A DNA stretch of 64,000 nucleotides from Asaia bogorensis (GTDB lineage: Bacteria; Pseudomonadota; Alphaproteobacteria; CACIAM-22H2), in NCBI GenBank assembly GCA_945892765.1, contig CAMDDQ010000001.1, positions 40,486 through 104,485 on the forward strand. The letters are read 5' to 3'. Positions 1 through 64,000 of the stretch are shown here, one piece after another. The notes beneath the pieces are model-generated. The model had not been told where the DNA came from. It saw only the letters and a list, made by a program, of their open reading frames with translations, and ran no database searches. Each line of letters opens with the position of its first letter. Position 1 is the stretch's first letter. Both the position numbers and the translations under genes were made by a program.

Positions 1-137
1 GGCATATTGCAATGCACTTTGCCAAGCTGCATGGGGATTTTCCGCAAAATGCGATGCGCGATGAAGATGGTGCTCTGCGGAAAATTTTATCTTATTGAAA
101 AACAACAGTAATTTTTTACCCACACTTTCGTCTAGTT

Positions 138-153
138 TGGCATGGCGCATGCC
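138..153 (+). promoter_or_regulatory. sigma54-like -24/-12 promoter element (TGGCAT-N5-ATGCC)
   Basis: tttGGCATggcgcATGCc has GG and GC spaced 12 nt apart as in the TGGCAC-N5-TTGCW consensus. It lies about 70 bp upstream of the ATG at 218 inside a locally AT-rich stretch. Confidence 0.3.
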
Positions 154-196
154 TACCTACTTTAGTAGAGCACAACAGGCACATCTACTGAGTAGC
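153..196 (+). promoter_or_regulatory. pair of short palindromes CTAC-N3/4-GTAG (candidate operator sites) with a tandem CTACCTAC
   Basis: CTACTTTAGTAG at about 157-168 and CTACTGAGTAG at about 185-195, between the sigma54-like element and the AAGGAG RBS at 204-209. Confidence 0.3.
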
Positions 197-217
197 ATGC
201 GATAAGGAGTACTTCTA

Positions 218-853
218 ATGAAGCTTCTGCTCATCCACCCGGCGACCGCGACCCGCTCGGTTCTGTCCCACGCCCTCGGCAAGTTGTGGCGCGAGGCGGT
301 GGTGGCCGAACGCGACACCGCCGGGCCGGCGCCGGGCGCCGAGGAGCCGGGCATGATCGTGGTCGATGCCCCGTTATGCGGGAAGATGAAGGCCGCCGAT
401 CTTCGCCTGTTGTGCCGCGCCGGCACCGCCGCCCCCGTGGTCTTGCTCTCCACTGTCGTGGATTTGAGCTTTGTCATCGCCGCGTTCGACCGCGGCATGG
501 CCGGTGTCGCGCCCAAATCCATCCCGGTGGCGGCCATGGTTCAGGCGTTTCGCCTCATCGCCTCGGGTGAACGATTCGTCCCGGCATCCGTGCTCGCCGC
601 CGTGCTCCCGCTGGGCGGCGACCGCGGCGCGGAGACACCCACGCTCGACCGCCTCACCCCGCGCGAACGCGAAGTGCTCGGCCTGCTGCTCGAAGGCGGC
701 TCGAACAAGGCGATCGCCCGCACGCTCAGTCTGACCGAAGCCACGGTCAAAGCCTACATGATGACGCTGTGCCGCAAACTGGGCGCGCGCAACCGCGCCC
801 ATGCCGTGCGCATCGCCGTCCAAAACGGCTTCGCCGCCGCCGCAGCGGCCTGA
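218..853 (+). CDS. LuxR/FixJ-family response regulator with an atypical receiver domain and a C-terminal HTH_LuxR
   Basis: The REC fold has the phospho-Asp position (MIVVDAP), LLST and a Lys, but no N-terminal acidic pair (LLLIHPA). The C-terminus carries the LTPREREVLGLLLEGGSNKAIARTLSLTEATVKAY LuxR helix-turn-helix. AAGGAG lies 8 nt upstream. Confidence 0.8.
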   Translation: MKLLLIHPATATRSVLSHALGKLWREAVVAERDTAGPAPGAEEPGMIVVDAPLCGKMKAADLRLLCRAGTAAPVVLLSTVVDLSFVIAAFDRGMAGVAPKSIPVAAMVQAFRLIASGERFVPASVLAAVLPLGGDRGAETPTLDRLTPREREVLGLLLEGGSNKAIARTLSLTEATVKAYMMTLCRKLGARNRAHAVRIAVQNGFAAAAAA

Positions 854-924
854 AGTCCGCCGGGGCCGCGTCGCCCCAACCCGCACCAATTTCCCGTTAG
901 GGCGAGGAGGCACCTCATACCCAT

Positions 925-955
925 CAAGCGATCGAGGGTGTGAGGGCCTCCCCCC
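925..955. terminator. imperfect GC hairpin between convergent genes (possible bidirectional terminator)
   Basis: GGTGTGAGGG-cctcc-CCCTCACC lies between the response-regulator stop (853) and the priA stop (966). There is no U-run. Confidence 0.2.
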
Positions 956-965
956 TCACCTTCAC

Positions 966-3221
966 CTACATGAAGCTGTAAGGGTCCACGTCCACTTCGA
1001 TCTTCACGCCGGGCTTGATCTTGGTCGAATCCAGCCATTGGCGCAGGATCGCCTGGAGGTTCGCGGCCTTGCCGGTCTTGAGCAGGAGCCGGAAGCGGTG
1101 ACGCCCGCGCAGCAGCGATAGCGGGGCAGCGGCAGGGCCCAACACCCTGACGCCTTTGATCCGCGGCGCGTTTTTGGCGAGCGCGCGGGCGGCGGCTTCG
1201 GAATCCGCCGCCGCCGGCGCCGACACCACGATAGCGGCCAGCCGGCCGAAGGGCGGCAGCAGGCGGTCGCGCCGGTCCTCCGCCTCGCTCGCCATGAAGC
1301 GGTCGCGGGCGCCCGCGGCCAGCGCCTGCGTCACCGGGTGTTGCGGCAGATAGGTCTGGAGATAGACGCGGCCCGGGTGTTCGGCGCGGCCAGCCCGTCC
1401 CGCCACCTGGTGCAGAAGCTGGAAGGTCCGTTCCGCCGCGCGCAGATCGCCGCCGGCCAGCCCCAAATCCGCATCGACCACGCCGACCGTGGTGAGCAGC
1501 GGGAAATGATGGCCCTTCGCCATCACCTGCGTGCCGACCAGGATGTCGATCTCGCGTGCCTGCATCCGATCGACCAAGGCCTCGGCCTCGCGCGGGCTGG
1601 TCACGGTGTCGCTGGTCATGATCGCGATGCGGGCCTGGGGCCAGGCCGCGGCGGCTTCCTCGGCAACCCGCTCCACGCCGGGGCCGCAGGCGATCAGGCT
1701 GTCCTCGGCCCGGCAATGCGGGCAGAGGCGTGGCAGCGGCTGGCTTTCCCCGCAATGATGACAGGCCAGCCGCCCGGCCGCGCGATGTTCCACCAGCCAG
1801 GCCGCGCAATTGGCGCAGCGCATCCGATGGCCGCAGCCCCGGCACAAGGTCAGCGGCGCGTAGCCGCGGCGGTTGAGGAACAACATCGCCTGCTCGCCCT
1901 GTTCCAGCGCCTCTTGTACCGCCGTCCGCAGGACCGGGGACAGCCAATGCCGGCGCGGCGGCGGATGGCGGCGCAGATCGACGATCGCCACCTGCGGCAT
2001 CTGCGCCCCGCCATGGCGGTCGGCGAGCACCAGCCGCGTGTACCGCCCTTCCTCGACATTGGTCAGCGTCTCCAGCGACGGCGTCGCCGAGGCCAGCACC
2101 GCCGGGACCGCGGCGAGCCGCGCCCGCACCACCGCCATGTCGCGGGCGTGGTAGATGACGCCCTCCTCCTGCTTGAAGGCGGCTTCGTGTTCCTCGTCCA
2201 CGACGATGACCCCCAGCGCCGCCAGCGGCAGGAACAAGGCCGAACGCGCGCCCACCGCCACGCGGGCGTGGCCGGCGGCGATGGCATGCCAGGTCGCCCG
2301 CCGCACCGCCGGCGTCAGGTCCGAATGCCACACCGCCGGATCGGCCCCGAAGCGGCGGCGAAACCGCTCCAGCCATTGCGCCGACAACGCGATTTCCGGC
2401 AGCAGCACCAAGGCCTGCCGCCCCCGCCTTAGGGCCTCGGCAATCGCCTCGAAATACACCTCGGTCTTGCCCGAGCCGGTCACGCCATCGAGCAGCGTCA
2501 CCGAAAACCCGCCATCACCCACCCGCCTCCGCAGCGCCGCCGCCGCCTCTTCCTGCGCGGGCGACAGGGATGGCGCCGGCGGCAAGCCATTGACGCCCGT
2601 TGGCCCCCACACCGCCACCGCCGGTTCCAGCGGCGTGGCCTCGATCAGACCGGCATCGACCATGCCGTGGACGACCGCGCCGCTCACCCCGGCCGCCTTG
2701 GCCAAGGCCGCGGACGACCACGGGCCGGGTTGGTTTAGCCTCGCCAACACGCGGTGCCGCGCCGGCGTAAACCGCGCGCCGGCGGGCGGAGGCTCAACCA
2801 GCCCGTAGACGATGCGCGGGGCCGGCGGGTGCAGGATCGTGGGTGTGTTGATCGCCATGCGCAGCACCTTGCCGCGCGGCGTCAGCGTGTAGGCGGCCAC
2901 CCAATCAATCAGCCGGCACAGATCGGCGGGCAGCGGCGGCAAGTCGAGCTTTTCCAGAACCGGCTTGAGGCGCGCGCCGTCCACGGGCTCGGAATCCGGC
3001 GTCGCTTGCGCCCACACCACGCCGATTCCGCGGGTTTTTCCCAAAGGCACGGCGACGATGTCGCCCGGCTTCAGCGCCATCCCTTTGGCTGATGGATCGT
3101 CGGTCCCGGGAAGCGGAAGATAGTCGAAAGTCCGGTCCACTGGCACCGGCAGCAACACCGCCACGCGATGGGTCGATACGCGCGATCCGTCGGGGGGCGA
3201 AGTGGCGCGGGCGGCGGGCAT
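966..3221 (-). CDS. priA: primosomal protein N' (replication restart helicase PriA)
   Basis: Walker A GSGKTEVY, DEEH box and two CxxC zinc-finger pairs (CRGCGHRMRCANC / CHHCGESQPLPRLCPHC) in a 751-aa protein. Confidence 0.9.
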   Translation of the reverse strand: MPAARATSPPDGSRVSTHRVAVLLPVPVDRTFDYLPLPGTDDPSAKGMALKPGDIVAVPLGKTRGIGVVWAQATPDSEPVDGARLKPVLEKLDLPPLPADLCRLIDWVAAYTLTPRGKVLRMAINTPTILHPPAPRIVYGLVEPPPAGARFTPARHRVLARLNQPGPWSSAALAKAAGVSGAVVHGMVDAGLIEATPLEPAVAVWGPTGVNGLPPAPSLSPAQEEAAAALRRRVGDGGFSVTLLDGVTGSGKTEVYFEAIAEALRRGRQALVLLPEIALSAQWLERFRRRFGADPAVWHSDLTPAVRRATWHAIAAGHARVAVGARSALFLPLAALGVIVVDEEHEAAFKQEEGVIYHARDMAVVRARLAAVPAVLASATPSLETLTNVEEGRYTRLVLADRHGGAQMPQVAIVDLRRHPPPRRHWLSPVLRTAVQEALEQGEQAMLFLNRRGYAPLTLCRGCGHRMRCANCAAWLVEHRAAGRLACHHCGESQPLPRLCPHCRAEDSLIACGPGVERVAEEAAAAWPQARIAIMTSDTVTSPREAEALVDRMQAREIDILVGTQVMAKGHHFPLLTTVGVVDADLGLAGGDLRAAERTFQLLHQVAGRAGRAEHPGRVYLQTYLPQHPVTQALAAGARDRFMASEAEDRRDRLLPPFGRLAAIVVSAPAAADSEAAARALAKNAPRIKGVRVLGPAAAPLSLLRGRHRFRLLLKTGKAANLQAILRQWLDSTKIKPGVKIEVDVDPYSFM

Positions 3222-3310
3222 GGGTTAGACTCTGCGGAAGCGGAGGCGGTTTTCCCCGTCCTCTTATAGCGCCGGATCGGCGCGTACGGCACGACGATCG
3301 AGCAAGGACG

Positions 3311-4072
3311 ATGGCCAGCGATCCCGAAAAGATAACCAAGGCCCCGACCGCTGCGGACATGGCCGCCGCCGATGTCGCGGTCTATCTGCGCCGGCACCCG
3401 GATTTCCTGGACAAAAACCCCGAGATTCTGGCCGCGATGCTGCCGCCCGCGCGGCGCGAGGGCGACGGCGTGGTCGATTTACAGCGCGTGATGGTCGAAA
3501 AGCTCCGCGCCGAGATCGATCGGCTCCGTTCGGCCGAACACGAGCTGGTCTCGCTCGGCCGCAACAACATGCACCATCAGGGCCGCGTCCATGCCGCCGC
3601 ACTCGCGCTGCTGGGCGCCACCACGCTCGAACACCTGATCGAACTTGTCGGCACCGATCTCGCCGTCGATCTGGACGTGGACGCCGCCACCTTGTGTTTC
3701 GAGGCGCCGCCGCCCGCGGGCGAAGCCCGCTCGACTCCGGATTCCGGGCGGGCGCCGCCCCCCGACGGCGTTGCCTGCCGGGGTCTGCGCCTCGTGCCGC
3801 GCGGCGCCGTCAAACGCCTGCTCGATGGCAAATCCATCGTCCTGCTCGCCGACGAACCTGGCGACAAGGACCTGTTCGGCGAGGCCGCCAGCCTGGTCCG
3901 GTCCCAGGCCCTGATCAGCATCGAACCGCGGCGCGGCGCCCCCTTCGGCATCCTGGCGCTGGGCAGCCGCCATGCCGAGAAATTCCACCCCGGCCAGGGC
4001 ACCGAGCTGCTAGCCTTCCTCGGCCGCGTCGCCGAGCACTGCATCCGGTCATGGCTGGACCGCACGACCTGA
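3311..4072 (+). CDS. DUF484 family protein (conserved partner of xerC)
   Basis: N-terminus MASDPEKITKAPTAADMAAADVAVYLRRHPDFL, sitting immediately upstream of and overlapping xerC. Start taken at M74 of the ORF-track frame. Confidence 0.75.
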   Translation: MASDPEKITKAPTAADMAAADVAVYLRRHPDFLDKNPEILAAMLPPARREGDGVVDLQRVMVEKLRAEIDRLRSAEHELVSLGRNNMHHQGRVHAAALALLGATTLEHLIELVGTDLAVDLDVDAATLCFEAPPPAGEARSTPDSGRAPPPDGVACRGLRLVPRGAVKRLLDGKSIVLLADEPGDKDLFGEAASLVRSQALISIEPRRGAPFGILALGSRHAEKFHPGQGTELLAFLGRVAEHCIRSWLDRTT

Positions 4073-5016
4073 GCGAATTCCTTCCGAACCCCGAAACCGC
4101 GGACGCGGTCGCCGGCTGGCTCGAATGGCTGGCGACGGAACGCCGCGCCTCCCGCCACACTCTTTCCGCCTATCGCCACGACCTGCTCGCCTTCCTCGGC
4201 TTCATGGGTGGACATCTGGGCAGCGCCCAGTCCCCGGCCGATCTGGCGCTTCTCCGCACCGGCGATTTCCGAGCGTTCCTCGCCCGCCGCGCCGGCAAAG
4301 GCCTGACCGCCGCGACCAATGCCCGCGCGCTGTCGGTCCTGCGTTCGTTTTTTCGCTGGCTCGACCGCAACGGCCACGGCAAATGCGCCGGCCTCGGTGG
4401 ACTGCGCTCACCCAAGTTGCCGCGATCGGTGCCGCGCCCGTTGACCGTGGACGACGCGCGCAACGCGGTCGATCAGGTCGGCGATCTCAGCGACGAACCC
4501 TGGGTGGGTTTACGCGATACCGCGCTGCTTTGCCTGCTCTATGGATGCGGCCTGCGTATCGACGAGGCGTTGTCATTGAACCGCAGCGACATCGCGCCCC
4601 TGCTCCAGGGCGCGGACAGCCTGATCGTGCTCGGCAAAGGCCGTAAGCAGCGCATGGTCCCGGTTCTGCCCGCCGTGCGCGAGGCGCTGGCCGCCTATCT
4701 CGCTGTCTGCCCCCATGCCGCCGGCGTCACCGCGCCGGTGTTCTTCGGCATGCGCGGGAAACGCCTGCACGCCGGCATCGTGCAGAAACGGGTGCGAGAA
4801 CTGCGCGGCCTCATCGGCCTGCCCGACCGGGCCACGCCACACGCGCTGCGCCACAGCTTCGCCACACATCTGCTGGCCGCTGGCGGCGATCTGCGCGCCA
4901 TCCAGGAACTGCTCGGCCACGCCTCGCTGTCGACAACACAGCGCTACACCGAAATCGACGAAACCCAATTGCTCGCCGTCTACGACAAGGCGCATCCGCG
5001 AGCCCGTCGGGCGTAG
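4051..5016 (+). CDS. xerC: tyrosine recombinase XerC
   Basis: Carries HALRHSFATHLL and the LGHASLSTTQRYTEID catalytic Tyr motif. Start MAGPHDLSEF chosen by the usual XerC N-terminus. Confidence 0.9.
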   Translation: MAGPHDLSEFLPNPETADAVAGWLEWLATERRASRHTLSAYRHDLLAFLGFMGGHLGSAQSPADLALLRTGDFRAFLARRAGKGLTAATNARALSVLRSFFRWLDRNGHGKCAGLGGLRSPKLPRSVPRPLTVDDARNAVDQVGDLSDEPWVGLRDTALLCLLYGCGLRIDEALSLNRSDIAPLLQGADSLIVLGKGRKQRMVPVLPAVREALAAYLAVCPHAAGVTAPVFFGMRGKRLHAGIVQKRVRELRGLIGLPDRATPHALRHSFATHLLAAGGDLRAIQELLGHASLSTTQRYTEIDETQLLAVYDKAHPRARRA

Positions 5017-5573
5017 CCCGGCTGGGTTGGAATCAGCAAGGGGCAGTAGGGAAAGAAATGTGGGGGCCGCTTGGTCCCCACACCCCCAATAGTCCCGGGC
5101 AGGCCAGCTCCTCCGGCGCCTGCCTCGGACAATTCACGGCTTAGCGGGCTGAAGCCGGCAGTCCCGACCACAGCTCCACATCGTCGCGCTATACCCACCC
5201 GGAACACGCCGAATTTGAAGCTGTCGGCCGTGCGATAGGCGATGATCACGTTGAAGGGGAATTCCTGGCCGGTAAGGTCTTCCTTCAACACCTTGAAGAC
5301 GAGCCGGTTGCCCACAGGCTGGATGCGATTGTCGATCAGATGGTCGGTGTCGCCGTCCCAACGCACCCAATAGCCGAGATTGCTGCGCTGCAGCAGCAAA
5401 TTGCCCCAGGGTTTGGCGATGACAAAGGTGGCGAGCGGCTGATCGCCGTGCAGATCGATTTCGCGAACGATCTCGGCGGCCTCCGGCCGAATGGCGAGCG
5501 GCGCCAGGATCGCGCCTTCAACGCTCAACGTCTCGCTCCAGCCTGTGGCCGGAACGAGGAACGCTAACAACAT
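4980..5573 (-). CDS. hypothetical exported protein
   Basis: Signal-like N-terminus MLLAFLVPATGWS and alternating beta-strand-like sequence. The C-terminal ~45 residues are low-complexity and overlap the xerC 3' end, so the true stop is uncertain. Confidence 0.4.
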   Translation of the reverse strand: MLLAFLVPATGWSETLSVEGAILAPLAIRPEAAEIVREIDLHGDQPLATFVIAKPWGNLLLQRSNLGYWVRWDGDTDHLIDNRIQPVGNRLVFKVLKEDLTGQEFPFNVIIAYRTADSFKFGVFRVGIARRCGAVVGTAGFSPLSRELSEAGAGGAGLPGTIGGVGTKRPPHFFPYCPLLIPTQPGYARRARGCALS

Positions 5574-5698
5574 GAAAAAACAGGCAAATCCAAATTTGCA
5601 CGTACACGGCCTTCGGTCGTGTTCCGCTTGGATCGTGCGCCAACAGCGCCCCCCGGTTATCCCCCACTTTTTTTCCCGGCAAACAAAGCCGCGCCACT

Positions 5699-7402
5699 CT
5701 AATGCGGCGCCGCCGTTTGGCCAACCCGCGCCGCGCCGATGGTTCGCGGACGCATCGGTCCCATGGCCGGGGTGTGGAAGACGTGGCAGGCCACGCAGGT
5801 CGAAGGCACCAGCGCGGTCACGTCTTCACCGCCATGGCACCCACGGCAATTGGCGATGCCCGGTAGCAGGACGTCGGAACTGGCAACCGATTTGGGGGCG
5901 GCGTGGCAATCGACGCAGCCGGTGTTCTTGTGTTTGCTGTGATCGAATTTGCCCTTGGGCATCCAGGTCGTCGCCACCAGCACCGGCTTGACCCGGAAAT
6001 TGGGTCTCTCGTCGAGCCTGGTCGTCCGTTCGACGAAGTGGCAGCTCCCGCATATGCTCTTGCCGTAAACGATCTCGATGGTCGCATCGGCACGGCTGCG
6101 CGCCCAGGCCAGCGCTTCGGCGCGCGCCGCTTCCTCTAGCGGCGAGCCGGGACGGCGGCGCACGACGGCCGGCGCTTCGGGATCCTCGAAGCCGCCTTCG
6201 AGGGCGACGCGGCCGTAGAAATCGTTGAGAACATTGGCGACTTCGTCCGGTTTGCCATGCGGCACTTCGCGGTCGAGCGCGCGGGCCTCGAACTTCAATT
6301 TGTGGCAATCGCGGCAATCGGTCTCCATGTCCACCGCGCGCATGCCCACGCCGCCGGTCTCCGGCCGGTGGCAATCATTGCAGACCATTTTCTGCAACCC
6401 GGTGGGGCCCCGCACGCCGGCGTCCACCAAATGTTTGTCGTGCGGGAAGATCAGGTTGGAATTCTCCTTCAGCGCGGGATCGCCGACCGGCAGCCGCACC
6501 AATGTCCGGGTCGCCGGGTCGGTCACCACCGACGGCCGAAATTCGGGGTGATCGCGGCCGAAATCGCTGACATTGATCAGCTTGGTCGTAGGCACCATCG
6601 TGGTCAGCCGCACATGGCAGTCGTCGCACAAGGCCTGCGCCGTCTGGATCGCCGGCTGCCGGCCTTGATGTTCCTTGTGGCAAGACGCGCACCGGGTTTC
6701 TTCCAGGGCCGGCAGACGCACCGTCTTCACGTCGGCGTGGTGGGCGATGTCGTTGTGACAGGTTAGGCAGGCCTGGTCCTGGACCATGATGAACGGCCGC
6801 TCGTGGCAGGTTGTGCAATCAGTCGCGAAATATTTGTGCACACCGGAGATTTCGCCGGATTCCCATGACTTGTCCGCCGCGATCGGCATCGCGGTCATGC
6901 TCTTGTGAAGGTCGGGGATGAAGAAGGCGGCGACCGGAAGGATAAGAAAGAGCAACAGCACGGTGGCAAAGGCGGCCCAAGACAACACACGTTTGCTGAT
7001 CGCGGCATCACCCAAGCGGGCGTGGCTGCGTTGTGTCAGTTCAACGAGATCGTCGCCGAGCGGCTGCACCAGTTCGACGGTAACAGCGACGCCATAGCCG
7101 GGCGGCGCTTCCACGATTTCGATCTTGTAAGGACCGACGGCAATCGAGTCGCCTGGCTGGACGCGGCCGGAGTTGGCGGCGGCTCCGTTGATGGAGAGAT
7201 CGTTGGTGCCCACCGCGGAGACGTAGGACTGGCCGTCGCGCACATGCAGTTCGGCGTGGTCGAGCCCGATCCGCGGGTCGGGTAGATAGACTTCGTTCTT
7301 GGTGCCGCGGCCGATGCGAATGAATTCCACTGTGGCGTCTTGGTCGCGCCGGGAAACGCCACGATTGCCGCGCCGAGTCAGATAGCCGACCTGGACAAGC
7401 AC
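5699..7402 (-). CDS. FHA-domain / single-TM / decahaem cytochrome c fusion protein
   Basis: N-terminal FHA signature (TVEFIRIGRGTKNEVYLPDPRIGLDHAELHV), one TM (VLSWAAFATVLLLFLILPVAAFFIP), then ten CxxCH motifs (CTTCH, CLTCH, CASCH, CDDCH, CNDCH, CRDCH, CGSCH, CVDCH, CRGCH, CVACH). Confidence 0.8.
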   Translation of the reverse strand: MLVQVGYLTRRGNRGVSRRDQDATVEFIRIGRGTKNEVYLPDPRIGLDHAELHVRDGQSYVSAVGTNDLSINGAAANSGRVQPGDSIAVGPYKIEIVEAPPGYGVAVTVELVQPLGDDLVELTQRSHARLGDAAISKRVLSWAAFATVLLLFLILPVAAFFIPDLHKSMTAMPIAADKSWESGEISGVHKYFATDCTTCHERPFIMVQDQACLTCHNDIAHHADVKTVRLPALEETRCASCHKEHQGRQPAIQTAQALCDDCHVRLTTMVPTTKLINVSDFGRDHPEFRPSVVTDPATRTLVRLPVGDPALKENSNLIFPHDKHLVDAGVRGPTGLQKMVCNDCHRPETGGVGMRAVDMETDCRDCHKLKFEARALDREVPHGKPDEVANVLNDFYGRVALEGGFEDPEAPAVVRRRPGSPLEEAARAEALAWARSRADATIEIVYGKSICGSCHFVERTTRLDERPNFRVKPVLVATTWMPKGKFDHSKHKNTGCVDCHAAPKSVASSDVLLPGIANCRGCHGGEDVTALVPSTCVACHVFHTPAMGPMRPRTIGAARVGQTAAPH

Positions 7403-7426
7403 GGTACTACTCCCGCTCCGAAATCG

Positions 7427-8257
7427 TTACCAGTAGAAGAAAACAGAGAAGACGTGGGTGGTCAGGGCCGCCAGAAGGCCGACCGACAACGGCACGTGGA
7501 AAATCAGCCAAATTTCCAGGAATGCACGGTATTGCACGTCGCGCCGCGCGCGACCGACGAGGTCGTCCTTACGGCTCAACAACGTCAGCAACTTACGAAC
7601 GGCGACGGCGTCTTCAACCGAAACCTTGGTCGCCAGTTGCTTGATCCTGGCCAACGCGCGGGCCGTCGGGCAATTGGGATCGCGCCCGGAAAGCTGACGC
7701 CACACCGACCCGCCGATCTGCGTATTGCGGCCGGAATCGAGCACCGCCCGCGTGATCTCGTCGGGCAATCCCATGGAGGCATCGCGGCTTTCCGAATCGA
7801 GCGCGGCGATGCGGGTGAAAATCTCGGTCAGCGTCAGGCCGCCGCGGTTCTGCGTCATCAACGCGGGATACCTTTGGTAGAAAAACACGCCGAACACCCC
7901 GGACAGGATGACCAGCATCATCAAGGTGTAGGCAAGCGTATGCACATTCCAGCCGAACTGGAACCCGGTGTGCAGCGTGGCCACGACGATCAGGGCGAGG
8001 CCGAGATAGACATGCGCCGAGAGCCAGCCCTGGAGCTTCGTTGGACCCAAATTGTACCGCCGCTTGCGCACGCCGAACCACATAAGCCAAAGGACCAAGA
8101 CCGCGCCGATCGTGCCCAGCACGTAGCCGAGCCAGGTGCCGCCATTGGGCGGGTCCATCGGGCTGTCGGCGGCATAGACGATCGCGGCCGCCAGGGCGCC
8201 CAGGACGGCCACCTTCAGATACCGGAAGTTGCGATAGACGAGATAGGATTGATGCAT
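7427..8257 (-). CDS. integral membrane protein, putative di-haem b-type cytochrome (~5 TM)
   Basis: Two TM helices each carry His-x13-His (SAHVYLGLALIVVATLHTGF and IFHVPLSVGLLAALTTHVF), the spacing used for bis-His ligation of two b haems in NarI/FdnI-like cytochromes. Confidence 0.55.
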   Translation of the reverse strand: MHQSYLVYRNFRYLKVAVLGALAAAIVYAADSPMDPPNGGTWLGYVLGTIGAVLVLWLMWFGVRKRRYNLGPTKLQGWLSAHVYLGLALIVVATLHTGFQFGWNVHTLAYTLMMLVILSGVFGVFFYQRYPALMTQNRGGLTLTEIFTRIAALDSESRDASMGLPDEITRAVLDSGRNTQIGGSVWRQLSGRDPNCPTARALARIKQLATKVSVEDAVAVRKLLTLLSRKDDLVGRARRDVQYRAFLEIWLIFHVPLSVGLLAALTTHVFSVFFYW

Positions 8258-8280
8258 CGTCTTTTGGCTGTTGGCCGACC

Positions 8281-10680
8281 TTAGAGACCCCGGTTAGAAA
8301 GCGAGAAGAACTCGTCCGGGCTAACACGAATGGCGGCGCCGGTCGGACAGGCCCGCACGCAGGACGGTCCGCCTTCGATGCCTTTGCACATGTCGCATTT
8401 CACCGCCATCTTGCGTTTGTTGGGGTCCTTTTTCTTGCCGTGGGTGGCTTCCCAGTCCTCGCCGGGTCCATGGCCCAGCCCAAACAACATCCAAGCCAGC
8501 AAACCCGGCTTGGCCGGCGGCTCCGCCGACATGTGGATGACGTGATAGGGACAGTTGCGCTCGCAATTGCCGCAGCCAATGCATTTTTCGTCGATGAACA
8601 CCTCGCCATTCGGCGAACGATGGATGGCGTCGGCCGGGCAGTCGGACATGCAGTGCGGATGTTCACAATGCCGGCACGACGTTGGCACATGGATCGAGGC
8701 ATAGGTCGGCCCAGCCTCGCGATCGAGCCGCGACACGCCGTGATGGGTCTCGGCGCAGGCCTTTTCGCAATTGTCGCACCGCACGCACAGCGATTCGTCG
8801 ATCAGCAGAACGTCAGTTGCCTCGCCCAACCCTTGATCGAGCAGGAACTGCATCAGGTTCGAGTGGTCGGGGCGGCCTTCCATGCGGACGTTTTCGACGA
8901 GCCGCGCTTGGAACCGAGCCTCGACCTCTACGCGCAACTCCGGCGAGCACTCGAGCAGGCCGCGAAAGGCGCCGCCGTCGATCTTTATGGCCTCCGTCGC
9001 CACCGCCGCCCGCACCGTGGCGGTGCGCCGGCTCTTGGTCAGCAGCGCCATTTCGCCGACATAGTGGCCAGCCGGAACATACGACAAAACCACGTCGCGG
9101 CCGCCCAGGCTGCGCGACACGGTCACCGACCCGCTGCGGATCAGATAGACGTTGTCGCCGACATCACCCTCCTTGATCAGCACGTCGCCCGCACTGAAGG
9201 ACTGGATGGTGGCCGTCCGCACGACATCGACGAGGTCGCGCTTGGAAACCTGCGGCGCCAGATGGGTCTGAACCTGGCGGATCATGGCGGTCTCGTCGAG
9301 AACACGTTTGGCCGCGGCGATCGAGCGAGTCAGCTTGATGACCTGCCTGCGCGGCGTCTCGATCAACACGCAATCGGCGCCCGCCACGACCGTCGCCGTG
9401 CGGCGGCGGCCGGAAATCAAACCCATCTCGCCGAAGAATTCGCCGGTCTTCAGCGTCACCTTGATCGCCGGGTTTTCGGCGCTGACCTGGACATCGACCG
9501 ACCCCGACAGGATCGAATAGAAGCTGTTGGAGTAATCGTTGCGCTTGAAAACGGTCTCGCCCTGCTTGGGCACATGGACGTCGCTGTCGAGCAGGAATTC
9601 TCGAAGCTGCAGCTTGGTCAGCGAGGAGAACATCGGCACGCGCTGTTGCACGCCTTCCAGGAACTGCGAGACCGTCACCCCTTGTAGGCCGGTGAGTTTT
9701 GCCTCAAGCAACGGCTCGTCGGCCGGCTTCACCTCATTCCCCAGGATGTACTCGATTACCTCATAGCCCTGGTTCATGCAGTGTTTGATTAGGGGATAAC
9801 CGGCCAGCGCGCCGATGATGTAAAGCCCCTTCACGTTCGATTCGTAGCTGTCGCTGACCCCCGGAACCGAGGCCGGATCGGCGTTGGGGAACACGATGCC
9901 GCAGGCTTCGACGAATTTGCGCGGCGGCAGGGCGCCAATACGAGCGATGACCCGGTGGCACTTGACCACCGCCTCACCCTCCGGGGTTTTCAGAAAAATG
10001 GCGCTGGGATCGGTCTCGACCTTAATGACCTTGGTGTTGAAATAACACTGGATGCGGCCGTCCTTGATGGCCGATTCGATCAGTGCGACGTTGCCCGCCT
10101 TGGCGCGGGCGAAATCGCCCATGACGTTGACGACGATGACCTCGTTCTGGGCGGCCAGCGCGATGGCGTTTTCGAGCCCGGCATCACCGGCGCCGATCAC
10201 AACGATGGTTTCGTCTTTGTATTCTTCTGGATCGTCGAGCTGGTACTGGACGTTGGGGCCGGTTTCGCCGGGTACGCCTAGGGTGCGGATATTGCCCTGC
10301 AATCCAATGGCGAGCACAACGGCATCGGCGGTGAGCGTTTGTTTGTTGGCGAGCGTGATCGTGAAGATCGCGCCGTCCTTCTTGATGCCCGCGACATCGG
10401 CGTTTTGGCGCAGGTTGAATTTCAACTCGCCGGTGCTTTTGTCCCAGGAACCGAGGATGGTTTCGCGGGCGCCTTCCTTGAATTGAAGATCGCTGCGCAG
10501 GGGCAGGACCTCCGGCGTCGCCATGACGTGTTTTTTCTTCTGATACTTGTAGATCGTATCGGAAAGATGGGTGGTGCGTTCGAGCAGGACATAAGACGCG
10601 CCGCGCTTGGCGGCACGCCCCGCCGCGCTTAATCCCGCCGGGCCCGATCCGACAATCGCGATCGCATAGTGTTCGGCCAT
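8281..10680 (-). CDS. NAD(P)/FAD pyridine-nucleotide-disulfide oxidoreductase fused to two cNMP-binding domains and multi-cluster 4Fe-4S ferredoxin domains
   Basis: GSGPAGLSAAG and VVIGAGDAGLENA Rossmann motifs; two CAP-type cNMP-binding segments (FGEMGLISGRRRTATVVA, VGEMALLTKSRRTATVRA); Cys clusters CVRCDNCEKAC, CRHCEHPHCMSDCP, CIGCGNCERNCP, CDMC...CVRACP. Confidence 0.8.
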   Translation of the reverse strand: MAEHYAIAIVGSGPAGLSAAGRAAKRGASYVLLERTTHLSDTIYKYQKKKHVMATPEVLPLRSDLQFKEGARETILGSWDKSTGELKFNLRQNADVAGIKKDGAIFTITLANKQTLTADAVVLAIGLQGNIRTLGVPGETGPNVQYQLDDPEEYKDETIVVIGAGDAGLENAIALAAQNEVIVVNVMGDFARAKAGNVALIESAIKDGRIQCYFNTKVIKVETDPSAIFLKTPEGEAVVKCHRVIARIGALPPRKFVEACGIVFPNADPASVPGVSDSYESNVKGLYIIGALAGYPLIKHCMNQGYEVIEYILGNEVKPADEPLLEAKLTGLQGVTVSQFLEGVQQRVPMFSSLTKLQLREFLLDSDVHVPKQGETVFKRNDYSNSFYSILSGSVDVQVSAENPAIKVTLKTGEFFGEMGLISGRRRTATVVAGADCVLIETPRRQVIKLTRSIAAAKRVLDETAMIRQVQTHLAPQVSKRDLVDVVRTATIQSFSAGDVLIKEGDVGDNVYLIRSGSVTVSRSLGGRDVVLSYVPAGHYVGEMALLTKSRRTATVRAAVATEAIKIDGGAFRGLLECSPELRVEVEARFQARLVENVRMEGRPDHSNLMQFLLDQGLGEATDVLLIDESLCVRCDNCEKACAETHHGVSRLDREAGPTYASIHVPTSCRHCEHPHCMSDCPADAIHRSPNGEVFIDEKCIGCGNCERNCPYHVIHMSAEPPAKPGLLAWMLFGLGHGPGEDWEATHGKKKDPNKRKMAVKCDMCKGIEGGPSCVRACPTGAAIRVSPDEFFSLSNRGL

Positions 10681-11072
10681 GCCGGCCCCCCCTCGGACAC
10701 GTCAACGTTTATCTTGAGCCCCCGAACCCGAATCGACACTTCGCGAAAGGTCCGAGCCGCCAGGATTTCATAGACACGTTAGGGTTATAGCCCGACGGTT
10801 GTCAATTTCGGAGTGTCCTTCTACAGTGCATTTCTGTCACGTCGAACGCGCCCGCAACAGGGGGGAACCAACGGGTGACAAAGCGGCGACGTTCCAGTAC
10901 CCGCTATGGAGCCTGATCGGCGATTTCCCCATGGCCGCGCTGATGGCGATGGGCAGGATGCAGCGAGAAGTGGACAAAGTTGTGGGGGCCCGTCGGGCGA
11001 AGCCCGACTGACTCCGGAGTCGGCCGTTTCGCCGGCAGGGGCCTCCACGCCCCCAATAATCCAGGTCGGTGT

Positions 11073-11687
11073 TTAGGTCTTCCGGCGCAGCGGGCGGATG
11101 CGGGTGAGGTCGGCGGCTTCGGGTTCTCCCCAACGTTTGACCAAACCGAGATCGAGGTCGAACTGATCGAGGATGCGGCCGACCGTTTGGTTGACGATGT
11201 CGTTCACGGTGGCGGGTTTGGCATAAAAGGCCGGCACCGGCGGCATCACCACCGCGCCCATTTCCGTCACCGCCGCCATGCTGCGCAGATGTCCCAGATG
11301 CAGCGGCGTTTCGCGCACCGCCAACACCAGCCGCCGCCTTTCCTTCAGGGTGACGTCGGCGGCCCGGCTCAACAGGCTCGAGGTCACGCCGGAAGCGATC
11401 TCCGACAAAGTGCGGATCGAACAGGGCACGATCGCCATGCCGAGTGTCTTGAAGGAACCGCTGGCCAGCGACGCACCGATATCCGTGACCGCATGGAAGA
11501 CCGCAGCGAGATCGCGCACTTGGGCGACCTTTAGCGTCGTTTCATGGGCCAGCGTGATTTCGGCGGAGCGCGACATCACCAGATGTGTTTCGACATCGGT
11601 CCCGCGCAGCGCTTCCAGCAGCCGAATGCCGTAGACGACGCCGGACGCGCCGCTGATGCCGACGACTAATCTTTTGGGAGAAGCCAT
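11073..11687 (-). CDS. ubiX: flavin prenyltransferase UbiX
   Basis: MASPKRLVVGISGASGVVYGIRLLEAL matches the UbiX/Pad1 N-terminus. Start placed at M13 of the ORF-track frame. Confidence 0.85.
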   Translation of the reverse strand: MASPKRLVVGISGASGVVYGIRLLEALRGTDVETHLVMSRSAEITLAHETTLKVAQVRDLAAVFHAVTDIGASLASGSFKTLGMAIVPCSIRTLSEIASGVTSSLLSRAADVTLKERRRLVLAVRETPLHLGHLRSMAAVTEMGAVVMPPVPAFYAKPATVNDIVNQTVGRILDQFDLDLGLVKRWGEPEAADLTRIRPLRRKT

Positions 11688-11827
11688 GACAACCATCCTA
11701 CCGGCGGCCCGGCAAAGCGGCAATGCGAAGCGCGGCCTTGCCTCGCCGGTATGAAAGACGCACCCTATCCTCCGTGAGCGCCGATTCGCCAGAAGCCGAA
11801 AACGCCAACGCCACCCATCGCGAAAAG

Positions 11828-12397
11828 ATGGCGCGGATCAAGGCGGCACGCGACCGCATGATGGCGACCAAGACCGAACAACGCGGCCTGCTCATTGTCC
11901 ATACCGGCAAGGGCAAGGGCAAATCGACCGCCGCCTTCGGCATGGCCTTGCGCGCCATCGGCCATGGGATGCGAATCGGCATCGTGCAATTCATCAAGGG
12001 CGCGTGGAATTGCGGCGAGCGCGGCGCGCTGGAACATTTCGCCGAGTTGGTGACCATCCGCGCGATGGGGGAGGGCTTCACCTGGGAAACCCAGGATCGC
12101 GAGCGCGACATCGCCGCGGCGAGCCGGGCCTGGGACATGGCAAAATCGATGATCGCCGATGCCGGTTACGACATGGTGATTCTCGACGAGTTGAACGTCG
12201 CGCTGCGTTATGGCTATCTGCCCCTCACCGAGGTCCTGGATGTGTTCCGGTCGCGGCCGCCGGGGCTGCACGTCGTTGTCACCGGCCGCAACGCCGCGCC
12301 CGAATTGATCGACCTCGCCGATCTCGTCACCGAAATGACCATGGTCAAACATCCGTTTCGCGATGGAATCAAGGCGCAGAAGGGGGTCGAGTTTTGA
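11828..12397 (+). CDS. cobO: cob(I)alamin adenosyltransferase CobO/BtuR
   Basis: GLLIVHTGKGKGKSTAAFGMALRAIGHGMRIGIVQFIKG is the BtuR P-loop signature. Start at M36 of the ORF frame by N-terminal alignment. Confidence 0.85.
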   Translation: MARIKAARDRMMATKTEQRGLLIVHTGKGKGKSTAAFGMALRAIGHGMRIGIVQFIKGAWNCGERGALEHFAELVTIRAMGEGFTWETQDRERDIAAASRAWDMAKSMIADAGYDMVILDELNVALRYGYLPLTEVLDVFRSRPPGLHVVVTGRNAAPELIDLADLVTEMTMVKHPFRDGIKAQKGVEF

Positions 12398-12444
12398 GGC
12401 CACCCGCCGCCATTCACGCCCCTACCCAAAGATTGGAGGCATCC

Positions 12445-13146
12445 ATGCTCCGCACTGCTATCCCGCACATCAACCAATCCCGCCGGTCCTTTTTGACCAC
12501 CGGGCTGGCTGCCGGAATCGGCGCCGCAACCTTGGCCGCGCCCGCCCGCGCCGATCAGCCCCTGGTCGATCGCGCCCGCCTTACCTTGCAGGCGCTGCTC
12601 GTCGACCGTGACTACGCCACCTTTCAACGCCTTCTGCCATTGGCCAAGGCCACCTTGATCGTGCCCAATCTGTTCAAGGCCGGATTGTTCCTGGGCGCCG
12701 AGGGCGGCGATGGCGTTCTTCTCGTCCGCGATCCGGGGCGCGGCTGGAGCCCGCCTGCCTTCTATGCCCTGGCCAGCGGCAGCATTGGCCTGCAAATCGG
12801 CGTGCAGGACGCCCAAGTCGTGTTGTTGATCATGAACGAGAAGGGGCTGAACGCGCTGACCCGCGATCAGGTCAAGCTGGGCGCCGACATCAGCATCGCC
12901 GCCGGCCCGGTCGGCGCCGGGCTGGACGCGGCAACCACGACCAATCTGGGCGAGGACATTTATTCTTTCTCCAAGACCCGCGGGCTGTTCGGCGGCTTGT
13001 CGCTCGAAGGCACGGTCATCTATCGCCGCGACGATTTTAATGCCGCCTATTACGGCGCCGGCGCCACGACCCAGACCATTGTCTTCGACCGGCGTTTCAC
13101 CAATCCCGGTGCCGCCGCCTTGATCGCCGCCCTGCCGCGAACCTGA
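12445..13146 (+). CDS. SYLF (Ysc84/DUF500) lipid-binding domain protein with a Tat signal
   Basis: Twin-arginine signal [25 protein letters not shown] and GGAG RBS. It is inserted between cobO and cobQ. Confidence 0.6.
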
Positions 13147-13151
13147 CCGCC

Positions 13152-14669
13152 GTGAGCCGCGCGGGGGTGACGGATACCGGCATCCGCCGCGACCGCAAGC
13201 GAACCGCCGCCCTGATGATCCAGGGCACCGGCTCGGACGTTGGCAAATCCATGATCGTCGCCGGGCTGGCTCGCGCCTTCACCCGACGCGGGCTGCGCGT
13301 GCGCCCCTTCAAGCCGCAAAACATGTCGAACAACGCCGCGGTCACCGAAGATGGCGGCGAAATCGGGCGCGCCCAGGCGCTTCAGGCCCGCGCCTGCGGA
13401 ATCGCGCCGCATTCGGACATGAACCCAGTGCTGCTCAAGCCGCAATCGGACACCGGCGCGCAAATCGTCGTGCAAGGCCGCGTGTATGGCTGGGCGAACG
13501 CCGCGGAGTATCGCGGCCTAAAAGGAACTTTGCTTCCCGCCGTGCTCGAAAGCTTCGGCCGGCTCGCCGTCGATGCCGATCTGGTCCTGGTCGAAGGCGC
13601 CGGCAGCCCAGCCGAAATCAACCTCCGCGACGGCGACATCGCCAATATGGGTTTTGCGCTCGCCGCCGAGGTTCCGGTCGTTCTTGTCGGCGACATCGAA
13701 CGCGGCGGCGTCATCGCCAGCTTGGTCGGCACATATTTGCTGCTGGAACCCGCCGAACGCGCGGCCCTGAAAGGTTTCATCGTCAACAAATTCCGCGGCG
13801 ATGCCCGATTGTTCGACGACGGCATCCGCGCAATCGTGGAGCGCACGGGCATGGAATGTCTCGGCGTGGCGCCCTATTTCGATGCCGCGTCGACGTTGCC
13901 GGCGGAGGATTCCGCCAGCCTCGATTCGACCAAGCTCCGGCGCCGGACTGACGGCCATATCCGAGTCGCCATCCCGCGTTTGCCGCGCATCGCCAATTTC
14001 GACGATCTCGACCCACTCGCGGCCGAAGCCGACGTGTCGGTTGAAATGGTGCTGGCGGGCCGGCCCTTGCCCGAAGATGCCGAGCTGATCGTGCTGCCGG
14101 GTTCCAAATCCACGCTGTCCGATCTGGCTTTCCTGCGGCGGCAGGGCTGGGACATCGACATCCTCGCCCATGTCCGTCGCGGCGGCACGGTGATCGGCAT
14201 TTGCGCCGGTTATCAGATGCTGGGCACACACATCGCCGATCCCGACGGTGTGGACGGAAACGCGGGTGAAACACCCGGTCTGGGCTTGCTCGCCGTGGCA
14301 ACGATCATGGGCAGGGATAAGACGCTGATCGCGGTGAAGGGTGGCGATGCCCTAAGCGGTGCGGCCATCCGCGGTTATGAAATGCATGTCGGCGCCACGA
14401 CCGGCCCCGATCTTAAGCGCCCGATGCTGGTCATCGATGGCAAGCCGCATGGCGCCTCCAGCCGCGATGGCCGGGTCCGCGGCTGTTATATCCATGGGTT
14501 GCTCGCGTCGGACGATTATCGCGGCAAACTCTTGCGGGGCTTGCGGCCGAGCCGCGACGGCGGCGTTGCCTACGACACGCTGGTCGAATCTACCCTCGAC
14601 CGACTCGCCGATCATTTGGCCGAAGCACTCGATCTCGACCGGCTGCTGACGATAGCCCGAGCGCGGTGA
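13152..14669 (+). CDS. cobQ: cobyric acid synthase CobQ/CbiP
   Basis: [13 protein letters not shown]-loop and a C-terminal glutamine amidotransferase domain. The start may lie at a later codon. Confidence 0.9.
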
Positions 14670-15668
14670 TCAGCTTCCGAGGCTGACCCAAGCCAGTCCG
14701 GCGACAAGCATGGCGTTGAGCAGACACGCGGCGACAAACATGAACAGCGCCCGGCGGATATCGCCGGCAGTGGCGCGCGCGCGGCCTTCGCCGATCCAGC
14801 GGTCGTTGACGAATTCGCCGGGGTAACGCCGCGGCCCGGCCAAAGCGAGGTCGAGCGCGCCCGCCATCGCCGCCTCCGGCCAGCCGGAATTGATCGAGCG
14901 ATGATGGCCCGAATCGCGCAACGTCGTTTTCAACGCCCGCCAGGGATTGGCCGTGGGCACGAAAAACGCGGCGAGGATCATCAGCAAGGCGCTCAACCGG
15001 GCGGGAACGAGGTTCAGCGCGTCGTCGAGCCGCGCCGCGGTCATGCCGAACGCCCGATACCGGGCGCTGCGATGGCCGATCATGCTGTCGAGCGTGCTAG
15101 CGGTCTTGTAGACGAACAGGCCGGGCAGCCCGGCCAGGGCGTACCAGAACACCGGCGCCACCACGGCGTCCGAGAAATTCTCCGCGCAGGATTCGATGGC
15201 GGCGCGGGCCACGCCGTGTTCGTCCAGGCTTTCCGGATCGCGGCCGACGATATGGCGCACGGCGTCCCGCCCGGCGTATAGTCCGCCCTTATCCAGGGCC
15301 ACGGCCACCGCTCGCACGTGATCGAACAGGCTGCGCTGCGCGACGAGGACGGCGACCAGGAAAAGTTCGAGCGCCCCACTCCAGACCCAGCCTTGGCCGA
15401 TCCATTGGATGAACCAAGCGACTCCGCCAGCGGACCCGCACAACACCAGGACGACGAAGGCGCCGCGCAGCGTTCGGTCGGCCTTGCTGCGGCTGTCCCG
15501 GTTGAGGCGGAGTTCCAGGAATTCGATGGCCCGGCCGACCAGTGCGACCGGGTGCGGCACGAAACGGAACAGTTGCGGCAGATCGCCGAGAACGGCGTCT
15601 ATCGCCAGCGCCAGCAATAGAATAATGAATGGATCGACGGCGACGGTCTCGGCTTCCCCCATGGCCAA
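14670..15668 (-). CDS. cobD: adenosylcobinamide-phosphate synthase CobD/CbiB
   Basis: Polytopic membrane protein of the CobD/CbiB family. Convergent with cobQ and divergent from cbiX. Confidence 0.85.
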   Translation of the reverse strand: MAMGEAETVAVDPFIILLLALAIDAVLGDLPQLFRFVPHPVALVGRAIEFLELRLNRDSRSKADRTLRGAFVVLVLCGSAGGVAWFIQWIGQGWVWSGALELFLVAVLVAQRSLFDHVRAVAVALDKGGLYAGRDAVRHIVGRDPESLDEHGVARAAIESCAENFSDAVVAPVFWYALAGLPGLFVYKTASTLDSMIGHRSARYRAFGMTAARLDDALNLVPARLSALLMILAAFFVPTANPWRALKTTLRDSGHHRSINSGWPEAAMAGALDLALAGPRRYPGEFVNDRWIGEGRARATAGDIRRALFMFVAACLLNAMLVAGLAWVSLGS

Positions 15669-15728
15669 AGCATGGGACGCGGAGTCGGGCGCGTCAATGA
15701 GAGCGAAACCAAGGTCGAGGCCGCAACG

Positions 15729-16700
15729 ATGGACGATGTCGCGATTCTAATCTGCGCCCATGGCAGCCGCGACGGCGACGCCATAACCGAGCTGGAGGCG
15801 TTGGCCGCCGGCATGAGGCGGCGTCTGCCCCACCGCGAAATCGGCGCGGCCTATTTGGAATTCGCCCGCCCCACCATCCGCGAAGGGCTGGAGGCGCTGG
15901 TCGCGCGCGGCGCCCGCCGCATCCATGCCCTTCCCGCCATGCTGTTCGCCGCCGGCCATGTGAAGAACGACCTGCCTTGGGAGTTGAACAGCTTCGCCGC
16001 CGACCATAAGGGCGTGGAATTGGCTTATGGCCGTGATCTCGGCATAGACGCCCGTTTGTTGGCGGCGGCGCGCGCCCGCATCGAGGCAGCCGAAAAAGTG
16101 TCGCCGCGCGCGATCGCGCGCAAGGAAACGCTGCTGCTGGTCATCGGCCGCGGCACCAACGATCCCGACGCCAATGGCAACATCGCCAAGATTGCGAGCA
16201 TGTTGTGGGAAGGCATGGGCTTCGGCTGGGCGATGGTCGGCTATAGCGGCGTTGCCCAGCCCCTGACGCCCGATGCGCTCGCATATGCCCAGCGGCTCGG
16301 CTTTAAGCGGATCGTGGTCTTTCCCTATTTCCTGTTCACCGGGGTGCTGGTGAAACGGATTTACGCCGCCACCGCCGAAGCCGCCGCCGCCCATCCCGAA
16401 ACTGAAATTCTCAAGGCGAGCTACCTCAACGATCACCCCGAGGTTCTCGACACCTTCATCGACCATCTGGCCGAAATCGGCCGGGGCGAGAATCTGATGA
16501 ATTGCCGGCTGTGCAAATACCGCGAAAGGCTGGTCGGGTACGAAAGCGCCGTCGGTGCGCCGCAGGTCGGGCATCATATCCATGTCCGCGGCATCGGCAC
16601 CGATGCCGATCATCATCACGATCACGAGCACGATCATGACCACGATCATGACCGCGATCATGGCCATCACGACCACGGCCATCGGCGCGATTCAAAATAG
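15729..16700 (+). CDS. cbiX: sirohydrochlorin cobaltochelatase CbiX, long form with a His-rich C-terminal tail
   Basis: MDDVAILICAHGSRDG N-terminus, a duplicated CbiX fold, a CxxC pair and the tail HHHDHEHDHDHDHDRDHGHHDHGH. Confidence 0.8.
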   Translation: MDDVAILICAHGSRDGDAITELEALAAGMRRRLPHREIGAAYLEFARPTIREGLEALVARGARRIHALPAMLFAAGHVKNDLPWELNSFAADHKGVELAYGRDLGIDARLLAAARARIEAAEKVSPRAIARKETLLLVIGRGTNDPDANGNIAKIASMLWEGMGFGWAMVGYSGVAQPLTPDALAYAQRLGFKRIVVFPYFLFTGVLVKRIYAATAEAAAAHPETEILKASYLNDHPEVLDTFIDHLAEIGRGENLMNCRLCKYRERLVGYESAVGAPQVGHHIHVRGIGTDADHHHDHEHDHDHDHDRDHGHHDHGHRRDSK

Positions 16701-16704
16701 CCGC

Positions 16705-18258
16705 ATGAGGCAGTTCGACGCCTATGTGATGGTCGATTGGAGCGCCGCCTCGAAGCCCGTCACCGGAAAAAACAGCATCTGGTATGCGGTCGGGCGGCGC
16801 GGCAAGGCCGGGCCGGATATCGAAACCGGAAACGTCGCGACACGTTCCGCCGCGATCGCGGAAATCAGGCGCCGGCTGATGGATTTCCAGGCGCGGAAAC
16901 AATCGGTGTTGGTCGGCTGGGACTTTCCCCACGGTTATCCGCGCGGATTCGCGCGCCGGCTTGGGCTGGGCGGTACGCCCTGGGACGCGACCTGGCGTTT
17001 CCTCGCCGAACGCAGCGACCTCGTTGACGCGGAGGACAATTCCAACAACCGGTTCGAGATCGCCGCCGCCCTCAACCGCAACCATTTCAAAGCCGGCTTT
17101 CCGTTTTGGGGCCATCCGGCGGGCCGCAGAATCGCCGGGTTAAAGCCGACCAAGACCCCGGGCTTCGGGCAGGGTGAAATCGCGGAAAGACGCCTGATCG
17201 AAACGGCGCCCTATGTCGCCAAGGCGAAATCGGTCTGGCAACTCGCTTATAACGGCTCGGTCGGCAGTCAGGCGCTTCTGGGCATCCCCTGTGTGCATCG
17301 GCTGCGGCACGATCGCGACCTGGCCCCGCATTCCACCATATGGCCGTTCGAGACCGGGCTGCGCGCCCTGACCCGTCCGGCCACGGCCGAGCCCTGGATC
17401 GTCCATGCCGAAATCTATCCGTCCCTGTGGTCTTCGCGGATCAAGCCGGAGCCCGGCCAGACTTTGGACGAGGCGCAGGTTCGTGCCGTCGTCTCCCTTC
17501 TCGCCGAGCGCGACGACGCCGGGGCGCTGCCGCGCCTGTTCGCCGGCCCCTCCGATTTGAGCGCGGCCGAACGGCGGAGTGTTGAGCAGGAGGAAGGCTG
17601 GATATTCGGCGTGACAGGAAAGCTGGACTATGAACGCGATCCCCAAGCCATCTACCGGCGTTCCTTCGCCACCATCACCGAGGAAGCCAATCTCGCGCGC
17701 CTGCCGCGGGACATGGTGGCGATCGCCACCCGCCTTATTCATGCCTGCGGCATGACCGATGTCGTCGACGATCTCGCCTGGTCGGCCGACGCCGCGGCCG
17801 CGGGTCGCCAAGCGCTCGCGGGCGGCGCCCCGATCCTAGTCGATTCGCGCATGGTCGAAGCCGGCATCATCACCGCACGCCTAACGGCCGGCAACAGCAT
17901 CGTCTGCACACTGCGCGACAAAGGCGTCGACGGGCTCGCGCGCAAACTCGGAACGACACGTTCCGCCGCGGCCGTGGAAAAATGGCGCACCCGGCTTGCC
18001 GGCGCCGTCGTCGCCATCGGCAACGCACCCACAGCGCTGTTCCGCCTGCTCGAATTGCTCGACGAAGGGGCCGAGCGCCCGGCCGTGATTCTCGGCTTTC
18101 CCGTCGGTTTCGTCGGGGCCGCCGAAGCCAAAGCGGCGCTGGAGGCCGATTCGCGCGGCGTGCCCTTCATTACTTTACGTGGCCGTCGCGGCGGCAGCGC
18201 CATGGCCGCGGCCGCCGTCAACGCCCTGGCGCGGCCTGAAAACGAGGACAGCGCATGA
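16705..18258 (+). CDS. cobH: fusion of an uncharacterised ~330-aa N-terminal domain with precorrin-8X methylmutase CobH/CbiC
   Basis: The C-terminal ~190 aa (AIYRRSFATITEEANLARLPRDMVAIATRLIHACGMTDVVDDL...) align to CobH. The N-terminal domain (MRQFDAYVMVDWSAAS...WDFPHGYPRGFARRLG) has no recognised family. Confidence 0.75.
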   Translation: MRQFDAYVMVDWSAASKPVTGKNSIWYAVGRRGKAGPDIETGNVATRSAAIAEIRRRLMDFQARKQSVLVGWDFPHGYPRGFARRLGLGGTPWDATWRFLAERSDLVDAEDNSNNRFEIAAALNRNHFKAGFPFWGHPAGRRIAGLKPTKTPGFGQGEIAERRLIETAPYVAKAKSVWQLAYNGSVGSQALLGIPCVHRLRHDRDLAPHSTIWPFETGLRALTRPATAEPWIVHAEIYPSLWSSRIKPEPGQTLDEAQVRAVVSLLAERDDAGALPRLFAGPSDLSAAERRSVEQEEGWIFGVTGKLDYERDPQAIYRRSFATITEEANLARLPRDMVAIATRLIHACGMTDVVDDLAWSADAAAAGRQALAGGAPILVDSRMVEAGIITARLTAGNSIVCTLRDKGVDGLARKLGTTRSAAAVEKWRTRLAGAVVAIGNAPTALFRLLELLDEGAERPAVILGFPVGFVGAAEAKAALEADSRGVPFITLRGRRGGSAMAAAAVNALARPENEDSA

Positions 18259-19460
18259 CACCCTGGCTTTTTGTCGTTGGCGTCGGCGAGGACGGGCTGG
18301 ATGGCCTGCCATCGTCCCATCGCGCGCTGATCGATTCCGCGGAGGTACTGGTCGGCGGCGAACGCCTGCTCGCAATGGTTCCCGCCGGCAAGGCCGAACG
18401 CATCACCTGGTCCAGGCCGTTTGCCGATTCATTTCCCGCCATCGCCGCCCAGCGCGGGCGCATGGTCGTCGCACTCGCCTCTGGCGATCCGCTGTGGTTC
18501 GGCGCCGGCGCCTCCCTGCTCGACCGGTTCACGATCGAGGACATGACGATCCTGCCCACGCCCGGCGCCTTCAGCCTGGCGGCGGCGCGCCTGGGCTGGC
18601 CGCTCGCGGGCGTGGAGACGATCAGCCTCGCGGCGCGGCCGCTCGCGCAGCTCAACCTTTTTCTCGCGCCCGGAATCCGTATCCTGGCGCTTTCACAGGA
18701 CGGGACAACACCCGCGCAAGCCGCCGTGCTGCTGCGCGAGGCGGGCTGGGGGCCCAGCCGATTCGTCCTGCTTGAAAGGCTCGGCGGCGAGCGGGAACGG
18801 ATTGTCGAGGGCACGGCGGAAAATTGGCTGGCCGAACGCTGCAACGTGCTCAACACCATCGCCATCGAGTGCCGCCCCGGCCCAGGGGCCAAGCCGCGCT
18901 CGCGCACCGCCGGTTTGCCCGACGAGGCCTTCAGCCATGACGGCCAGATCACCAAACAAGAGGTGCGCGCCGCGACTCTCGCCGCGCTGGCGCCGCTGCC
19001 GGGCGCGCTGCTTTGGGACATCGGCGCCGGCTGCGGCTCGATCGGCATCGAATGGTCGCGCGCCGCGCGCGACGCCCAGGCCATCGCCATCGAACGCGAT
19101 GAATCGCGGCGCGCGCTGATCGCCGCCAATGCCACCGGGCTCGGTGTACCCGGCCTGCGGATCGTGGCCGGCGCCGCGCCCGGCGCGCTCGCAAAATTAC
19201 CGGCGCCGGACGCCGTTTTCATCGGCGGCGGCATCGGCGATCCCGGCCTTGTCGAGGCGGCGTGGGCGGCGCTGAAGCCGCGCGGGCGGCTCGTCGCCAA
19301 TGCGGTGACGGTCGCGGGCGAAGCCGAGGTGGCGGCTGCGCGCGCGGCTTATGGCGGCGAGCTGGTGCGACTTCAGGTATCGCGCGCAGAGAAACTCGGC
19401 GATCATCTGGCATGGCGGCCATTGTTGCCGGTCACGCAATGGGCGGCCACGAAGGATTAA
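18255..19460 (+). CDS. cobL: precorrin-6Y C5,15-methyltransferase (decarboxylating) CobL (CbiE/CbiT fusion)
   Basis: An N-terminal tetrapyrrole-methylase fold plus a C-terminal SAM-MTase (LWDIGAGCGSIGIEW). The ATGA overlap with cobH indicates translational coupling. Confidence 0.85.
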   Translation: MTPWLFVVGVGEDGLDGLPSSHRALIDSAEVLVGGERLLAMVPAGKAERITWSRPFADSFPAIAAQRGRMVVALASGDPLWFGAGASLLDRFTIEDMTILPTPGAFSLAAARLGWPLAGVETISLAARPLAQLNLFLAPGIRILALSQDGTTPAQAAVLLREAGWGPSRFVLLERLGGERERIVEGTAENWLAERCNVLNTIAIECRPGPGAKPRSRTAGLPDEAFSHDGQITKQEVRAATLAALAPLPGALLWDIGAGCGSIGIEWSRAARDAQAIAIERDESRRALIAANATGLGVPGLRIVAGAAPGALAKLPAPDAVFIGGGIGDPGLVEAAWAALKPRGRLVANAVTVAGEAEVAAARAAYGGELVRLQVSRAEKLGDHLAWRPLLPVTQWAATKD

Positions 19461-20171
19461 GTGATGGGCATCGGCACCCTTTACGGTCTCGGTGTCGGGC
19501 CGGGCGATCCGGAGCTCCTCACGCTCAAGGCCCTGCGCGTGCTGCGCGCCTGCCCCGTAATCGCCTATCCCGCGCCGGAGGAAGGCAACAGCTTCGCGCG
19601 CTCCATCGTTGCGCCCCACCTGATCGGAAACCAGCGAGAGATCGAAATCCGCATGCCGTTGAGCGCCGAGCGATTCCCCGCGGCGGAGGCTTATGACCGC
19701 GGTGCCGCGGCCATCGCGGCCGAGCTGCGCGGGGGAAACGACGTGGCGGTGTTGTGTCAGGGCGACCCGTTTCTCTATGGCTCCTTCCAATATCTGTTCG
19801 CGCGCATGGCCGACGACTTCAGGGTCGTGGTTGTTCCGGGCGTTTCGTCGATTACCGCGTCGGCGGCGGCGCTGTGCATGTCATTGGCCGCCCGCGACGA
19901 TGTCGTCGCGATTGTCCCCGCGACGCTGCCGGAAGAGCGGCTGGAAGCGACCCTCGCCGCGGCCGATGCGGCGGCCATCCTCAAACTCGGGCGGCATTTC
20001 GCCAAGGTACGCACCGTGTTGGACCGGCTTGGCCTCGCCGATCGCGCCCGTTATATCGAACGCGCCACGTTGGACGGCCAGACCATGACACCGCTCGCCA
20101 GCGTCGATCCGGCGCGGGTTCCCTATTTCTCGATAATCCTCGTGCATAAACGCGGCGCGGCTTTCCGATGA
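19461..20171 (+). CDS. cobI: precorrin-2 C20-methyltransferase CobI/CbiL
   Basis: LYGLGVGPGDPELLTLKA motif. Confidence 0.85.
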   Translation: MMGIGTLYGLGVGPGDPELLTLKALRVLRACPVIAYPAPEEGNSFARSIVAPHLIGNQREIEIRMPLSAERFPAAEAYDRGAAAIAAELRGGNDVAVLCQGDPFLYGSFQYLFARMADDFRVVVVPGVSSITASAAALCMSLAARDDVVAIVPATLPEERLEATLAAADAAAILKLGRHFAKVRTVLDRLGLADRARYIERATLDGQTMTPLASVDPARVPYFSIILVHKRGAAFR

Positions 20172-21985
20172 ACCGGACACGTCTGCCCGCGGGCGCCGCG
20201 CTGGTCGCGCTGACCGCCGACGGCGCGCGGCTCGCCGCCCGAATAAAGCCCGCGCTGCCGGCCGCCCGCATCCATGGGCTCGGTGCGCGCATTGCCGTCG
20301 CCGACGAGATTTTCTCCGACACGGCCGAACACCTGCGCTTCCTCTTCGCCGCCGGCCGGCCGATCATCGGTATCTGCGCGGCCGGCATCCTGATCCGCGC
20401 GTTGGCGCCGCTGCTCGCCAACAAACGCGCGGAGCCGCCGGTAATCGCGGTCGCGGCCGATGGCGGCGCGGTTGTGCCGCTTCTCGGCGGGCATCGCGGC
20501 GCCAACCGGCTCGCCAAGGCCATCGCTGCCGCGCTCGGCGGCGTCGCTTCGATCACAACCGCCGGCGACACGGCCCTCGGCTTTGCCCTGGACGACCCGC
20601 CCGCGGGCTGGCGCGTCGCCAATGTAGAGGCCGCCAAGGCAATGACGGCCGCGCTTCTTGCGGGCGGTTCCGTGGCGCTGGCGGTGGAGGCCGGCGACGC
20701 CACCTGGCTGCGCGACTCGGGGATCGGCTTCGTGGAAACGGCGCCGCTCCGCGTGCTGGTAACCGACCGCGCCGTCATTGGCGATGCCTCGACGCTGGTC
20801 CTGCATCCGCCGGTTCTGGCGGTGGGTGTGGGCTGCGAGCGGGATGCCGACCCGGAGGAACTTGCCCGGTTGGTCGATGGCACCTTGGCCGCGCATGGGC
20901 TGTCGCCGCTTTCGGTCGCCTGTGTCGCCAGCATCGATTTGAAGGCCGACGAGCCGGCCGTGCAGTCCATGGCACGAAGACTGGGCGTGCCGGCCAGGTT
21001 CTACCCAGCCGCGCGGCTAGAGGACGAAAAGCCGCGCCTGCGCAACCCGTCCGACGTCGTGTTCCGCGAAACCGGCTGTCATGGCGTCGCCGAGGGTGCG
21101 GCGCTGGCCGCCGCTGGGAAGGAATCTGTCCTGATCGTGCCCAAGGTCAAATCGGCGCGCGCCACCGGCGCCGTCGCGCGCAGTCCCGCCGACATCGATG
21201 CGACCGCGGTTGGCCGCGGGCGCGGCCGTCTGGCAATAATCGGCATCGGTCCCGGCGCGGCCTCGTTGCGCACACCGGAGGCCTCCGCCGCCTTGGCCGA
21301 AGCGACCGATATCGTCGGCTATTCCCTCTATGTGGAACTGCTGGGGTCCGCCGCCATCGGCAAACGCATTCACGAACGGCCCTTGGGCGCCGAGACCGAA
21401 CGGACGCAACTCGCGCTCGACCTCGCTGCCGCGGGAGCCAACGTCGCCTTGATTTCATCCGGCGACGCCGGAATCTATGGCTTGGCGAGCCTCGCCTTTG
21501 AAATGCTCGACCGCGAGAACCGGGCCGATTGGAATCGCGCCGCCATCGCGGTTATTCCCGGGGTTTCCGCGCTACAGGCCGCGGCGGCAGCCGCCGGGGC
21601 CATCCTCGGCCATGATTTCGCGGCGATTTCGCTGTCCGACCTGCTGACGCCATGGCCCGATATCGAGCGACGGCTGCGGGCCGCGGCCGAGGGCGATTTC
21701 GTCGTTGCCCTCTACAATCCCGCCTCGGCGAAGCGGCAACGCGGGATCGGCGTGGCCCGCGACATCCTGCTGGCCCATCGCGCGCCCGACACGCCGGTCG
21801 TGTTGGCGCGCAATCTGGGCCGCGACGGCCAACGTGTCGACACCATCACCTTGGCGGAGCTCGGCCCCGACAAAGTCGACATGCTGACTATCGTATTGAT
21901 CGGCTCGACCCAATCGCGAAGATTGCGCCGCGGCCGGGAGGATTGGGTCTACACGCCGCGCGGTTACGAACGGAAATCGACGTAG
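20168..21985 (+). CDS. cbiG-cobJ: CbiG (cobalt-precorrin-5A hydrolase) fused to precorrin-3B C17-methyltransferase CobJ/CbiH
   Basis: N-terminal CbiG domains (...GIGCERDADPEEL...) and a C-terminal tetrapyrrole methylase (LAIIGIGPGAASLRTPEA...DVVFRETG). Confidence 0.85.
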   Translation: MNRTRLPAGAALVALTADGARLAARIKPALPAARIHGLGARIAVADEIFSDTAEHLRFLFAAGRPIIGICAAGILIRALAPLLANKRAEPPVIAVAADGGAVVPLLGGHRGANRLAKAIAAALGGVASITTAGDTALGFALDDPPAGWRVANVEAAKAMTAALLAGGSVALAVEAGDATWLRDSGIGFVETAPLRVLVTDRAVIGDASTLVLHPPVLAVGVGCERDADPEELARLVDGTLAAHGLSPLSVACVASIDLKADEPAVQSMARRLGVPARFYPAARLEDEKPRLRNPSDVVFRETGCHGVAEGAALAAAGKESVLIVPKVKSARATGAVARSPADIDATAVGRGRGRLAIIGIGPGAASLRTPEASAALAEATDIVGYSLYVELLGSAAIGKRIHERPLGAETERTQLALDLAAAGANVALISSGDAGIYGLASLAFEMLDRENRADWNRAAIAVIPGVSALQAAAAAAGAILGHDFAAISLSDLLTPWPDIERRLRAAAEGDFVVALYNPASAKRQRGIGVARDILLAHRAPDTPVVLARNLGRDGQRVDTITLAELGPDKVDMLTIVLIGSTQSRRLRRGREDWVYTPRGYERKST

Positions 21986-23759
21986 AAGGCCTCGATCTGG
22001 CCCTGGCGACCGCGCACCTCCACCAGGCCGATGGATGTGACGGGAAGATCGAGCTTTGACGCCTGCCGCGTGACCCCGCTCATCACGACCACGACATTGC
22101 CGGGCTTATCGATGGACTTGCCAAGCTGCTCCAGCCGGTTCGCGGTGTTCACCGTGTCGCCGACGATGGTGTAGTTGATGCGGCCGGGTGCGCCGATATT
22201 GCCGACGACCACGTCACCCGAATGCAGTCAGATGCGAATGCCCAAGGTCCCGCCCTCGCGCCCCATGGCCTCGGCGATGGCCAGTGCCGCGCGGCAGCCA
22301 CGGGCGGCATGGTCTTTCTGTTTCTCGGGCGCGCCCCAAAAGGCCATGACATCGTCGCCGATGAATTTGTCCACGGTGCCACTCTCGGCCTCGATGCAGG
22401 CGGTGATCAGCCCGAAATGTCGGTTGAGCAGCGGCGCGACCTCCGGCGCCGGGAGTTTTTCCGCCATCGTGGTGAACCCGGCGATGTCGGTGAACATCAC
22501 TGTGACGGTGCGTTCCTTCGACGGCATCGCACCCTTGGCCGCGTCCCATTCGCCATGGCCGACCAGTCGCTGCACCAGCTTCCTGGGGACATAGGTCTCG
22601 AACCAACGCAGCCCGACGACCATGGCGTTGAAGGCCTGGCCGGCGGCGTTCAGTTCCACGAACAGGGTACGGGGTAACCTTTCGACCGTATCGAGCGACA
22701 AATCGCTTACCCGCCTTGCGGCGATCGAAAGCCGGATCAGCGGCACGGTCAAATATCGGGAATAACCGTAAGCGACCAGCAACGAGACGAGCAGAACCGC
22801 GATCCCGGCGATCGCCGCCCAGCGCAGGCGTGTCAGTTCGTCGGTGATGTCGGTGGCCGCGAAATAGACTCCGACTTCCCAGGGCTTGTCGCTGTAACGG
22901 TCCAAGACGCGCGACAGCATGGCATATTGAATGCCCCCGGATTCGGCGAGCCGAATGCCGGTCTTTTCGATGAAGTCCCGGTCGAGCACGCCCAATTTCT
23001 GCGGGCGGTCAAAAGCCAGGAGAACCGGATCCCCGACCTCCGCGATCGTGGGCAGCAAATTCTCGCCGCGCGGCGGCCGGCGCGTCTGAAGAAGAGGATG
23101 GGCGAGGACCATGTGATGGTCGTAAAGAATGAAGGCCGTGCCTTTGAGGGTGCGCGCGGTGTCGTCGAGAATTTGCGAAAACTGGTCCACCTGGACGGTG
23201 CCACCAATAGCCCGACATAATTGCCGCCGATGCGAACCGGATAGCGAACATTGACCAGCACCTGATCGGCGGTTTCCGGCAGCACGATTTCGGCCCAATA
23301 CAGCCCCGTCCTGTCGCGCGCCGCGTCCATGGCGTTGCTGATGACCGGCATCTCCCGCACATCGATGACATCGAGAGCGACTCCATTCGGATGGCGAAGG
23401 GCCCGCAGCATCGAATTGTCGGTGCCGATGAGTACGAGCGAACGCACTTCGGGAGTCGCCGACAAGGCGCCGGCCTCGATCTGGCGGGCAAGGTGAATAA
23501 GCTGACTCTCCACTGGCCGCAGATATTGGTCGATCACGCTGACGATCTGCAGGCTCGCGGCTTCGGATTTGTCGCGCAGCAAGTCGATGGTATTGGTGCG
23601 GGCGCTCCAGAGGCCGAGCGCGAGGGCCGAAGCCACGGCAAGGAAGACGAGGCCGCCGAAGCCAAGCACCAATCCGGTGGCGATCTTGATCTCGGCCGAC
23701 GGGTGCGGCGCCTCGCCTTGTGCGGCCGGCGCGGCAATGGCGGGGGAGTGGCTTTTCAT
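21964..23759 (-). pseudogene. disrupted sensor adenylate/guanylate cyclase (dCache-like periplasmic domain, HAMP, class III cyclase)
   Basis: The reading frame switches near 23200-23215 (RIGGNYVGL in one frame, AIGGTVQVDQFSQILDD continuing in another). An in-frame TGA at 22228-22230 sits inside the catalytic domain (...GTLGIRI*LHSGDVVVGNIGAPGRINYTIVGDTVNTANRLE). Confidence 0.6.
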
Positions 23760-23784
23760 GACGGCACCAAGCTAAGAATACCGG

Positions 23785-24555
23785 ATGATCGTGCATTTCA
23801 TCGGCGCGGGGCCGGGTGCCGCAGACCTTATCACGGTGCGCGGCCTCAACCTCATCCGGCGCTGCCCCGTCATTCTTTATGCCGGATCGCTGGTCCCGGA
23901 GGCGGTGGTCGCGGAGGCCCCCCAAGGCGCCCGAATCGTCGATACCGCGCCGCTCCACCTGGATCAAATCGCGGAAGAGATGCGCGCCGCCCATGCCCGG
24001 AACGAGGACGTGGCGCGAATCCATTCCGGCGATCCCTCACTGTACGGCGCGATCGGGGAGCAGATGCGGCGGCTCGACGCTTTGGGTATCCCGTATGACG
24101 TGACGCCGGGCGTGCCGGCCTATGCGGCGGCGGCGGCGGCGCTGCGCGCCGAGTTGACCCTGCCTGGACTTAGCCAGACCGTGATCCTAACCCGCACCGC
24201 CGTGCGAGCCTCACCCATGCCCGAAGGGGAGTCGCTGTCCAGGCTTGGGGCCAGCGGGGCGACGCTCGCCATTCATCTGTCGATCAACAACCTCGCCGTC
24301 GTTCTTCGCGAATTGACACCTTTGTATGGCGGCGATTGCCCGGTCGCCGTCGTCCACCGTGCCTCGTGGCCGGACGAGGCGATCCTGCGCGGCACACTCG
24401 CCGACATCCGCGCCAAGGTGAAGGCGGCGGGGTTCACGCGCACGGCCATGATCCTGGTCGGCCGCGCCTTGGCGCCGGCCGGCTTCGACGACAGCCGGCT
24501 TTATGCCGCCGACCATCGCCATGTCTGCCGCAAAGCCGGAAACGATCAGGACTGA
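23785..24555 (+). CDS. cobM: precorrin-4 C11-methyltransferase CobM/CbiF
   Basis: [20 protein letters not shown]...[14 protein letters not shown]. Confidence 0.9.
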
Positions 24556-25310
24556 AGCCGCGCCATTATCCAGGCGAACGCCGCCGCGGGTGTGGCCACG
24601 GTTTCGGCGTGGTCCTTGGCCGGCCGCCGCAGAAGGATCACCGGGATGTGCGCCTCGCGCGCGGCGATCAGCTTCGCCGCGGTCGCGCCGCCCCCGCTGG
24701 CTTTGGTGATGACCACGTCGATGTGGTGGCGGGCGAGCAGGACCCGTTCGGATTCGAGCGTGAACGGCCCGCGGCCGAGAACAATTTCATAAGCGTTCAG
24801 TTGCAGACGCGCCTTGGGCGGATCGATCAGGCGCACCAGGAACCAGGTATCCGCGATCCCGGAAAACGCCGGCAGGACGCGGCTCCCGACGGTGAGGAAC
24901 ACCCGCCGGCCGAGCCCAGCCAACAACGAAGCCGCCGCGGCGGCATCCTCGACCTCGACCCAACGATCGCCGTCCTGACGCTCCCAAGCGGGGCGGGCGA
25001 GTCGCAACAGGGGCACGCCGGCGGCGGCGCAGGCGGCATCGGCATTGGCCGCGATCTCGGTGGCGAAGGGGTGGGTGGCGTCCACGACAAGCGCGACGTT
25101 CCGTTCGGCAAGAAAGGCGGCGAGGCCGTTCTTTCCCCCGAAACCGCCCCTGCGGACTTCCCCCGGCGGCAGATTTGGATGTTCGGTGCGGCCGGCGAGC
25201 GAGGTCACGACTTCGACTCCCGGCGGGAGCACCAGGCTCAGCATCTCCGCCACGGCCACGGCCTCCGCCGTGCCGCCCAGGATGAGCAGCCGGCGGCTAG
25301 GGCCCGGCAT
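24546..25310 (-). CDS. cobK: precorrin-6A reductase CobK/CbiJ
   Basis: Start at M37 of the ORF frame ([17 protein letters not shown]). CobK fold. Confidence 0.8.
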
Positions 25311-26412
25311 GGCCGAGCAAGACGCCGCCCCGATCGAAGACCGCCACGTCAACCGCGACGCCGCCGGCCAGCGTGGCCAGCGCGGTTTCGCGCGCACGGC
25401 GCGCGACCTGTTCGGCAAGACGTGGCCCCCAGGCCCCGGCGGCGGCCATGATCTGCCCCGCCGTCGTGGCGCCGGCCACCGCTTGCAGAGCCTCGTCCGG
25501 TGCTCCGATCTCGCGCAACAGGCTCATCAACGCGACGCTGTCCACGGATGAACGGCCGGAATGAAGGTCGAGGTGCCCGGCCGCGAGTTTCGACAATTTT
25601 CCGAAGCCGCCGGCGATTGTTAGCCGCGGCACCGGATGCAACCTCAGATATTTGAGAAGGCCCCCGGCGAAATCGCCCATATCGATCAGGGCAACCTCCG
25701 GCAATTCGTAGAGGCGTTGCACGGCCGCTTCCGAAGTCGATCCGGTGCAGGCCGCGATATGCGCCCGTCCGGCGGCGCGGGCGACATCGACGCCGCGCTG
25801 AACCGCATGAATCCAGGACGAACAGGAATAGGGAATGACAACGCCAGTCGTGCCGAGGATCGAAAGGCCGCCGACGATGCCCAGCCGCGCATTCATGGTT
25901 TTTTTCGCGAGTTCGGCCCCGCCGGGTATGGAGATGGTGACCATGACATCGCCGCTGCCGCCAAAGGCGCCCGCGATTTCTTCGATTGTCTGTCTAATCA
26001 TCACACGCGGCGTGGGATTGATTGCGGGTTCGCCCGGCGCCAGCGACAACCCGGGCAGGGTTACCGTGCCGACACCCTCCCCGGCCTTGAAAACGACGCC
26101 GCCGCCTTCCGCGCCTTGCGCGACCTCGACGACAATCAACGCGCCATGGGTGATGTCGGGATCGTCGCCGGCATCCTTGATAATGGCGGCGCGCGCCCAA
26201 TCGGCACCGAGTTCGCCGCGGGCGAGGGCGAAACTCGGTTTTTTGCCACGCGGCAGGGCAATCACGACCGGGTTTGGAAAGATTCCCGTTAGCAGCGCCT
26301 GATAAGCGGCCCGTGCGGCGGCCGTGGCGCAAGCGCCGGTGGTCCAGCCGCGGCGCAAATCGCGCCGGTCGGCCGGCCTGGTCGCCGATTCTTCGGGATC
26401 GACATCGGCCAC
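25297..26412 (-). CDS. cbiD: cobalt-precorrin-5B (C1)-methyltransferase CbiD
   Basis: LRRGWTTGACATAAARAA N-terminal signature of CbiD. Confidence 0.85.
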   Translation of the reverse strand: MADVDPEESATRPADRRDLRRGWTTGACATAAARAAYQALLTGIFPNPVVIALPRGKKPSFALARGELGADWARAAIIKDAGDDPDITHGALIVVEVAQGAEGGGVVFKAGEGVGTVTLPGLSLAPGEPAINPTPRVMIRQTIEEIAGAFGGSGDVMVTISIPGGAELAKKTMNARLGIVGGLSILGTTGVVIPYSCSSWIHAVQRGVDVARAAGRAHIAACTGSTSEAAVQRLYELPEVALIDMGDFAGGLLKYLRLHPVPRLTIAGGFGKLSKLAAGHLDLHSGRSSVDSVALMSLLREIGAPDEALQAVAGATTAGQIMAAAGAWGPRLAEQVARRARETALATLAGGVAVDVAVFDRGGVLLGHAGP

Positions 26413-26489
26413 GAAAAAATCCTCAAGGTTTTCCCGTTCATCAAAGCGGCTATCGATGGCTTATGGCAAGTCCCGTGCGCGGCGGCTCG

Positions 26490-27030
26490 CTATGTCATCG
26501 CGCCGATGCCATACAGCCAAGCCACGGCCACAGCCATGGACAGCAACGCGATCGGGATGCCCGCCCGGGCATGGTCGGCGAAACTCAGGCGAACACCCAC
26601 CGTTGCCGCTCGCTCCACCACGATCAGATTGGCGATGCTGCCGACCAGCAGAAAATTGCCGGCGAGCGTCGATAAAAGGGCCAGTCCGTGAGGCGCGCCT
26701 TTCGGCAATTCCGGCCACATCTCCAGCAGCATCACAACCGCGGGCACATTGCCGATCGTGTTGCTGAGGACCAGCGCCAACGGCGCCATCAAATGCAGGC
26801 GGTCTGGCAGCCAACCCTGCTCCGCCAGCATTCCCAGAAACGCGTTGGGCGGGCCTGTGGCGGCAAAGGCGTCATTGACGACGAACAAGGCGGCAAAAAG
26901 AACAAGAAGTGGCCAGTCGACGGTCACGAGCAGGTCGCGGCTGGCGAAGCGGCGGCTGAACAACATCGCTGAGGCAACCAAAAGCGCCGCACTTTCGCGC
27001 GGCAGCTCCGTCGCGAACAAGACGAGGAGG
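26490..27030 (-). CDS. membrane protein resembling the C-terminal half of an ArsB/NhaD-superfamily permease (possible gene remnant)
   Basis: Hydrophobic repeats (...LVLSNTIGNVPAVVMLLEM...LLSTLAGNFLLVGSIANLIVVE...). No ATG is available, TTG is the probable start, and only ~180 aa remain, about half a typical permease. Confidence 0.35.
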
Positions 27031-27081
27031 ACACCAACCCCCAGGCCGGCGCCCGGGATCGACGAAGCCCCGGCGAGAGTC

Positions 27082-29109
27082 TCAGGCGCCGCGCACCGCC
27101 ATGGGCTGCGGGGCGGCGGTCGCGGTCGCCGACACCTGGGACCCGGGCTGCACGCGTGGCGCCGCCGCCGGCTTGCGGGCCTGGGTAACACGCTCCTGCG
27201 CCGCCTCCAGGATCAGGCGCAGCAGGTCGGCGTAACGCAGCCCGGCATAACTCGCCATGATGTTGAGCTTGCCGTCCCAGCACCAGCCGGGATTGGGGTT
27301 GACCTCGAGCAGCTTGATCGCGCCTTCGGCATCGGCGCGGAAGTCGAATCGCGCATAGTCGCGACAACCCAGGCGCTCGAACAGCACGGTCGAGTAGTCG
27401 ACCAGGCGGCGCCGCACATCCTCGTCGATCGCCGCCGGCTTGTACTTGATCTGCGTCCAATAGGGCGATTCCGGCACCCATTTCGATTCATAAGAAAGAA
27501 TCTTGGGCAAATCGGCGTTGAGCCCGCTGAAATCGACCTCGAGCGTGGGCAGCACCTGATAGCTCAATCCGGGATTGCCGATGATGCCGATGCTGTATTC
27601 CGCGCCGGTGAGATATTCTTGCACCAGCACCGGGCGACCGGGCAATTCCTCGCGCAGCTTTTCCAGATAGGTGATCGCTTCTTCCGGCGTCCACACCACG
27701 GCGTCCTTGGTGATGCCTATGCTGCTGTCGCCGAAACAGGGCTTGATCAGCGCCGGAAAGATAGATGGCAGGTTCGCCGATTGGTCGTCCGGGTTGACAT
27801 AGGTTTCGGCCGGGACCGGGAGATCGAGCGATTCGGCGATCGAACGGACCAACGCCTTGTTGTAACAAAGGCCGAGGCAGCTCGCGCCGGCGCCGGTATA
27901 GGGCACGCCCAGCATTTCAAGCAGCGCCGGCACATGCGGCTCGAGGAAGGCGTCGTTGTTGAAGCCTTCGTCGCAGAGATTGAGCGCGAACTTGGGCGGG
28001 TTGGCGCGAAGCTGGCTGACCATCGCGGTGTGATTGTCGATGAAGTCGAATTTGTAACCGGGCAATTCGCCCAGGGCCTCGCGCAGGCGCTTGATAGTTT
28101 CGAAGTCTTCCTTATTGAACTGGCCGCCGCGCTTGACCATGTCGGGCAGGCGCGGATCACCCATGACAACGCTGACCTCCGGGTAAGCGATGCCGCGCAC
28201 CGCCGTGACCGCGACCTTGCGCGGCGCCTGCGCCGTCAGGAACATACGCGTGGCCATCATGCCCAGGTCTTGGTTGCGGCCGGATTCGGTGCCCACCCAA
28301 TCGTGGAACCGCAGCGATTCGAAACCGACTCGTTCCAGGAGCTCGCGGATGCGTTCACGTGAATAGAGGCGCTCGGCATAAAATTGATCGGCGATCACGC
28401 CGCGTTCGGCATGCACAACAACTTCGCGCGAAACCAGGCGTTGTTGATCGTTGGCGAGCGAACGTTCGCGGCAGACAAAGTGATTCTGGTCGATCCATTC
28501 CCAGGACCGCCGCTCGAAATGCGTCCGCAGCCAGTCGCCATCGGCAAGGTCCATGGCCAGCGTGCCGTTGGAGGCCAGCGCCCGTTTCACCGCCTCCAGC
28601 ACCGCCACGTCGTCTTCCTCGCGGTCGAAATAGCCGTAGGAATTGCCCATCAGCGTGACGCAGTGGAAGGAATTCTCCGGAACCCGAAATTTGCGGGCGT
28701 CGCCTTCATGGAAGGAGACGTTGAGGCCCAACTGCTTGGCGCGTTTGCGGGCGAGCCGGACCAGATAACGCGAGCGGTCGATGCCGGTGACGGCGTTGAA
28801 GCCCCGGCGCGCGAGTTCGATGACGTGGCGACCCTGGCCGCAGCAGAGATCGAGGATGCGGTCGTTCGGCTCCAGACCCGACGATTTGATCAGCGAATCG
28901 ATTTCGCGCCCGGTATTGGTGTCGTTTTCGACGACATCGCCATCGGTTTGGATGTAGAGCGAATTGAACAGCGTCCGCCACCAATCGGATGGCAGGTGGC
29001 GCTCGAGATCGGAAACCGGGCCAAGCGTTCTTACCGGTCCCTGCGGCTTGGGCGTACCGTTCCCATTGGGTTTATGGACGCCGTTGCCGTTGGACGACTT
29101 TTTCGCCAT
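27082..29109 (-). CDS. class I SAM-dependent methyltransferase fused to a D-Ala-D-Ala-ligase-like ATP-grasp domain
   Basis: MTase motif I ILDLCCGQGRHVIELARRG. C-terminal ATP-grasp segments (LVQEYLTGAEYSIGIIGNPG, DYARFDFRADAEGAIKLLEVNPNPGW). Start at M64 of the ORF frame (MAKKSSNG). Confidence 0.7.
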   Translation of the reverse strand: MAKKSSNGNGVHKPNGNGTPKPQGPVRTLGPVSDLERHLPSDWWRTLFNSLYIQTDGDVVENDTNTGREIDSLIKSSGLEPNDRILDLCCGQGRHVIELARRGFNAVTGIDRSRYLVRLARKRAKQLGLNVSFHEGDARKFRVPENSFHCVTLMGNSYGYFDREEDDVAVLEAVKRALASNGTLAMDLADGDWLRTHFERRSWEWIDQNHFVCRERSLANDQQRLVSREVVVHAERGVIADQFYAERLYSRERIRELLERVGFESLRFHDWVGTESGRNQDLGMMATRMFLTAQAPRKVAVTAVRGIAYPEVSVVMGDPRLPDMVKRGGQFNKEDFETIKRLREALGELPGYKFDFIDNHTAMVSQLRANPPKFALNLCDEGFNNDAFLEPHVPALLEMLGVPYTGAGASCLGLCYNKALVRSIAESLDLPVPAETYVNPDDQSANLPSIFPALIKPCFGDSSIGITKDAVVWTPEEAITYLEKLREELPGRPVLVQEYLTGAEYSIGIIGNPGLSYQVLPTLEVDFSGLNADLPKILSYESKWVPESPYWTQIKYKPAAIDEDVRRRLVDYSTVLFERLGCRDYARFDFRADAEGAIKLLEVNPNPGWCWDGKLNIMASYAGLRYADLLRLILEAAQERVTQARKPAAAPRVQPGSQVSATATAAPQPMAVRGA

Positions 29110-29492
29110 TGCGCGCTCGCGTTTTCGGGTTGATGGGGAGGCAAAACCGGCTTCGCCGGGAAAGACATCGGACGCACGCCCGCCCAGGCCGGCTTCGTGC
29201 AACGAAGCGGATGATGAGCCTATGGCCGCCTCCGACCGTAATTTGGCCGGCGGCGGCAGACTACTCCCAGGGTCGGGATCGGGTGATTGACGAGGCATTC
29301 TCGCGCACGTTCGTCGAGCCGCTACTTAACGTCGCGGTCGGACGGCCGTCAAGCGGTTCGGAAACGATTCGCGGCGGGCGACACAAAAAATTGAAGGGTG
29401 CGACTGAGGGGTCACTGTGGATGATTCGATCGCGTGCCCACAGACCGAGATTCGGCCGCCTATGTTTCGCCGAAAAGGCGGTATAGGCTGAG

Positions 29493-30338
29493 ATGATGAA
29501 CGACAATTCGACGATCGATTTGCCGGTGTTCGAGAGCGGATGGGTTTGGCTGGTTGGCGCCGGCCCGGGCGAACCCGGATTGCTGACGTTGCTCGCTCAT
29601 CACGCGCTCCGCTCGGCCGACGCGGTCGTTTACGACGCACTTGTCGATCCGCGCATCCTGAAACTCGCGCGGCCGGGCGCACGCCTGGAATATGCGGGCA
29701 AGCGCGGCGGCAAGCCTTCCTCCCGGCAGCCCGACATCTCAGGACGGCTGATCCAGCTCGCGCGCCGCAAGCTCCGTGTGCTCCGCCTCAAGGGCGGCGA
29801 TCCGTTCGTGTTCGGCCGCGGCGGCGAAGAGGCGCTGGCGCTGGTCGCCGCCGGCATCCCCTTCCGGCTGGTGCCTGGAATCACCGCTGCCATCGGGGGA
29901 CTCGCCTATGCCGGCATCCCGGTCACGCATCGCGACACCAACTCGGCGGTGACCTTCGTTACCGGCCACGCCGCGGGCGGCGACGTCCCCGACGATGTGG
30001 ACTGGACCGCGCTGTCGCGCGGCGCGCCGGTCCTGGTGATTTACATGGCCCTCAAACACCTCGATCGCATCGCCGCGCGGCTGATCGCGGCGGGACGTCC
30101 AGGCACCCAACCGGTCGCCATCATCAGCAAGTCGGCGACGCCGGATCAGCGCGTGCTGGAAACGACGCTCGATTCCTGCGCCGCGGATGCCACGACGCAT
30201 CACATGGAGCCACCGGCGTTGATCGTCGTCGGCGAGACGGTGCGGCTGCGCGCGGGGCTCGACTGGATCGGCGCGTTGTCCGGGCGGGTTCTCGACGCCG
30301 ATCCACTCCGCAACCGGCATCGGCGGAAAAGCGTGTGA
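29493..30338 (+). CDS. cobA: uroporphyrinogen-III C-methyltransferase CobA (SUMT)
   Basis: WLVGAGPGEPGLLTL...VLRLKGGDPFVFGRGGEE. Confidence 0.9.
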   Translation: MMNDNSTIDLPVFESGWVWLVGAGPGEPGLLTLLAHHALRSADAVVYDALVDPRILKLARPGARLEYAGKRGGKPSSRQPDISGRLIQLARRKLRVLRLKGGDPFVFGRGGEEALALVAAGIPFRLVPGITAAIGGLAYAGIPVTHRDTNSAVTFVTGHAAGGDVPDDVDWTALSRGAPVLVIYMALKHLDRIAARLIAAGRPGTQPVAIISKSATPDQRVLETTLDSCAADATTHHMEPPALIVVGETVRLRAGLDWIGALSGRVLDADPLRNRHRRKSV

Positions 30339-30619
30339 GATACGGCTCCTGCCTGCGCGCCGGGTTGTCGGGCGCCGCGTTCCTTTTTGTTTCGGCCTGC
30401 GCGCCCTCCGGCTTGCAATGGGTGCGCGAAGGCACGGGTCCTGACGATTTCCGCCGCGACCAGGCCGGTTGCCTCGACCGCGCCGGCGATTTCGATTTCA
30501 TGTCCGGCGGCCGCCGCGAGGAACGCCCGATTGACCGCAGCCAGGGACATATCTATCGCACCTGCCTGGAGGCGTTGGGGTATCGGCAGGTGCGCGTGAA
30601 TTCGGGGCGCGGATCATGA
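30335..30619 (+). CDS. small putative lipoprotein
   Basis: GTG start overlapping the cobA stop; signal/lipobox AAFLFVSAC; its stop overlaps the ATG of the next gene (ATGA). Confidence 0.45.
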   Translation: MRYGSCLRAGLSGAAFLFVSACAPSGLQWVREGTGPDDFRRDQAGCLDRAGDFDFMSGGRREERPIDRSQGHIYRTCLEALGYRQVRVNSGRGS

Positions 30620-31242
30620 CCGGCTACACCCGCATCCTGGCCGTCCTGCTCGCCGTTCTGATCGGCGGCGGCGTCGGGCTGCTGGCGCGGCTGGCGCTCT
30701 ACCCATCGGAGGCGCCGATCGTTACCGTCCTGCGCGAGGGTGCGGCGACCGGCGCCTCGTTGATCGGCGGTCCGTTCACCCTGGTCGATCAAAACGGCTT
30801 GACCCGCCAGGACACCGAATTTCGCGGGCGGCTCATGCTGGTGTATTTCGGCTTCACCTACTGCCCCGATGCCTGCCCAACCAGTCTCCAGGTCATGAGC
30901 GACGCGCTCGACATGCTCGGCAATGACGCCCCGCGCGTTCAGCCGATCCTCATCACCATCGATCCTACGCGCGACACGCCGCAAAGACTGAAAGACTATG
31001 CCGCTCATTTCCATCCACTTTTGCTGGCGCTCACCGGCACCGCCGAGCAGGTGGCAGAGGCGGCGCGCGCCTATCGCGTCTATTACGCGAAATCGGCGGC
31101 CACGGCGCCGGAGGATCCGGACTACATGATGGATCATTCGTCGTTCATTTATCTGATGGGATCTGACGGAAAATACCTGACCCATTTCCGTCCCGATGTG
31201 CCCGCCGATCGCATCGCGGCAAACCTGCGCGATCATCTGTGA
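30616..31242 (+). CDS. SCO1/SenC family thioredoxin-fold copper chaperone
   Basis: N-terminal TM segment and the CPDACP motif (YFGFTYCPDACPTSL), plus a conserved His. Confidence 0.85.
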   Translation: MTGYTRILAVLLAVLIGGGVGLLARLALYPSEAPIVTVLREGAATGASLIGGPFTLVDQNGLTRQDTEFRGRLMLVYFGFTYCPDACPTSLQVMSDALDMLGNDAPRVQPILITIDPTRDTPQRLKDYAAHFHPLLLALTGTAEQVAEAARAYRVYYAKSAATAPEDPDYMMDHSSFIYLMGSDGKYLTHFRPDVPADRIAANLRDHL

Positions 31243-31246
31243 CGAC

Positions 31247-32569
31247 GTGGCGACGCGCGGCCGGGGATTGATCGTCGCCGCCCCGGGCTCGGGAAGCGGC
31301 AAGACCATCGTGACCCTCGCCCTGCTGCGCCTGTTGGCGCGCGCGGGCAGCGAGACGGTGGCGGCGAAATGCGGCCCCGACTATATCGATTCGAGCTTCC
31401 TGGCGGCGGCCAGCGGACGGCCCTGTCTCAACCTCGATGCCTGGGCGATGCGGCCGGCGACGTTGAGCCGGATCGTCGGCGATGTCTCGCGCGGCGCCTT
31501 CGTGCTCTGCGAGGGTGCGATGGGTCTGTTCGACGGCGCCGAAGGCGGCGGCGGCTCGACCGCGGACATCGCCGCCCTGACTGGCTGGCCGGTCCTGTTG
31601 GTCGTCGACGCGCGCGGCCAAGGCGCATCGGCGGCCGCGGTCGTCCGCGGCTTCGTGGGTTTGCGACCGAAAACGACCATCGCCGGCGTTGTCTTCAACC
31701 GCGTCGGCGGGTCCCGCCACGAATCGATCCTGCGCCAGGCCATGGAGAGGATCGTCCCCGGCGTGCCGGTCTTGGGCTTCGTCCCGCGCGACGCCCGGCT
31801 GGCCTTACCGGAGCGGCATCTGGGCCTGGTTCAGGCCCAGGAACACGCCGAACTCGGCGCCCGACTCGATGCCGCCGCCGACGCTATCGCCCCGGTTCTG
31901 GACCTCGCCGCCATCACCGCCATCGCCCGAACCAGTTCCCTGGCCATGACCAGCGGCGAGCCGGCCCGGCCGTTGCCACCGCTCGGCCAGCGCATCGCCG
32001 TGGCCGCGGACACGGCCTTTTCCTTTACCTATCCAGCGATTTTGGCCGGATGGCACGCGGCCGGCGCTGAGATCATTCCCTTTTCGCCGCTGGCCGATGA
32101 GGCGCCGGATGAAACGGCCGATGCCGTCTATCTACCCGGCGGTTATCCGGAGTTGCATGCCGGCAAGCTCGCCGGCAACCGGCGCTTCCTCGAGGGCCTG
32201 CGCGGCGCGGCGCACAAACGCGCGGCGGTCTTCGGCGAATGCGGCGGCTATATGGTGTTGGGCCGGACGTTGACCGACGCCGGCGGACTGTGCCACGCCA
32301 TGGCCGGTCTGCTGCCGGTTGCAACGTCCTTCGCCGAGCGCCGACTTCATCTCGGCTACCGGCAGGTCGAATTGGTCGAGCCTTGCGCGCTGGGCGAAAT
32401 CGGCGCGCGTTTCCGCGGCCATGAATTCCACTACGCAACCGCGTTAGGCGAAGGGCCGGGCGATCCCTTGTTCAGCGTCGCCGATTCGACCGGCCAGTCT
32501 TTGCATAATGCCGGCTGGGTGGACGGCAGCGTCGCCGGTTCCTTCATTCACTTGATCGACGCCGCCTAG
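31247..32569 (+). CDS. cobB: cobyrinic acid a,c-diamide synthase CobB/CbiA
   Basis: APGSGSGKT P-loop and a C-terminal GATase domain (GECGGYMVLG). A GTG start is assumed just after the sco1 stop. Confidence 0.85.
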   Translation: MATRGRGLIVAAPGSGSGKTIVTLALLRLLARAGSETVAAKCGPDYIDSSFLAAASGRPCLNLDAWAMRPATLSRIVGDVSRGAFVLCEGAMGLFDGAEGGGGSTADIAALTGWPVLLVVDARGQGASAAAVVRGFVGLRPKTTIAGVVFNRVGGSRHESILRQAMERIVPGVPVLGFVPRDARLALPERHLGLVQAQEHAELGARLDAAADAIAPVLDLAAITAIARTSSLAMTSGEPARPLPPLGQRIAVAADTAFSFTYPAILAGWHAAGAEIIPFSPLADEAPDETADAVYLPGGYPELHAGKLAGNRRFLEGLRGAAHKRAAVFGECGGYMVLGRTLTDAGGLCHAMAGLLPVATSFAERRLHLGYRQVELVEPCALGEIGARFRGHEFHYATALGEGPGDPLFSVADSTGQSLHNAGWVDGSVAGSFIHLIDAA

Positions 32570-32608
32570 GACCTTCGTTGCCGGCGGCGTCGATCCCGCC
32601 GTCGCCGA

Positions 32609-33169
32609 TCAGCGGCGGAGAGCCGCGTCCACGGCTTGCGTCACTTCGCGAGAGGTTGGCTTCACATCCGATGGCCATGCCCCGATCAGCGCGCCGTCGC
32701 TGCCGATCAGGTATTTGTGGAAATTCCATTGCGGCGAGCCGGCTTCGCCAAGCTGGGCTGCGATCCACCGATAAAAAGGATGGGCGGCAGAGCCGGCCAC
32801 CACCTGCTTGTCGGTCATCGGGAAGGTGACGCCGAAATTGGCTTCGCAGAATTGTTTGATCTCGGCCTTGCTGCCCGGCTCTTGCCCGCCGAAATCGTTC
32901 GACGGAACCCCGACCAGGATTAGGCCCTTCGCCTGGTATTTCTCCCACAGAGCCTGCAGAGTTTCGTATTGGCCGGTATAGCCGCAGAAGGACGCCGTGT
33001 TGACGACCAGGACAGGCTTGCCCTTGTAGTCCTTCAGCGCGAGGTCGCCGCCATCGATCGACGGAAAGGTGAAATCGTGAGCACTCATCGCCACCGCCCC
33101 CATCGAAACCAGCGCCAAACAAACCACAGCAGCCGCCCGCAACGCGAGCCGAACCATCAACTTAACCAT
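32609..33169 (-). CDS. glutathione peroxidase (BtuE-like), exported
   Basis: VNTASFCGYTGQYETLQALW active-site motif with a signal peptide. Confidence 0.85.
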   Translation of the reverse strand: MVKLMVRLALRAAAVVCLALVSMGAVAMSAHDFTFPSIDGGDLALKDYKGKPVLVVNTASFCGYTGQYETLQALWEKYQAKGLILVGVPSNDFGGQEPGSKAEIKQFCEANFGVTFPMTDKQVVAGSAAHPFYRWIAAQLGEAGSPQWNFHKYLIGSDGALIGAWPSDVKPTSREVTQAVDAALRR

Positions 33170-33827
33170 ATCTCTCCTCTTTCCACGGATCCCCGTGATT
33201 GTGATAGCCGCGAGCCTCCCAGAAACCGGGGCGGTCTTGAATTGTGAATTCGAGCCGGCGCACCCATTTCGCGCTTTTCCAAAAATACAGCTTTGGGATG
33301 ATCAGCCGCATCGGCCCGCCATGGTCGGAATGGATCGGTTTTCCTTCCCAGGAATGGGCAAGCAGCACGTCGGATTCGGCGAATTGGGCGAGCGGGATAT
33401 TCGTCGTATAACCGTCATAACTATGGGCGATGACGAACTTCGCGCTGTCATGCGGCTTGACCACGGACAGCAGGTGTTTCGTCGACACGCCTTCCCAATG
33501 GTTATCGTAGCGGCTCCACGACGTCACACAGTGAATGTCGGACATGTCCTGGATCTGGGGTTGCGTCCGAAACTCGAGCCATCCCCAGTTCAACTGGTTC
33601 TCGACGGCGCCGTCGACGACCAGCCGCCACCGAAACGACTCGATCTTCATCTGAAAGCCGAGATCGAGGATCGGCCAATTGGTCACATGGCGCTGGCCCG
33701 GCGGCAGGCGCGGACGCGCCCCATCGGCCGCCTTGCCGGTGAGCAGCCGCCCCTCTTGCGCCCATTTCTGCTTGGCCTCGACCAGCTTCTGGCGGTCCTT
33801 GCCGCCCAAGCGGGCATCTTCGGGCAT
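33162..33827 (-). CDS. molybdopterin-dependent oxidoreductase, sulfite-oxidase fold (short form)
   Basis: SUOX-fold Moco-binding segment (...HCVTSWSRYDNHWEGV...). Its stop overlaps the gpx start by 8 nt. Confidence 0.7.
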   Translation of the reverse strand: MPEDARLGGKDRQKLVEAKQKWAQEGRLLTGKAADGARPRLPPGQRHVTNWPILDLGFQMKIESFRWRLVVDGAVENQLNWGWLEFRTQPQIQDMSDIHCVTSWSRYDNHWEGVSTKHLLSVVKPHDSAKFVIAHSYDGYTTNIPLAQFAESDVLLAHSWEGKPIHSDHGGPMRLIIPKLYFWKSAKWVRRLEFTIQDRPGFWEARGYHNHGDPWKEERYG

Positions 33828-33972
33828 AGTTCGTCTCCTACCGCCGACACTCGACGTCAAGATAGCGCGAATGCGCCCACTGGAAAGGCGTTGTTTCGGT
33901 CACATCGCGTTGATCTGAAATTTCCAGCGGTCGCCTGTGACAAGGAAGACGGAAGCGATTAGGTTCTGCCAC

Positions 33973-36204
33973 ATGATCCGCCGACACAATGTTGCCAGCC
34001 TGTTCCCGTTGATGGCAGGCCTGGGTTTGTTCCTGGGCCTGGCTATAGCCGCGCCAAAGACAGCGACGGCGCAGGCCGTTTCCAACACCGCCGCCGGCCC
34101 CGGTGCGGCGGAACTCGAAGCGCTGGCCGCCACGCTGGAGGATGAAGCCGCTCGCAGGCAACTGATCGAACACATCCGCGCTCTGGTTGCTGTCCAGCAA
34201 AAGCAGCCGGATTCGCCGATCGCGCTGCCGCCCGACAGTCTGGGCGCCCAGCTTCTGGCCTTCCTGTCGCAACAGGTCGCCGACGTCAGCCGCAGCCTTT
34301 TTTCGGCCTTGGCCTTTGTTAATGACGCGCCGAATCTGCTGATGTGGGTGTGGCGCCAGGCCGAGAGCCCGGAGGGCCGCAACCGGCTTCTGGAAATCAT
34401 CGTCAAGGTCGCCGTTGTCATCGGCATCGGCATGTTGGCCGAGCGGTTCGCACACCGGCTGCTGGCGCGGCCGCGGCGTGCGGTTGAGGACCGCGACACC
34501 GAGACCTTGTGGCTGCGTTTCCTGCTGCTGATCGCCCGCGCCGGCATCGACTTGGCCGCCATCGTGGCCTTCGCGGCGGTGGCCTATTCGGCGCTGCCGC
34601 TGACCGAGCCGAACCTGACCACCCAGTTGGTCGCGTTGGGCCTGATCAACGCCAGCCTAGTGGCCCGCGCCCTATTGCTGTTGGCGCGGATCGCGCTGGC
34701 CCCGAATACGCCGTCGTTGCGGCTGGTGCCGCTCGACGATGCCGCGTCCGCGTATGGATTTAGGTGGGCGCATCGACTGGCCAACACCACCGTCTATGGC
34801 TATTTCGCCGCCGAGGCGAGCCTGTTGCTCGGCCTGCCGACGGGAGGCCGCGATTTCATCCTCAAATCCGTCGGGCTCATCGTCGCGGGCATGTTGGTAT
34901 TCCTGATCTTGCGGCAGCGGATCGCGGTAGCGGATTGGATCCGAGGCCGCACGGCCGGGGGTTCACCCGCGCTCGCCGGGCTGCGGCGGCTGCGCCAGCG
35001 CATCGCCGATGTCTGGCACATCCTGGCGATCGCCTACTTCGTCGCCATCTACGCGATCTGGGTTCTGCGAGTTCCCGGCGGCTTCGAATTCGTCCTGCGT
35101 GGGACAGGGCTCACGCTGGCGACGCTGGTCGCCGCCCGCCTTCTTGGGCAATGGGTGAACCGCCTGTTCACGAGGGAAATCCGGCTAGGCAGCGAAATCA
35201 AGCGGCGATTTCCGACCTTGCAAAAGCGGCTGAACCGCCATCGCGACCTTTTCCATTCCATCCTCAGGTCTGCGATCAACGTGTTCGCCGCCCTCTCCAT
35301 CCTTCAGGCCTGGGGCATCGGATCGCTGGATTGGCTGCTGTCGGACAAAGGGCGCAACGCTCTCGGCGGCGCCTTTAACATTCTTCTTATCCTTTTGGTC
35401 GCGCTCGCGTTGTGGGACGCGCTCAACGCGATGATGGAGCGTTATCTGTCGCAGACGGCCAGCGGAGACGCCGCCCGCCGGCTGGCCCGCGCCCAGACGC
35501 TGATGCCGCTGGTGCGCCGCATCGTCTTTGCCGTCATCGCTACCTTTGTCACGCTGATGGTGCTGTCCGAGATCGGCGTCAACATCACGCCATTGCTGGC
35601 CGGCGCCGGCGCGATCGGCCTGGCCATCGGTTTTGGCGCGCAAAATCTGATCAAGGACTTGTTGAGCGGCGTCTCGCTTTTGATGGAGGACGTCATCGCG
35701 GTGGGCGATGTCGTCGATCTCGACGGCCATGCCGGAGTCGTCGAGGCCATGTCGATTCGGTCGATTCGCCTGCGCGACGAGGCCGGCACCGTGCACACCG
35801 TTCCCTTCAGCGCGGTCACCACGGTCCGCAACATGACCAAGGATTTCGCCTTCGCCGTGATCCAGATCGGCGTGGGCTACCAGGAGGACTACGAAGCGGT
35901 GAGCGTCTTGATCTGCGCGGTCGGCGACGGGTTGCGGGCCGATCCGGCATTCGCCGAGCAAATCCTGGCCCCCACGGAAATGGTCGGCATCGACAGCTTT
36001 GGCGATTCCTCGGTGATCGTCAAAGCCCGGATCAAGACCAGACCGGCGCAGCAATGGACCGTCACCCGCGAATTCCGCCGCCGGCTTAAGAAAGCCTTTG
36101 ACGAACGCGGCGTGGCCTTCGCCTCGGGTCCGCGCACCGTCCGCATTGTGACCACCCCGGAACCCGCCGCGCCAGCCCTGCCCACGCCAAGCGCCGCGCG
36201 GTAG
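33973..36204 (+). CDS. MscS-family mechanosensitive channel (large MscK/YbdG-like)
   Basis: Signal peptide, multiple TM segments and a C-terminal MscS core (GVSLLMEDVIAVGDVVDLDGHAGVVEAMSIRSIRLRDEAGTVHTVPFS). Confidence 0.85.
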   Translation: MIRRHNVASLFPLMAGLGLFLGLAIAAPKTATAQAVSNTAAGPGAAELEALAATLEDEAARRQLIEHIRALVAVQQKQPDSPIALPPDSLGAQLLAFLSQQVADVSRSLFSALAFVNDAPNLLMWVWRQAESPEGRNRLLEIIVKVAVVIGIGMLAERFAHRLLARPRRAVEDRDTETLWLRFLLLIARAGIDLAAIVAFAAVAYSALPLTEPNLTTQLVALGLINASLVARALLLLARIALAPNTPSLRLVPLDDAASAYGFRWAHRLANTTVYGYFAAEASLLLGLPTGGRDFILKSVGLIVAGMLVFLILRQRIAVADWIRGRTAGGSPALAGLRRLRQRIADVWHILAIAYFVAIYAIWVLRVPGGFEFVLRGTGLTLATLVAARLLGQWVNRLFTREIRLGSEIKRRFPTLQKRLNRHRDLFHSILRSAINVFAALSILQAWGIGSLDWLLSDKGRNALGGAFNILLILLVALALWDALNAMMERYLSQTASGDAARRLARAQTLMPLVRRIVFAVIATFVTLMVLSEIGVNITPLLAGAGAIGLAIGFGAQNLIKDLLSGVSLLMEDVIAVGDVVDLDGHAGVVEAMSIRSIRLRDEAGTVHTVPFSAVTTVRNMTKDFAFAVIQIGVGYQEDYEAVSVLICAVGDGLRADPAFAEQILAPTEMVGIDSFGDSSVIVKARIKTRPAQQWTVTREFRRRLKKAFDERGVAFASGPRTVRIVTTPEPAAPALPTPSAAR

Positions 36205-36235
36205 CGCGCACCGTCCCGCGCCCGATCGCCTTTCC

Positions 36236-37051
36236 ATGGAGCCACACATGCCGCTTCAATCGATTCCGCTTCCCCGCCGCTACGGTCCGGTCAATTGGCT
36301 CGGATTGTGGACGCTGTATTGCCGCGAAGTGCGCCGCTTCTGGAAGGTGGGAACCCAGACGATCGCCGCACCCGTGGTCTCCGCACTTCTGCTTCTGGCC
36401 GTGTTCCTCCTCGCGCTCGGCGGCGCTTCTCAAAGATTCGGCGACGTCGATTTCCTGGAGTTCCTGGCGCCGGGCCTGATCATGATGACGATGGTCCAGA
36501 ATGCCTTCGTTAATACCTCGTCCTCCCTGATGATCTCCAAGGTTCAAGGCAACATCGTCGATACAGTCATGCCGCCCTTGTCGCCAGGAGAGCAGACCTT
36601 CGGCTTTGCTCTCGGCGGCGTGACCCGGGGGTTGGTCGTGGGCGTGGCGGTGGCGCTGGCGGTTCTGCCCTTCACCTCCCTGCACGTTCACGATTGGGCC
36701 TTCGTTGTCTTTCACGCTATCGCCGCCTCGCTCATGCTTTCGCTGATCGGCATCATCGGCGGCATCTGGTCCGAGAAATTCGATCAGCTGGCCGCCCTGA
36801 CCAATTTCGTGGTGACGCCCCTATCCTTCCTCTCCGGCACCTTCTATTCGGTATCGCGGCTGCCGGATGCCTGGCAGGTCGCGGCCCATCTCGATCCCTT
36901 TTTCTACATGATCGATGGGTTTCGCTATGGTTTCGTCGGCCATGCCGACGGCTCGCTTTCCGCCGGAATTTGGGTTCTGATCGTTTGCAATATTGGGCTG
37001 TGGTGGCTGACCCACCGCATGTTCGCATCAGGTTACAAACTCAAGACCTAG
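36236..37051 (+). CDS. ABC-2 type transporter permease
   Basis: Six TM segments with ABC-2 topology. No ATPase gene is adjacent. Confidence 0.65.
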   Translation: MEPHMPLQSIPLPRRYGPVNWLGLWTLYCREVRRFWKVGTQTIAAPVVSALLLLAVFLLALGGASQRFGDVDFLEFLAPGLIMMTMVQNAFVNTSSSLMISKVQGNIVDTVMPPLSPGEQTFGFALGGVTRGLVVGVAVALAVLPFTSLHVHDWAFVVFHAIAASLMLSLIGIIGGIWSEKFDQLAALTNFVVTPLSFLSGTFYSVSRLPDAWQVAAHLDPFFYMIDGFRYGFVGHADGSLSAGIWVLIVCNIGLWWLTHRMFASGYKLKT

Positions 37052-37096
37052 ACCGGTTCATTCCGGTTTCCTCGTACCAACACATCGAGGGCCGCG

Positions 37097-37486
37097 ATGG
37101 GTTTAGCTGCACGTTCGGTCAAATGGATAATGTTGGTGTCGGGCACCTTGACCTGCACCATGGTCTACGCGGCGACTGCGCCGCAGGCGGCCCTTCAGGC
37201 CACTTTTGGGGAAACCCTCGACGGACCGCTTGCCGAGATTGTCTTGCGTAACTGGGGTCTGTTGATCGCGGCGGTCGGCGGGCTGTTGATCCATGGAGCG
37301 TTTAACCCGGCGGTGCGCGCGCCGATCCTGGTCGTCGCCGGGGTCAGCAAACTGGCCTTCGTTGTGCTCGTGCTTTCTCAAGGCTCACGTTATCTGGAGT
37401 ACGGTGCGGGTATCGCCATAGCGGTCGATCTCGTATGGGTGATTCTCTTCGCGTGGTGTTTGCTGGGGCGCCGCGCGTCGGCCTAA
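37097..37486 (+). CDS. small hypothetical membrane protein
   Basis: 129 aa with 3-4 TM segments. Confidence 0.45.
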   Translation: MGLAARSVKWIMLVSGTLTCTMVYAATAPQAALQATFGETLDGPLAEIVLRNWGLLIAAVGGLLIHGAFNPAVRAPILVVAGVSKLAFVVLVLSQGSRYLEYGAGIAIAVDLVWVILFAWCLLGRRASA

Positions 37487-37614
37487 ATCCGACACGACAT
37501 CGTCATATTCCCGCCGTTGACTTGCCGCGCCCACCCGCCAATACTTGTCGTTTTTCTGCGGAGGCCCTTGGGCCGAAGGAAGGGCGGGCGACCGCCCCAG
37601 CAACAGGAGCAACA

Positions 37615-38790
37615 GTGATTTCCGCCGTGATGCCCACCTATGCTCGGGCGGCTATCGCCTTCGAGCGTGGGGAGGGGGCTTATCTCTTTGACGCCGATGG
37701 TACCAGTTTCCTCGATTTCGCCAGCGGCGTCGGCGTGACCGCGCTCGGACACGGCCATCCCCATCTTGTCGGCGCGTTGACCGAACAGGCGTCGCGCCTG
37801 TGGCACACCTCGAACCTGTACCGCTGTCCGGGCCAGGAGAGGCTCGCGCAAAGGCTGGTCGACAACAGCTTCGCCGACACCGTGTTCTTCACCAATTCCG
37901 GAGCGGAGGCGGTGGAATGCGGATTGAAATTGATCCGCAAACATTTCGACGAAACCGGCAAGCCCGAACGGTATCGCGTGATCTGCTGCGAAGGCGCGTT
38001 TCATGGGCGCACGCTGGCCACCATCGCGGCGGGCGGCCAGGAGAAAAATTTGAAGGGATTCGATCCCGTCGTCGGCGGATTCGATCACGTCGCGTTCGGG
38101 AATTTGAACGAGCTGCGCGCGAAGATCGGGCCGGAAACCGCCGCCATCCTGGTCGAGCCGATACAGGGCGAGGGCGGCATCCGCGTCGGCGATTCCGACT
38201 ATCTCAAGGGGCTGCGTGCGGTCGCTGACGAATTCGGCCTTCTCCTTTTTTTCGACGAGGTTCAGTGCGGCATGGGCCGGACCGGCCGCCTCTTCGCCCA
38301 TGAATGGTCCGGCGTGACGCCGGACGTGATGGCCGTGGCCAAGGGCATTGGCGGCGGCTTCCCCGTCGGTGCCTGTCTGGCGACCGAACGCGCCGCCATC
38401 GGCATGACCGCCGGGACCCATGGTTCGACCTACGCCGGTGGGCCTCTGGCCATGGCCGCGGCCAATGCCGTCCTGGACGTGATCCTGGCCGATGGCTTTC
38501 TGGCCGGGGTCCGGCGTGTTGCCGCCATTCTCTCGGAGAAGCTGCGTGTTTTGGTCGCTTCCCATCCCCGCGTCTTCTCGACTTTGAGCGGCCGCGGGTT
38601 GATGCTGGGCTTGAGTTGCGTCGCCGCAAATACCAAGGTCGTCGAGCGGCTGCGCGCCAACCGGCTGCTTGTGGTCGCCGCCGGGGGAAATATGATTCGC
38701 CTGTTGCCGCCGCTCATCATCGACGGCCGGCATGTCGAGGAGGCGGGGGGTCTGATCGAGACCGCCTGCCGGCAATTGGACGCCGCCTGA
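37615..38790 (+). CDS. argD: acetylornithine aminotransferase ArgD
   Basis: Class III aminotransferase ([22 protein letters not shown]...). PLP-lysine region present. Confidence 0.85.
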
Positions 38791-39707
38791 TGGGTGAGCC
38801 GCGGCACTTCCTCGACATCGACCTCTGTAGCGCGGCCACGCTGCGCGGCATCCTCGAACTCGCCACCGCCTTCAAGCGGCGTCGGCCGCCCAAGGGGGAG
38901 CCGCGGCCCCTTGTCGGCAAGACCCTCGCGATGCTCTTCGAGAAGCAATCGACCCGCACGCGTTTGTCCTTCGAGGTCGGGATGAGCCAATTGGGCGGCG
39001 ATACGATCGTGCTCAACACCCAGGATTCGCAGCTCGGCCGCGGCGAAAGCATCGCCGACACCGCGCGTGTGCTGTCACGGTATGTCGATGCCATCGTGTT
39101 GCGCACGACCAGCGCGGACAAGCTGCACGAATTGGCCGATCATTCGCAGGTGCCGGTCATCAACGGCCTGACCGACAAGAGCCACCCCTGCCAAGTCCTC
39201 GCCGATGTCATGACGTTCGAGGAACATCGCGGCCCCATCCGCGGGCGGGTCGTGGCATGGAGCGGCGATGGCAACAACGTCGCCGCTTCGTGGGTCCATG
39301 CCGCCATCCGCTTCGACTTTGTCCTGCGGCTGGCCTGTCCTGCCGGCCTGCAACCGCCGGAGGCGCTGCTGGCCTGGGCGCGCAAGGAAGGCGGTACGGT
39401 CTCCGTCACCGAGGACGTCGAAACGGCGGTCGTGGATGCCGATTGCGTGGTCACCGACACTTGGGTTTCCATGGGCCAGACCGACGGCGAATTCCGGCAC
39501 AATCTACTGCAGCCCTATCGCGTTGATGAACGATTAATGGCGCGCGCCAAGCCCGACGCGATCTTCATGCATTGCCTCCCGGCCCGGCGCGACCGCGAGG
39601 TGACCGCGGGCGTCATCGATGGACCGCAATCGGTGGTCTGGGATGAAGCCGCGAACCGCCTGCACGCGCAGAAGGGCTTGCTCGTCTGGTGTCTGAACGG
39701 GATTTGA
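38790..39707 (+). CDS. argF: ornithine carbamoyltransferase ArgF
   Basis: STRTR and HCLP motifs ([23 protein letters not shown]). Its ATG overlaps the argD stop. Confidence 0.9.
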
Positions 39708-40696
39708 GCGCACCTCCTGACGATTTTATTCAGTCCTTCAAGGCGGCGCCGCTGACGTTGCGCGGCCGCCTGTTGCGGCTTGGCCCCTCGATCGACTCGA
39801 TCTTGCGCCAACACGGCTATCCTCAGCCGGTGGCGTCGGTGCTTGGGGAGGCGCTGACACTGGCCGCCCTGCTCGCGGCGACGCTGAAATACGACGGCGT
39901 CTTCACGCTGCAAACCAAGGGCGACGGAGCGGTCAGCTTACTGGTCGCCGACGTGACCAGCGAGGGCGCCTTGCGCGGTTATGCCCAATACGACGGCGAC
40001 CGCCTGGCGACTATCGCCGCCCCTGGGCAGCCCGGGCCATCGGCATCGGTGCCACGCCTGCTTGGCGCCGGTTACCTCGCCTTCACCGTCGACCAGGGAA
40101 CCCACACCGAACGTTATCAGGGTATCGTCGAATTGACCGGGGTGACGTTGGCCGACTGCGCGCATCACTATTTCAGGCAGTCCGAACAATTAGAGACGGG
40201 GATTCGGATCGCCGTCGGACAAGGCGTCGATGGCGCTTGGCGCACGGGCGGTCTGTTGGTGCAAAGGCTGCCGCCGGCCGGCGGCGAGGTCGCGGCGCTG
40301 TCGCCGAGACAGGACGAAGACGAGGCCGAGGATGGCTGGCGGCGCGCCTTGGTCATGGTCGGCAGCGCGGCCACGTCCGAATTGCTGGACCCGGGGCTTG
40401 CCGCGGAGATGCTGCTCTACCGCTTGTTCCATGAAAAAGGCGTGCGCGTTTGGCCGCCCAAGAGTCTTCGCCATTCCTGCCACTGCTCGCCACACCGGGT
40501 CGAGGCCATGCTGCGCCAATTGCAACCCACCGAACTCGCCGATCTGTTGGTCGACGGGAAGCTGATCATTACCTGCGAGTACTGCAATGCGCGCTACACC
40601 TATGACGACCATGCCCTACTTCGCCTTGACCCAAAGGCCACCGGCGCCCAATTTGTTCAACATCGAGACGTCGACAAGAGGCGGAACCCGCGATGA
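39689..40696 (+). CDS. hslO: redox-regulated chaperone Hsp33
   Basis: Hsp33 fold with the C-terminal zinc centre CHCSPHRV...CEYCNARY. Confidence 0.85.
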
Positions 40697-41313
40697 CACC
40701 AAAGGCCCGCTACCCAACCTCGGCGAGAGTGCTCGGCGCCCTCGCTTTGACGTTGTTATGGAGCTGCGCCCCGATACCGGCGCAGGCGCCGCTACCGCAA
40801 TTGACCTACGGACATCTCGGTGTCCTTCGTCTGGATGCCCGCACGGTCGAAATCGTCGCCGAATATTCTCCGCCGCTGACCTACCCCAATGTCGAACACC
40901 TATTCCCGGTATCGCCGGAAGCGGCGCTGCGGCGGTGGGCGGTCGATCGTTTGCAGCCGGCCGGGCGACAAGCGCTGGGCGACGGACGGCGCGTCATCGT
41001 CCTGGTCAAGGACGCCCGGGTCGTGGAAACCCGCCTGCCGCGGACCGAGGGCCTGCGCGGGGCGTTCACCGAGGACCAGTCCGAGCGTTACGACGCCGTG
41101 CTGGAGGTGGCCATCGAAATCCGGTCCGACCGCGCCAATTTCCGCGACGCCTTCGTGACGGCGCGCGCCGAACGCTCGCGGACGGTGACGGAGGGAATCT
41201 CCATCAGCGCGCGCGAAAGAGTGTGGTTTGAGATTACCGAGAGCCTGATGAACGATCTGAACCGCGAACTGGATCGCCAGATGCGGGAGAATTTCAGGCA
41301 GTTCTTGTTGTAG
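40693..41313 (+). CDS. hypothetical lipoprotein
   Basis: Lipobox LLWSC after a signal peptide. ATGA overlap with hslO. Confidence 0.5.
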   Translation: MTPKARYPTSARVLGALALTLLWSCAPIPAQAPLPQLTYGHLGVLRLDARTVEIVAEYSPPLTYPNVEHLFPVSPEAALRRWAVDRLQPAGRQALGDGRRVIVLVKDARVVETRLPRTEGLRGAFTEDQSERYDAVLEVAIEIRSDRANFRDAFVTARAERSRTVTEGISISARERVWFEITESLMNDLNRELDRQMRENFRQFLL

Positions 41314-41319
41314 CCGCCC

Positions 41320-41754
41320 CTAAGCCCGGCGGCCGCGGCGACGCTTGATCTCGATGCCGACCGCCGCAGCTTGCGCGTAGACGTCAAGTTTTGCCACCCG
41401 CACACGCGCCTCGATCGCCCGTTCATCGGCAAGACAGAGGGCGGCGATGCGCTCGGCCAGGGTCTCGATCAGATTGATGTGGCCGACGCCGACCAGCGCG
41501 CGAATCCCCTCCACGATCGATTCATAGGACAACACGGCCGACAGGGCGTCGGGAAAAGGCGATGGCTGTTGCCGGACCCCGAGATCGACATTGATGCTGA
41601 CGCGCTGGGGCGCGCGTTTTTCGTGCGCGTGGACGCCGATGTTCGCGATGAGAACGAGATCGCGAATGAAAATCGAGTACTGGCCGGTCTCGTCCTGCGT
41701 TTCCACTCTTGTTTCCCCTTTCGGCGCGCGAGCCCCGTCCCTCGGTCCTTCCAC
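41320..41754 (-). CDS. folB: dihydroneopterin aldolase FolB
   Basis: YSIFIRDLVLIANIGVHAHEKRAPQRVSINVDL. An internal GTG about 48 nt downstream may be the true start. Confidence 0.8.
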   Translation of the reverse strand: MEGPRDGARAPKGETRVETQDETGQYSIFIRDLVLIANIGVHAHEKRAPQRVSINVDLGVRQQPSPFPDALSAVLSYESIVEGIRALVGVGHINLIETLAERIAALCLADERAIEARVRVAKLDVYAQAAAVGIEIKRRRGRRA

Positions 41755-41801
41755 GTTATCGCGCCCTTCCTCGACCTTGGCAATTCATCGTAGGTTGCGG
41801 C

Positions 41802-42314
41802 ATGGAATGTGTGCTGATCGCGCTGGGCACCAATCTCGGCGACCGGCTTGCTAATCTCGGCGCGGCCCTGCGCGGTCTCGACGGGCCGCTTCGCGCCATC
41901 GTCGCCTCCCCGGTCTACGAGACCGCGCCGCGTTATGTCGAAGACCAGCCGCCTTTCCTCAACATGGCGGCGCGCGCGGAGACGACCCTCGCGCCGCTCG
42001 ACCTGCTGGCCGCGCTCAAGGACATCGAACGGACGCTGGGACGCAAAGATGGCGTGCGCAACGGCCCGCGCCTCATCGACCTCGACATAATTTTCTACGG
42101 CACGCGCGTTCTGCGCCTGCCGGGGCTGACCATCCCCCATCCCAGGCTGGCGGAGCGCAGCTTCGTGCTGCGCCCGCTCGCCGATATCGCGCCCACTTGG
42201 CGGCATCCGGAGACGAGCGCGACGATGACCGAAATGTTGGCGCCCATCGCCGACGATCCCGGCGTGAGGCTGGCGACGCGGCAACTTGAGCGGATTGCGG
42301 CGAGCCAGGGCTAA
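41802..42314 (+). CDS. folK: 2-amino-4-hydroxy-6-hydroxymethyldihydropteridine pyrophosphokinase FolK
   Basis: MECVLIALGTNLGDRL...RLIDLDIIFYG HPPK signature. Divergent from folB. Confidence 0.85.
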   Translation: MECVLIALGTNLGDRLANLGAALRGLDGPLRAIVASPVYETAPRYVEDQPPFLNMAARAETTLAPLDLLAALKDIERTLGRKDGVRNGPRLIDLDIIFYGTRVLRLPGLTIPHPRLAERSFVLRPLADIAPTWRHPETSATMTEMLAPIADDPGVRLATRQLERIAASQG

Positions 42315-42778
42315 CGCGGCGGCGCGCGTGACGGGCCGAGAACGACGCTGTGTTCGCCCGCAGCCGATCCCAGAAGGATACGGTCCTGGGCAATGGACTT
42401 CACAGTCCAGCCTTCGATGTCGCTGCCCTCGGGCACCCGCAGGACGCGGCCAGTATAGCCTTCCCGCAGCATCACAAAACGCCGGTCGCCGGACGTCACC
42501 GCGCCGGTCAGCCGATACCGTCCGATGGTGGCGCCGTCGGGCGCAACTTGACCAGCCTGGCTTGGCGCCGGCGCCGCTCGCCGCGCCGCAACGAAAAGCG
42601 GGCGGCGGAGCGATTCGGCGAGCTCTTCGAAAGGCGGCAGAACCGGCAGTGCGGCGCCTTCGGCCCCCTGACCCGGCTGGCGCCCCGAGGTCGGCGCGGA
42701 TTCGTCAATCGGCAGCACCCAGGGAAGGCCGCCGAGGATGATGAAGACGGCCATCGCCGCCGCCAGCCTTCCGCCCAC
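42311..42778 (-). CDS. hypothetical membrane-anchored protein
   Basis: N-terminal TM then a soluble domain with no confident family. It lies upstream of the prepilin peptidase on the same strand. Confidence 0.4.
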   Translation of the reverse strand: MGGRLAAAMAVFIILGGLPWVLPIDESAPTSGRQPGQGAEGAALPVLPPFEELAESLRRPLFVAARRAAPAPSQAGQVAPDGATIGRYRLTGAVTSGDRRFVMLREGYTGRVLRVPEGSDIEGWTVKSIAQDRILLGSAAGEHSVVLGPSRAPPR

Positions 42779-42846
42779 GCGCCCGCCCTGTTTCCTATCT
42801 GTTTCTTATCTATGGTGTGTTCTGGAAGAAAACGCCTAACCGGAGA

Positions 42847-43395
42847 CTATTGAATGGGCAGGGGACCGTAAAGCCACACCAGCCAGATGGCGAGGGCAAG
42901 AAACGGCCCAAAAGCGATCGAACGGTCGAGACCCGCCTCGCGATTGAACATCCGGCGCAGGCCGAAACCCGCAAGCCCGGCGAGCGCAGCAATCAAGACA
43001 ACACTCGGCAGACTTTGCCAACCAACCCAGGCCCCGGCCGCGGCCATCAGCTTGGCGTCGCCCAAGCCAAGCCCGTCGCGCCCGCGCCAGAGCCGGTAAA
43101 GAGCCGCCACTGAGGCAAAGGCGGCATAACCGGCGACGGCGCCCAGACCGCGGTCGGCAAGTGGACCGCCGTCAATTGCGGCCAGGGCGAGGCCGGCGGC
43201 GGTGAGTGGTAGCGTTAATGTGTCCGGCAGGATGCCGCGCCGGACATCGATCGCGGCCAGGGCCATCAAGGCCCAGGCCAGCCCGCAAGATGCCGCGAGA
43301 TCGAGCCCATCGCGCAGGCTCGCGGCCCATACCGCCAGCCCCGCTGTCCCTGCGACCGCGACGAGGATCGCCCAGACCGGAAACCGCGCCATCAC
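42847..43395 (-). CDS. A24-family prepilin peptidase (CpaA/TadV-like)
   Basis: Polytopic protein with two Asp-containing segments (GILPDTLTL, GLGDAKLMAAAG). Confidence 0.75.
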   Translation of the reverse strand: MMARFPVWAILVAVAGTAGLAVWAASLRDGLDLAASCGLAWALMALAAIDVRRGILPDTLTLPLTAAGLALAAIDGGPLADRGLGAVAGYAAFASVAALYRLWRGRDGLGLGDAKLMAAAGAWVGWQSLPSVVLIAALAGLAGFGLRRMFNREAGLDRSIAFGPFLALAIWLVWLYGPLPIQ

Positions 43396-43483
43396 GAAAT
43401 CGCAACACGTCGACGCTTGCCTGGCAGCCCGGCGCCGACTAATCTGATCCTAGAAAAAAGAAGCGTAGCAGGGGGGGGCGATC

Positions 43484-44827
43484 ATGACGATGTATGGCAA
43501 GTTTTCCGCTTGGGTAGCCGCCGTGGTTACGGCCTGGGCGTTGTTTGGGGCGGTGCCCGGCCTTACCGCCACGCTACCGCATTTCGCGGAGGATTCGCAT
43601 CTAGGTGTGACCTCTTGCGCCGGCAGCACTTGCCATGGCGCCGTCGAGCCCTGGAAGGATTCCACGGTTCTCCAAAACGAGTACATCACCTGGCAGCGCC
43701 AGGACAAACACGCCAAAGCCTATCAGGTTCTGCTCAACGAACGGTCGCAGCGCATCGCGAAGAATTTGGGCCTGCCCAACGCCCATACCGCAGAAATTTG
43801 CCTCGACTGCCATGCCGACAACCCCGCCGCGAACAAACGCGGGCGCCAGTTCCAGGTGAGCGACGGCGTCGGTTGCGAAGCCTGTCACGGCGGCGCCCAG
43901 CGCTGGCTCGGCATTCACATCGCCGGGTCCGGCAGCCACCAGGATAATGTCACCGCCGGCATGTATCCGACGGAAAACGCCGTCGATCGCGCCAAGCTCT
44001 GCGTGTCCTGCCATTTCGGCGACACGCGTAAGTTCGTCACCCATCGAATCATGGGCGCCGGCCATCCGCGCATGAGTTTCGAGCTCAATACCTTCACCGC
44101 GATCCAGCCCGCCCATTACCGTGTCGACCTCGACTACCCGAAGCGCAAACGCGTCTTCACCGGCATGCAGACCTGGGCCATCGGTCAGTCCATCGCCTTG
44201 TCCGAGACCCTGGACGCGTTGATGGATGCCAAGCGCGGTCGCGACGGCATTTTCCCCGAACTCGTGTTGTTCGATTGCCACAGCTGCCACCACCCGATGA
44301 GCAACCTGCGCTGGGAAGCGCGCGCCAGCACCGGCCTTGGGCCAGGCGTGGTGAAATTCAACGACGCCAACGTCATCATGCTGCGTATCATCGCCGACCG
44401 TGTTGATCCGGAACAGGGCAAGGCGGTTCGTGCGCTCGGTGTCGCCCTGCACACGGCTTCGACCCAGGGGCACGATGCTATGCTCAAGGTGGCAAAGGAC
44501 CTGCGCGAGGTCAGCGGCAAGCTGACCGACAAATTCGCCGCCCACGTCTTCGGCAAGGACGACATGACCGCCCTGCTGACCGGCGTGGTCAAGGAAGGAT
44601 TGAGCGGGGAATATATCGACTACTCCGCCGCCGAACAGGCGACCATGGCGCTCGGCTCGATCATCACCGCGATGCGCGCCGGCGGCATCATCGACGAAAA
44701 GCAGCAAACCTCGCTCAGCGCAGCCGTGGATAAATGCTACGCCGCGGTGGCCAAGGACGAGGAATATCAACCCAGGACCTTCATTGCCGCGCTTCAATTG
44801 GTCCAGGCCGCGATCCCGAGCTTCTGA
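43484..44827 (+). CDS. secreted pentahaem c-type cytochrome
   Basis: Signal peptide plus CAGSTCH, CLDCH, CEACH, CVSCH, CHSCH. Confidence 0.75.
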   Translation: MTMYGKFSAWVAAVVTAWALFGAVPGLTATLPHFAEDSHLGVTSCAGSTCHGAVEPWKDSTVLQNEYITWQRQDKHAKAYQVLLNERSQRIAKNLGLPNAHTAEICLDCHADNPAANKRGRQFQVSDGVGCEACHGGAQRWLGIHIAGSGSHQDNVTAGMYPTENAVDRAKLCVSCHFGDTRKFVTHRIMGAGHPRMSFELNTFTAIQPAHYRVDLDYPKRKRVFTGMQTWAIGQSIALSETLDALMDAKRGRDGIFPELVLFDCHSCHHPMSNLRWEARASTGLGPGVVKFNDANVIMLRIIADRVDPEQGKAVRALGVALHTASTQGHDAMLKVAKDLREVSGKLTDKFAAHVFGKDDMTALLTGVVKEGLSGEYIDYSAAEQATMALGSIITAMRAGGIIDEKQQTSLSAAVDKCYAAVAKDEEYQPRTFIAALQLVQAAIPSF

Positions 44828-46199
44828 TCCAACGCCGCGCGCCGCCGGCGGACAGGACCTGTCCGCCGGCGGCCGCGGATTGCCCCTCGCCGCAGCCCTC
44901 GGAAGCGTCGTCATCGGCGTAGCCCTTGCCGGCTGCGCGGTGGATTTGTTGGGTGAACTGCAATCCGGCTCCCGCCGAGTCTCCGAGACCATGGGACGGT
45001 TGCTGACGCCGGCGGCGGCGGACGTCGATATCAAGGCGATCACCGGTTATGGATTGGACGACTTCACGGTGACGTCGCCCGGCGTCATCGCCGTGGACGC
45101 CGGCCAACGCCGCGCCGAACTAGCCCGGCTCGACGTGGAACGCCGCAACTTGGTCTGCGCGGCAACCGGCGCGGCCGCGCCAAGCCGGACCGTCGCTGAG
45201 ATTCTTGGCGAACCTGGAGGCCCGCCCGACGACGATCCGACAACGCCGTTCGCGGTCTTCATGATGGCGAAGGGGGCCGCCTATTTCGCCGCACCCGACA
45301 GGACCGAGGCCGAGGCCGCGATCGCCACGCTCCGCCAATGGGCGCAAGCATCAGCAATGACGTCGATCCGCGACTATGGCGGCGATCGCAGCAACCTCAA
45401 CTCCGTCCACTTGCTGCTCCGCACTTTGACGCCGACACTCAGTGCCTGGTCAATCTTGCGGTTTTATCCGGGACTATCCGGTGCCGATCGCGAGGTCATC
45501 GATGGTTGGCTGATTTCGTTGGTCGCGCGCGCCGATGTGAACACCGGACCGCTGGACGACCGCGACGCCAACCCCGACCGCTATCTCTCGCAATACGATT
45601 CACATCGTTACCTGCGCGACCTCGTTGCGATGCAATGGGGCATATTGAGCGCCGACGATCGTCGCTTCCGCCGCGGGATCGAACGCTTCTTCGTCGCGTT
45701 GCGCCAGATGCGCAACGATGGCAGCCTGCCGCTGGAGATAGCGCGCGGCGGTCGCGCCTTGTCGTCGCAAAACGAAGCCATCGCCATCCTGGTTCATATC
45801 GCCGAACTCGCGGCGGTGCAGGGCTACGATCTCTATGGTTTTGACGTCGACGGCGCGTCGATTCATACCGCGATCCGTTTCCTGCTCGACGCGATCGACG
45901 ACCCCAGAATCGCGCTCAAATATTCGGGCGATGGCGGGTCATTAGGCCCGACATTGAGCGCCTCGCGCGGCTCGGTACAGAATCTTGCCTTTCTCTTTGC
46001 CCGCGGGCAGCGCCACGCCATGGCATGGATCGAGCCCTACGTCGCGCGTTTCCCGGAATCGGCCAATGCGGTGAGGCTCGCCGCGCTGCGCGGCGGGCGT
46101 GTCCTGCGCGAGCGGCCTCTGCTGTCCGAGCTGATCGGCGGCAACGCGACCTGTCTCTACGGCCGCAAATCCCAGTCCCTGGCCGAATTCAGGTTTTAA
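44784..46199 (+). CDS. alginate-lyase-fold (alpha/alpha-toroid) family protein, probable lipoprotein
   Basis: Lipobox ALAGCA. The C-terminal two-thirds resemble alginate lyase / heparinase-II-III-like domains. The start is uncertain; the first ATG overlaps the cytochrome gene by 44 nt. Confidence 0.45.
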   Translation: MPRFNWSRPRSRASDPTPRAAGGQDLSAGGRGLPLAAALGSVVIGVALAGCAVDLLGELQSGSRRVSETMGRLLTPAAADVDIKAITGYGLDDFTVTSPGVIAVDAGQRRAELARLDVERRNLVCAATGAAAPSRTVAEILGEPGGPPDDDPTTPFAVFMMAKGAAYFAAPDRTEAEAAIATLRQWAQASAMTSIRDYGGDRSNLNSVHLLLRTLTPTLSAWSILRFYPGLSGADREVIDGWLISLVARADVNTGPLDDRDANPDRYLSQYDSHRYLRDLVAMQWGILSADDRRFRRGIERFFVALRQMRNDGSLPLEIARGGRALSSQNEAIAILVHIAELAAVQGYDLYGFDVDGASIHTAIRFLLDAIDDPRIALKYSGDGGSLGPTLSASRGSVQNLAFLFARGQRHAMAWIEPYVARFPESANAVRLAALRGGRVLRERPLLSELIGGNATCLYGRKSQSLAEFRF

Positions 46200-46211
46200 G
46201 TTTCGGGTCGA

Positions 46212-46511
46212 TCACGTCGCGCAGGCCGTCGCCGAGTTGGCGCCGCAGAACCACGGCAACGACCCGGCGCGGCAGCGCTGCCGAAGGCCCGGCGCCTGGA
46301 TGGCGTAGAGCCGCAAGCGCCGGCCGTCGACATCCATTTCGCCGGCATCGATGACGCTGGCTTGACCGATGATCGGTTTGTCGTTTTCCTGGGCCAAGGC
46401 CGGCGCCGCCGGAAGCAGCAGTGCCATGGCCAACGCCGCGCCCGCTATGTGACCCAGATCACAGCGAGCACGGGTTGTCCTCGCTAACCTGACCCAAGTA
46501 TTGGTGGGCAA
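46212..46511 (-). CDS. thermonuclease (SNase)-like secreted protein, truncated
   Basis: Signal peptide, then RLRLYAIQAPG...C...CG resembling the SNase LYGIDAPE core, but only 99 aa before the stop. Confidence 0.3.
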   Translation of the reverse strand: MPTNTWVRLARTTRARCDLGHIAGAALAMALLLPAAPALAQENDKPIIGQASVIDAGEMDVDGRRLRLYAIQAPGLRQRCRAGSLPWFCGANSATACAT

Positions 46512-46608
46512 ATCATGGGCGATCCTATCCTGAAGGCTGTCATGGCCGGGCGGCGGCGTGCCATTGCGGCGTGGCGAGCGGCTCGACCTTCATCGTTGAG
46601 AATGGGCT

Positions 46609-47022
46609 ATGTTTCGGCTGGATGACCGCCTGACGGCGGACACCGCCCTCGTCGATCTCTGGGATTTGTGCGAAGTCCGATTGATGGACGATGCCAACTA
46701 CCCGTGGTTCGTCCTGGTCCCTCAGCGCACCGATCTGCGCGAGATTCATGACCTTGCCTCCGCCGACCGCCTGCAGTTGATGGACGAAATCGTGCGTGCG
46801 ACGCGTATTCTCGAACAGGCATGGCGACCCGACAAGATCAATGTCGCGGCGCTCGGCAATCAGGTGACTCAACTTCATGTCCACATCATCGCCCGCTATT
46901 TGACCGATGGCGCCTGGCCACGCCCGGTATGGGGCGTTCGGCCTGTTCTGAAATACACGAAACCTCAGCGTTTGGACGTGATATCACGCTTTCGTGAGAC
47001 TCGGGGGCTCACCGCCGCCTAG
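46609..47022 (+). CDS. HIT family hydrolase
   Basis: Histidine triad HVHIIAR. Confidence 0.8.
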   Translation: MFRLDDRLTADTALVDLWDLCEVRLMDDANYPWFVLVPQRTDLREIHDLASADRLQLMDEIVRATRILEQAWRPDKINVAALGNQVTQLHVHIIARYLTDGAWPRPVWGVRPVLKYTKPQRLDVISRFRETRGLTAA

Positions 47023-47384
47023 AGGCAAACGCGGCATGATCGAGACGGCGAAGGCTCTCGTATAACGTTCATGAAAAGCAGCCTCTTCGGGCTCGCTTGC
47101 CCTCGCCGCGGCCACGGACAAGCCATGAAGAACCTCATTTATTTGCCGCAAGCGCGGCCGCCGCGGTTTTCTCTGGCGGCGTCGCTGGGCTTTGCTACAG
47201 TTGAATCGCCGAGGGAGTGTCGGGTAATGGGGCGGTGGCGGACGCCATCCTCTCTGAACGGGGGACGTAATGCAGAGCCAGGTGCGGGCGACCGCAGCCT
47301 TGTTGCTGAAGAACACCCTATTGTCTGGTGCGATCGCGGCTGATTCCATGGCCGGCCTTCCCGCCCGCGCGTTCCGCAGACGCC

Positions 47385-48770
47385 ATGACGCCTGACGGTT
47401 TGGGAGGAGGCGGTCCGCCGCTCAAGATCGCGGTGGTGGGCGGCGGCGTGGCCGGGCTCGGCGCCGCTTGGCTTCTCGATCGCGGGCACGACGTCACCGT
47501 CTATGAGAAAAACGACTGGATCGGCGGCCACACCCATACCATCGAGGTGAGCCACCCCGGCGGCAAGACCCCCATACCGGTCGATGTGGGCTTTATTATC
47601 TTCAACGAGGCGAACTACCCGAATCTGAGCGCATTTTTCCAGCGACTCGGCATCCGATCGGAACCGAGCAACATGTCTTTTTCGGTAAGCGTTGGCGATG
47701 GCGCTCAGGAATACGGCACCGGATCGCTGAACGCTCTAGTTGGGCTTCGCAATCTTTTCCGCGCCGATCATTGGCGAATGTTGCGCGACCTGGTCCGTTT
47801 CTACCGGGAAGCGCCGCGCTTGCTCGACGAAGTCGGGAGCGATGGCCCCTCGCTCGGCGAATACCTGGCCGCCGAAGGTTATTCCGAGGCCTTCATCCTC
47901 GATCATTTGCTGCCGATGGGTGCGGCGTTGTGGTCGGCCCCGATGGCCACGTTCATGGATTTCCCGGCCAAAAGCCTCGTCCGCTTTTGCCACAACCACG
48001 GTCTGTTGCGGGTGTTCAGGCGCCCGCAATGGCGCACGGTGTCCAATGGCGGCCGCGAATATGTTCGAGCCGCGCTCGCCGATATGCGCGCCGATGTGCA
48101 AGCCGCGGCGCCCGTCGTCCAAGTCCGCCGCCTCGCCGATGGTGGCGGCGTTATGGTGCGCGATGGGCGCGGCGACGAACGCCAATTCGATCACGTCGTC
48201 ATGGCCTGCCACGCCGATGAGGCATTGGCGCTGCTCGCCGACCCGTCCGCGGACGAACGGCGGGTTCTCGGCGGTTTTTCCTATCAGAAGAACCGCGCCT
48301 ACCTGCATCGCGACACCCGCCTGATGCCGCGCCGGCCGGCGGTATGGTCGAGCTGGAACTACATCGCCGATGATCGCCGCGACCTGGAACGGCGCGTCTC
48401 CGTCACCTATTGGATGAATAGTCTTCAGAATCTCGACCCGGCCTGCCCATTGTTTGTCTCGCTCAACCCATTCCGCGAGCCCGATCCCGGGTTGGTCTTC
48501 GCGACGCTCGATTACAGCCACCCCATATTCGATGCCCACGCCATTGGCGCCCAGCGTGAACAGGACCGCGTTCAAGGCGTTCGCCGGACGTGGTTCTGTG
48601 GCAGCTATTGGGGTTACGGATTTCACGAAGACGCCTTTTCCTCCGGGATTGCGGTCGCCGAATCCCTGGGCGTAAAGCGGCCCTGGGCGGCCACCCCCGC
48701 GCCGATCGCGACGACGGGAAATCCGACATTCGCGGCCCCGGCGATCGCCGCGGCGGCGGACGGCGAATAG
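47385..48770 (+). CDS. NAD(P)/FAD-dependent oxidoreductase (amine-oxidase-like), first gene of the CFA-synthase cluster
   Basis: KIAVVGGGVAGLGAAWLL dinucleotide fold. Confidence 0.8.
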   Translation: MTPDGLGGGGPPLKIAVVGGGVAGLGAAWLLDRGHDVTVYEKNDWIGGHTHTIEVSHPGGKTPIPVDVGFIIFNEANYPNLSAFFQRLGIRSEPSNMSFSVSVGDGAQEYGTGSLNALVGLRNLFRADHWRMLRDLVRFYREAPRLLDEVGSDGPSLGEYLAAEGYSEAFILDHLLPMGAALWSAPMATFMDFPAKSLVRFCHNHGLLRVFRRPQWRTVSNGGREYVRAALADMRADVQAAAPVVQVRRLADGGGVMVRDGRGDERQFDHVVMACHADEALALLADPSADERRVLGGFSYQKNRAYLHRDTRLMPRRPAVWSSWNYIADDRRDLERRVSVTYWMNSLQNLDPACPLFVSLNPFREPDPGLVFATLDYSHPIFDAHAIGAQREQDRVQGVRRTWFCGSYWGYGFHEDAFSSGIAVAESLGVKRPWAATPAPIATTGNPTFAAPAIAAAADGE

Positions 48771-48776
48771 GACAAC

Positions 48777-49613
48777 ATGACCCAGGCAGCACCCGCGACG
48801 ATGCCGCAGGCCGCCGTTTATATCGGGCGAGTCATGCACAGCCGCATGCAGCCGATGCGCCACCGTTTTTCTTATCGCGTCTTTTCCCTTCTGCTGGACC
48901 TCGATGCGCTGCCGGCGTTGGCCGGGCGGCTCAAATTGTTCTCCTACAATCGCTTCAATCTGTTCGCCTTCTTCGACCGCGACCACGGCGCGCGCGACGG
49001 CGGGTTGCTGCGGCCGTGGGTCGAACGCCAACTCGCCGCGGCCGGGATCGATCTCGCGGAGGGCCGCATCTTCCTTCATTGCTTCCCTCGCCTGCTCGGC
49101 TACGTTTTCAACCCGATCAGCATCTATTTCTGCTATCACGCCGATGGTCGTTTGTTGGCGATCCTCTACGAAGTGAAAAACACCTTCGGCGAGCAGCACG
49201 GCTATCTGATCGGCGTCGACCCCGACCACGAGGCGGGCGCGCCGATTTTTCAGGGTTGCAGCAAGAATTTTTATGTTTCACCATTCCTTCCCATGGATTG
49301 CTCCTATCGTTTCCGCGTTCAAGCGCCAGGTTCTGAATTGTCGATCCTGATTCGACAGACCATGGCGGCCGGCGAAGTTCTGATCGCCGCTCACAACGCG
49401 CGGGCGGAGCCGATTTCAGACGGGACACTGCTCTGGGCGTGGCTGTCGCATCCGCTGATGACCCTGAAGGTCATGGCCGGAATTCATTGGGAAGCCCTGC
49501 GCCTGTGGCGCAAGGGCGCCAACTATTACACTCGGCCCGCGCCGCCGCCGATCGAGGTTACGATCGTGCCCGCGACGTCCGGCGCCGATTTTCGCTTTTC
49601 GGATGCCGCATGA
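48777..49613 (+). CDS. DUF1365 family protein
   Basis: Conserved partner of the oxidoreductase and CFA synthase in this cluster type. Confidence 0.75.
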   Translation: MTQAAPATMPQAAVYIGRVMHSRMQPMRHRFSYRVFSLLLDLDALPALAGRLKLFSYNRFNLFAFFDRDHGARDGGLLRPWVERQLAAAGIDLAEGRIFLHCFPRLLGYVFNPISIYFCYHADGRLLAILYEVKNTFGEQHGYLIGVDPDHEAGAPIFQGCSKNFYVSPFLPMDCSYRFRVQAPGSELSILIRQTMAAGEVLIAAHNARAEPISDGTLLWAWLSHPLMTLKVMAGIHWEALRLWRKGANYYTRPAPPPIEVTIVPATSGADFRFSDAA

Positions 49614-50850
49614 GGAACCAATGACCGACGTCAACCAACCCACCGGCGGCCCGGCGGCCGTGGCCGGGGCCTGGATCGACGAGCAATCGTTGCGGCTTTC
49701 GCTGGGCATGCTTCGCGCCGTGCGCTTTGGCGGTTTGTCGGTCGTTCTGCCCAACGGTCAATCGATGCACATCGCGGGACAGGAACCCGGCCCTCGGGGC
49801 ACGATCAACATCCGGCGAGCACGCGTCGCCCGGCGTTTTGTCGCCAACGGCGCTGTCGGTTTTGCCGAATCCTATCTCGACGGCGATTGGGATACGCCCG
49901 ATCTTCCCGTCTTGCTGCATTTCTTCGCCCTCAACGAGCCGGCCCTGGCGCCGGCGTGGCGGGGCCGAGCGTGGTATCGGGCCTTTAGGCGATTCACCCA
50001 CGGACTGCGTAGCAATACCCGCCGCGGCAGCCGCCGTAACATCGCCGACCACTACGATCTCGGCAATGAATTCTACCGGCGCTGGCTCGACCCGAGCATG
50101 ACCTATTCTTCCGCGGTTTATGCCTCGCCCAATCAAAGCCTGGAGGAGGCGCAGCGCAACAAATATGGGCGCATCGCGGATATGCTCGCGCTCCAGCCCG
50201 GGCAGTCCCTTCTTGAAATCGGCTGCGGTTGGGGCGGCTTCGCGCGATTTGCCGCGGCCGAACGCGGCAGCCACGTCACCGCGATTACATTGTCGCGCGA
50301 GCAGTACGATTTCGCCCGCCGTCAGGTGCATGAACAAGGCCTGGGCGAACGTGTCGATGTCCGCCTGATCGACTATCGCGATGTAACGGGATCATTCGAT
50401 CGGGTGGCGTCGATCGAAATGCTGGAAGCGGTGGGCGAGCAATATTGGCCGGTCTATTTCTCGAAAATCCGGGAGAACCTCGTATCCGGCGGACTCGCCG
50501 CGGTGCAGGTGATTACCATCGGCGATCACTGGTTCGACGATTATCGACGCGATGCCGATTTCATCCAGCGTTATGTGTTCCCGGGCGGGATGCTTCCTTC
50601 GGAAACGGCGCTGCGGCGGGCGACGGAGGAGGCCGGACTAGGCTGGCGCGAACTCAGCCGTTTCGGCGGCCACTACGCCAATACGTTGGCGGAGTGGCAG
50701 CAACGCTTTCAATCGGCCTGGGGCGATGTCGCCAAGCTCGGCTTTGACATGCGCTTCAAGCGCCTGTGGGAATATTACCTGGCCTATTGCGAGGCCGGTT
50801 TCCGAGTCGGCTACATCGACCTGGTGCAGGTCGGACTTGCCCGCATCTGA
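49603..50850 (+). CDS. cfa: cyclopropane-fatty-acyl-phospholipid synthase family methyltransferase
   Basis: LLEIGCGWGGFARFAA SAM motif and the CFA-synthase C-terminal region. Confidence 0.85.
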   Translation: MPHEEPMTDVNQPTGGPAAVAGAWIDEQSLRLSLGMLRAVRFGGLSVVLPNGQSMHIAGQEPGPRGTINIRRARVARRFVANGAVGFAESYLDGDWDTPDLPVLLHFFALNEPALAPAWRGRAWYRAFRRFTHGLRSNTRRGSRRNIADHYDLGNEFYRRWLDPSMTYSSAVYASPNQSLEEAQRNKYGRIADMLALQPGQSLLEIGCGWGGFARFAAAERGSHVTAITLSREQYDFARRQVHEQGLGERVDVRLIDYRDVTGSFDRVASIEMLEAVGEQYWPVYFSKIRENLVSGGLAAVQVITIGDHWFDDYRRDADFIQRYVFPGGMLPSETALRRATEEAGLGWRELSRFGGHYANTLAEWQQRFQSAWGDVAKLGFDMRFKRLWEYYLAYCEAGFRVGYIDLVQVGLARI

Positions 50851-52195
50851 AGGGCGCAGCCGCCTCGACAACAGCCTCCTTCTCGCCTATGGCCTTCCGG
50901 CGGTGCCGCTCGCCGCGCTTGGCATCCCGCTTTACCTATACCTGCCGCCATTTTACGCCGATGAAATTGGCCTAGGGCTATCCACCGTGGGCGGCATTCT
51001 GCTGCTCGCGCGCCTGTGGGACATGGCCATCGATCCGGCCATCGGCCAATTGAGCGACACCGTCTCGACTCGTTTCGGCCGGCGCCGGCCCTGGCTGATC
51101 GTGGCGGCGCCACTGGTGATGATTTCAGTCTGGCGCCTACTGGTGCCGGAACAGGGCGCCGGCCCGGTCTATCTGTTGGGCTGGACCATGGCCCTGTATC
51201 TGTCGTGGACCATGATTCTGTTGCCCTATACGGCCTGGGGAGCCGAATTGTCCGGCGACTATCACGACCGCTCCCGTGTCGCTGCATGGCGCGAAGGTGG
51301 AGTCATTCTTGGCACACTGGCGGCGGCGGCGCTGCCCGCCCTGGCCGCCGATGGCGGTGGCTCGCAGCGTTCGGTTCTGGCGGCGCTTGCCTGGACCATC
51401 ATCGTCCTGCTGCCGGTGACGCTTGCAGTTCTTCTGTGGCGGGTGCCGGAGCCGCGGGCGGCGGCGGCGCCCCGGCGCTTGGGGTGGCGCCGCGGTTGGC
51501 GATTGCTGGCCCGCAATACGCCCTTCCTTAGACTACTGGCGGCCTACCTATTAAACGGGTTGGCCAACGGCTTGCCGGCCACGCTGTTCCTGCTTTTCGT
51601 CGGCGATGTGATCGATCGATCCGCGGCCGCGGGTGTGTTGCTACTCGTGTACTTCCTCTGCGGCATCGCCGCCGTGCCGGTTTGGCTGAAGGTCAGTTAT
51701 CGTTTTGGAAAACACCGGAGCTGGGCGATTGCGATGGCGTGGGCTTCGCTTGCCTTTCTCGGCGTGCCTTGGCTCGGGTCGGGGGACCTGTACGCCTTTG
51801 GTTTGGTGTGTGTCTTGACCGGCATCGCCTTGGGCGCCGACATGACGCTGCCGGCGGCCATCCAGGCCGATGTCATCGATCTGGATACACTCCGCGGCGG
51901 GAGACAACGAACCGCGCTCTATTTCGCGCTGTGGAGCATGGCCACGAAGCTCGCCCTGGCGCTCGCGGTCGGGATCGCCTACCCGCTTCTGGACCTCACG
52001 GGATACCAACCTGGGGGAACCAACGATTCAGACGCGCTTGGAGTGTTGACCGCGCTTTACTGCCTGGCGCCGGTCACATTTAAGGTCGCGGCCATAACTC
52101 TGGTCTGGAATTTCCCGCTCGACCAGGCACGACAGGCAAAGATCCGCCGGCGGCTCGAAGCGCGCCCGGCGCAAGGGTCAGAAATTCACCCTTAG
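50837..52195 (+). CDS. MFS transporter (GPH / sugar-cation symporter-like)
   Basis: 12 TM segments. A probable TTG start just upstream of the cfa stop; the alternative upstream ATG overlaps cfa. Confidence 0.7.
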   Translation: MPASEGRSRLDNSLLLAYGLPAVPLAALGIPLYLYLPPFYADEIGLGLSTVGGILLLARLWDMAIDPAIGQLSDTVSTRFGRRRPWLIVAAPLVMISVWRLLVPEQGAGPVYLLGWTMALYLSWTMILLPYTAWGAELSGDYHDRSRVAAWREGGVILGTLAAAALPALAADGGGSQRSVLAALAWTIIVLLPVTLAVLLWRVPEPRAAAAPRRLGWRRGWRLLARNTPFLRLLAAYLLNGLANGLPATLFLLFVGDVIDRSAAAGVLLLVYFLCGIAAVPVWLKVSYRFGKHRSWAIAMAWASLAFLGVPWLGSGDLYAFGLVCVLTGIALGADMTLPAAIQADVIDLDTLRGGRQRTALYFALWSMATKLALALAVGIAYPLLDLTGYQPGGTNDSDALGVLTALYCLAPVTFKVAAITLVWNFPLDQARQAKIRRRLEARPAQGSEIHP

Positions 52196-52810
52196 GCCGG
52201 CCTTGAAATAACTGGCCGTGGTGTCGTCGTTACTGCCTTGGCCGTCGAAAACAACCAGATAGCGATAGCCTGCGGTCAATTTCGTCGTGGCCGACAGCGG
52301 AAAGGCCAGGCCGATTTCCCCATGGGTCATCACGCTCGTTTCTTCATGCCCAGGGGCGGTCACCGACACACCGTTGATCGTACCTTGCGCCCGAGGCACA
52401 TCGCTGCGGGCGATGCCGAGACCGCCGCCAACATAGGGGACCACGGCCATGCCTATTGGAACGTCGTAAAAGGCGTTGATCGTCAGCGTATAGAAAAAGG
52501 AATTGTCGTCGCCTTGGCCGACGCTGCCGCTGCCGGAATTGAGGCTGTCGATCGGCGCGCTGGCGTAGCCCAACTCGACTTCGGAACGAAAACCGCCACC
52601 CCAATCGAGGCCAAGCGCCAGAGTCAGCGCGTAATTCGCATCAAAGCTGACGGAATAGGGCACGCCATTGGCCGTGCCGTCGGTATCGTGAGGAACAAAG
52701 ACGCCGCCGGCGACACTGAAATAGTCGAGGCGATTCTGCGCCGATGCCGGCGTTGATACCGTGCCAGCAAGGGCAAGAAATCCGCCGATCAGGAATGCAA
52801 AACGCAGCAT
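52178..52810 (-). CDS. outer-membrane beta-barrel protein (OmpW/OmpA-like porin family)
   Basis: Signal peptide MLRFAFLIGGFLALAGTVSTPASA and a C-terminal aromatic residue (RVNF). Confidence 0.6.
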   Translation of the reverse strand: MLRFAFLIGGFLALAGTVSTPASAQNRLDYFSVAGGVFVPHDTDGTANGVPYSVSFDANYALTLALGLDWGGGFRSEVELGYASAPIDSLNSGSGSVGQGDDNSFFYTLTINAFYDVPIGMAVVPYVGGGLGIARSDVPRAQGTINGVSVTAPGHEETSVMTHGEIGLAFPLSATTKLTAGYRYLVVFDGQGSNDDTTASYFKAGLRVNF

Positions 52811-52889
52811 GTCGTGCCCCCGCTTCCTTCGTGTTTGGTGAAGACCTAGCGCAACGGTTTGCCCCCGTACAATCAAGCCGGTCGCCGCC

Positions 52890-53669
52890 CTACAGCCCGG
52901 TTGCACGTTTTAGAATTGGAAAGTAAAGCCGATAGGGCAGGCACCGCAGCGCCTTCAGCAGCAAGGCGAATCGGCGCGGAAAGGTGATTTCAAAGCCGCC
53001 CGATGCCAGGCCGCGCACCAAGCGGTCAGCAGCATCCTCCGCCGACATCAGAAACGGCATGGGGAACGGATTTTCATCGGTCAGCGGCGTCTTCACAAAG
53101 CCTGGATTGACCAATGACAGCCTTATGCCACAGCGGTCCAGATCGAATTTCAGCGCCTCGCACATATTGATCAGCGCTGCCTTGGTCGCCCCGTAGGCGG
53201 CCGCCGTCGGCAACCCACGATACCCGGCGACCGAGGAAACGACGGCGATGTGGCCACCGCGCCGCTCCACCATGCGCGGCAGCAAGGCGGCAATTCCATT
53301 GACCACACCCATGACATTGACCTCATGAAGGCGCCGGAAAATCGCCGGGTCAAAGGTCGCGACCGAAATCGGCAGGTGGGTACCGGCATTGAGCACGGCA
53401 AGCACGATTGGGCCATTGCGGGCTTCGATGGCGATCGTCGCGGCCCGCATGCCTTCTTCATCGGTGACGTCGAGGGGCATGGGATCGATGCTGCCCGGCA
53501 CGCCCGCCGCTTCCCTGGCGAGATCGTCGAGGGCGACGTCGCCACGGGCGCTGGCGGCCACACGCCAGCCATCCCGCGCAAGACGCAAAGCGAGAGCGCG
53601 GCCGATGCCGCTCGATGCGCCCGTGACCCAAGCGCAACCGGTGGAAGGCGGCGGCAGCGTTGCGGTCAC
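52890..53669 (-). CDS. SDR-family oxidoreductase
   Basis: TGASSGIG cofactor motif and YxxxK (YGATKAAL). Confidence 0.8.
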   Translation of the reverse strand: MTATLPPPSTGCAWVTGASSGIGRALALRLARDGWRVAASARGDVALDDLAREAAGVPGSIDPMPLDVTDEEGMRAATIAIEARNGPIVLAVLNAGTHLPISVATFDPAIFRRLHEVNVMGVVNGIAALLPRMVERRGGHIAVVSSVAGYRGLPTAAAYGATKAALINMCEALKFDLDRCGIRLSLVNPGFVKTPLTDENPFPMPFLMSAEDAADRLVRGLASGGFEITFPRRFALLLKALRCLPYRLYFPILKRATGL

Positions 53670-53713
53670 GGCTCTTGTCCTTGCGGTGGAACGGGGAGAA
53701 GGGGAGGCGCCGA

Positions 53714-54472
53714 TTAGAGGCGCACGTACTTTATGTCTTGGCCCCGGATTTCAAATTGAATCTTGACCCAGACGTCTTGGGAATACCACAGGTTCAGATC
53801 AAGGTCGCCGGTCATGCGATAGCGGCGGGCATCGCCGGGGGCGCCCGGCGCCGGATTTTTGTCGGGACCCATCTCCGTGACATCAACTTTGGAGATTTCG
53901 CCGGTTTGTGTGTTGAGGAGGTTCTTCTGGTTCACGGTCGCGATGTTCCAGTAACTGGCTGGAATCAGCCCGCCGGGAACAACGAGCTGGTTCGCCGGGG
54001 TATTCACGACCGCCTTGTCGCCGTCGGCGCGGCACGAGACCCGGTAAGGCGTGCCGTCGTCATCGGTCTTGGTGTCCAGCGACACCAGGCGCTCGCCACG
54101 CCAGATTTCGGTGTTGTGATGCACATAGCGAAATAGGGTCAGAAACCCGAGCTGGTAGCGGAGTTCAATGTCGATCTCAACCTTCAATTCATCGCCGTTT
54201 TCGGTAAAGACCACGCTGTGTTTACCGAAGTCGCTGCCGTTGCGAAGGACGAGGAAATCCAGGCGACGTGTTTGCGGCACGGAGGCAAGCAGCCGCCGTG
54301 ACCGACGCTGATCGGTCTGCGCCCACACATCCTTAGGCGCGAGAATCGAGCCAAGGGCCCCTGCTGCGGTGCACAAAAAGCGACGGCGCGACGACGAATC
54401 GGGGACCGGCGCAACACATAGCCGCGCAGCCTCCCTCAGATTTTCTCTTTCGTCGTTTGCCCTTCTCTCCAC
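53714..54472 (-). CDS. hypothetical Tat-secreted protein
   Basis: Twin-arginine signal SSRRRFLCTAAGALGSILAPKDVWA. A GTG start is inferred because the longer ORF would overlap the divergent hupE gene. Confidence 0.45.
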   Translation of the reverse strand: MERRANDERENLREAARLCVAPVPDSSSRRRFLCTAAGALGSILAPKDVWAQTDQRRSRRLLASVPQTRRLDFLVLRNGSDFGKHSVVFTENGDELKVEIDIELRYQLGFLTLFRYVHHNTEIWRGERLVSLDTKTDDDGTPYRVSCRADGDKAVVNTPANQLVVPGGLIPASYWNIATVNQKNLLNTQTGEISKVDVTEMGPDKNPAPGAPGDARRYRMTGDLDLNLWYSQDVWVKIQFEIRGQDIKYVRL

Positions 54473-54628
54473 CGCGATCTCGTTGGTCCCGTACGCCGAA
54501 GACCTCGGCGCAATAGCCGGAGAACAATGCGCAACCGAAGCAATTGTAACAAATCGTGATCGAATGTCGACAATTGACGTTGCGGCGGGTCCGTAATAAC
54601 CCTTGACGTTCACTCGACAAAACAGGGG

Positions 54629-55234
54629 TTGCCCATGGAATCGCGTCGGCCCGGAACGTTCGCCTTGCGCGCATTTCTTCCGCTGGTTGGTGCCAGTCTG
54701 TTTGGAAGCTCGGCCGAAGCCCACCTTTTGGGCGCTCATGGCGCGGCGGCGGCGGGAGGATTCGCGCATCCCTTCGTCGGCCTCGACCACCTCGTGGCGA
54801 TGGTCGCGGTCGGGGTGTGGGCGGTGCAGCAAGGCGGGCGCGCTATGTGGGCCGTCCCCGCTTCCTTCGTCGGTGCGGTGACGATCGGCGGCGCCTTCGG
54901 CCTGGTTGGGGGCACCCTGCCCGCAACCGAGTCGGTCATCGCCGGTTCGCTAATCGTTCTCGGCCTTCTGGTCGGGCTGGCGGTGCGCCCGGCGCCTTGG
55001 ATCGCGGCCTGCATCGTCGGCTTTTTTGCGCTGTTTCACGGTTATGCCCATGGCGGCGAATTGCCGGTGGCCGCCGCGCCTTGGCAGTACGCGCTTGGGT
55101 TCATCGTCGCGACCGCCACGCTGCATGGCATCGGCATGCTCGGGGGTCTGGCGCTTGGCGCCAAACCCCTTCTGCGTTGGGCTGGTGCCGGCGTGACCGC
55201 CGCGAGCCTGATGTTTGTTCTCGGAGCCTATTGA
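54629..55234 (+). CDS. HupE/UreJ family metal (Ni/Co/Zn) transporter
   Basis: HPFVGLDH signature after the signal peptide and 6 TM segments. Confidence 0.8.
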   Translation: MPMESRRPGTFALRAFLPLVGASLFGSSAEAHLLGAHGAAAAGGFAHPFVGLDHLVAMVAVGVWAVQQGGRAMWAVPASFVGAVTIGGAFGLVGGTLPATESVIAGSLIVLGLLVGLAVRPAPWIAACIVGFFALFHGYAHGGELPVAAAPWQYALGFIVATATLHGIGMLGGLALGAKPLLRWAGAGVTAASLMFVLGAY

Positions 55235-55793
55235 TCGGGACACACCCATGAGGCCGAGTGGCGAGCGGCGGGCCTCCGCGTTGCCGCAGGCGGGTGTGAC
55301 GCCACGCCAATCGCCTCGCGGCCGGCGTTCGCCATTCCCAAAAGACAGCCACGATCACAAGGCTTGTGTCTCCACCGCGGTTGCCGCGGCCGAGGCCTAT
55401 TGCGGGCACCGGCGCCAACGCCTCACGCCGATGCGCAAACGTGTGCTGGAAATGGTGTGGCACGGTCATAAGCCGGTCGGCGCCTATGCGCTTTTGGACG
55501 GTCTTCTCGAGGAAGGCCACCGCGCGGCGCCGACGACGGTCTATCGCGCCTTGGATTTTCTTCTCGGGCTGGGGCTAGTGCACCGCATTGCGTCACTCAA
55601 CGCCTTCGTGGGCTGTCCTCATCCGGGCCAGCCGCATACCGGGCAATTCCTCATTTGCGAGGCCTGCGGCAGCGCCGAGGAAATCGACGATGACGGCATC
55701 GCCCAGGCGGTGCGGCGGGGGGCCGAACGCATCGGCTTTCGCGTGCAGCACCCGACCATCGAAATTACCGGACGCTGCCCGCACTGCCGCTGA
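55215..55793 (+). CDS. zur: Fur-family transcriptional regulator, Zur-like
   Basis: N-terminal HDHKAC...EAYC...RLTPMRKRVLEMV, typical of alphaproteobacterial Zur. C-terminal CxxC pairs (CEAC, CPHC). Confidence 0.75.
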   Translation: MFSEPIDRDTPMRPSGERRASALPQAGVTPRQSPRGRRSPFPKDSHDHKACVSTAVAAAEAYCGHRRQRLTPMRKRVLEMVWHGHKPVGAYALLDGLLEEGHRAAPTTVYRALDFLLGLGLVHRIASLNAFVGCPHPGQPHTGQFLICEACGSAEEIDDDGIAQAVRRGAERIGFRVQHPTIEITGRCPHCR

Positions 55794-56835
55794 GCCGATG
55801 CGCGGCCCACAGCGCGGCCGCGAATAGAGCCATCGCACCCGCCTGATGAAGAATGGCCAGCGGGATCGGAACGACGTAGAGCAGCGTTATTATCCCGAGC
55901 GTGACCTGGAGCAGGGTTGTGGCGAGGACGACGTGGATGGCGAAACGGATTTCGCCAGAGTGGTCGGCGCCGCGCGCGCGCCACCCCAACCAAACCGCCA
56001 CCGCCAGGATCGTTATCCCCAGAAGCCGGTGATTGAATTGCACGGCGGCGACATTCTCAAACGCGTTCGCCCACCACGGCGACAGGTCGAAATAACCTTC
56101 CGGGATCAGTCTTCCATTCATCAGGGGAAAGGTGTTGGAAGTCAGCCCGGCATCCAGCCCGGCGACGAAAGCGCCGGCCAACACTTGTAGAAATACGAGG
56201 ACCGCCAGGATGGCCGCCCAACGCCCAAGCGTCCGCGCCGTTTGGTCCGGGCGCGAACGCCGCGAACTAAGGCCGAAAGCCAGCCACAACATCCACCCCA
56301 AGACAATCGTCGCCAGACCCAAATGCGCCGCCAGTCGATAGGGGCTGACATCGGGTTCGTCCACCAGACCGCTTTGCACCATGTACCAGCCGAGAGCACC
56401 CTGTAATCCGCCCAGCGCCAAAATGCTCCAGCACTGCAACGCCAGACCGCCGCGCAACCGGCCCTTGATCACGAACCAGGCGAATGGCAGAGCAAAAACC
56501 AAGCCGATCAGCCTTCCCCACAACCGGTGTGTCCATTCCATCCAGAAGATCGCCTTGAACTCGGCGAGCGACATCCCTTCGTTCAATTTCCGATATTCCG
56601 GAAACTGTTGGTATTTGCCGAAAGCATCCGCCCAATCCTGGGCGGACAGGGGCGGCAGGGCACCGAGTAATGGCTGCCATTCGACAATCGACAGGCCGGA
56701 TTGGGTGAGACGGGTCATCCCGCCCAACACGACCATGACAAAAACCATGGCGCAGCACAGATACAGCCAAAGCGCCACGGCCCGGGATTTCGGCGCCGGG
56801 GAAATTTCGGCGGAGGGGAGCACGTCGACCTTCAT
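55765..56835 (-). CDS. ctaA: haem A synthase CtaA (COX15)
   Basis: Eight TM segments with conserved His pairs. Confidence 0.85.
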   Translation of the reverse strand: MKVDVLPSAEISPAPKSRAVALWLYLCCAMVFVMVVLGGMTRLTQSGLSIVEWQPLLGALPPLSAQDWADAFGKYQQFPEYRKLNEGMSLAEFKAIFWMEWTHRLWGRLIGLVFALPFAWFVIKGRLRGGLALQCWSILALGGLQGALGWYMVQSGLVDEPDVSPYRLAAHLGLATIVLGWMLWLAFGLSSRRSRPDQTARTLGRWAAILAVLVFLQVLAGAFVAGLDAGLTSNTFPLMNGRLIPEGYFDLSPWWANAFENVAAVQFNHRLLGITILAVAVWLGWRARGADHSGEIRFAIHVVLATTLLQVTLGIITLLYVVPIPLAILHQAGAMALFAAALWAAHRLSGSAGSVR

Positions 56836-57007
56836 GAGCCGTTCAATACGCCGCCGATCCTCGCCACGCAATTCGTTCCCTATTGCGGACCCCGCATTTC
56901 CTCACGCCACGTGGGGATGTATCGGACATGACACGCCGCTGACCGAGTGTTAAGAGCCTAGGCCGAAATCCAACCCTATTTCACTTCCTTGAGCGTAGTT
57001 TTAGGAC

Positions 57008-60000
57008 ATGAACGACAATCGAACCGCGATCGCCGGGACCCTCGCTCTCGCCCATGGCTTGTCTTTCCCCGATCTGTATGACCGCGACGGTCTTGCCAAG
57101 CTCGACGCCCAGTTTATCGCTTCCCTGCGTCAAGCCGATGGCGCGCTGTGTGAACTCCTTCTCAGCGGGCGCGCGGCCCCCCAGACCCTTTCCGCGAAAG
57201 ACGAGGGAAATCTTCTGATCGCGCTGGCCCCGCATCTCGATGCCTTCATCGTCGCGCTGTTCGGGATCGCCCAGGAAGCCACAGCACTTCGCCAGAGTCA
57301 TGCCCGGCTGAACCCGCTTTCCGAGGTCAAGCGGCTGTTCGTCCAACGCCGCGCGGTGAAGGACTTTGGCGCCGCGACCGCGATGGCCTTCGACGGTCCG
57401 GCGCTGACTTCCGCCTTGGAAAAGCGGATCGGCGGGAAGTTCACCGAACTCACCTTTGCCGAGGCCGTGGCCCAATGGCTGAACGATGAGGCCGCGAATG
57501 CCGAGGCGCTGGACCTCGCCGCGCGTTACGCTGCCTGGGCGGTGCACAGCGATGCCGGTCGCGGACGCCACGGCGCCGGCGTGTTGTTCAAGGTGCCGCG
57601 TAAAGTCGACCACGAACACCTGGTGCCGGTCGAAGCGACATCGGTGAACGGCGTGCCGGCGGTGGGTCTTGCCCCTGGGCATTGGCGTCACCGCGAAGGC
57701 TTCGCCCTGACGGACCCCGGCATGGACCTGACCCATGCCCTCGACCAGGCCAATTACTGCATCTGGTGCCACAATCAGGGCAAGGATTCCTGCTCGAAGG
57801 GCCTCACGGAGAAGTCCGGCGCCTTTCGCAAGAGCCCGCTGGGCGTGACGCTTGCCGGCTGCCCGCTCGAAGAAAAAATCTCGGAAATGCACGTGGCCAA
57901 GGCCGCGGGCGATGCAATCGGCGCCCTCGCAATCATCGCCGTCGACAACCCGCTGGCCGCGGCGACAGGGCACCGCATCTGCAACGACTGCATGAAATCC
58001 TGCATCTTTCAAAAGCAGGAGCCGGTCGACATTCCGCAGGCCGAGACCCGAACCCTGAAAGACGTCCTCGACCTGCCTTGGGGTTTCGAGATCTATTCGC
58101 TGCTGACGCGCTGGAACCCGCTCAATCTGCGCCGGCCCTTGCCGCTGCCGGCCAGCGGCCGGTCGGTGCTGGTTGTCGGTCTCGGGCCGGCGGGGTTTTC
58201 GCTGGCCCATCACCTGCTCAATGACGGGCACCATGTTGCGGCCATCGACGGGCTGAAAATCGAACCCCTGCCTGAATCGGTATCGGGGGTAAAGCCCAAT
58301 GGCGAACGTGTGTCCTTTGCCCCGATCCGGGACATCGCGTCGCTCAATGAATCCTTGGACGACCGCGTGATGGCGGGTTTCGGTGGCGTCGCCGAATACG
58401 GCATCACCGTGCGCTGGGACAAGAATTTCTTGAAAATCATCCGCCTAATGCTGGAGCGGCGCGCCGCTTTTGCGATGTTCGGCGGAATCCGCTTTGGCGG
58501 CACCGTCACCGTTGAATCCGCGTTCGCGATGGGGTTTGACCACATCGCCCTGTGCGCCGGCGCGGGGAAACCGACGGTCATCGACATTCCCAACCGTCTT
58601 GCCCGCGGCGTGCGCGCCGCCTCCGATTTCCTGATGGCCCTGCAGCTGACAGGCGCGGCCAAAGCCGCGTCCATCGCCAATCTGCAAATCCGCCTGCCGG
58701 TGGTCGTGGTGGGTGGCGGCCTGACCGCTATCGACACCGCGACCGAATCGATCGCCTATTACCCGCGGCAGGTCGAAAAATTCCTGTCGCGTTACGAAAT
58801 CTTGGCGGCGGAGCGGGGCGAGGCCACCTTGCGTCAGGGCTGGACCGAAGAAGATCGCGAAATCGGCGAAGAATTCATCCTTCACGCCCGCGCCCTGCGT
58901 GCCGAACGCGAAGCGGCAACGCGCGAAAGTCGGGCGGCGGCCTTTTTGCCCCTGCTCGAATCCTGGGGCGGCGTGACCATCGCCTATCGCCGGAAGCTGA
59001 TCGAGGCACCCAGCTACACCCTCAACCACGAAGAAGTTCACAAGGCGATGGAAGAAGGCGTGCGTTTCGCCGAAGGGCTGACCCCGGTCGCCATAGACAC
59101 CGATTCGCGCGGTTATGCCGCAGCCATGCGTTTCACCGGCGCCGACGGCGCCGAGGCGGTGCTTCCGGCTCGCTCGATCTTGGTCGCCGCGGGCACCCAA
59201 CCGAACACCGTGCTAGCGCGCGAGGACCCGGACCACTTGGAGCTCGACGGCCGTTTCTTCCGCGCCCTCGACGAGGCCGGAAACCCGGTGAAGCCGGAGC
59301 GCCTGGCCAAGCCCGGCGCGGTGCATGTGCTGACGCACCTCGCTCCCGATGGCCGCGCCGTCAGTTTCTTTGGCGATCTGCATCCTTCATTTTCGGGCAA
59401 TGTCGTCAAGGCCATGGGCGGCGCGAAGCAAGGCTACCCGCTGGTCAGCCGCATGTTGGGCCGGGTCGCGCCGCGCCGATCCGATCCGACGGCGCTTCTT
59501 GCCACGCTGAACGATGAGCTTCGTGCCCGCGTGCACGAAGTCGTGCGGCTGACGCCAAACATCGTCGAGGTCGTTGTGAAGGCGCCCGCCGCCGCCCGCG
59601 AATTCCGCCCCGGCCAGTTCTACCGCCTGCAGAACTACGAGACGCTGGCTTTGACCGTGGATGGCACGACGCTGGCCATGGAAGGCCTTGCTCTCACCGG
59701 CGCGTGGGTGGACCGGGCGAAGGGCTTGGTTTCCGTGATCGTCCTGGAGATGGGCGGCTCGTCCGATCTCTGCACCTGGCTGAAGCCGGGCGAACCCGTG
59801 GTGTTGATGGGCCCGACGGGAACGCCGACGGAGACGCCGGGCGGCGAGAGCGCGATTCTGGTGGGCGGCGGACTCGGCAATGCGGTGTTGTTCTCGATTG
59901 GGCAGGCGCTACGGTCGGCCGGGTCTCGCGTCGTTTATTTTGCTGGCTACAAACGCGGAATCGACCGCTACAAGGTGGAGCAGATCGAAGCGGCCGCCGA

Positions 60001-60496
60001 TATCGTGGTGTGGTGCTGCGACGAAGCCCCCGGATTTCAGCCGACGCGGACACAGGATCGCGCTTTTGTCGGCAATATCGTCGATGCCATGTTGGCCTAT
60101 ACGACGGGTCGCTTGGGGCCGGCGCAGATCCCGCTATCCGGCGCCCAGCGCATGATCGCCATTGGGTCCGACGGCATGATGGCGGCGGTGACACGCGCCC
60201 GTCATGGCGTGCTCGCCCCCCACCTCAAGCCCGGCCATATCGGCATCGCCTCCATCAACTCGCCGATGCAGTGCATGATGAAGGAAATCTGCGCCCAATG
60301 CCTGCAGCCGCACCGTGATCCCGTGACCGGCGAGGAGACCGTCGTCTTTTCGTGTTTCAACCAGGACCAGTTGATGGACGAGGTCGATTTCGCCGCGCTT
60401 CGTCAGCGCCTCGGCCAAAATAAGGTTCAGGAAAAGCTGACACGGGCCTGGATCGATCGCTGCCTGCGGCGGCTCAATCTGCGTAAGGCGGCCTGA
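57008..60496 (+). CDS. large multidomain flavoprotein with a GltD/NfnB-like FeS-FAD-NAD(P)H module and a PyrK/NfnA-like FNR module with a 2Fe-2S site
   Basis: Unknown ~270-aa N-domain; CIWCHNQGKDSC...GCP...CNDCMKSC 4Fe-4S motifs; VLVVGLGPAGFSLAHHL Rossmann; FNR-like RPGQFYRL...; C-terminal CMMKEICAQC...C cluster. Confidence 0.75.
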   Translation: MNDNRTAIAGTLALAHGLSFPDLYDRDGLAKLDAQFIASLRQADGALCELLLSGRAAPQTLSAKDEGNLLIALAPHLDAFIVALFGIAQEATALRQSHARLNPLSEVKRLFVQRRAVKDFGAATAMAFDGPALTSALEKRIGGKFTELTFAEAVAQWLNDEAANAEALDLAARYAAWAVHSDAGRGRHGAGVLFKVPRKVDHEHLVPVEATSVNGVPAVGLAPGHWRHREGFALTDPGMDLTHALDQANYCIWCHNQGKDSCSKGLTEKSGAFRKSPLGVTLAGCPLEEKISEMHVAKAAGDAIGALAIIAVDNPLAAATGHRICNDCMKSCIFQKQEPVDIPQAETRTLKDVLDLPWGFEIYSLLTRWNPLNLRRPLPLPASGRSVLVVGLGPAGFSLAHHLLNDGHHVAAIDGLKIEPLPESVSGVKPNGERVSFAPIRDIASLNESLDDRVMAGFGGVAEYGITVRWDKNFLKIIRLMLERRAAFAMFGGIRFGGTVTVESAFAMGFDHIALCAGAGKPTVIDIPNRLARGVRAASDFLMALQLTGAAKAASIANLQIRLPVVVVGGGLTAIDTATESIAYYPRQVEKFLSRYEILAAERGEATLRQGWTEEDREIGEEFILHARALRAEREAATRESRAAAFLPLLESWGGVTIAYRRKLIEAPSYTLNHEEVHKAMEEGVRFAEGLTPVAIDTDSRGYAAAMRFTGADGAEAVLPARSILVAAGTQPNTVLAREDPDHLELDGRFFRALDEAGNPVKPERLAKPGAVHVLTHLAPDGRAVSFFGDLHPSFSGNVVKAMGGAKQGYPLVSRMLGRVAPRRSDPTALLATLNDELRARVHEVVRLTPNIVEVVVKAPAAAREFRPGQFYRLQNYETLALTVDGTTLAMEGLALTGAWVDRAKGLVSVIVLEMGGSSDLCTWLKPGEPVVLMGPTGTPTETPGGESAILVGGGLGNAVLFSIGQALRSAGSRVVYFAGYKRGIDRYKVEQIEAAADIVVWCCDEAPGFQPTRTQDRAFVGNIVDAMLAYTTGRLGPAQIPLSGAQRMIAIGSDGMMAAVTRARHGVLAPHLKPGHIGIASINSPMQCMMKEICAQCLQPHRDPVTGEETVVFSCFNQDQLMDEVDFAALRQRLGQNKVQEKLTRAWIDRCLRRLNLRKAA

Positions 60497-60498
60497 GG

Positions 60499-61653
60499 TT
60501 ATTCCGCAGCGGTTTCGCTGGCCAGTACCTTGGCGAAGGGGATCGCCGCGACGGCCTGACGACGGATCAGCTGCGATGCGGGGTTCAGCCCGGATTTGCG
60601 GGCGGCCTCCATGACGTGGCGCATCGCCGCGACCAGGTGACCCGCAGTGGCCGGCGCAAGATTCGCGGCGATGATGTCGATCGCGCGTTCCTCGAACGGG
60701 GCGAACCCGTTGGGGCGGCGGCGCTGGGAATCGAGCATGACCTGCACGAACCGCTTTCCGTCCGCCGCCGACAGCGGATCGAGAACAATCTGCGCGCGCA
60801 GACGCCCGAGAACCGGATCGGTGAAAATCGCCGGCACTTCGGCCGCCGACAGATCGGCGGCGACGACCAGGCAAAAACAATGGCGGCACAACTCGCACAG
60901 TTTGAGCAAGGCTTGGTTGGCGGCGAACAAATCGGCGGGTTCGGCGAATCGCAATGCGTCGAAATCGTCGATCAACACATAAGCCGCTTTCTTAAAGCGC
61001 GTCGGATCGAGATCGATTTTGAAGTCGATCACGAACAGCCCGACGATGCCGGCGAACATGGCCAGGGCGTCCGCATTCGACTGGTGCGGCGGCGTCAACA
61101 CCGCCAGCAGGTCGGGAAGTCCGGTGCAGCCTCGGATTTTCTTGGCGAGATTGGCTAGGCCCGGGACCTGAATAAGGTGATCGATGATTGCTTCGTCCGA
61201 GACAAACGCATTGACCTTGTGGAGGCCGCGATACCGCAGCAATTTCCGTTGAAGATGGTCTTGGAAATACAGGATTTGGCGAACGAAGTCGGATCGCCCG
61301 ATGACGTCTTCCCGAAAGGTGCGCGCAAGGCCGAGCCGGCGGCCGGCGGCGACCAGCGAAGGCAGATAGAAGGCGACGGCCTGATAGTCCTCCGCTTCGG
61401 CTTCCATCACCTTGTGGCGCGCCCATTGCAGCGCGTGGGTCTTGCCGGCGCCGGCCGCTCCGCGCAGAAGAACGATGCCCGAGCTGCCGAACTCATCGGC
61501 CCGCGCCAGCCTAAGGTGTTTGACCAGATGTTTCTGCGCCGTTTCATTTCCAGCCCAAAGGGCAGCCCTCGGATCGAGTCCGGGAACGGCCTCCGCCCGA
61601 AAGGGATTGGCGGAAAGATTGGCAGCCTTCAGAAACTCATCGGGCGCCAGCAT
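60499..61653 (-). CDS. AAA-type P-loop ATPase, ExeA/GspA-like
   Basis: Walker A LLRGAAGAGKTH and Walker B VLIDDFDAL. The N-terminal pattern resembles the GspA/ExeA family. Confidence 0.5.
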   Translation of the reverse strand: MLAPDEFLKAANLSANPFRAEAVPGLDPRAALWAGNETAQKHLVKHLRLARADEFGSSGIVLLRGAAGAGKTHALQWARHKVMEAEAEDYQAVAFYLPSLVAAGRRLGLARTFREDVIGRSDFVRQILYFQDHLQRKLLRYRGLHKVNAFVSDEAIIDHLIQVPGLANLAKKIRGCTGLPDLLAVLTPPHQSNADALAMFAGIVGLFVIDFKIDLDPTRFKKAAYVLIDDFDALRFAEPADLFAANQALLKLCELCRHCFCLVVAADLSAAEVPAIFTDPVLGRLRAQIVLDPLSAADGKRFVQVMLDSQRRRPNGFAPFEERAIDIIAANLAPATAGHLVAAMRHVMEAARKSGLNPASQLIRRQAVAAIPFAKVLASETAAE

Positions 61654-61825
61654 GGGGAGCACATATCCTTTTCGCGGTCGCCTGACGACCGCCGTTCGAT
61701 AGCCGCCTCGCCCCCCGGACAACGCCGGCGCCGAGAACGATCTTAGCCCTAGACCGCACTCTTGCGAGATGGTTTACATCGGTTAAGCTCCGCTGGTAAA
61801 CAAAGTCTTAACAAGGGGGGAACCA

Positions 61826-61894
61826 ATGCCGAAATACTGGATGGCGCCGCCGCGCCGCGCGGATTGCGAAATCCGCAACGGCGAAAGGCGCTGA
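61826..61894 (+). other. 22-codon upstream ORF (MPKYWMAPPRRADCEIRNGERR) with a strong Shine-Dalgarno sequence, in frame with the downstream gene
   Basis: AAGGGGGG lies 7 nt before the ATG. The TGA stop is separated by one codon from the TTG start of the downstream FeS-Mo gene. Confidence 0.2.
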
Positions 61895-61897
61895 ACA

Positions 61898-64000
61898 TTG
61901 GCACCTCCGACCAAAACCGTCGCCTTCGGGCTGAATGGACACGGCGCTGAAGTTCCAGCCGAACCGGAACGCCGTCTCGTCGATGCGCTCCGCCAGGATT
62001 TAGGCCTCACGGGAACCAAGATCGGTTGCGACACCGGTGATTGCGGGCTGTGTCTGGTCCTGATCGACGGCCGCCCGGCGCGGTCATGCAAGGCCCCGGT
62101 TAGCCAAATCGATGGCTGCGCGGTTCGTACCGTGGAAGGCATCCTGCGCGACGGCGCGTTGAGCAAGCTGCAACAAGCCTTTATCGATCTCGGCGCCGCG
62201 CAATGCGGTTTCTGCACACCGGCGATGTTGATCGCGGCGCACGCCCTGCTGGTCCGCAATCCGACCCCCGATGGCGAGGCCGTGCGGACGGCGTTGGCCG
62301 GCATTCCCTGCCGCTGCACCGGGTACAAAGCCATCGTCGAGGCCGTGCTGGCCGCGTCCGCCGACCCGTCGGCACCGGCGGCCAGCCAGGGCACGACGCC
62401 GGTGGGTGCGCGTTTGTCCGGGATCGACGCCACGGCCAAAGTGACGGGCGCGGAGCGTTTCGCCGCCGATCTGCCGCCAGAGCCGGAAACTCTCTATGTG
62501 CGTATCGTCGATGCCGGCGACAACCTTGGGACGTTCACTATTGGCAACGTTGTGCCCTTCCTAGCGAAACACCCAGGAATCGTTCGGCTGCTGACTGCGG
62601 CGGACACCCCCGGCCGGGGCGGATCTTCTCCCTTCCCCGAAAACACGATTTCCTATCGCGGGCAACCTGTCTGCGCTTTGGTAGGCGAACTTGCCGCGCT
62701 GGCGGCCATCGATGTTGCGGCCTTGCCGATCGAATGGAAGAAATCCGTGTCGGGTAAGACCGGCCCCGCGCACGAATGGAACGTCGTTTCCGGTGACGCC
62801 GATTCCGCGCTTGCCGCTTCCCATTTGGTGGTCGAAACCACCATCGACACCTCCCTGGCCGATGCCGCAATCCTGGAGCCGGAAACGGTCAGCGCACGGC
62901 GCAAAGACAACATCGTCGAAATCACCGCCGGGACGACCTCGCCCTTCGCCGATCGCGCTCGCATCGCCGCGGCGCTCGGCCTCACCCCCGACCAGGTCCG
63001 CATCTTGACCGCGCCCGCGGGCGGCGCCCGGGGCGATTCGCCTCTCTCCACCATCGTCGCCCTAGCCGCTTGGCTGACCGGGCGGCCCACGCGGTGCACG
63101 CCGCCGCGCGCCCAATCCCTGGCCATGTCGCCGAAACGGCCGCGAGCAAAATTGTCAGGCCGCGCCGCCTGCGACCAATGGGGTTATTTCACGGCCATGG
63201 ACGTAAGGGGCCAATTCGACATCGGCGCCGAAACCGAGACCGATGCTGGCCTGCGTTTTGCCCTGCACGCGCCGGGGCCTTTCTACCTTCCCGCCGCCCG
63301 CGCCAGGTCGCGCGCCGAGCCGGGCGCCGCATTCGCCGCGAGCGCCGGGCGTGGCCTTGGCACGGCCGAGGCCGCTTTGCTGAACGACAGTTTGGTCGAT
63401 GAGCTGGCGGATCAAATGAAAATCGATCAGCTGCAATTCCGCTGGCAGAACGCATTGCGGCGCGGGCTGCCGACACCCAGCGGCCAATGGCTTACCACCA
63501 GCGTCGGGCTCAAACCCTGCCTCGACGCTTTGCGGCCGCGGTGGCAGACGGCGCGCGAAGAGGCCTTGCGTTACAACACCGGCGCGGCGCGGCTGAAACG
63601 CGGGGTCGGCATCGCCTGCGGCTGGAGCGGTATCGGCGCCCCGGCGCGACCCGATCCGGCGGCCGCGCGCATCGGCTTGGGACAGGGCGGATTTTTCACG
63701 CTTTACGCCGATGCCGCCGATGGCGGCGGCGGTGCCGCGACGGCACTGATCCAAATCGCCGCGGAGACGCTCGGCCTGCCGACCAGCCTTTTCCGACTCG
63801 CCAAGGCCGACACCGACATCATCCCCGATGCCGGCCCGCCATCGGCGTCGCGGCGGATATTCATTTTGGGCCAGGCGATTCGGCTCGCCGCGTCCGACTT
63901 GAAGCAGCGAATATTGGCCATGGCCGCTCTTGGCGCCGACGCCACTTTGGCGGTACAGGGGCGAACCGTGACGGTCGCCGCCGGTAAGCAGTCAAAACAG
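61898..64000 (+). CDS. xanthine dehydrogenase / aldehyde oxidoreductase family protein with fused N-terminal 2Fe-2S domains and a molybdopterin subunit (partial, runs off the window)
   Basis: TTG start. TVAFGLNG...GCDTGDCGLCLVLIDG...CKAP then QCGFCTPAM...CRCTGY 2Fe-2S motifs, followed by a MoCo large-subunit fold. No FAD subunit intervenes. Confidence 0.75.
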   Translation, partial: MAPPTKTVAFGLNGHGAEVPAEPERRLVDALRQDLGLTGTKIGCDTGDCGLCLVLIDGRPARSCKAPVSQIDGCAVRTVEGILRDGALSKLQQAFIDLGAAQCGFCTPAMLIAAHALLVRNPTPDGEAVRTALAGIPCRCTGYKAIVEAVLAASADPSAPAASQGTTPVGARLSGIDATAKVTGAERFAADLPPEPETLYVRIVDAGDNLGTFTIGNVVPFLAKHPGIVRLLTAADTPGRGGSSPFPENTISYRGQPVCALVGELAALAAIDVAALPIEWKKSVSGKTGPAHEWNVVSGDADSALAASHLVVETTIDTSLADAAILEPETVSARRKDNIVEITAGTTSPFADRARIAAALGLTPDQVRILTAPAGGARGDSPLSTIVALAAWLTGRPTRCTPPRAQSLAMSPKRPRAKLSGRAACDQWGYFTAMDVRGQFDIGAETETDAGLRFALHAPGPFYLPAARARSRAEPGAAFAASAGRGLGTAEAALLNDSLVDELADQMKIDQLQFRWQNALRRGLPTPSGQWLTTSVGLKPCLDALRPRWQTAREEALRYNTGAARLKRGVGIACGWSGIGAPARPDPAAARIGLGQGGFFTLYADAADGGGGAATALIQIAAETLGLPTSLFRLAKADTDIIPDAGPPSASRRIFILGQAIRLAASDLKQRILAMAALGADATLAVQGRTVTVAAGKQSKQ

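Follow-up and report, generated by a model that had tools for sequence, protein, structure and literature searches.

A fused Nfn-like iron-sulfur flavoprotein of the RP005 family in Asaia bogorensis and its possible role in ferredoxin reduction

Results

A complete flavoprotein gene beside ctaA

The window analyzed here is a 64,000-nucleotide stretch of the Asaia bogorensis contig CAMDDQ010000001.1. The list of its open reading frames and their translations contains an ATG-started gene for a flavoprotein of 1162 residues, with a divergent heme A synthase gene upstream and a convergent P-loop open reading frame downstream (Table 1). The sequence AGGA stands 3 nt 5' of the ATG, and alignments with homologues begin at residue ~12, which shows the start codon to be sound. 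Homologues of the flavoprotein form more than 8000 clusters, and full-length relatives from different phyla show 65-72% identity. We concluded that the gene encodes a real protein under strong selection. The AlphaFold2 model of the 1162-residue chain had a pLDDT of 91.4 and a pTM of 0.91.

Table 1. Features of the flavoprotein locus (positions in the window; aa, residues of the flavoprotein)
Feature	Position	Strand	Evidence or characteristic residues
Heme A synthase ctaA (COX15-CtaA), divergent upstream neighbour	55765..56871	-	Pfam PF02628, E 4e-113
Divergent intergenic region ctaA/flavoprotein, 136 bp	56872..57007	.	contains CCACGTGG palindrome
Complete gene, fused Nfn-like iron-sulfur flavoprotein (RP005/PRK06567 family)	57008..60496	+	open reading frame, NF005128 match, full-length homologues, AlphaFold2 model
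N-terminal domain, Pfam RP005_N (aa 1-240)	57008..57727	+	helices 20-187, beta-hairpin 208-221, conserved linker RxGFxLTD
NfnB/GltD-type iron-sulfur domain (aa 241-375)	57728..58132	+	C251, C254, C262 and E346; C285, C325, C328, C332
FAD/NADPH two-dinucleotide-fold module (aa 376-835)	58133..59512	+	GLGPAG 391-396, GGGLTAID 569-576, YRR 660-662
NfnA/PyrK-like module (aa 836-1162)	59513..60493	+	FAD-binding barrel, NAD fold, Cys4 [2Fe-2S] site
Convergent P-loop open reading frame, 407 aa	60499..61722	-	sole family match a weak, sub-threshold NACHT

Two local features stressed by the original prediction proved uninformative. The palindrome offered there as a promoter clue, CCACGTGG at 56907-56914, has a single occurrence in the window, where chance would give 1.43, is absent upstream in all 15 loci of the genome set that are linked to ctaA, and reads CCCCGCAG in the sister genome, where the intergenic region is otherwise ~94% identical and the protein 95% identical. 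We judged it to be a chance occurrence; no sigma-70-like site was found in the 136-bp region. The neighbour described as an AAA ATPase does exist as a convergent P-loop reading frame, its stop codon 2 nt from that of the flavoprotein gene, but it carries no signal, being conserved in the sister genome and not beyond, with no conservation in the 80 genome loci tested.

Domain architecture and cofactor sites

Sequence comparisons and the structural model indicate a soluble single-chain iron-sulfur flavoprotein composed, in order, of a helical N-terminal domain, an NfnB-like half, and an NfnA-like half. The GltD/NfnB-like and PyrK/NfnA-like modules had been predicted to lie in one chain, and the sequence, profile, and fold comparisons agree on this. 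The prediction also gave the chain an additional N-terminal domain of ~270 residues with no assigned function; this domain is present, but its size is nearer 240. It is all-helical over residues ~10-240, a segment that found no match in a local Pfam copy from which the PF27156 (RP005_N) model is absent. A PF27156 match is precomputed for the 100%-identical protein P0001, through which the domain is assigned to the flavoprotein, and for all close homologues. The 1437 matches of this domain occur only at the N-terminus of RP005/PRK06567 family proteins, and comparison of the AlphaFold2 model with solved structures found no relative for the domain. The domain probably serves as a structural cap or a partner-docking platform beside the cluster domain.

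In the iron-sulfur domain, none of the 80 close or 33 diverse homologues departs from the seven cysteines and E346; a sub-threshold Fer4_20 match covers residues 283-346, and the counterpart of E346 in Pyrococcus furiosus NfnL is the Glu of its KLER motif. Two [4Fe-4S] sites are thus predicted, one with Cys4 and one with Cys3Glu ligation as in NfnB. The following module (Pyr_redox_2 match at residues 386-749) has the FAD and NADPH folds of NfnB, with its GxGxxG, GGGNTAxD, and YRR signatures, the last for the 2'-phosphate. The GxGxxG and GGGLTAID motifs and Y660/R661 are invariant or nearly so in the same 33 diverse and 80 close homologues, and by sequence and fold the NADPH site (GGGLTAID, YRR) adjoins a FAD. 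The module also carries two family-specific inserts, at residues ~415-455 and, as a helical hairpin, at ~581-654; in the alignment with NfnL/NfnB, the reference chain passes from residue 312 to 317 where the flavoprotein passes from 581 to 654. Foldseek comparison of the NfnB-like half gave TMt values of 0.75-0.80 to 5vj7_A, 5jfc_L, and 4ylf_B.

The C-terminal half, PyrK/NfnA-like over residues 840-1162, contains an NfnA-type FAD barrel and NAD(H)-binding fold, with TMt values of 0.83-0.89 to NfnS/NfnA and phmmer E-values of 2e-13 for 4ylf_A and 5e-10 for 5jca_S. Its GGGLGNAVL motif at residues 953-961 aligns to GGGVGIATL of NfnA. In all family members, another residue takes the place of the Arg in the FNR-type RxYS/T FAD motif (EGLALT). 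In published structures, the NfnA [2Fe-2S] cluster is ligated by one Asp and three Cys. The flavoprotein has instead the Cys4 pattern of PyrK: C1089, C1095, C1098, and C1116 are all invariant across the aligned homologues, and C1089 lies beside the Asp position of MVDGTGMCGAC in the P. furiosus NfnS alignment. In the clade of the window protein, the NAD fold has stayed intact and shows high conservation. Of the distant members aligned, by contrast, about half have a degenerate NAD motif and domain, the ctaA-linked P0147 among them. Neither NAD(H) binding nor the canonical Nfn reaction that requires it can therefore be a function common to the whole family.

Family placement and relation to Nfn

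The flavoprotein matches NF005128 collinearly (E 5.1e-227, 756.3 bits, residues 15-978 against positions 4-924 of 1031), which makes it a further member of a family already catalogued as NCBIfam NF005128/PRK06567 and Pfam PF27156 RP005_N. The score stays under the 1072 bits required of an equivalog, which makes the flavoprotein a homologue with this architecture rather than an NCBI 'equivalog' of the rickettsial proteins. Rickettsia prowazekii RP005 and Ehrlichia ECH_0778 agree with it in architecture, N-domain to PyrK-like half. The window protein is ~130 residues longer than the model and keeps the intact NAD fold that short, distant RP005 members (~1010-1060 aa) have lost. The family is very widespread, extending over Alpha- and Betaproteobacteria, Acidobacteriota, and Rickettsiales; it has appeared in print as the 'GltD-UbiB chimera', and nearly all Rickettsiales genomes carry the gene (PMC3641634), which points to a housekeeping role. 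The original prediction had allowed that the protein might prove to be a common, characterized enzyme. Only half of this holds, because the family is common but no characterized member of the RP005/PRK06567 family was found in the literature.

By phmmer (E 1e-11 to 1e-13), by the family profile (E 3e-25 to 7e-19), and by Foldseek, the closest solved relatives are Nfn subunits, with identities to characterized Nfn subunits of ~20%. The curated cut-offs of the Nfn, GltD, and PyrK models were all missed by a wide margin: 84.7 bits against 471.75 for TIGR01316 (NfnB-type), 57.2 against 220 for PRK06222 (NfnA-type), 42.4 against 447.7 for TIGR01317 and 38.4 against 482.95 for TIGR01318 (both GltD), and 33.1 against 314 for NF000799/PRK00054 (PyrK). 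With NfnAB, the best match by sequence, profile, and fold, the flavoprotein shares the set of modules and the predicted cofactors. However, NfnAB consists of two subunits encoded A-then-B, whereas the flavoprotein is one chain in the order B-then-A that adds the ~240-residue helical N-domain and the two inserts; and Nfn has been described in anaerobes, whereas the hosts here are soil and freshwater Proteobacteria, Acidobacteriota, and Rickettsiales. What links the flavoprotein to PyrK is no more than the fold and the Cys4 pattern of the [2Fe-2S] site.

Two other Nfn relatives invite comparison. Xfn/NfnII of P. furiosus (5vj7), the top Foldseek and profile match of the NfnB-like half, is a non-bifurcating Nfn paralogue, so that an Nfn-like architecture need not bifurcate; it differs in being an archaeal, anaerobic, two-subunit enzyme that has no N-domain and whose physiological partners are unclear. 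The 'Pattern C' fused Nfn homologues of the Mobiluncus curtisii type (PRK12779-like) resemble the flavoprotein as uncharacterized single chains with a C-terminal NfnA-like part in Actinobacteria and Proteobacteria (Liang et al., 2019, PMC6405883). Nevertheless, they are ~950 residues long, lack RP005_N, and are 40-90% identical to Clostridium kluyveri NfnAB (PMC6405883), as against ~20% for the flavoprotein, which therefore belongs to a different family. PRK12779 matches only the C-terminal part of the flavoprotein (86 bits against a cut-off of 1519).

Recurrent genomic neighbours

The ctaA gene lies upstream and divergent in the window, in the sister genome, and at 22 of 161 other distinct loci, and the link persists where all other neighbours differ and also in deep branches at 48% and 56% identity. 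This marks ctaA as a candidate functional partner of the flavoprotein. The linkage is confined to Rhodospirillales-like clades and two deep branches, and it may reflect inherited synteny. As an informative neighbour, ctaA had been overlooked in the original prediction.

The 7Fe ferredoxin gene fdxA (Fer4 and DUF3470) adjoins the flavoprotein gene on the same strand at loci L042, L115, L116, L119, and L131 and on the A. caldus plasmid pTcM1; in L009 the distance is 2 kb. Given that the likeness among the flavoproteins at these loci is only 58-79%, the association was counted in about five or six separate lineages. On pTcM1, the flavoprotein gene ends a co-directional cluster of genes for GntR, an FrdA/APS-reductase-like flavoprotein, a 77-residue 2x[4Fe-4S] protein, a HEAT-repeat protein, and FdxA, a cluster described as a 'ferredoxin/APS reductase/GntR' cargo module (PMC12375680). 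No ferredoxin gene adjoins the flavoprotein gene in the present window. A sulfite/nitrite-reductase hemoprotein (NIR_SIR) gene is found nearby in eight loci, directly upstream on the same strand in three of them. About 80% of the loci have none of ctaA, fdxA, or NIR_SIR nearby, and the Stellaceae, Burkholderiales, and Acidobacteriota clades show only lineage-specific synteny. Genes for GltB, PyrD, or the catalytic domain of dihydropyrimidine dehydrogenase (DPD) were not among the recurrent neighbours of the 163 loci.

Discussion

Homology and gene context suggest, with moderate confidence, that the flavoprotein is an NADPH-driven ferredoxin reductase of the Nfn type that serves biosynthetic enzymes in aerobes. 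NADPH would reduce the central FAD, and its electrons could then take two paths. The first would cross both [4Fe-4S] clusters and end on a low-potential acceptor outside the protein, for which a 7Fe ferredoxin of the FdxA type is the likeliest candidate, or lead straight to an enzyme that depends on ferredoxin. The second would reach NAD+ by way of the [2Fe-2S] cluster and the other FAD. Because aerobic cells keep NADPH high and NADH low, the Nfn reaction would proceed there in the NADPH-oxidizing direction and yield reduced ferredoxin for biosynthesis. The gene context proposes as clients the sulfite/nitrite-reductase hemoprotein, the APS-reductase-like flavoprotein, and the heme A synthase CtaA. 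True electron bifurcation by the enzyme and a role of CtaA as its client are put forward as hypotheses.

A canonical bifurcating Nfn transhydrogenase that is merely fused and works in the classical direction (NADH + reduced ferredoxin -> 2 NADPH) would account for the presence of all Nfn cofactor sites, GGGLGNAVL included, and for Nfn subunits being the best sequence and fold matches. We nevertheless consider it unlikely. The hosts on record come from soil and fresh water and belong to the Alpha- and Betaproteobacteria and the Acidobacteriota; Rickettsiales have kept the gene as well. Such hosts are largely aerobes with no obvious catabolic source of reduced ferredoxin. The Cys4 rather than Asp-Cys3 ligation of the [2Fe-2S] site, the missed Nfn cut-offs, the degenerate NAD site of many family members, and an identity to C. 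kluyveri NfnAB far below that of the published Pattern C fusions also speak against it. The names found in databases, which make the protein a GltD paralogue, a 2-polyprenylphenol hydroxylase (UbiB), or an electron-transfer protein of dihydroorotate or dihydropyrimidine dehydrogenase, come from the source annotations, and GltD, DPD, and PyrK are indeed detectable relatives. These readings are highly improbable, given scores far below the curated cut-offs and the lack of GltB, PyrD, or DPD-catalytic genes among the recurrent neighbours. Furthermore, the flavoprotein has no monooxygenase domain, 'UbiB' here being a name left over from older labelling of the FNR-like COG0543 domain, and Ehrlichia lacks GOGAT yet retains the gene (PMC4251998).

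Somewhat more plausible, if still less than likely, is a non-bifurcating NADPH:acceptor oxidoreductase that feeds electrons into one dedicated partner enzyme on which it docks directly, an input module comparable to GltD for glutamate synthase, DsrL for DsrAB, or P. furiosus Xfn; the PyrK-like half would then be only an additional Fe-S/FAD wire. This fits an NAD site that many lineages can do without beside an invariant core of the NADPH, FAD, 2x[4Fe-4S], and [2Fe-2S] sites, the rank of Xfn 5vj7_A as top fold match, and the recurrence of partner-like enzymes (NIR_SIR, the APS-reductase-like flavoprotein, CtaA) next to the gene. On the other hand, no single partner is conserved and most loci have no such neighbour, the tightest co-directional neighbour is the gene of a free ferredoxin, and the window protein's own clade has preserved an intact, highly conserved NAD fold.

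Within the favoured reading, that of an NADPH-driven ferredoxin reductase, the ctaA link raises a more specific and rather doubtful possibility, namely that the RP005 flavoprotein is the missing bacterial counterpart of Arh1/Yah1: an oxygen-tolerant, possibly bifurcating Nfn-type enzyme that in aerobes would turn NADPH into a source of low-potential electrons and pass these, directly or via FdxA, to CtaA and other ferredoxin-dependent enzymes of biosynthesis. Yeast Cox15 requires the ferredoxin Yah1 and its reductase Arh1 (PMC7140478), and service to CtaA would parallel this mitochondrial Arh1/Yah1/Cox15 chain. The reductase of that chain belongs with the flavoprotein to the two-dinucleotide-fold superfamily, uses NAD(P)H and FAD, and supplies heme A synthase by way of Fe-S centres. 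The likeness is a functional analogy drawn here from genomic context, namely the ctaA and ferredoxin neighbours. The fold relation to adrenodoxin reductase is distant (1cjc, TMt 0.49); Arh1 lacks Fe-S clusters, and in place of a 7Fe FdxA the mitochondrial chain has Yah1, an adrenodoxin with a [2Fe-2S] cluster.

We know of no identified electron donor for heme A synthase in bacteria, and the ctaA linkage offers a concrete candidate. If the flavoprotein is an NADPH-driven ferredoxin reductase, it would explain how many aerobes that have no anaerobic ferredoxin-reducing catabolism obtain low-potential electrons; if it is also the Arh1/Yah1 counterpart, this would explain why the reduced genomes of Rickettsiales retain the family. 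The function of a family so widespread, 65-70% identical across phyla and kept by the Rickettsiales, is worth pursuing.

Gene identification and phylogenetic distribution

The open reading frame of the original prediction is real as described (Table) and is backed by full-length homologues. AGGA lies just 5' of its start codon. The G+C content of the window ranges from 62 to 71%, and many long antisense ORFs overlap the flavoprotein ORF (e.g., 56981..58234 on the minus strand). These are the usual artefacts of high-GC DNA; homology supports the plus-strand ORF, which is therefore the true gene.

Features of the flavoprotein locus (positions within the window)
Feature	Position	Strand	Remarks
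DUF6134 protein	53714-54832	-	beyond ctaA
HupE/UreJ Ni/Co transporter	54629-55234	+	beyond ctaA
Zur-like FUR-family regulator	55215-55793	+	beyond ctaA
Heme A synthase ctaA	55765..56871	-	divergent, upstream; COX15-CtaA, E 4e-113
Palindrome CCACGTGG	56907-56914		in the 136-bp ctaA-flavoprotein spacer
Flavoprotein gene	57008..60496	+	ATG start, 1162 aa
P-loop ORF	60499-61722	-	407 aa; convergent, ends 2 nt from the flavoprotein stop codon
218-aa ORF	61783-62439	-	after the P-loop ORF; no family match at all

A homologue search returned at least 8000 clusters, the best 120 of which are full-length proteins of 1155-1187 aa with 69-100% identity. Scanning of species-representative genomes yielded 80 loci with 65-71% identity over approximately the whole length, distributed among Alphaproteobacteria (Stellaceae, Reyranella, Azospirillum, and Dongia), Burkholderiales, Gallionella, Nitrosomonadales, Nevskia, and Acidobacteriota (Bryobacteraceae and Terriglobia). 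A search seeded with the distant member P0147 retrieved mostly the main clade again. Within these 80 genome loci (L001-L080), the acidobacteriotal and betaproteobacterial homologues share 65-67% identity with the alphaproteobacterial window protein across its full length, similar to the values of many homologues from Alphaproteobacteria themselves; on the flavoprotein tree, the phyla form blocks, yet these lie near one another. Such closeness between phyla points to either extreme constraint or inter-phylum transfer.

Domain organization and cofactor sites

Pfam searches of the flavoprotein gave only a match to Pyr_redox_2 (aa 386-749) and a sub-threshold one to Fer4_20 (aa 283-346). The NF005128/PRK06567 model matched aa 15-978 with an E-value of 5e-227, at 756 bits against an equivalog cut-off of 1072, and many weak matches to GltD, NfnB-type 'gltA', PyrK, and NfnA-type models all fell far under their cut-offs. 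The best sequence relatives in the PDB are both Nfn subunits, from T. maritima (4ylf_A/B) and P. furiosus (5jca_L/S and 5vj7), with E-values of 1e-11 to 1e-9 for the single sequence and 3e-25 to 7e-19 for the family profile, and they remain the best relatives when the two halves are searched separately. An AlphaFold2 model built from an alignment of 33 sequences was confident (mean pLDDT 91.4, pTM 0.91). Foldseek matched one half of this model to NfnL/NfnB (TM 0.75-0.80) and the other to NfnS/NfnA (TM 0.83-0.89, all values normalised to the target), ranking the Nfn subunits above DPD, GltD, and adrenodoxin reductase. The NfnB/GltD-like and PyrK/NfnA-like modules originally proposed are thus supported by sequence, profile, and structural comparisons. 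Family-specific inserts are also present, among them a helical hairpin at approximately aa 581-654.

The cofactor audit proposed in the original prediction was, for the window protein, positive for motifs of two [4Fe-4S] clusters, FAD, NADPH, NAD, and a [2Fe-2S] cluster. Seven cysteines of the NfnB-like half (C251-x2-C254-x7-C262, C285-P, and C325-x2-C328-x3-C332), together with E346, which is aligned to the Glu in the 'KLER' motif of NfnL, are predicted to form two [4Fe-4S] sites, Cys4 plus Cys3Glu, as in NfnB. GLGPAG (391-396) marks the FAD fold, and GGGLTAID (569-576) with YRR (660-662) the NADPH fold. Within the PyrK/NfnA-like half are a GxxS/T motif (MGGSSD), the glycine motif of the NAD fold, GGGLGNAVL (953-961), and, toward the C-terminus, four cysteines (1089, 1095, 1098, and 1116). 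Neither E346 nor any of the eleven cysteines varies among 80 close and 33 diverse homologues.

The NAD fold of the PyrK/NfnA-like half is more variable. In approximately half of the aligned distant members it is shortened, and its glycine motif is lost (GEGYS, GQGF, or similar). In the 'full' subtype, the segment corresponding to window aa 950-1085 of the family alignment is approximately 123 aa long and keeps an intact NAD fold with GGGLGNAVL, whereas in the 'reduced' subtype it spans 53-100 aa without the glycine motif. The window's clade has kept the NAD fold intact. The [2Fe-2S] cysteines are invariant even in members with a degenerate NAD fold, and P0147, a member of the 'reduced' subtype, still has ctaA upstream. 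Because the NAD fold is degenerate in about half of the aligned distant members, NAD(H) binding cannot be a function of the whole family.

The N-terminal domain

Residues ~10-240 had no match in the local Pfam copy. Precomputed annotation of P0001, which is identical to the window protein, lists PF27156 (RP005_N), a domain named for Rickettsia prowazekii RP005. Conservation is lowest in this domain, at 37-58% per block versus 70-90% elsewhere in the flavoprotein. Exhaustive searching by HMMER with residues 1-280 as query yielded 1437 representatives. Among the matches listed, the match begins within the first ~110 residues in all but one protein, P0146 (505 aa, match at residues 254-496), and no other architecture carrying the domain was found. 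Proteins with full-length matches are 1007-1195 aa long, and the shorter ones appear to be fragments from contigs. In another homologue, P0154, a DUF559 (Vsr-like endonuclease) domain is inserted in frame within RP005_N at residues 173-275 (Pfam E 2e-41), perhaps reflecting insertion of a mobile element or an error of assembly.

Genomic context of the flavoprotein genes

We clustered every ORF flanking the gene at 163 loci: 80 from genomes, 80 from metagenomes, two copies of the P0147 locus, and one on a plasmid. No neighbour is common to all 163 loci. Most clades display lineage-specific synteny only, for instance with an SDR, a carbamoyl-amino-acid amidohydrolase-like gene, or an arginyl-transferase-like gene, and three neighbours recur across lineages: ctaA, an FdxA-type ferredoxin gene, and a NIR_SIR gene. 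The theme common to them is ferredoxin and consumers of ferredoxin-type electrons.

The ctaA neighbour, which the original prediction overlooked, lies near the flavoprotein gene in 22 of 161 distinct loci, as well as in the window and its sister genome (L164), and is always upstream and divergent. On the flavoprotein tree, the linked members form part of a Reyranella-like clade, of the window's clade, and of two deep branches (48% and 56% identity), and these groups differ in their remaining neighbours. Just beyond ctaA, the window has a small metal-homeostasis cluster (53714-55793), the same set being present in L164; two other loci, L010 and L023, also have a FUR-family gene a few kb upstream.

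A gene for an FdxA-type 7Fe ferredoxin (Fer4 + DUF3470) is the direct same-strand neighbour of the flavoprotein gene in L042, L115, L116, L119, and L131, and lies 2 kb away in L009. It also directly precedes the homologue on the Acidithiobacillus caldus plasmid pTcM1 (L163, NC_010600.1, 4782-12456; 44.5% identity, 98% coverage), where the co-directional order is GntR, an FrdA/APS-reductase-like flavoprotein, a 77-aa 2x[4Fe-4S] protein, a HEAT-repeat protein, fdxA, and finally the homologue. This cluster was published as a ferredoxin/APS reductase/GntR cargo module (PMC12375680). The plasmid is a mobilizable one of an acidophile, with a porin gene and ABC-transporter genes beside the cluster. 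Since a mobilizable plasmid carries a homologue, the RP005 family is horizontally mobile. Similarity among the fdxA-linked flavoproteins is only 58-79%, so that they represent approximately five or six lineages. The NIR_SIR sulfite/nitrite-reductase hemoprotein gene occurs in 8 loci, in 3 of them immediately upstream on the same strand.

Two other elements, both stressed in the original prediction, proved irrelevant. The palindrome CCACGTGG occurs once in the window versus 1.43 times expected, is absent upstream in all 15 ctaA-linked loci of the genome set, and reads CCCCGCAG in the sister genome, with three of its eight positions changed in a spacer that is ~94% identical elsewhere and precedes a 95% identical protein. 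A promoter/terminator scan of the region gave nothing above shuffles. We rejected the palindrome as a regulatory site and regard it as a product of chance. The convergent AAA/P-loop gene was likewise rejected as a partner: it accompanies the flavoprotein gene in the sister genome only, with no homologue beside the flavoprotein gene in the 80 genome loci. Its sole family match is a sub-threshold one to NACHT, and NCBIfam and PADLOC gave none. After the P-loop gene, L164 has a xanthine-dehydrogenase-type molybdoenzyme (Fer2, Fer2_2, and MoCoBD) and a CobN/Mg-chelatase gene (10891-13557).

Relation to known systems and proposed function

The flavoprotein is distantly homologous to NfnAB and probably works like it. 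However, its [2Fe-2S] ligands are four cysteines, as in PyrK, rather than the Asp-Cys3 of NfnAB, and the Arg of the RxYS/T FAD motif is replaced (EGLALT). It thus departs from NfnAB in [2Fe-2S] ligation, curated HMM cut-offs, and subunit organisation, and belongs to the broader PRK06567/RP005 family. A review of Nfn (PMC6405883) describes a fused 'Pattern C' type, which is a different family and much closer to clostridial Nfn. The literature mentions the PRK06567/RP005 family only as an unexplained 'GltD-UbiB' chimera found in almost all Rickettsiales genomes (PMC3641634); for Ehrlichia, a genus without GOGAT, it has been entered as a glutamine-to-glutamate enzyme with no evidence given (PMC4251998). 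Our literature search found no characterised member, and 'RP005' gave unrelated papers only. The window gene adds a member to a family that is already catalogued, though biochemically uncharacterised.

All functional claims on the flavoprotein are based on homology and gene context; taking the cofactor-binding motifs and the Nfn-like fold as established, we infer the remaining steps. The central FAD would be reduced by NADPH, and electrons would pass via the two [4Fe-4S] clusters to FdxA or a docked enzyme. A second branch would consist of the [2Fe-2S] cluster and a second FAD and, in the window's subtype, could end at NAD+. In aerobes, with their high NADPH and low NADH, the Nfn reaction would proceed toward ferredoxin reduction, and the resulting low-potential electrons may supply sulfite reduction and enzymes of the APS-reductase type, as well as, perhaps, the synthesis of heme A. 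Yeast Cox15 requires the ferredoxin Yah1 and the reductase Arh1 (PMC7140478), and the conserved ctaA pairing would, by analogy, be a bacterial parallel of Arh1/Yah1/Cox15.

The core of the original interpretation is supported by homology, fold, and the cofactor audit, and the observation itself is confirmed. The protein is very probably an Fe-S flavoprotein that depends on NAD(P)H and has an Nfn architecture, and we lean toward ferredoxin as its partner. Bifurcation is a tentative and rather unlikely assignment, and CtaA is an improbable client. The RP005 family is ubiquitous, is retained in Rickettsiales, and shows links to ferredoxin and heme A synthase; these features provide specific, testable hypotheses.
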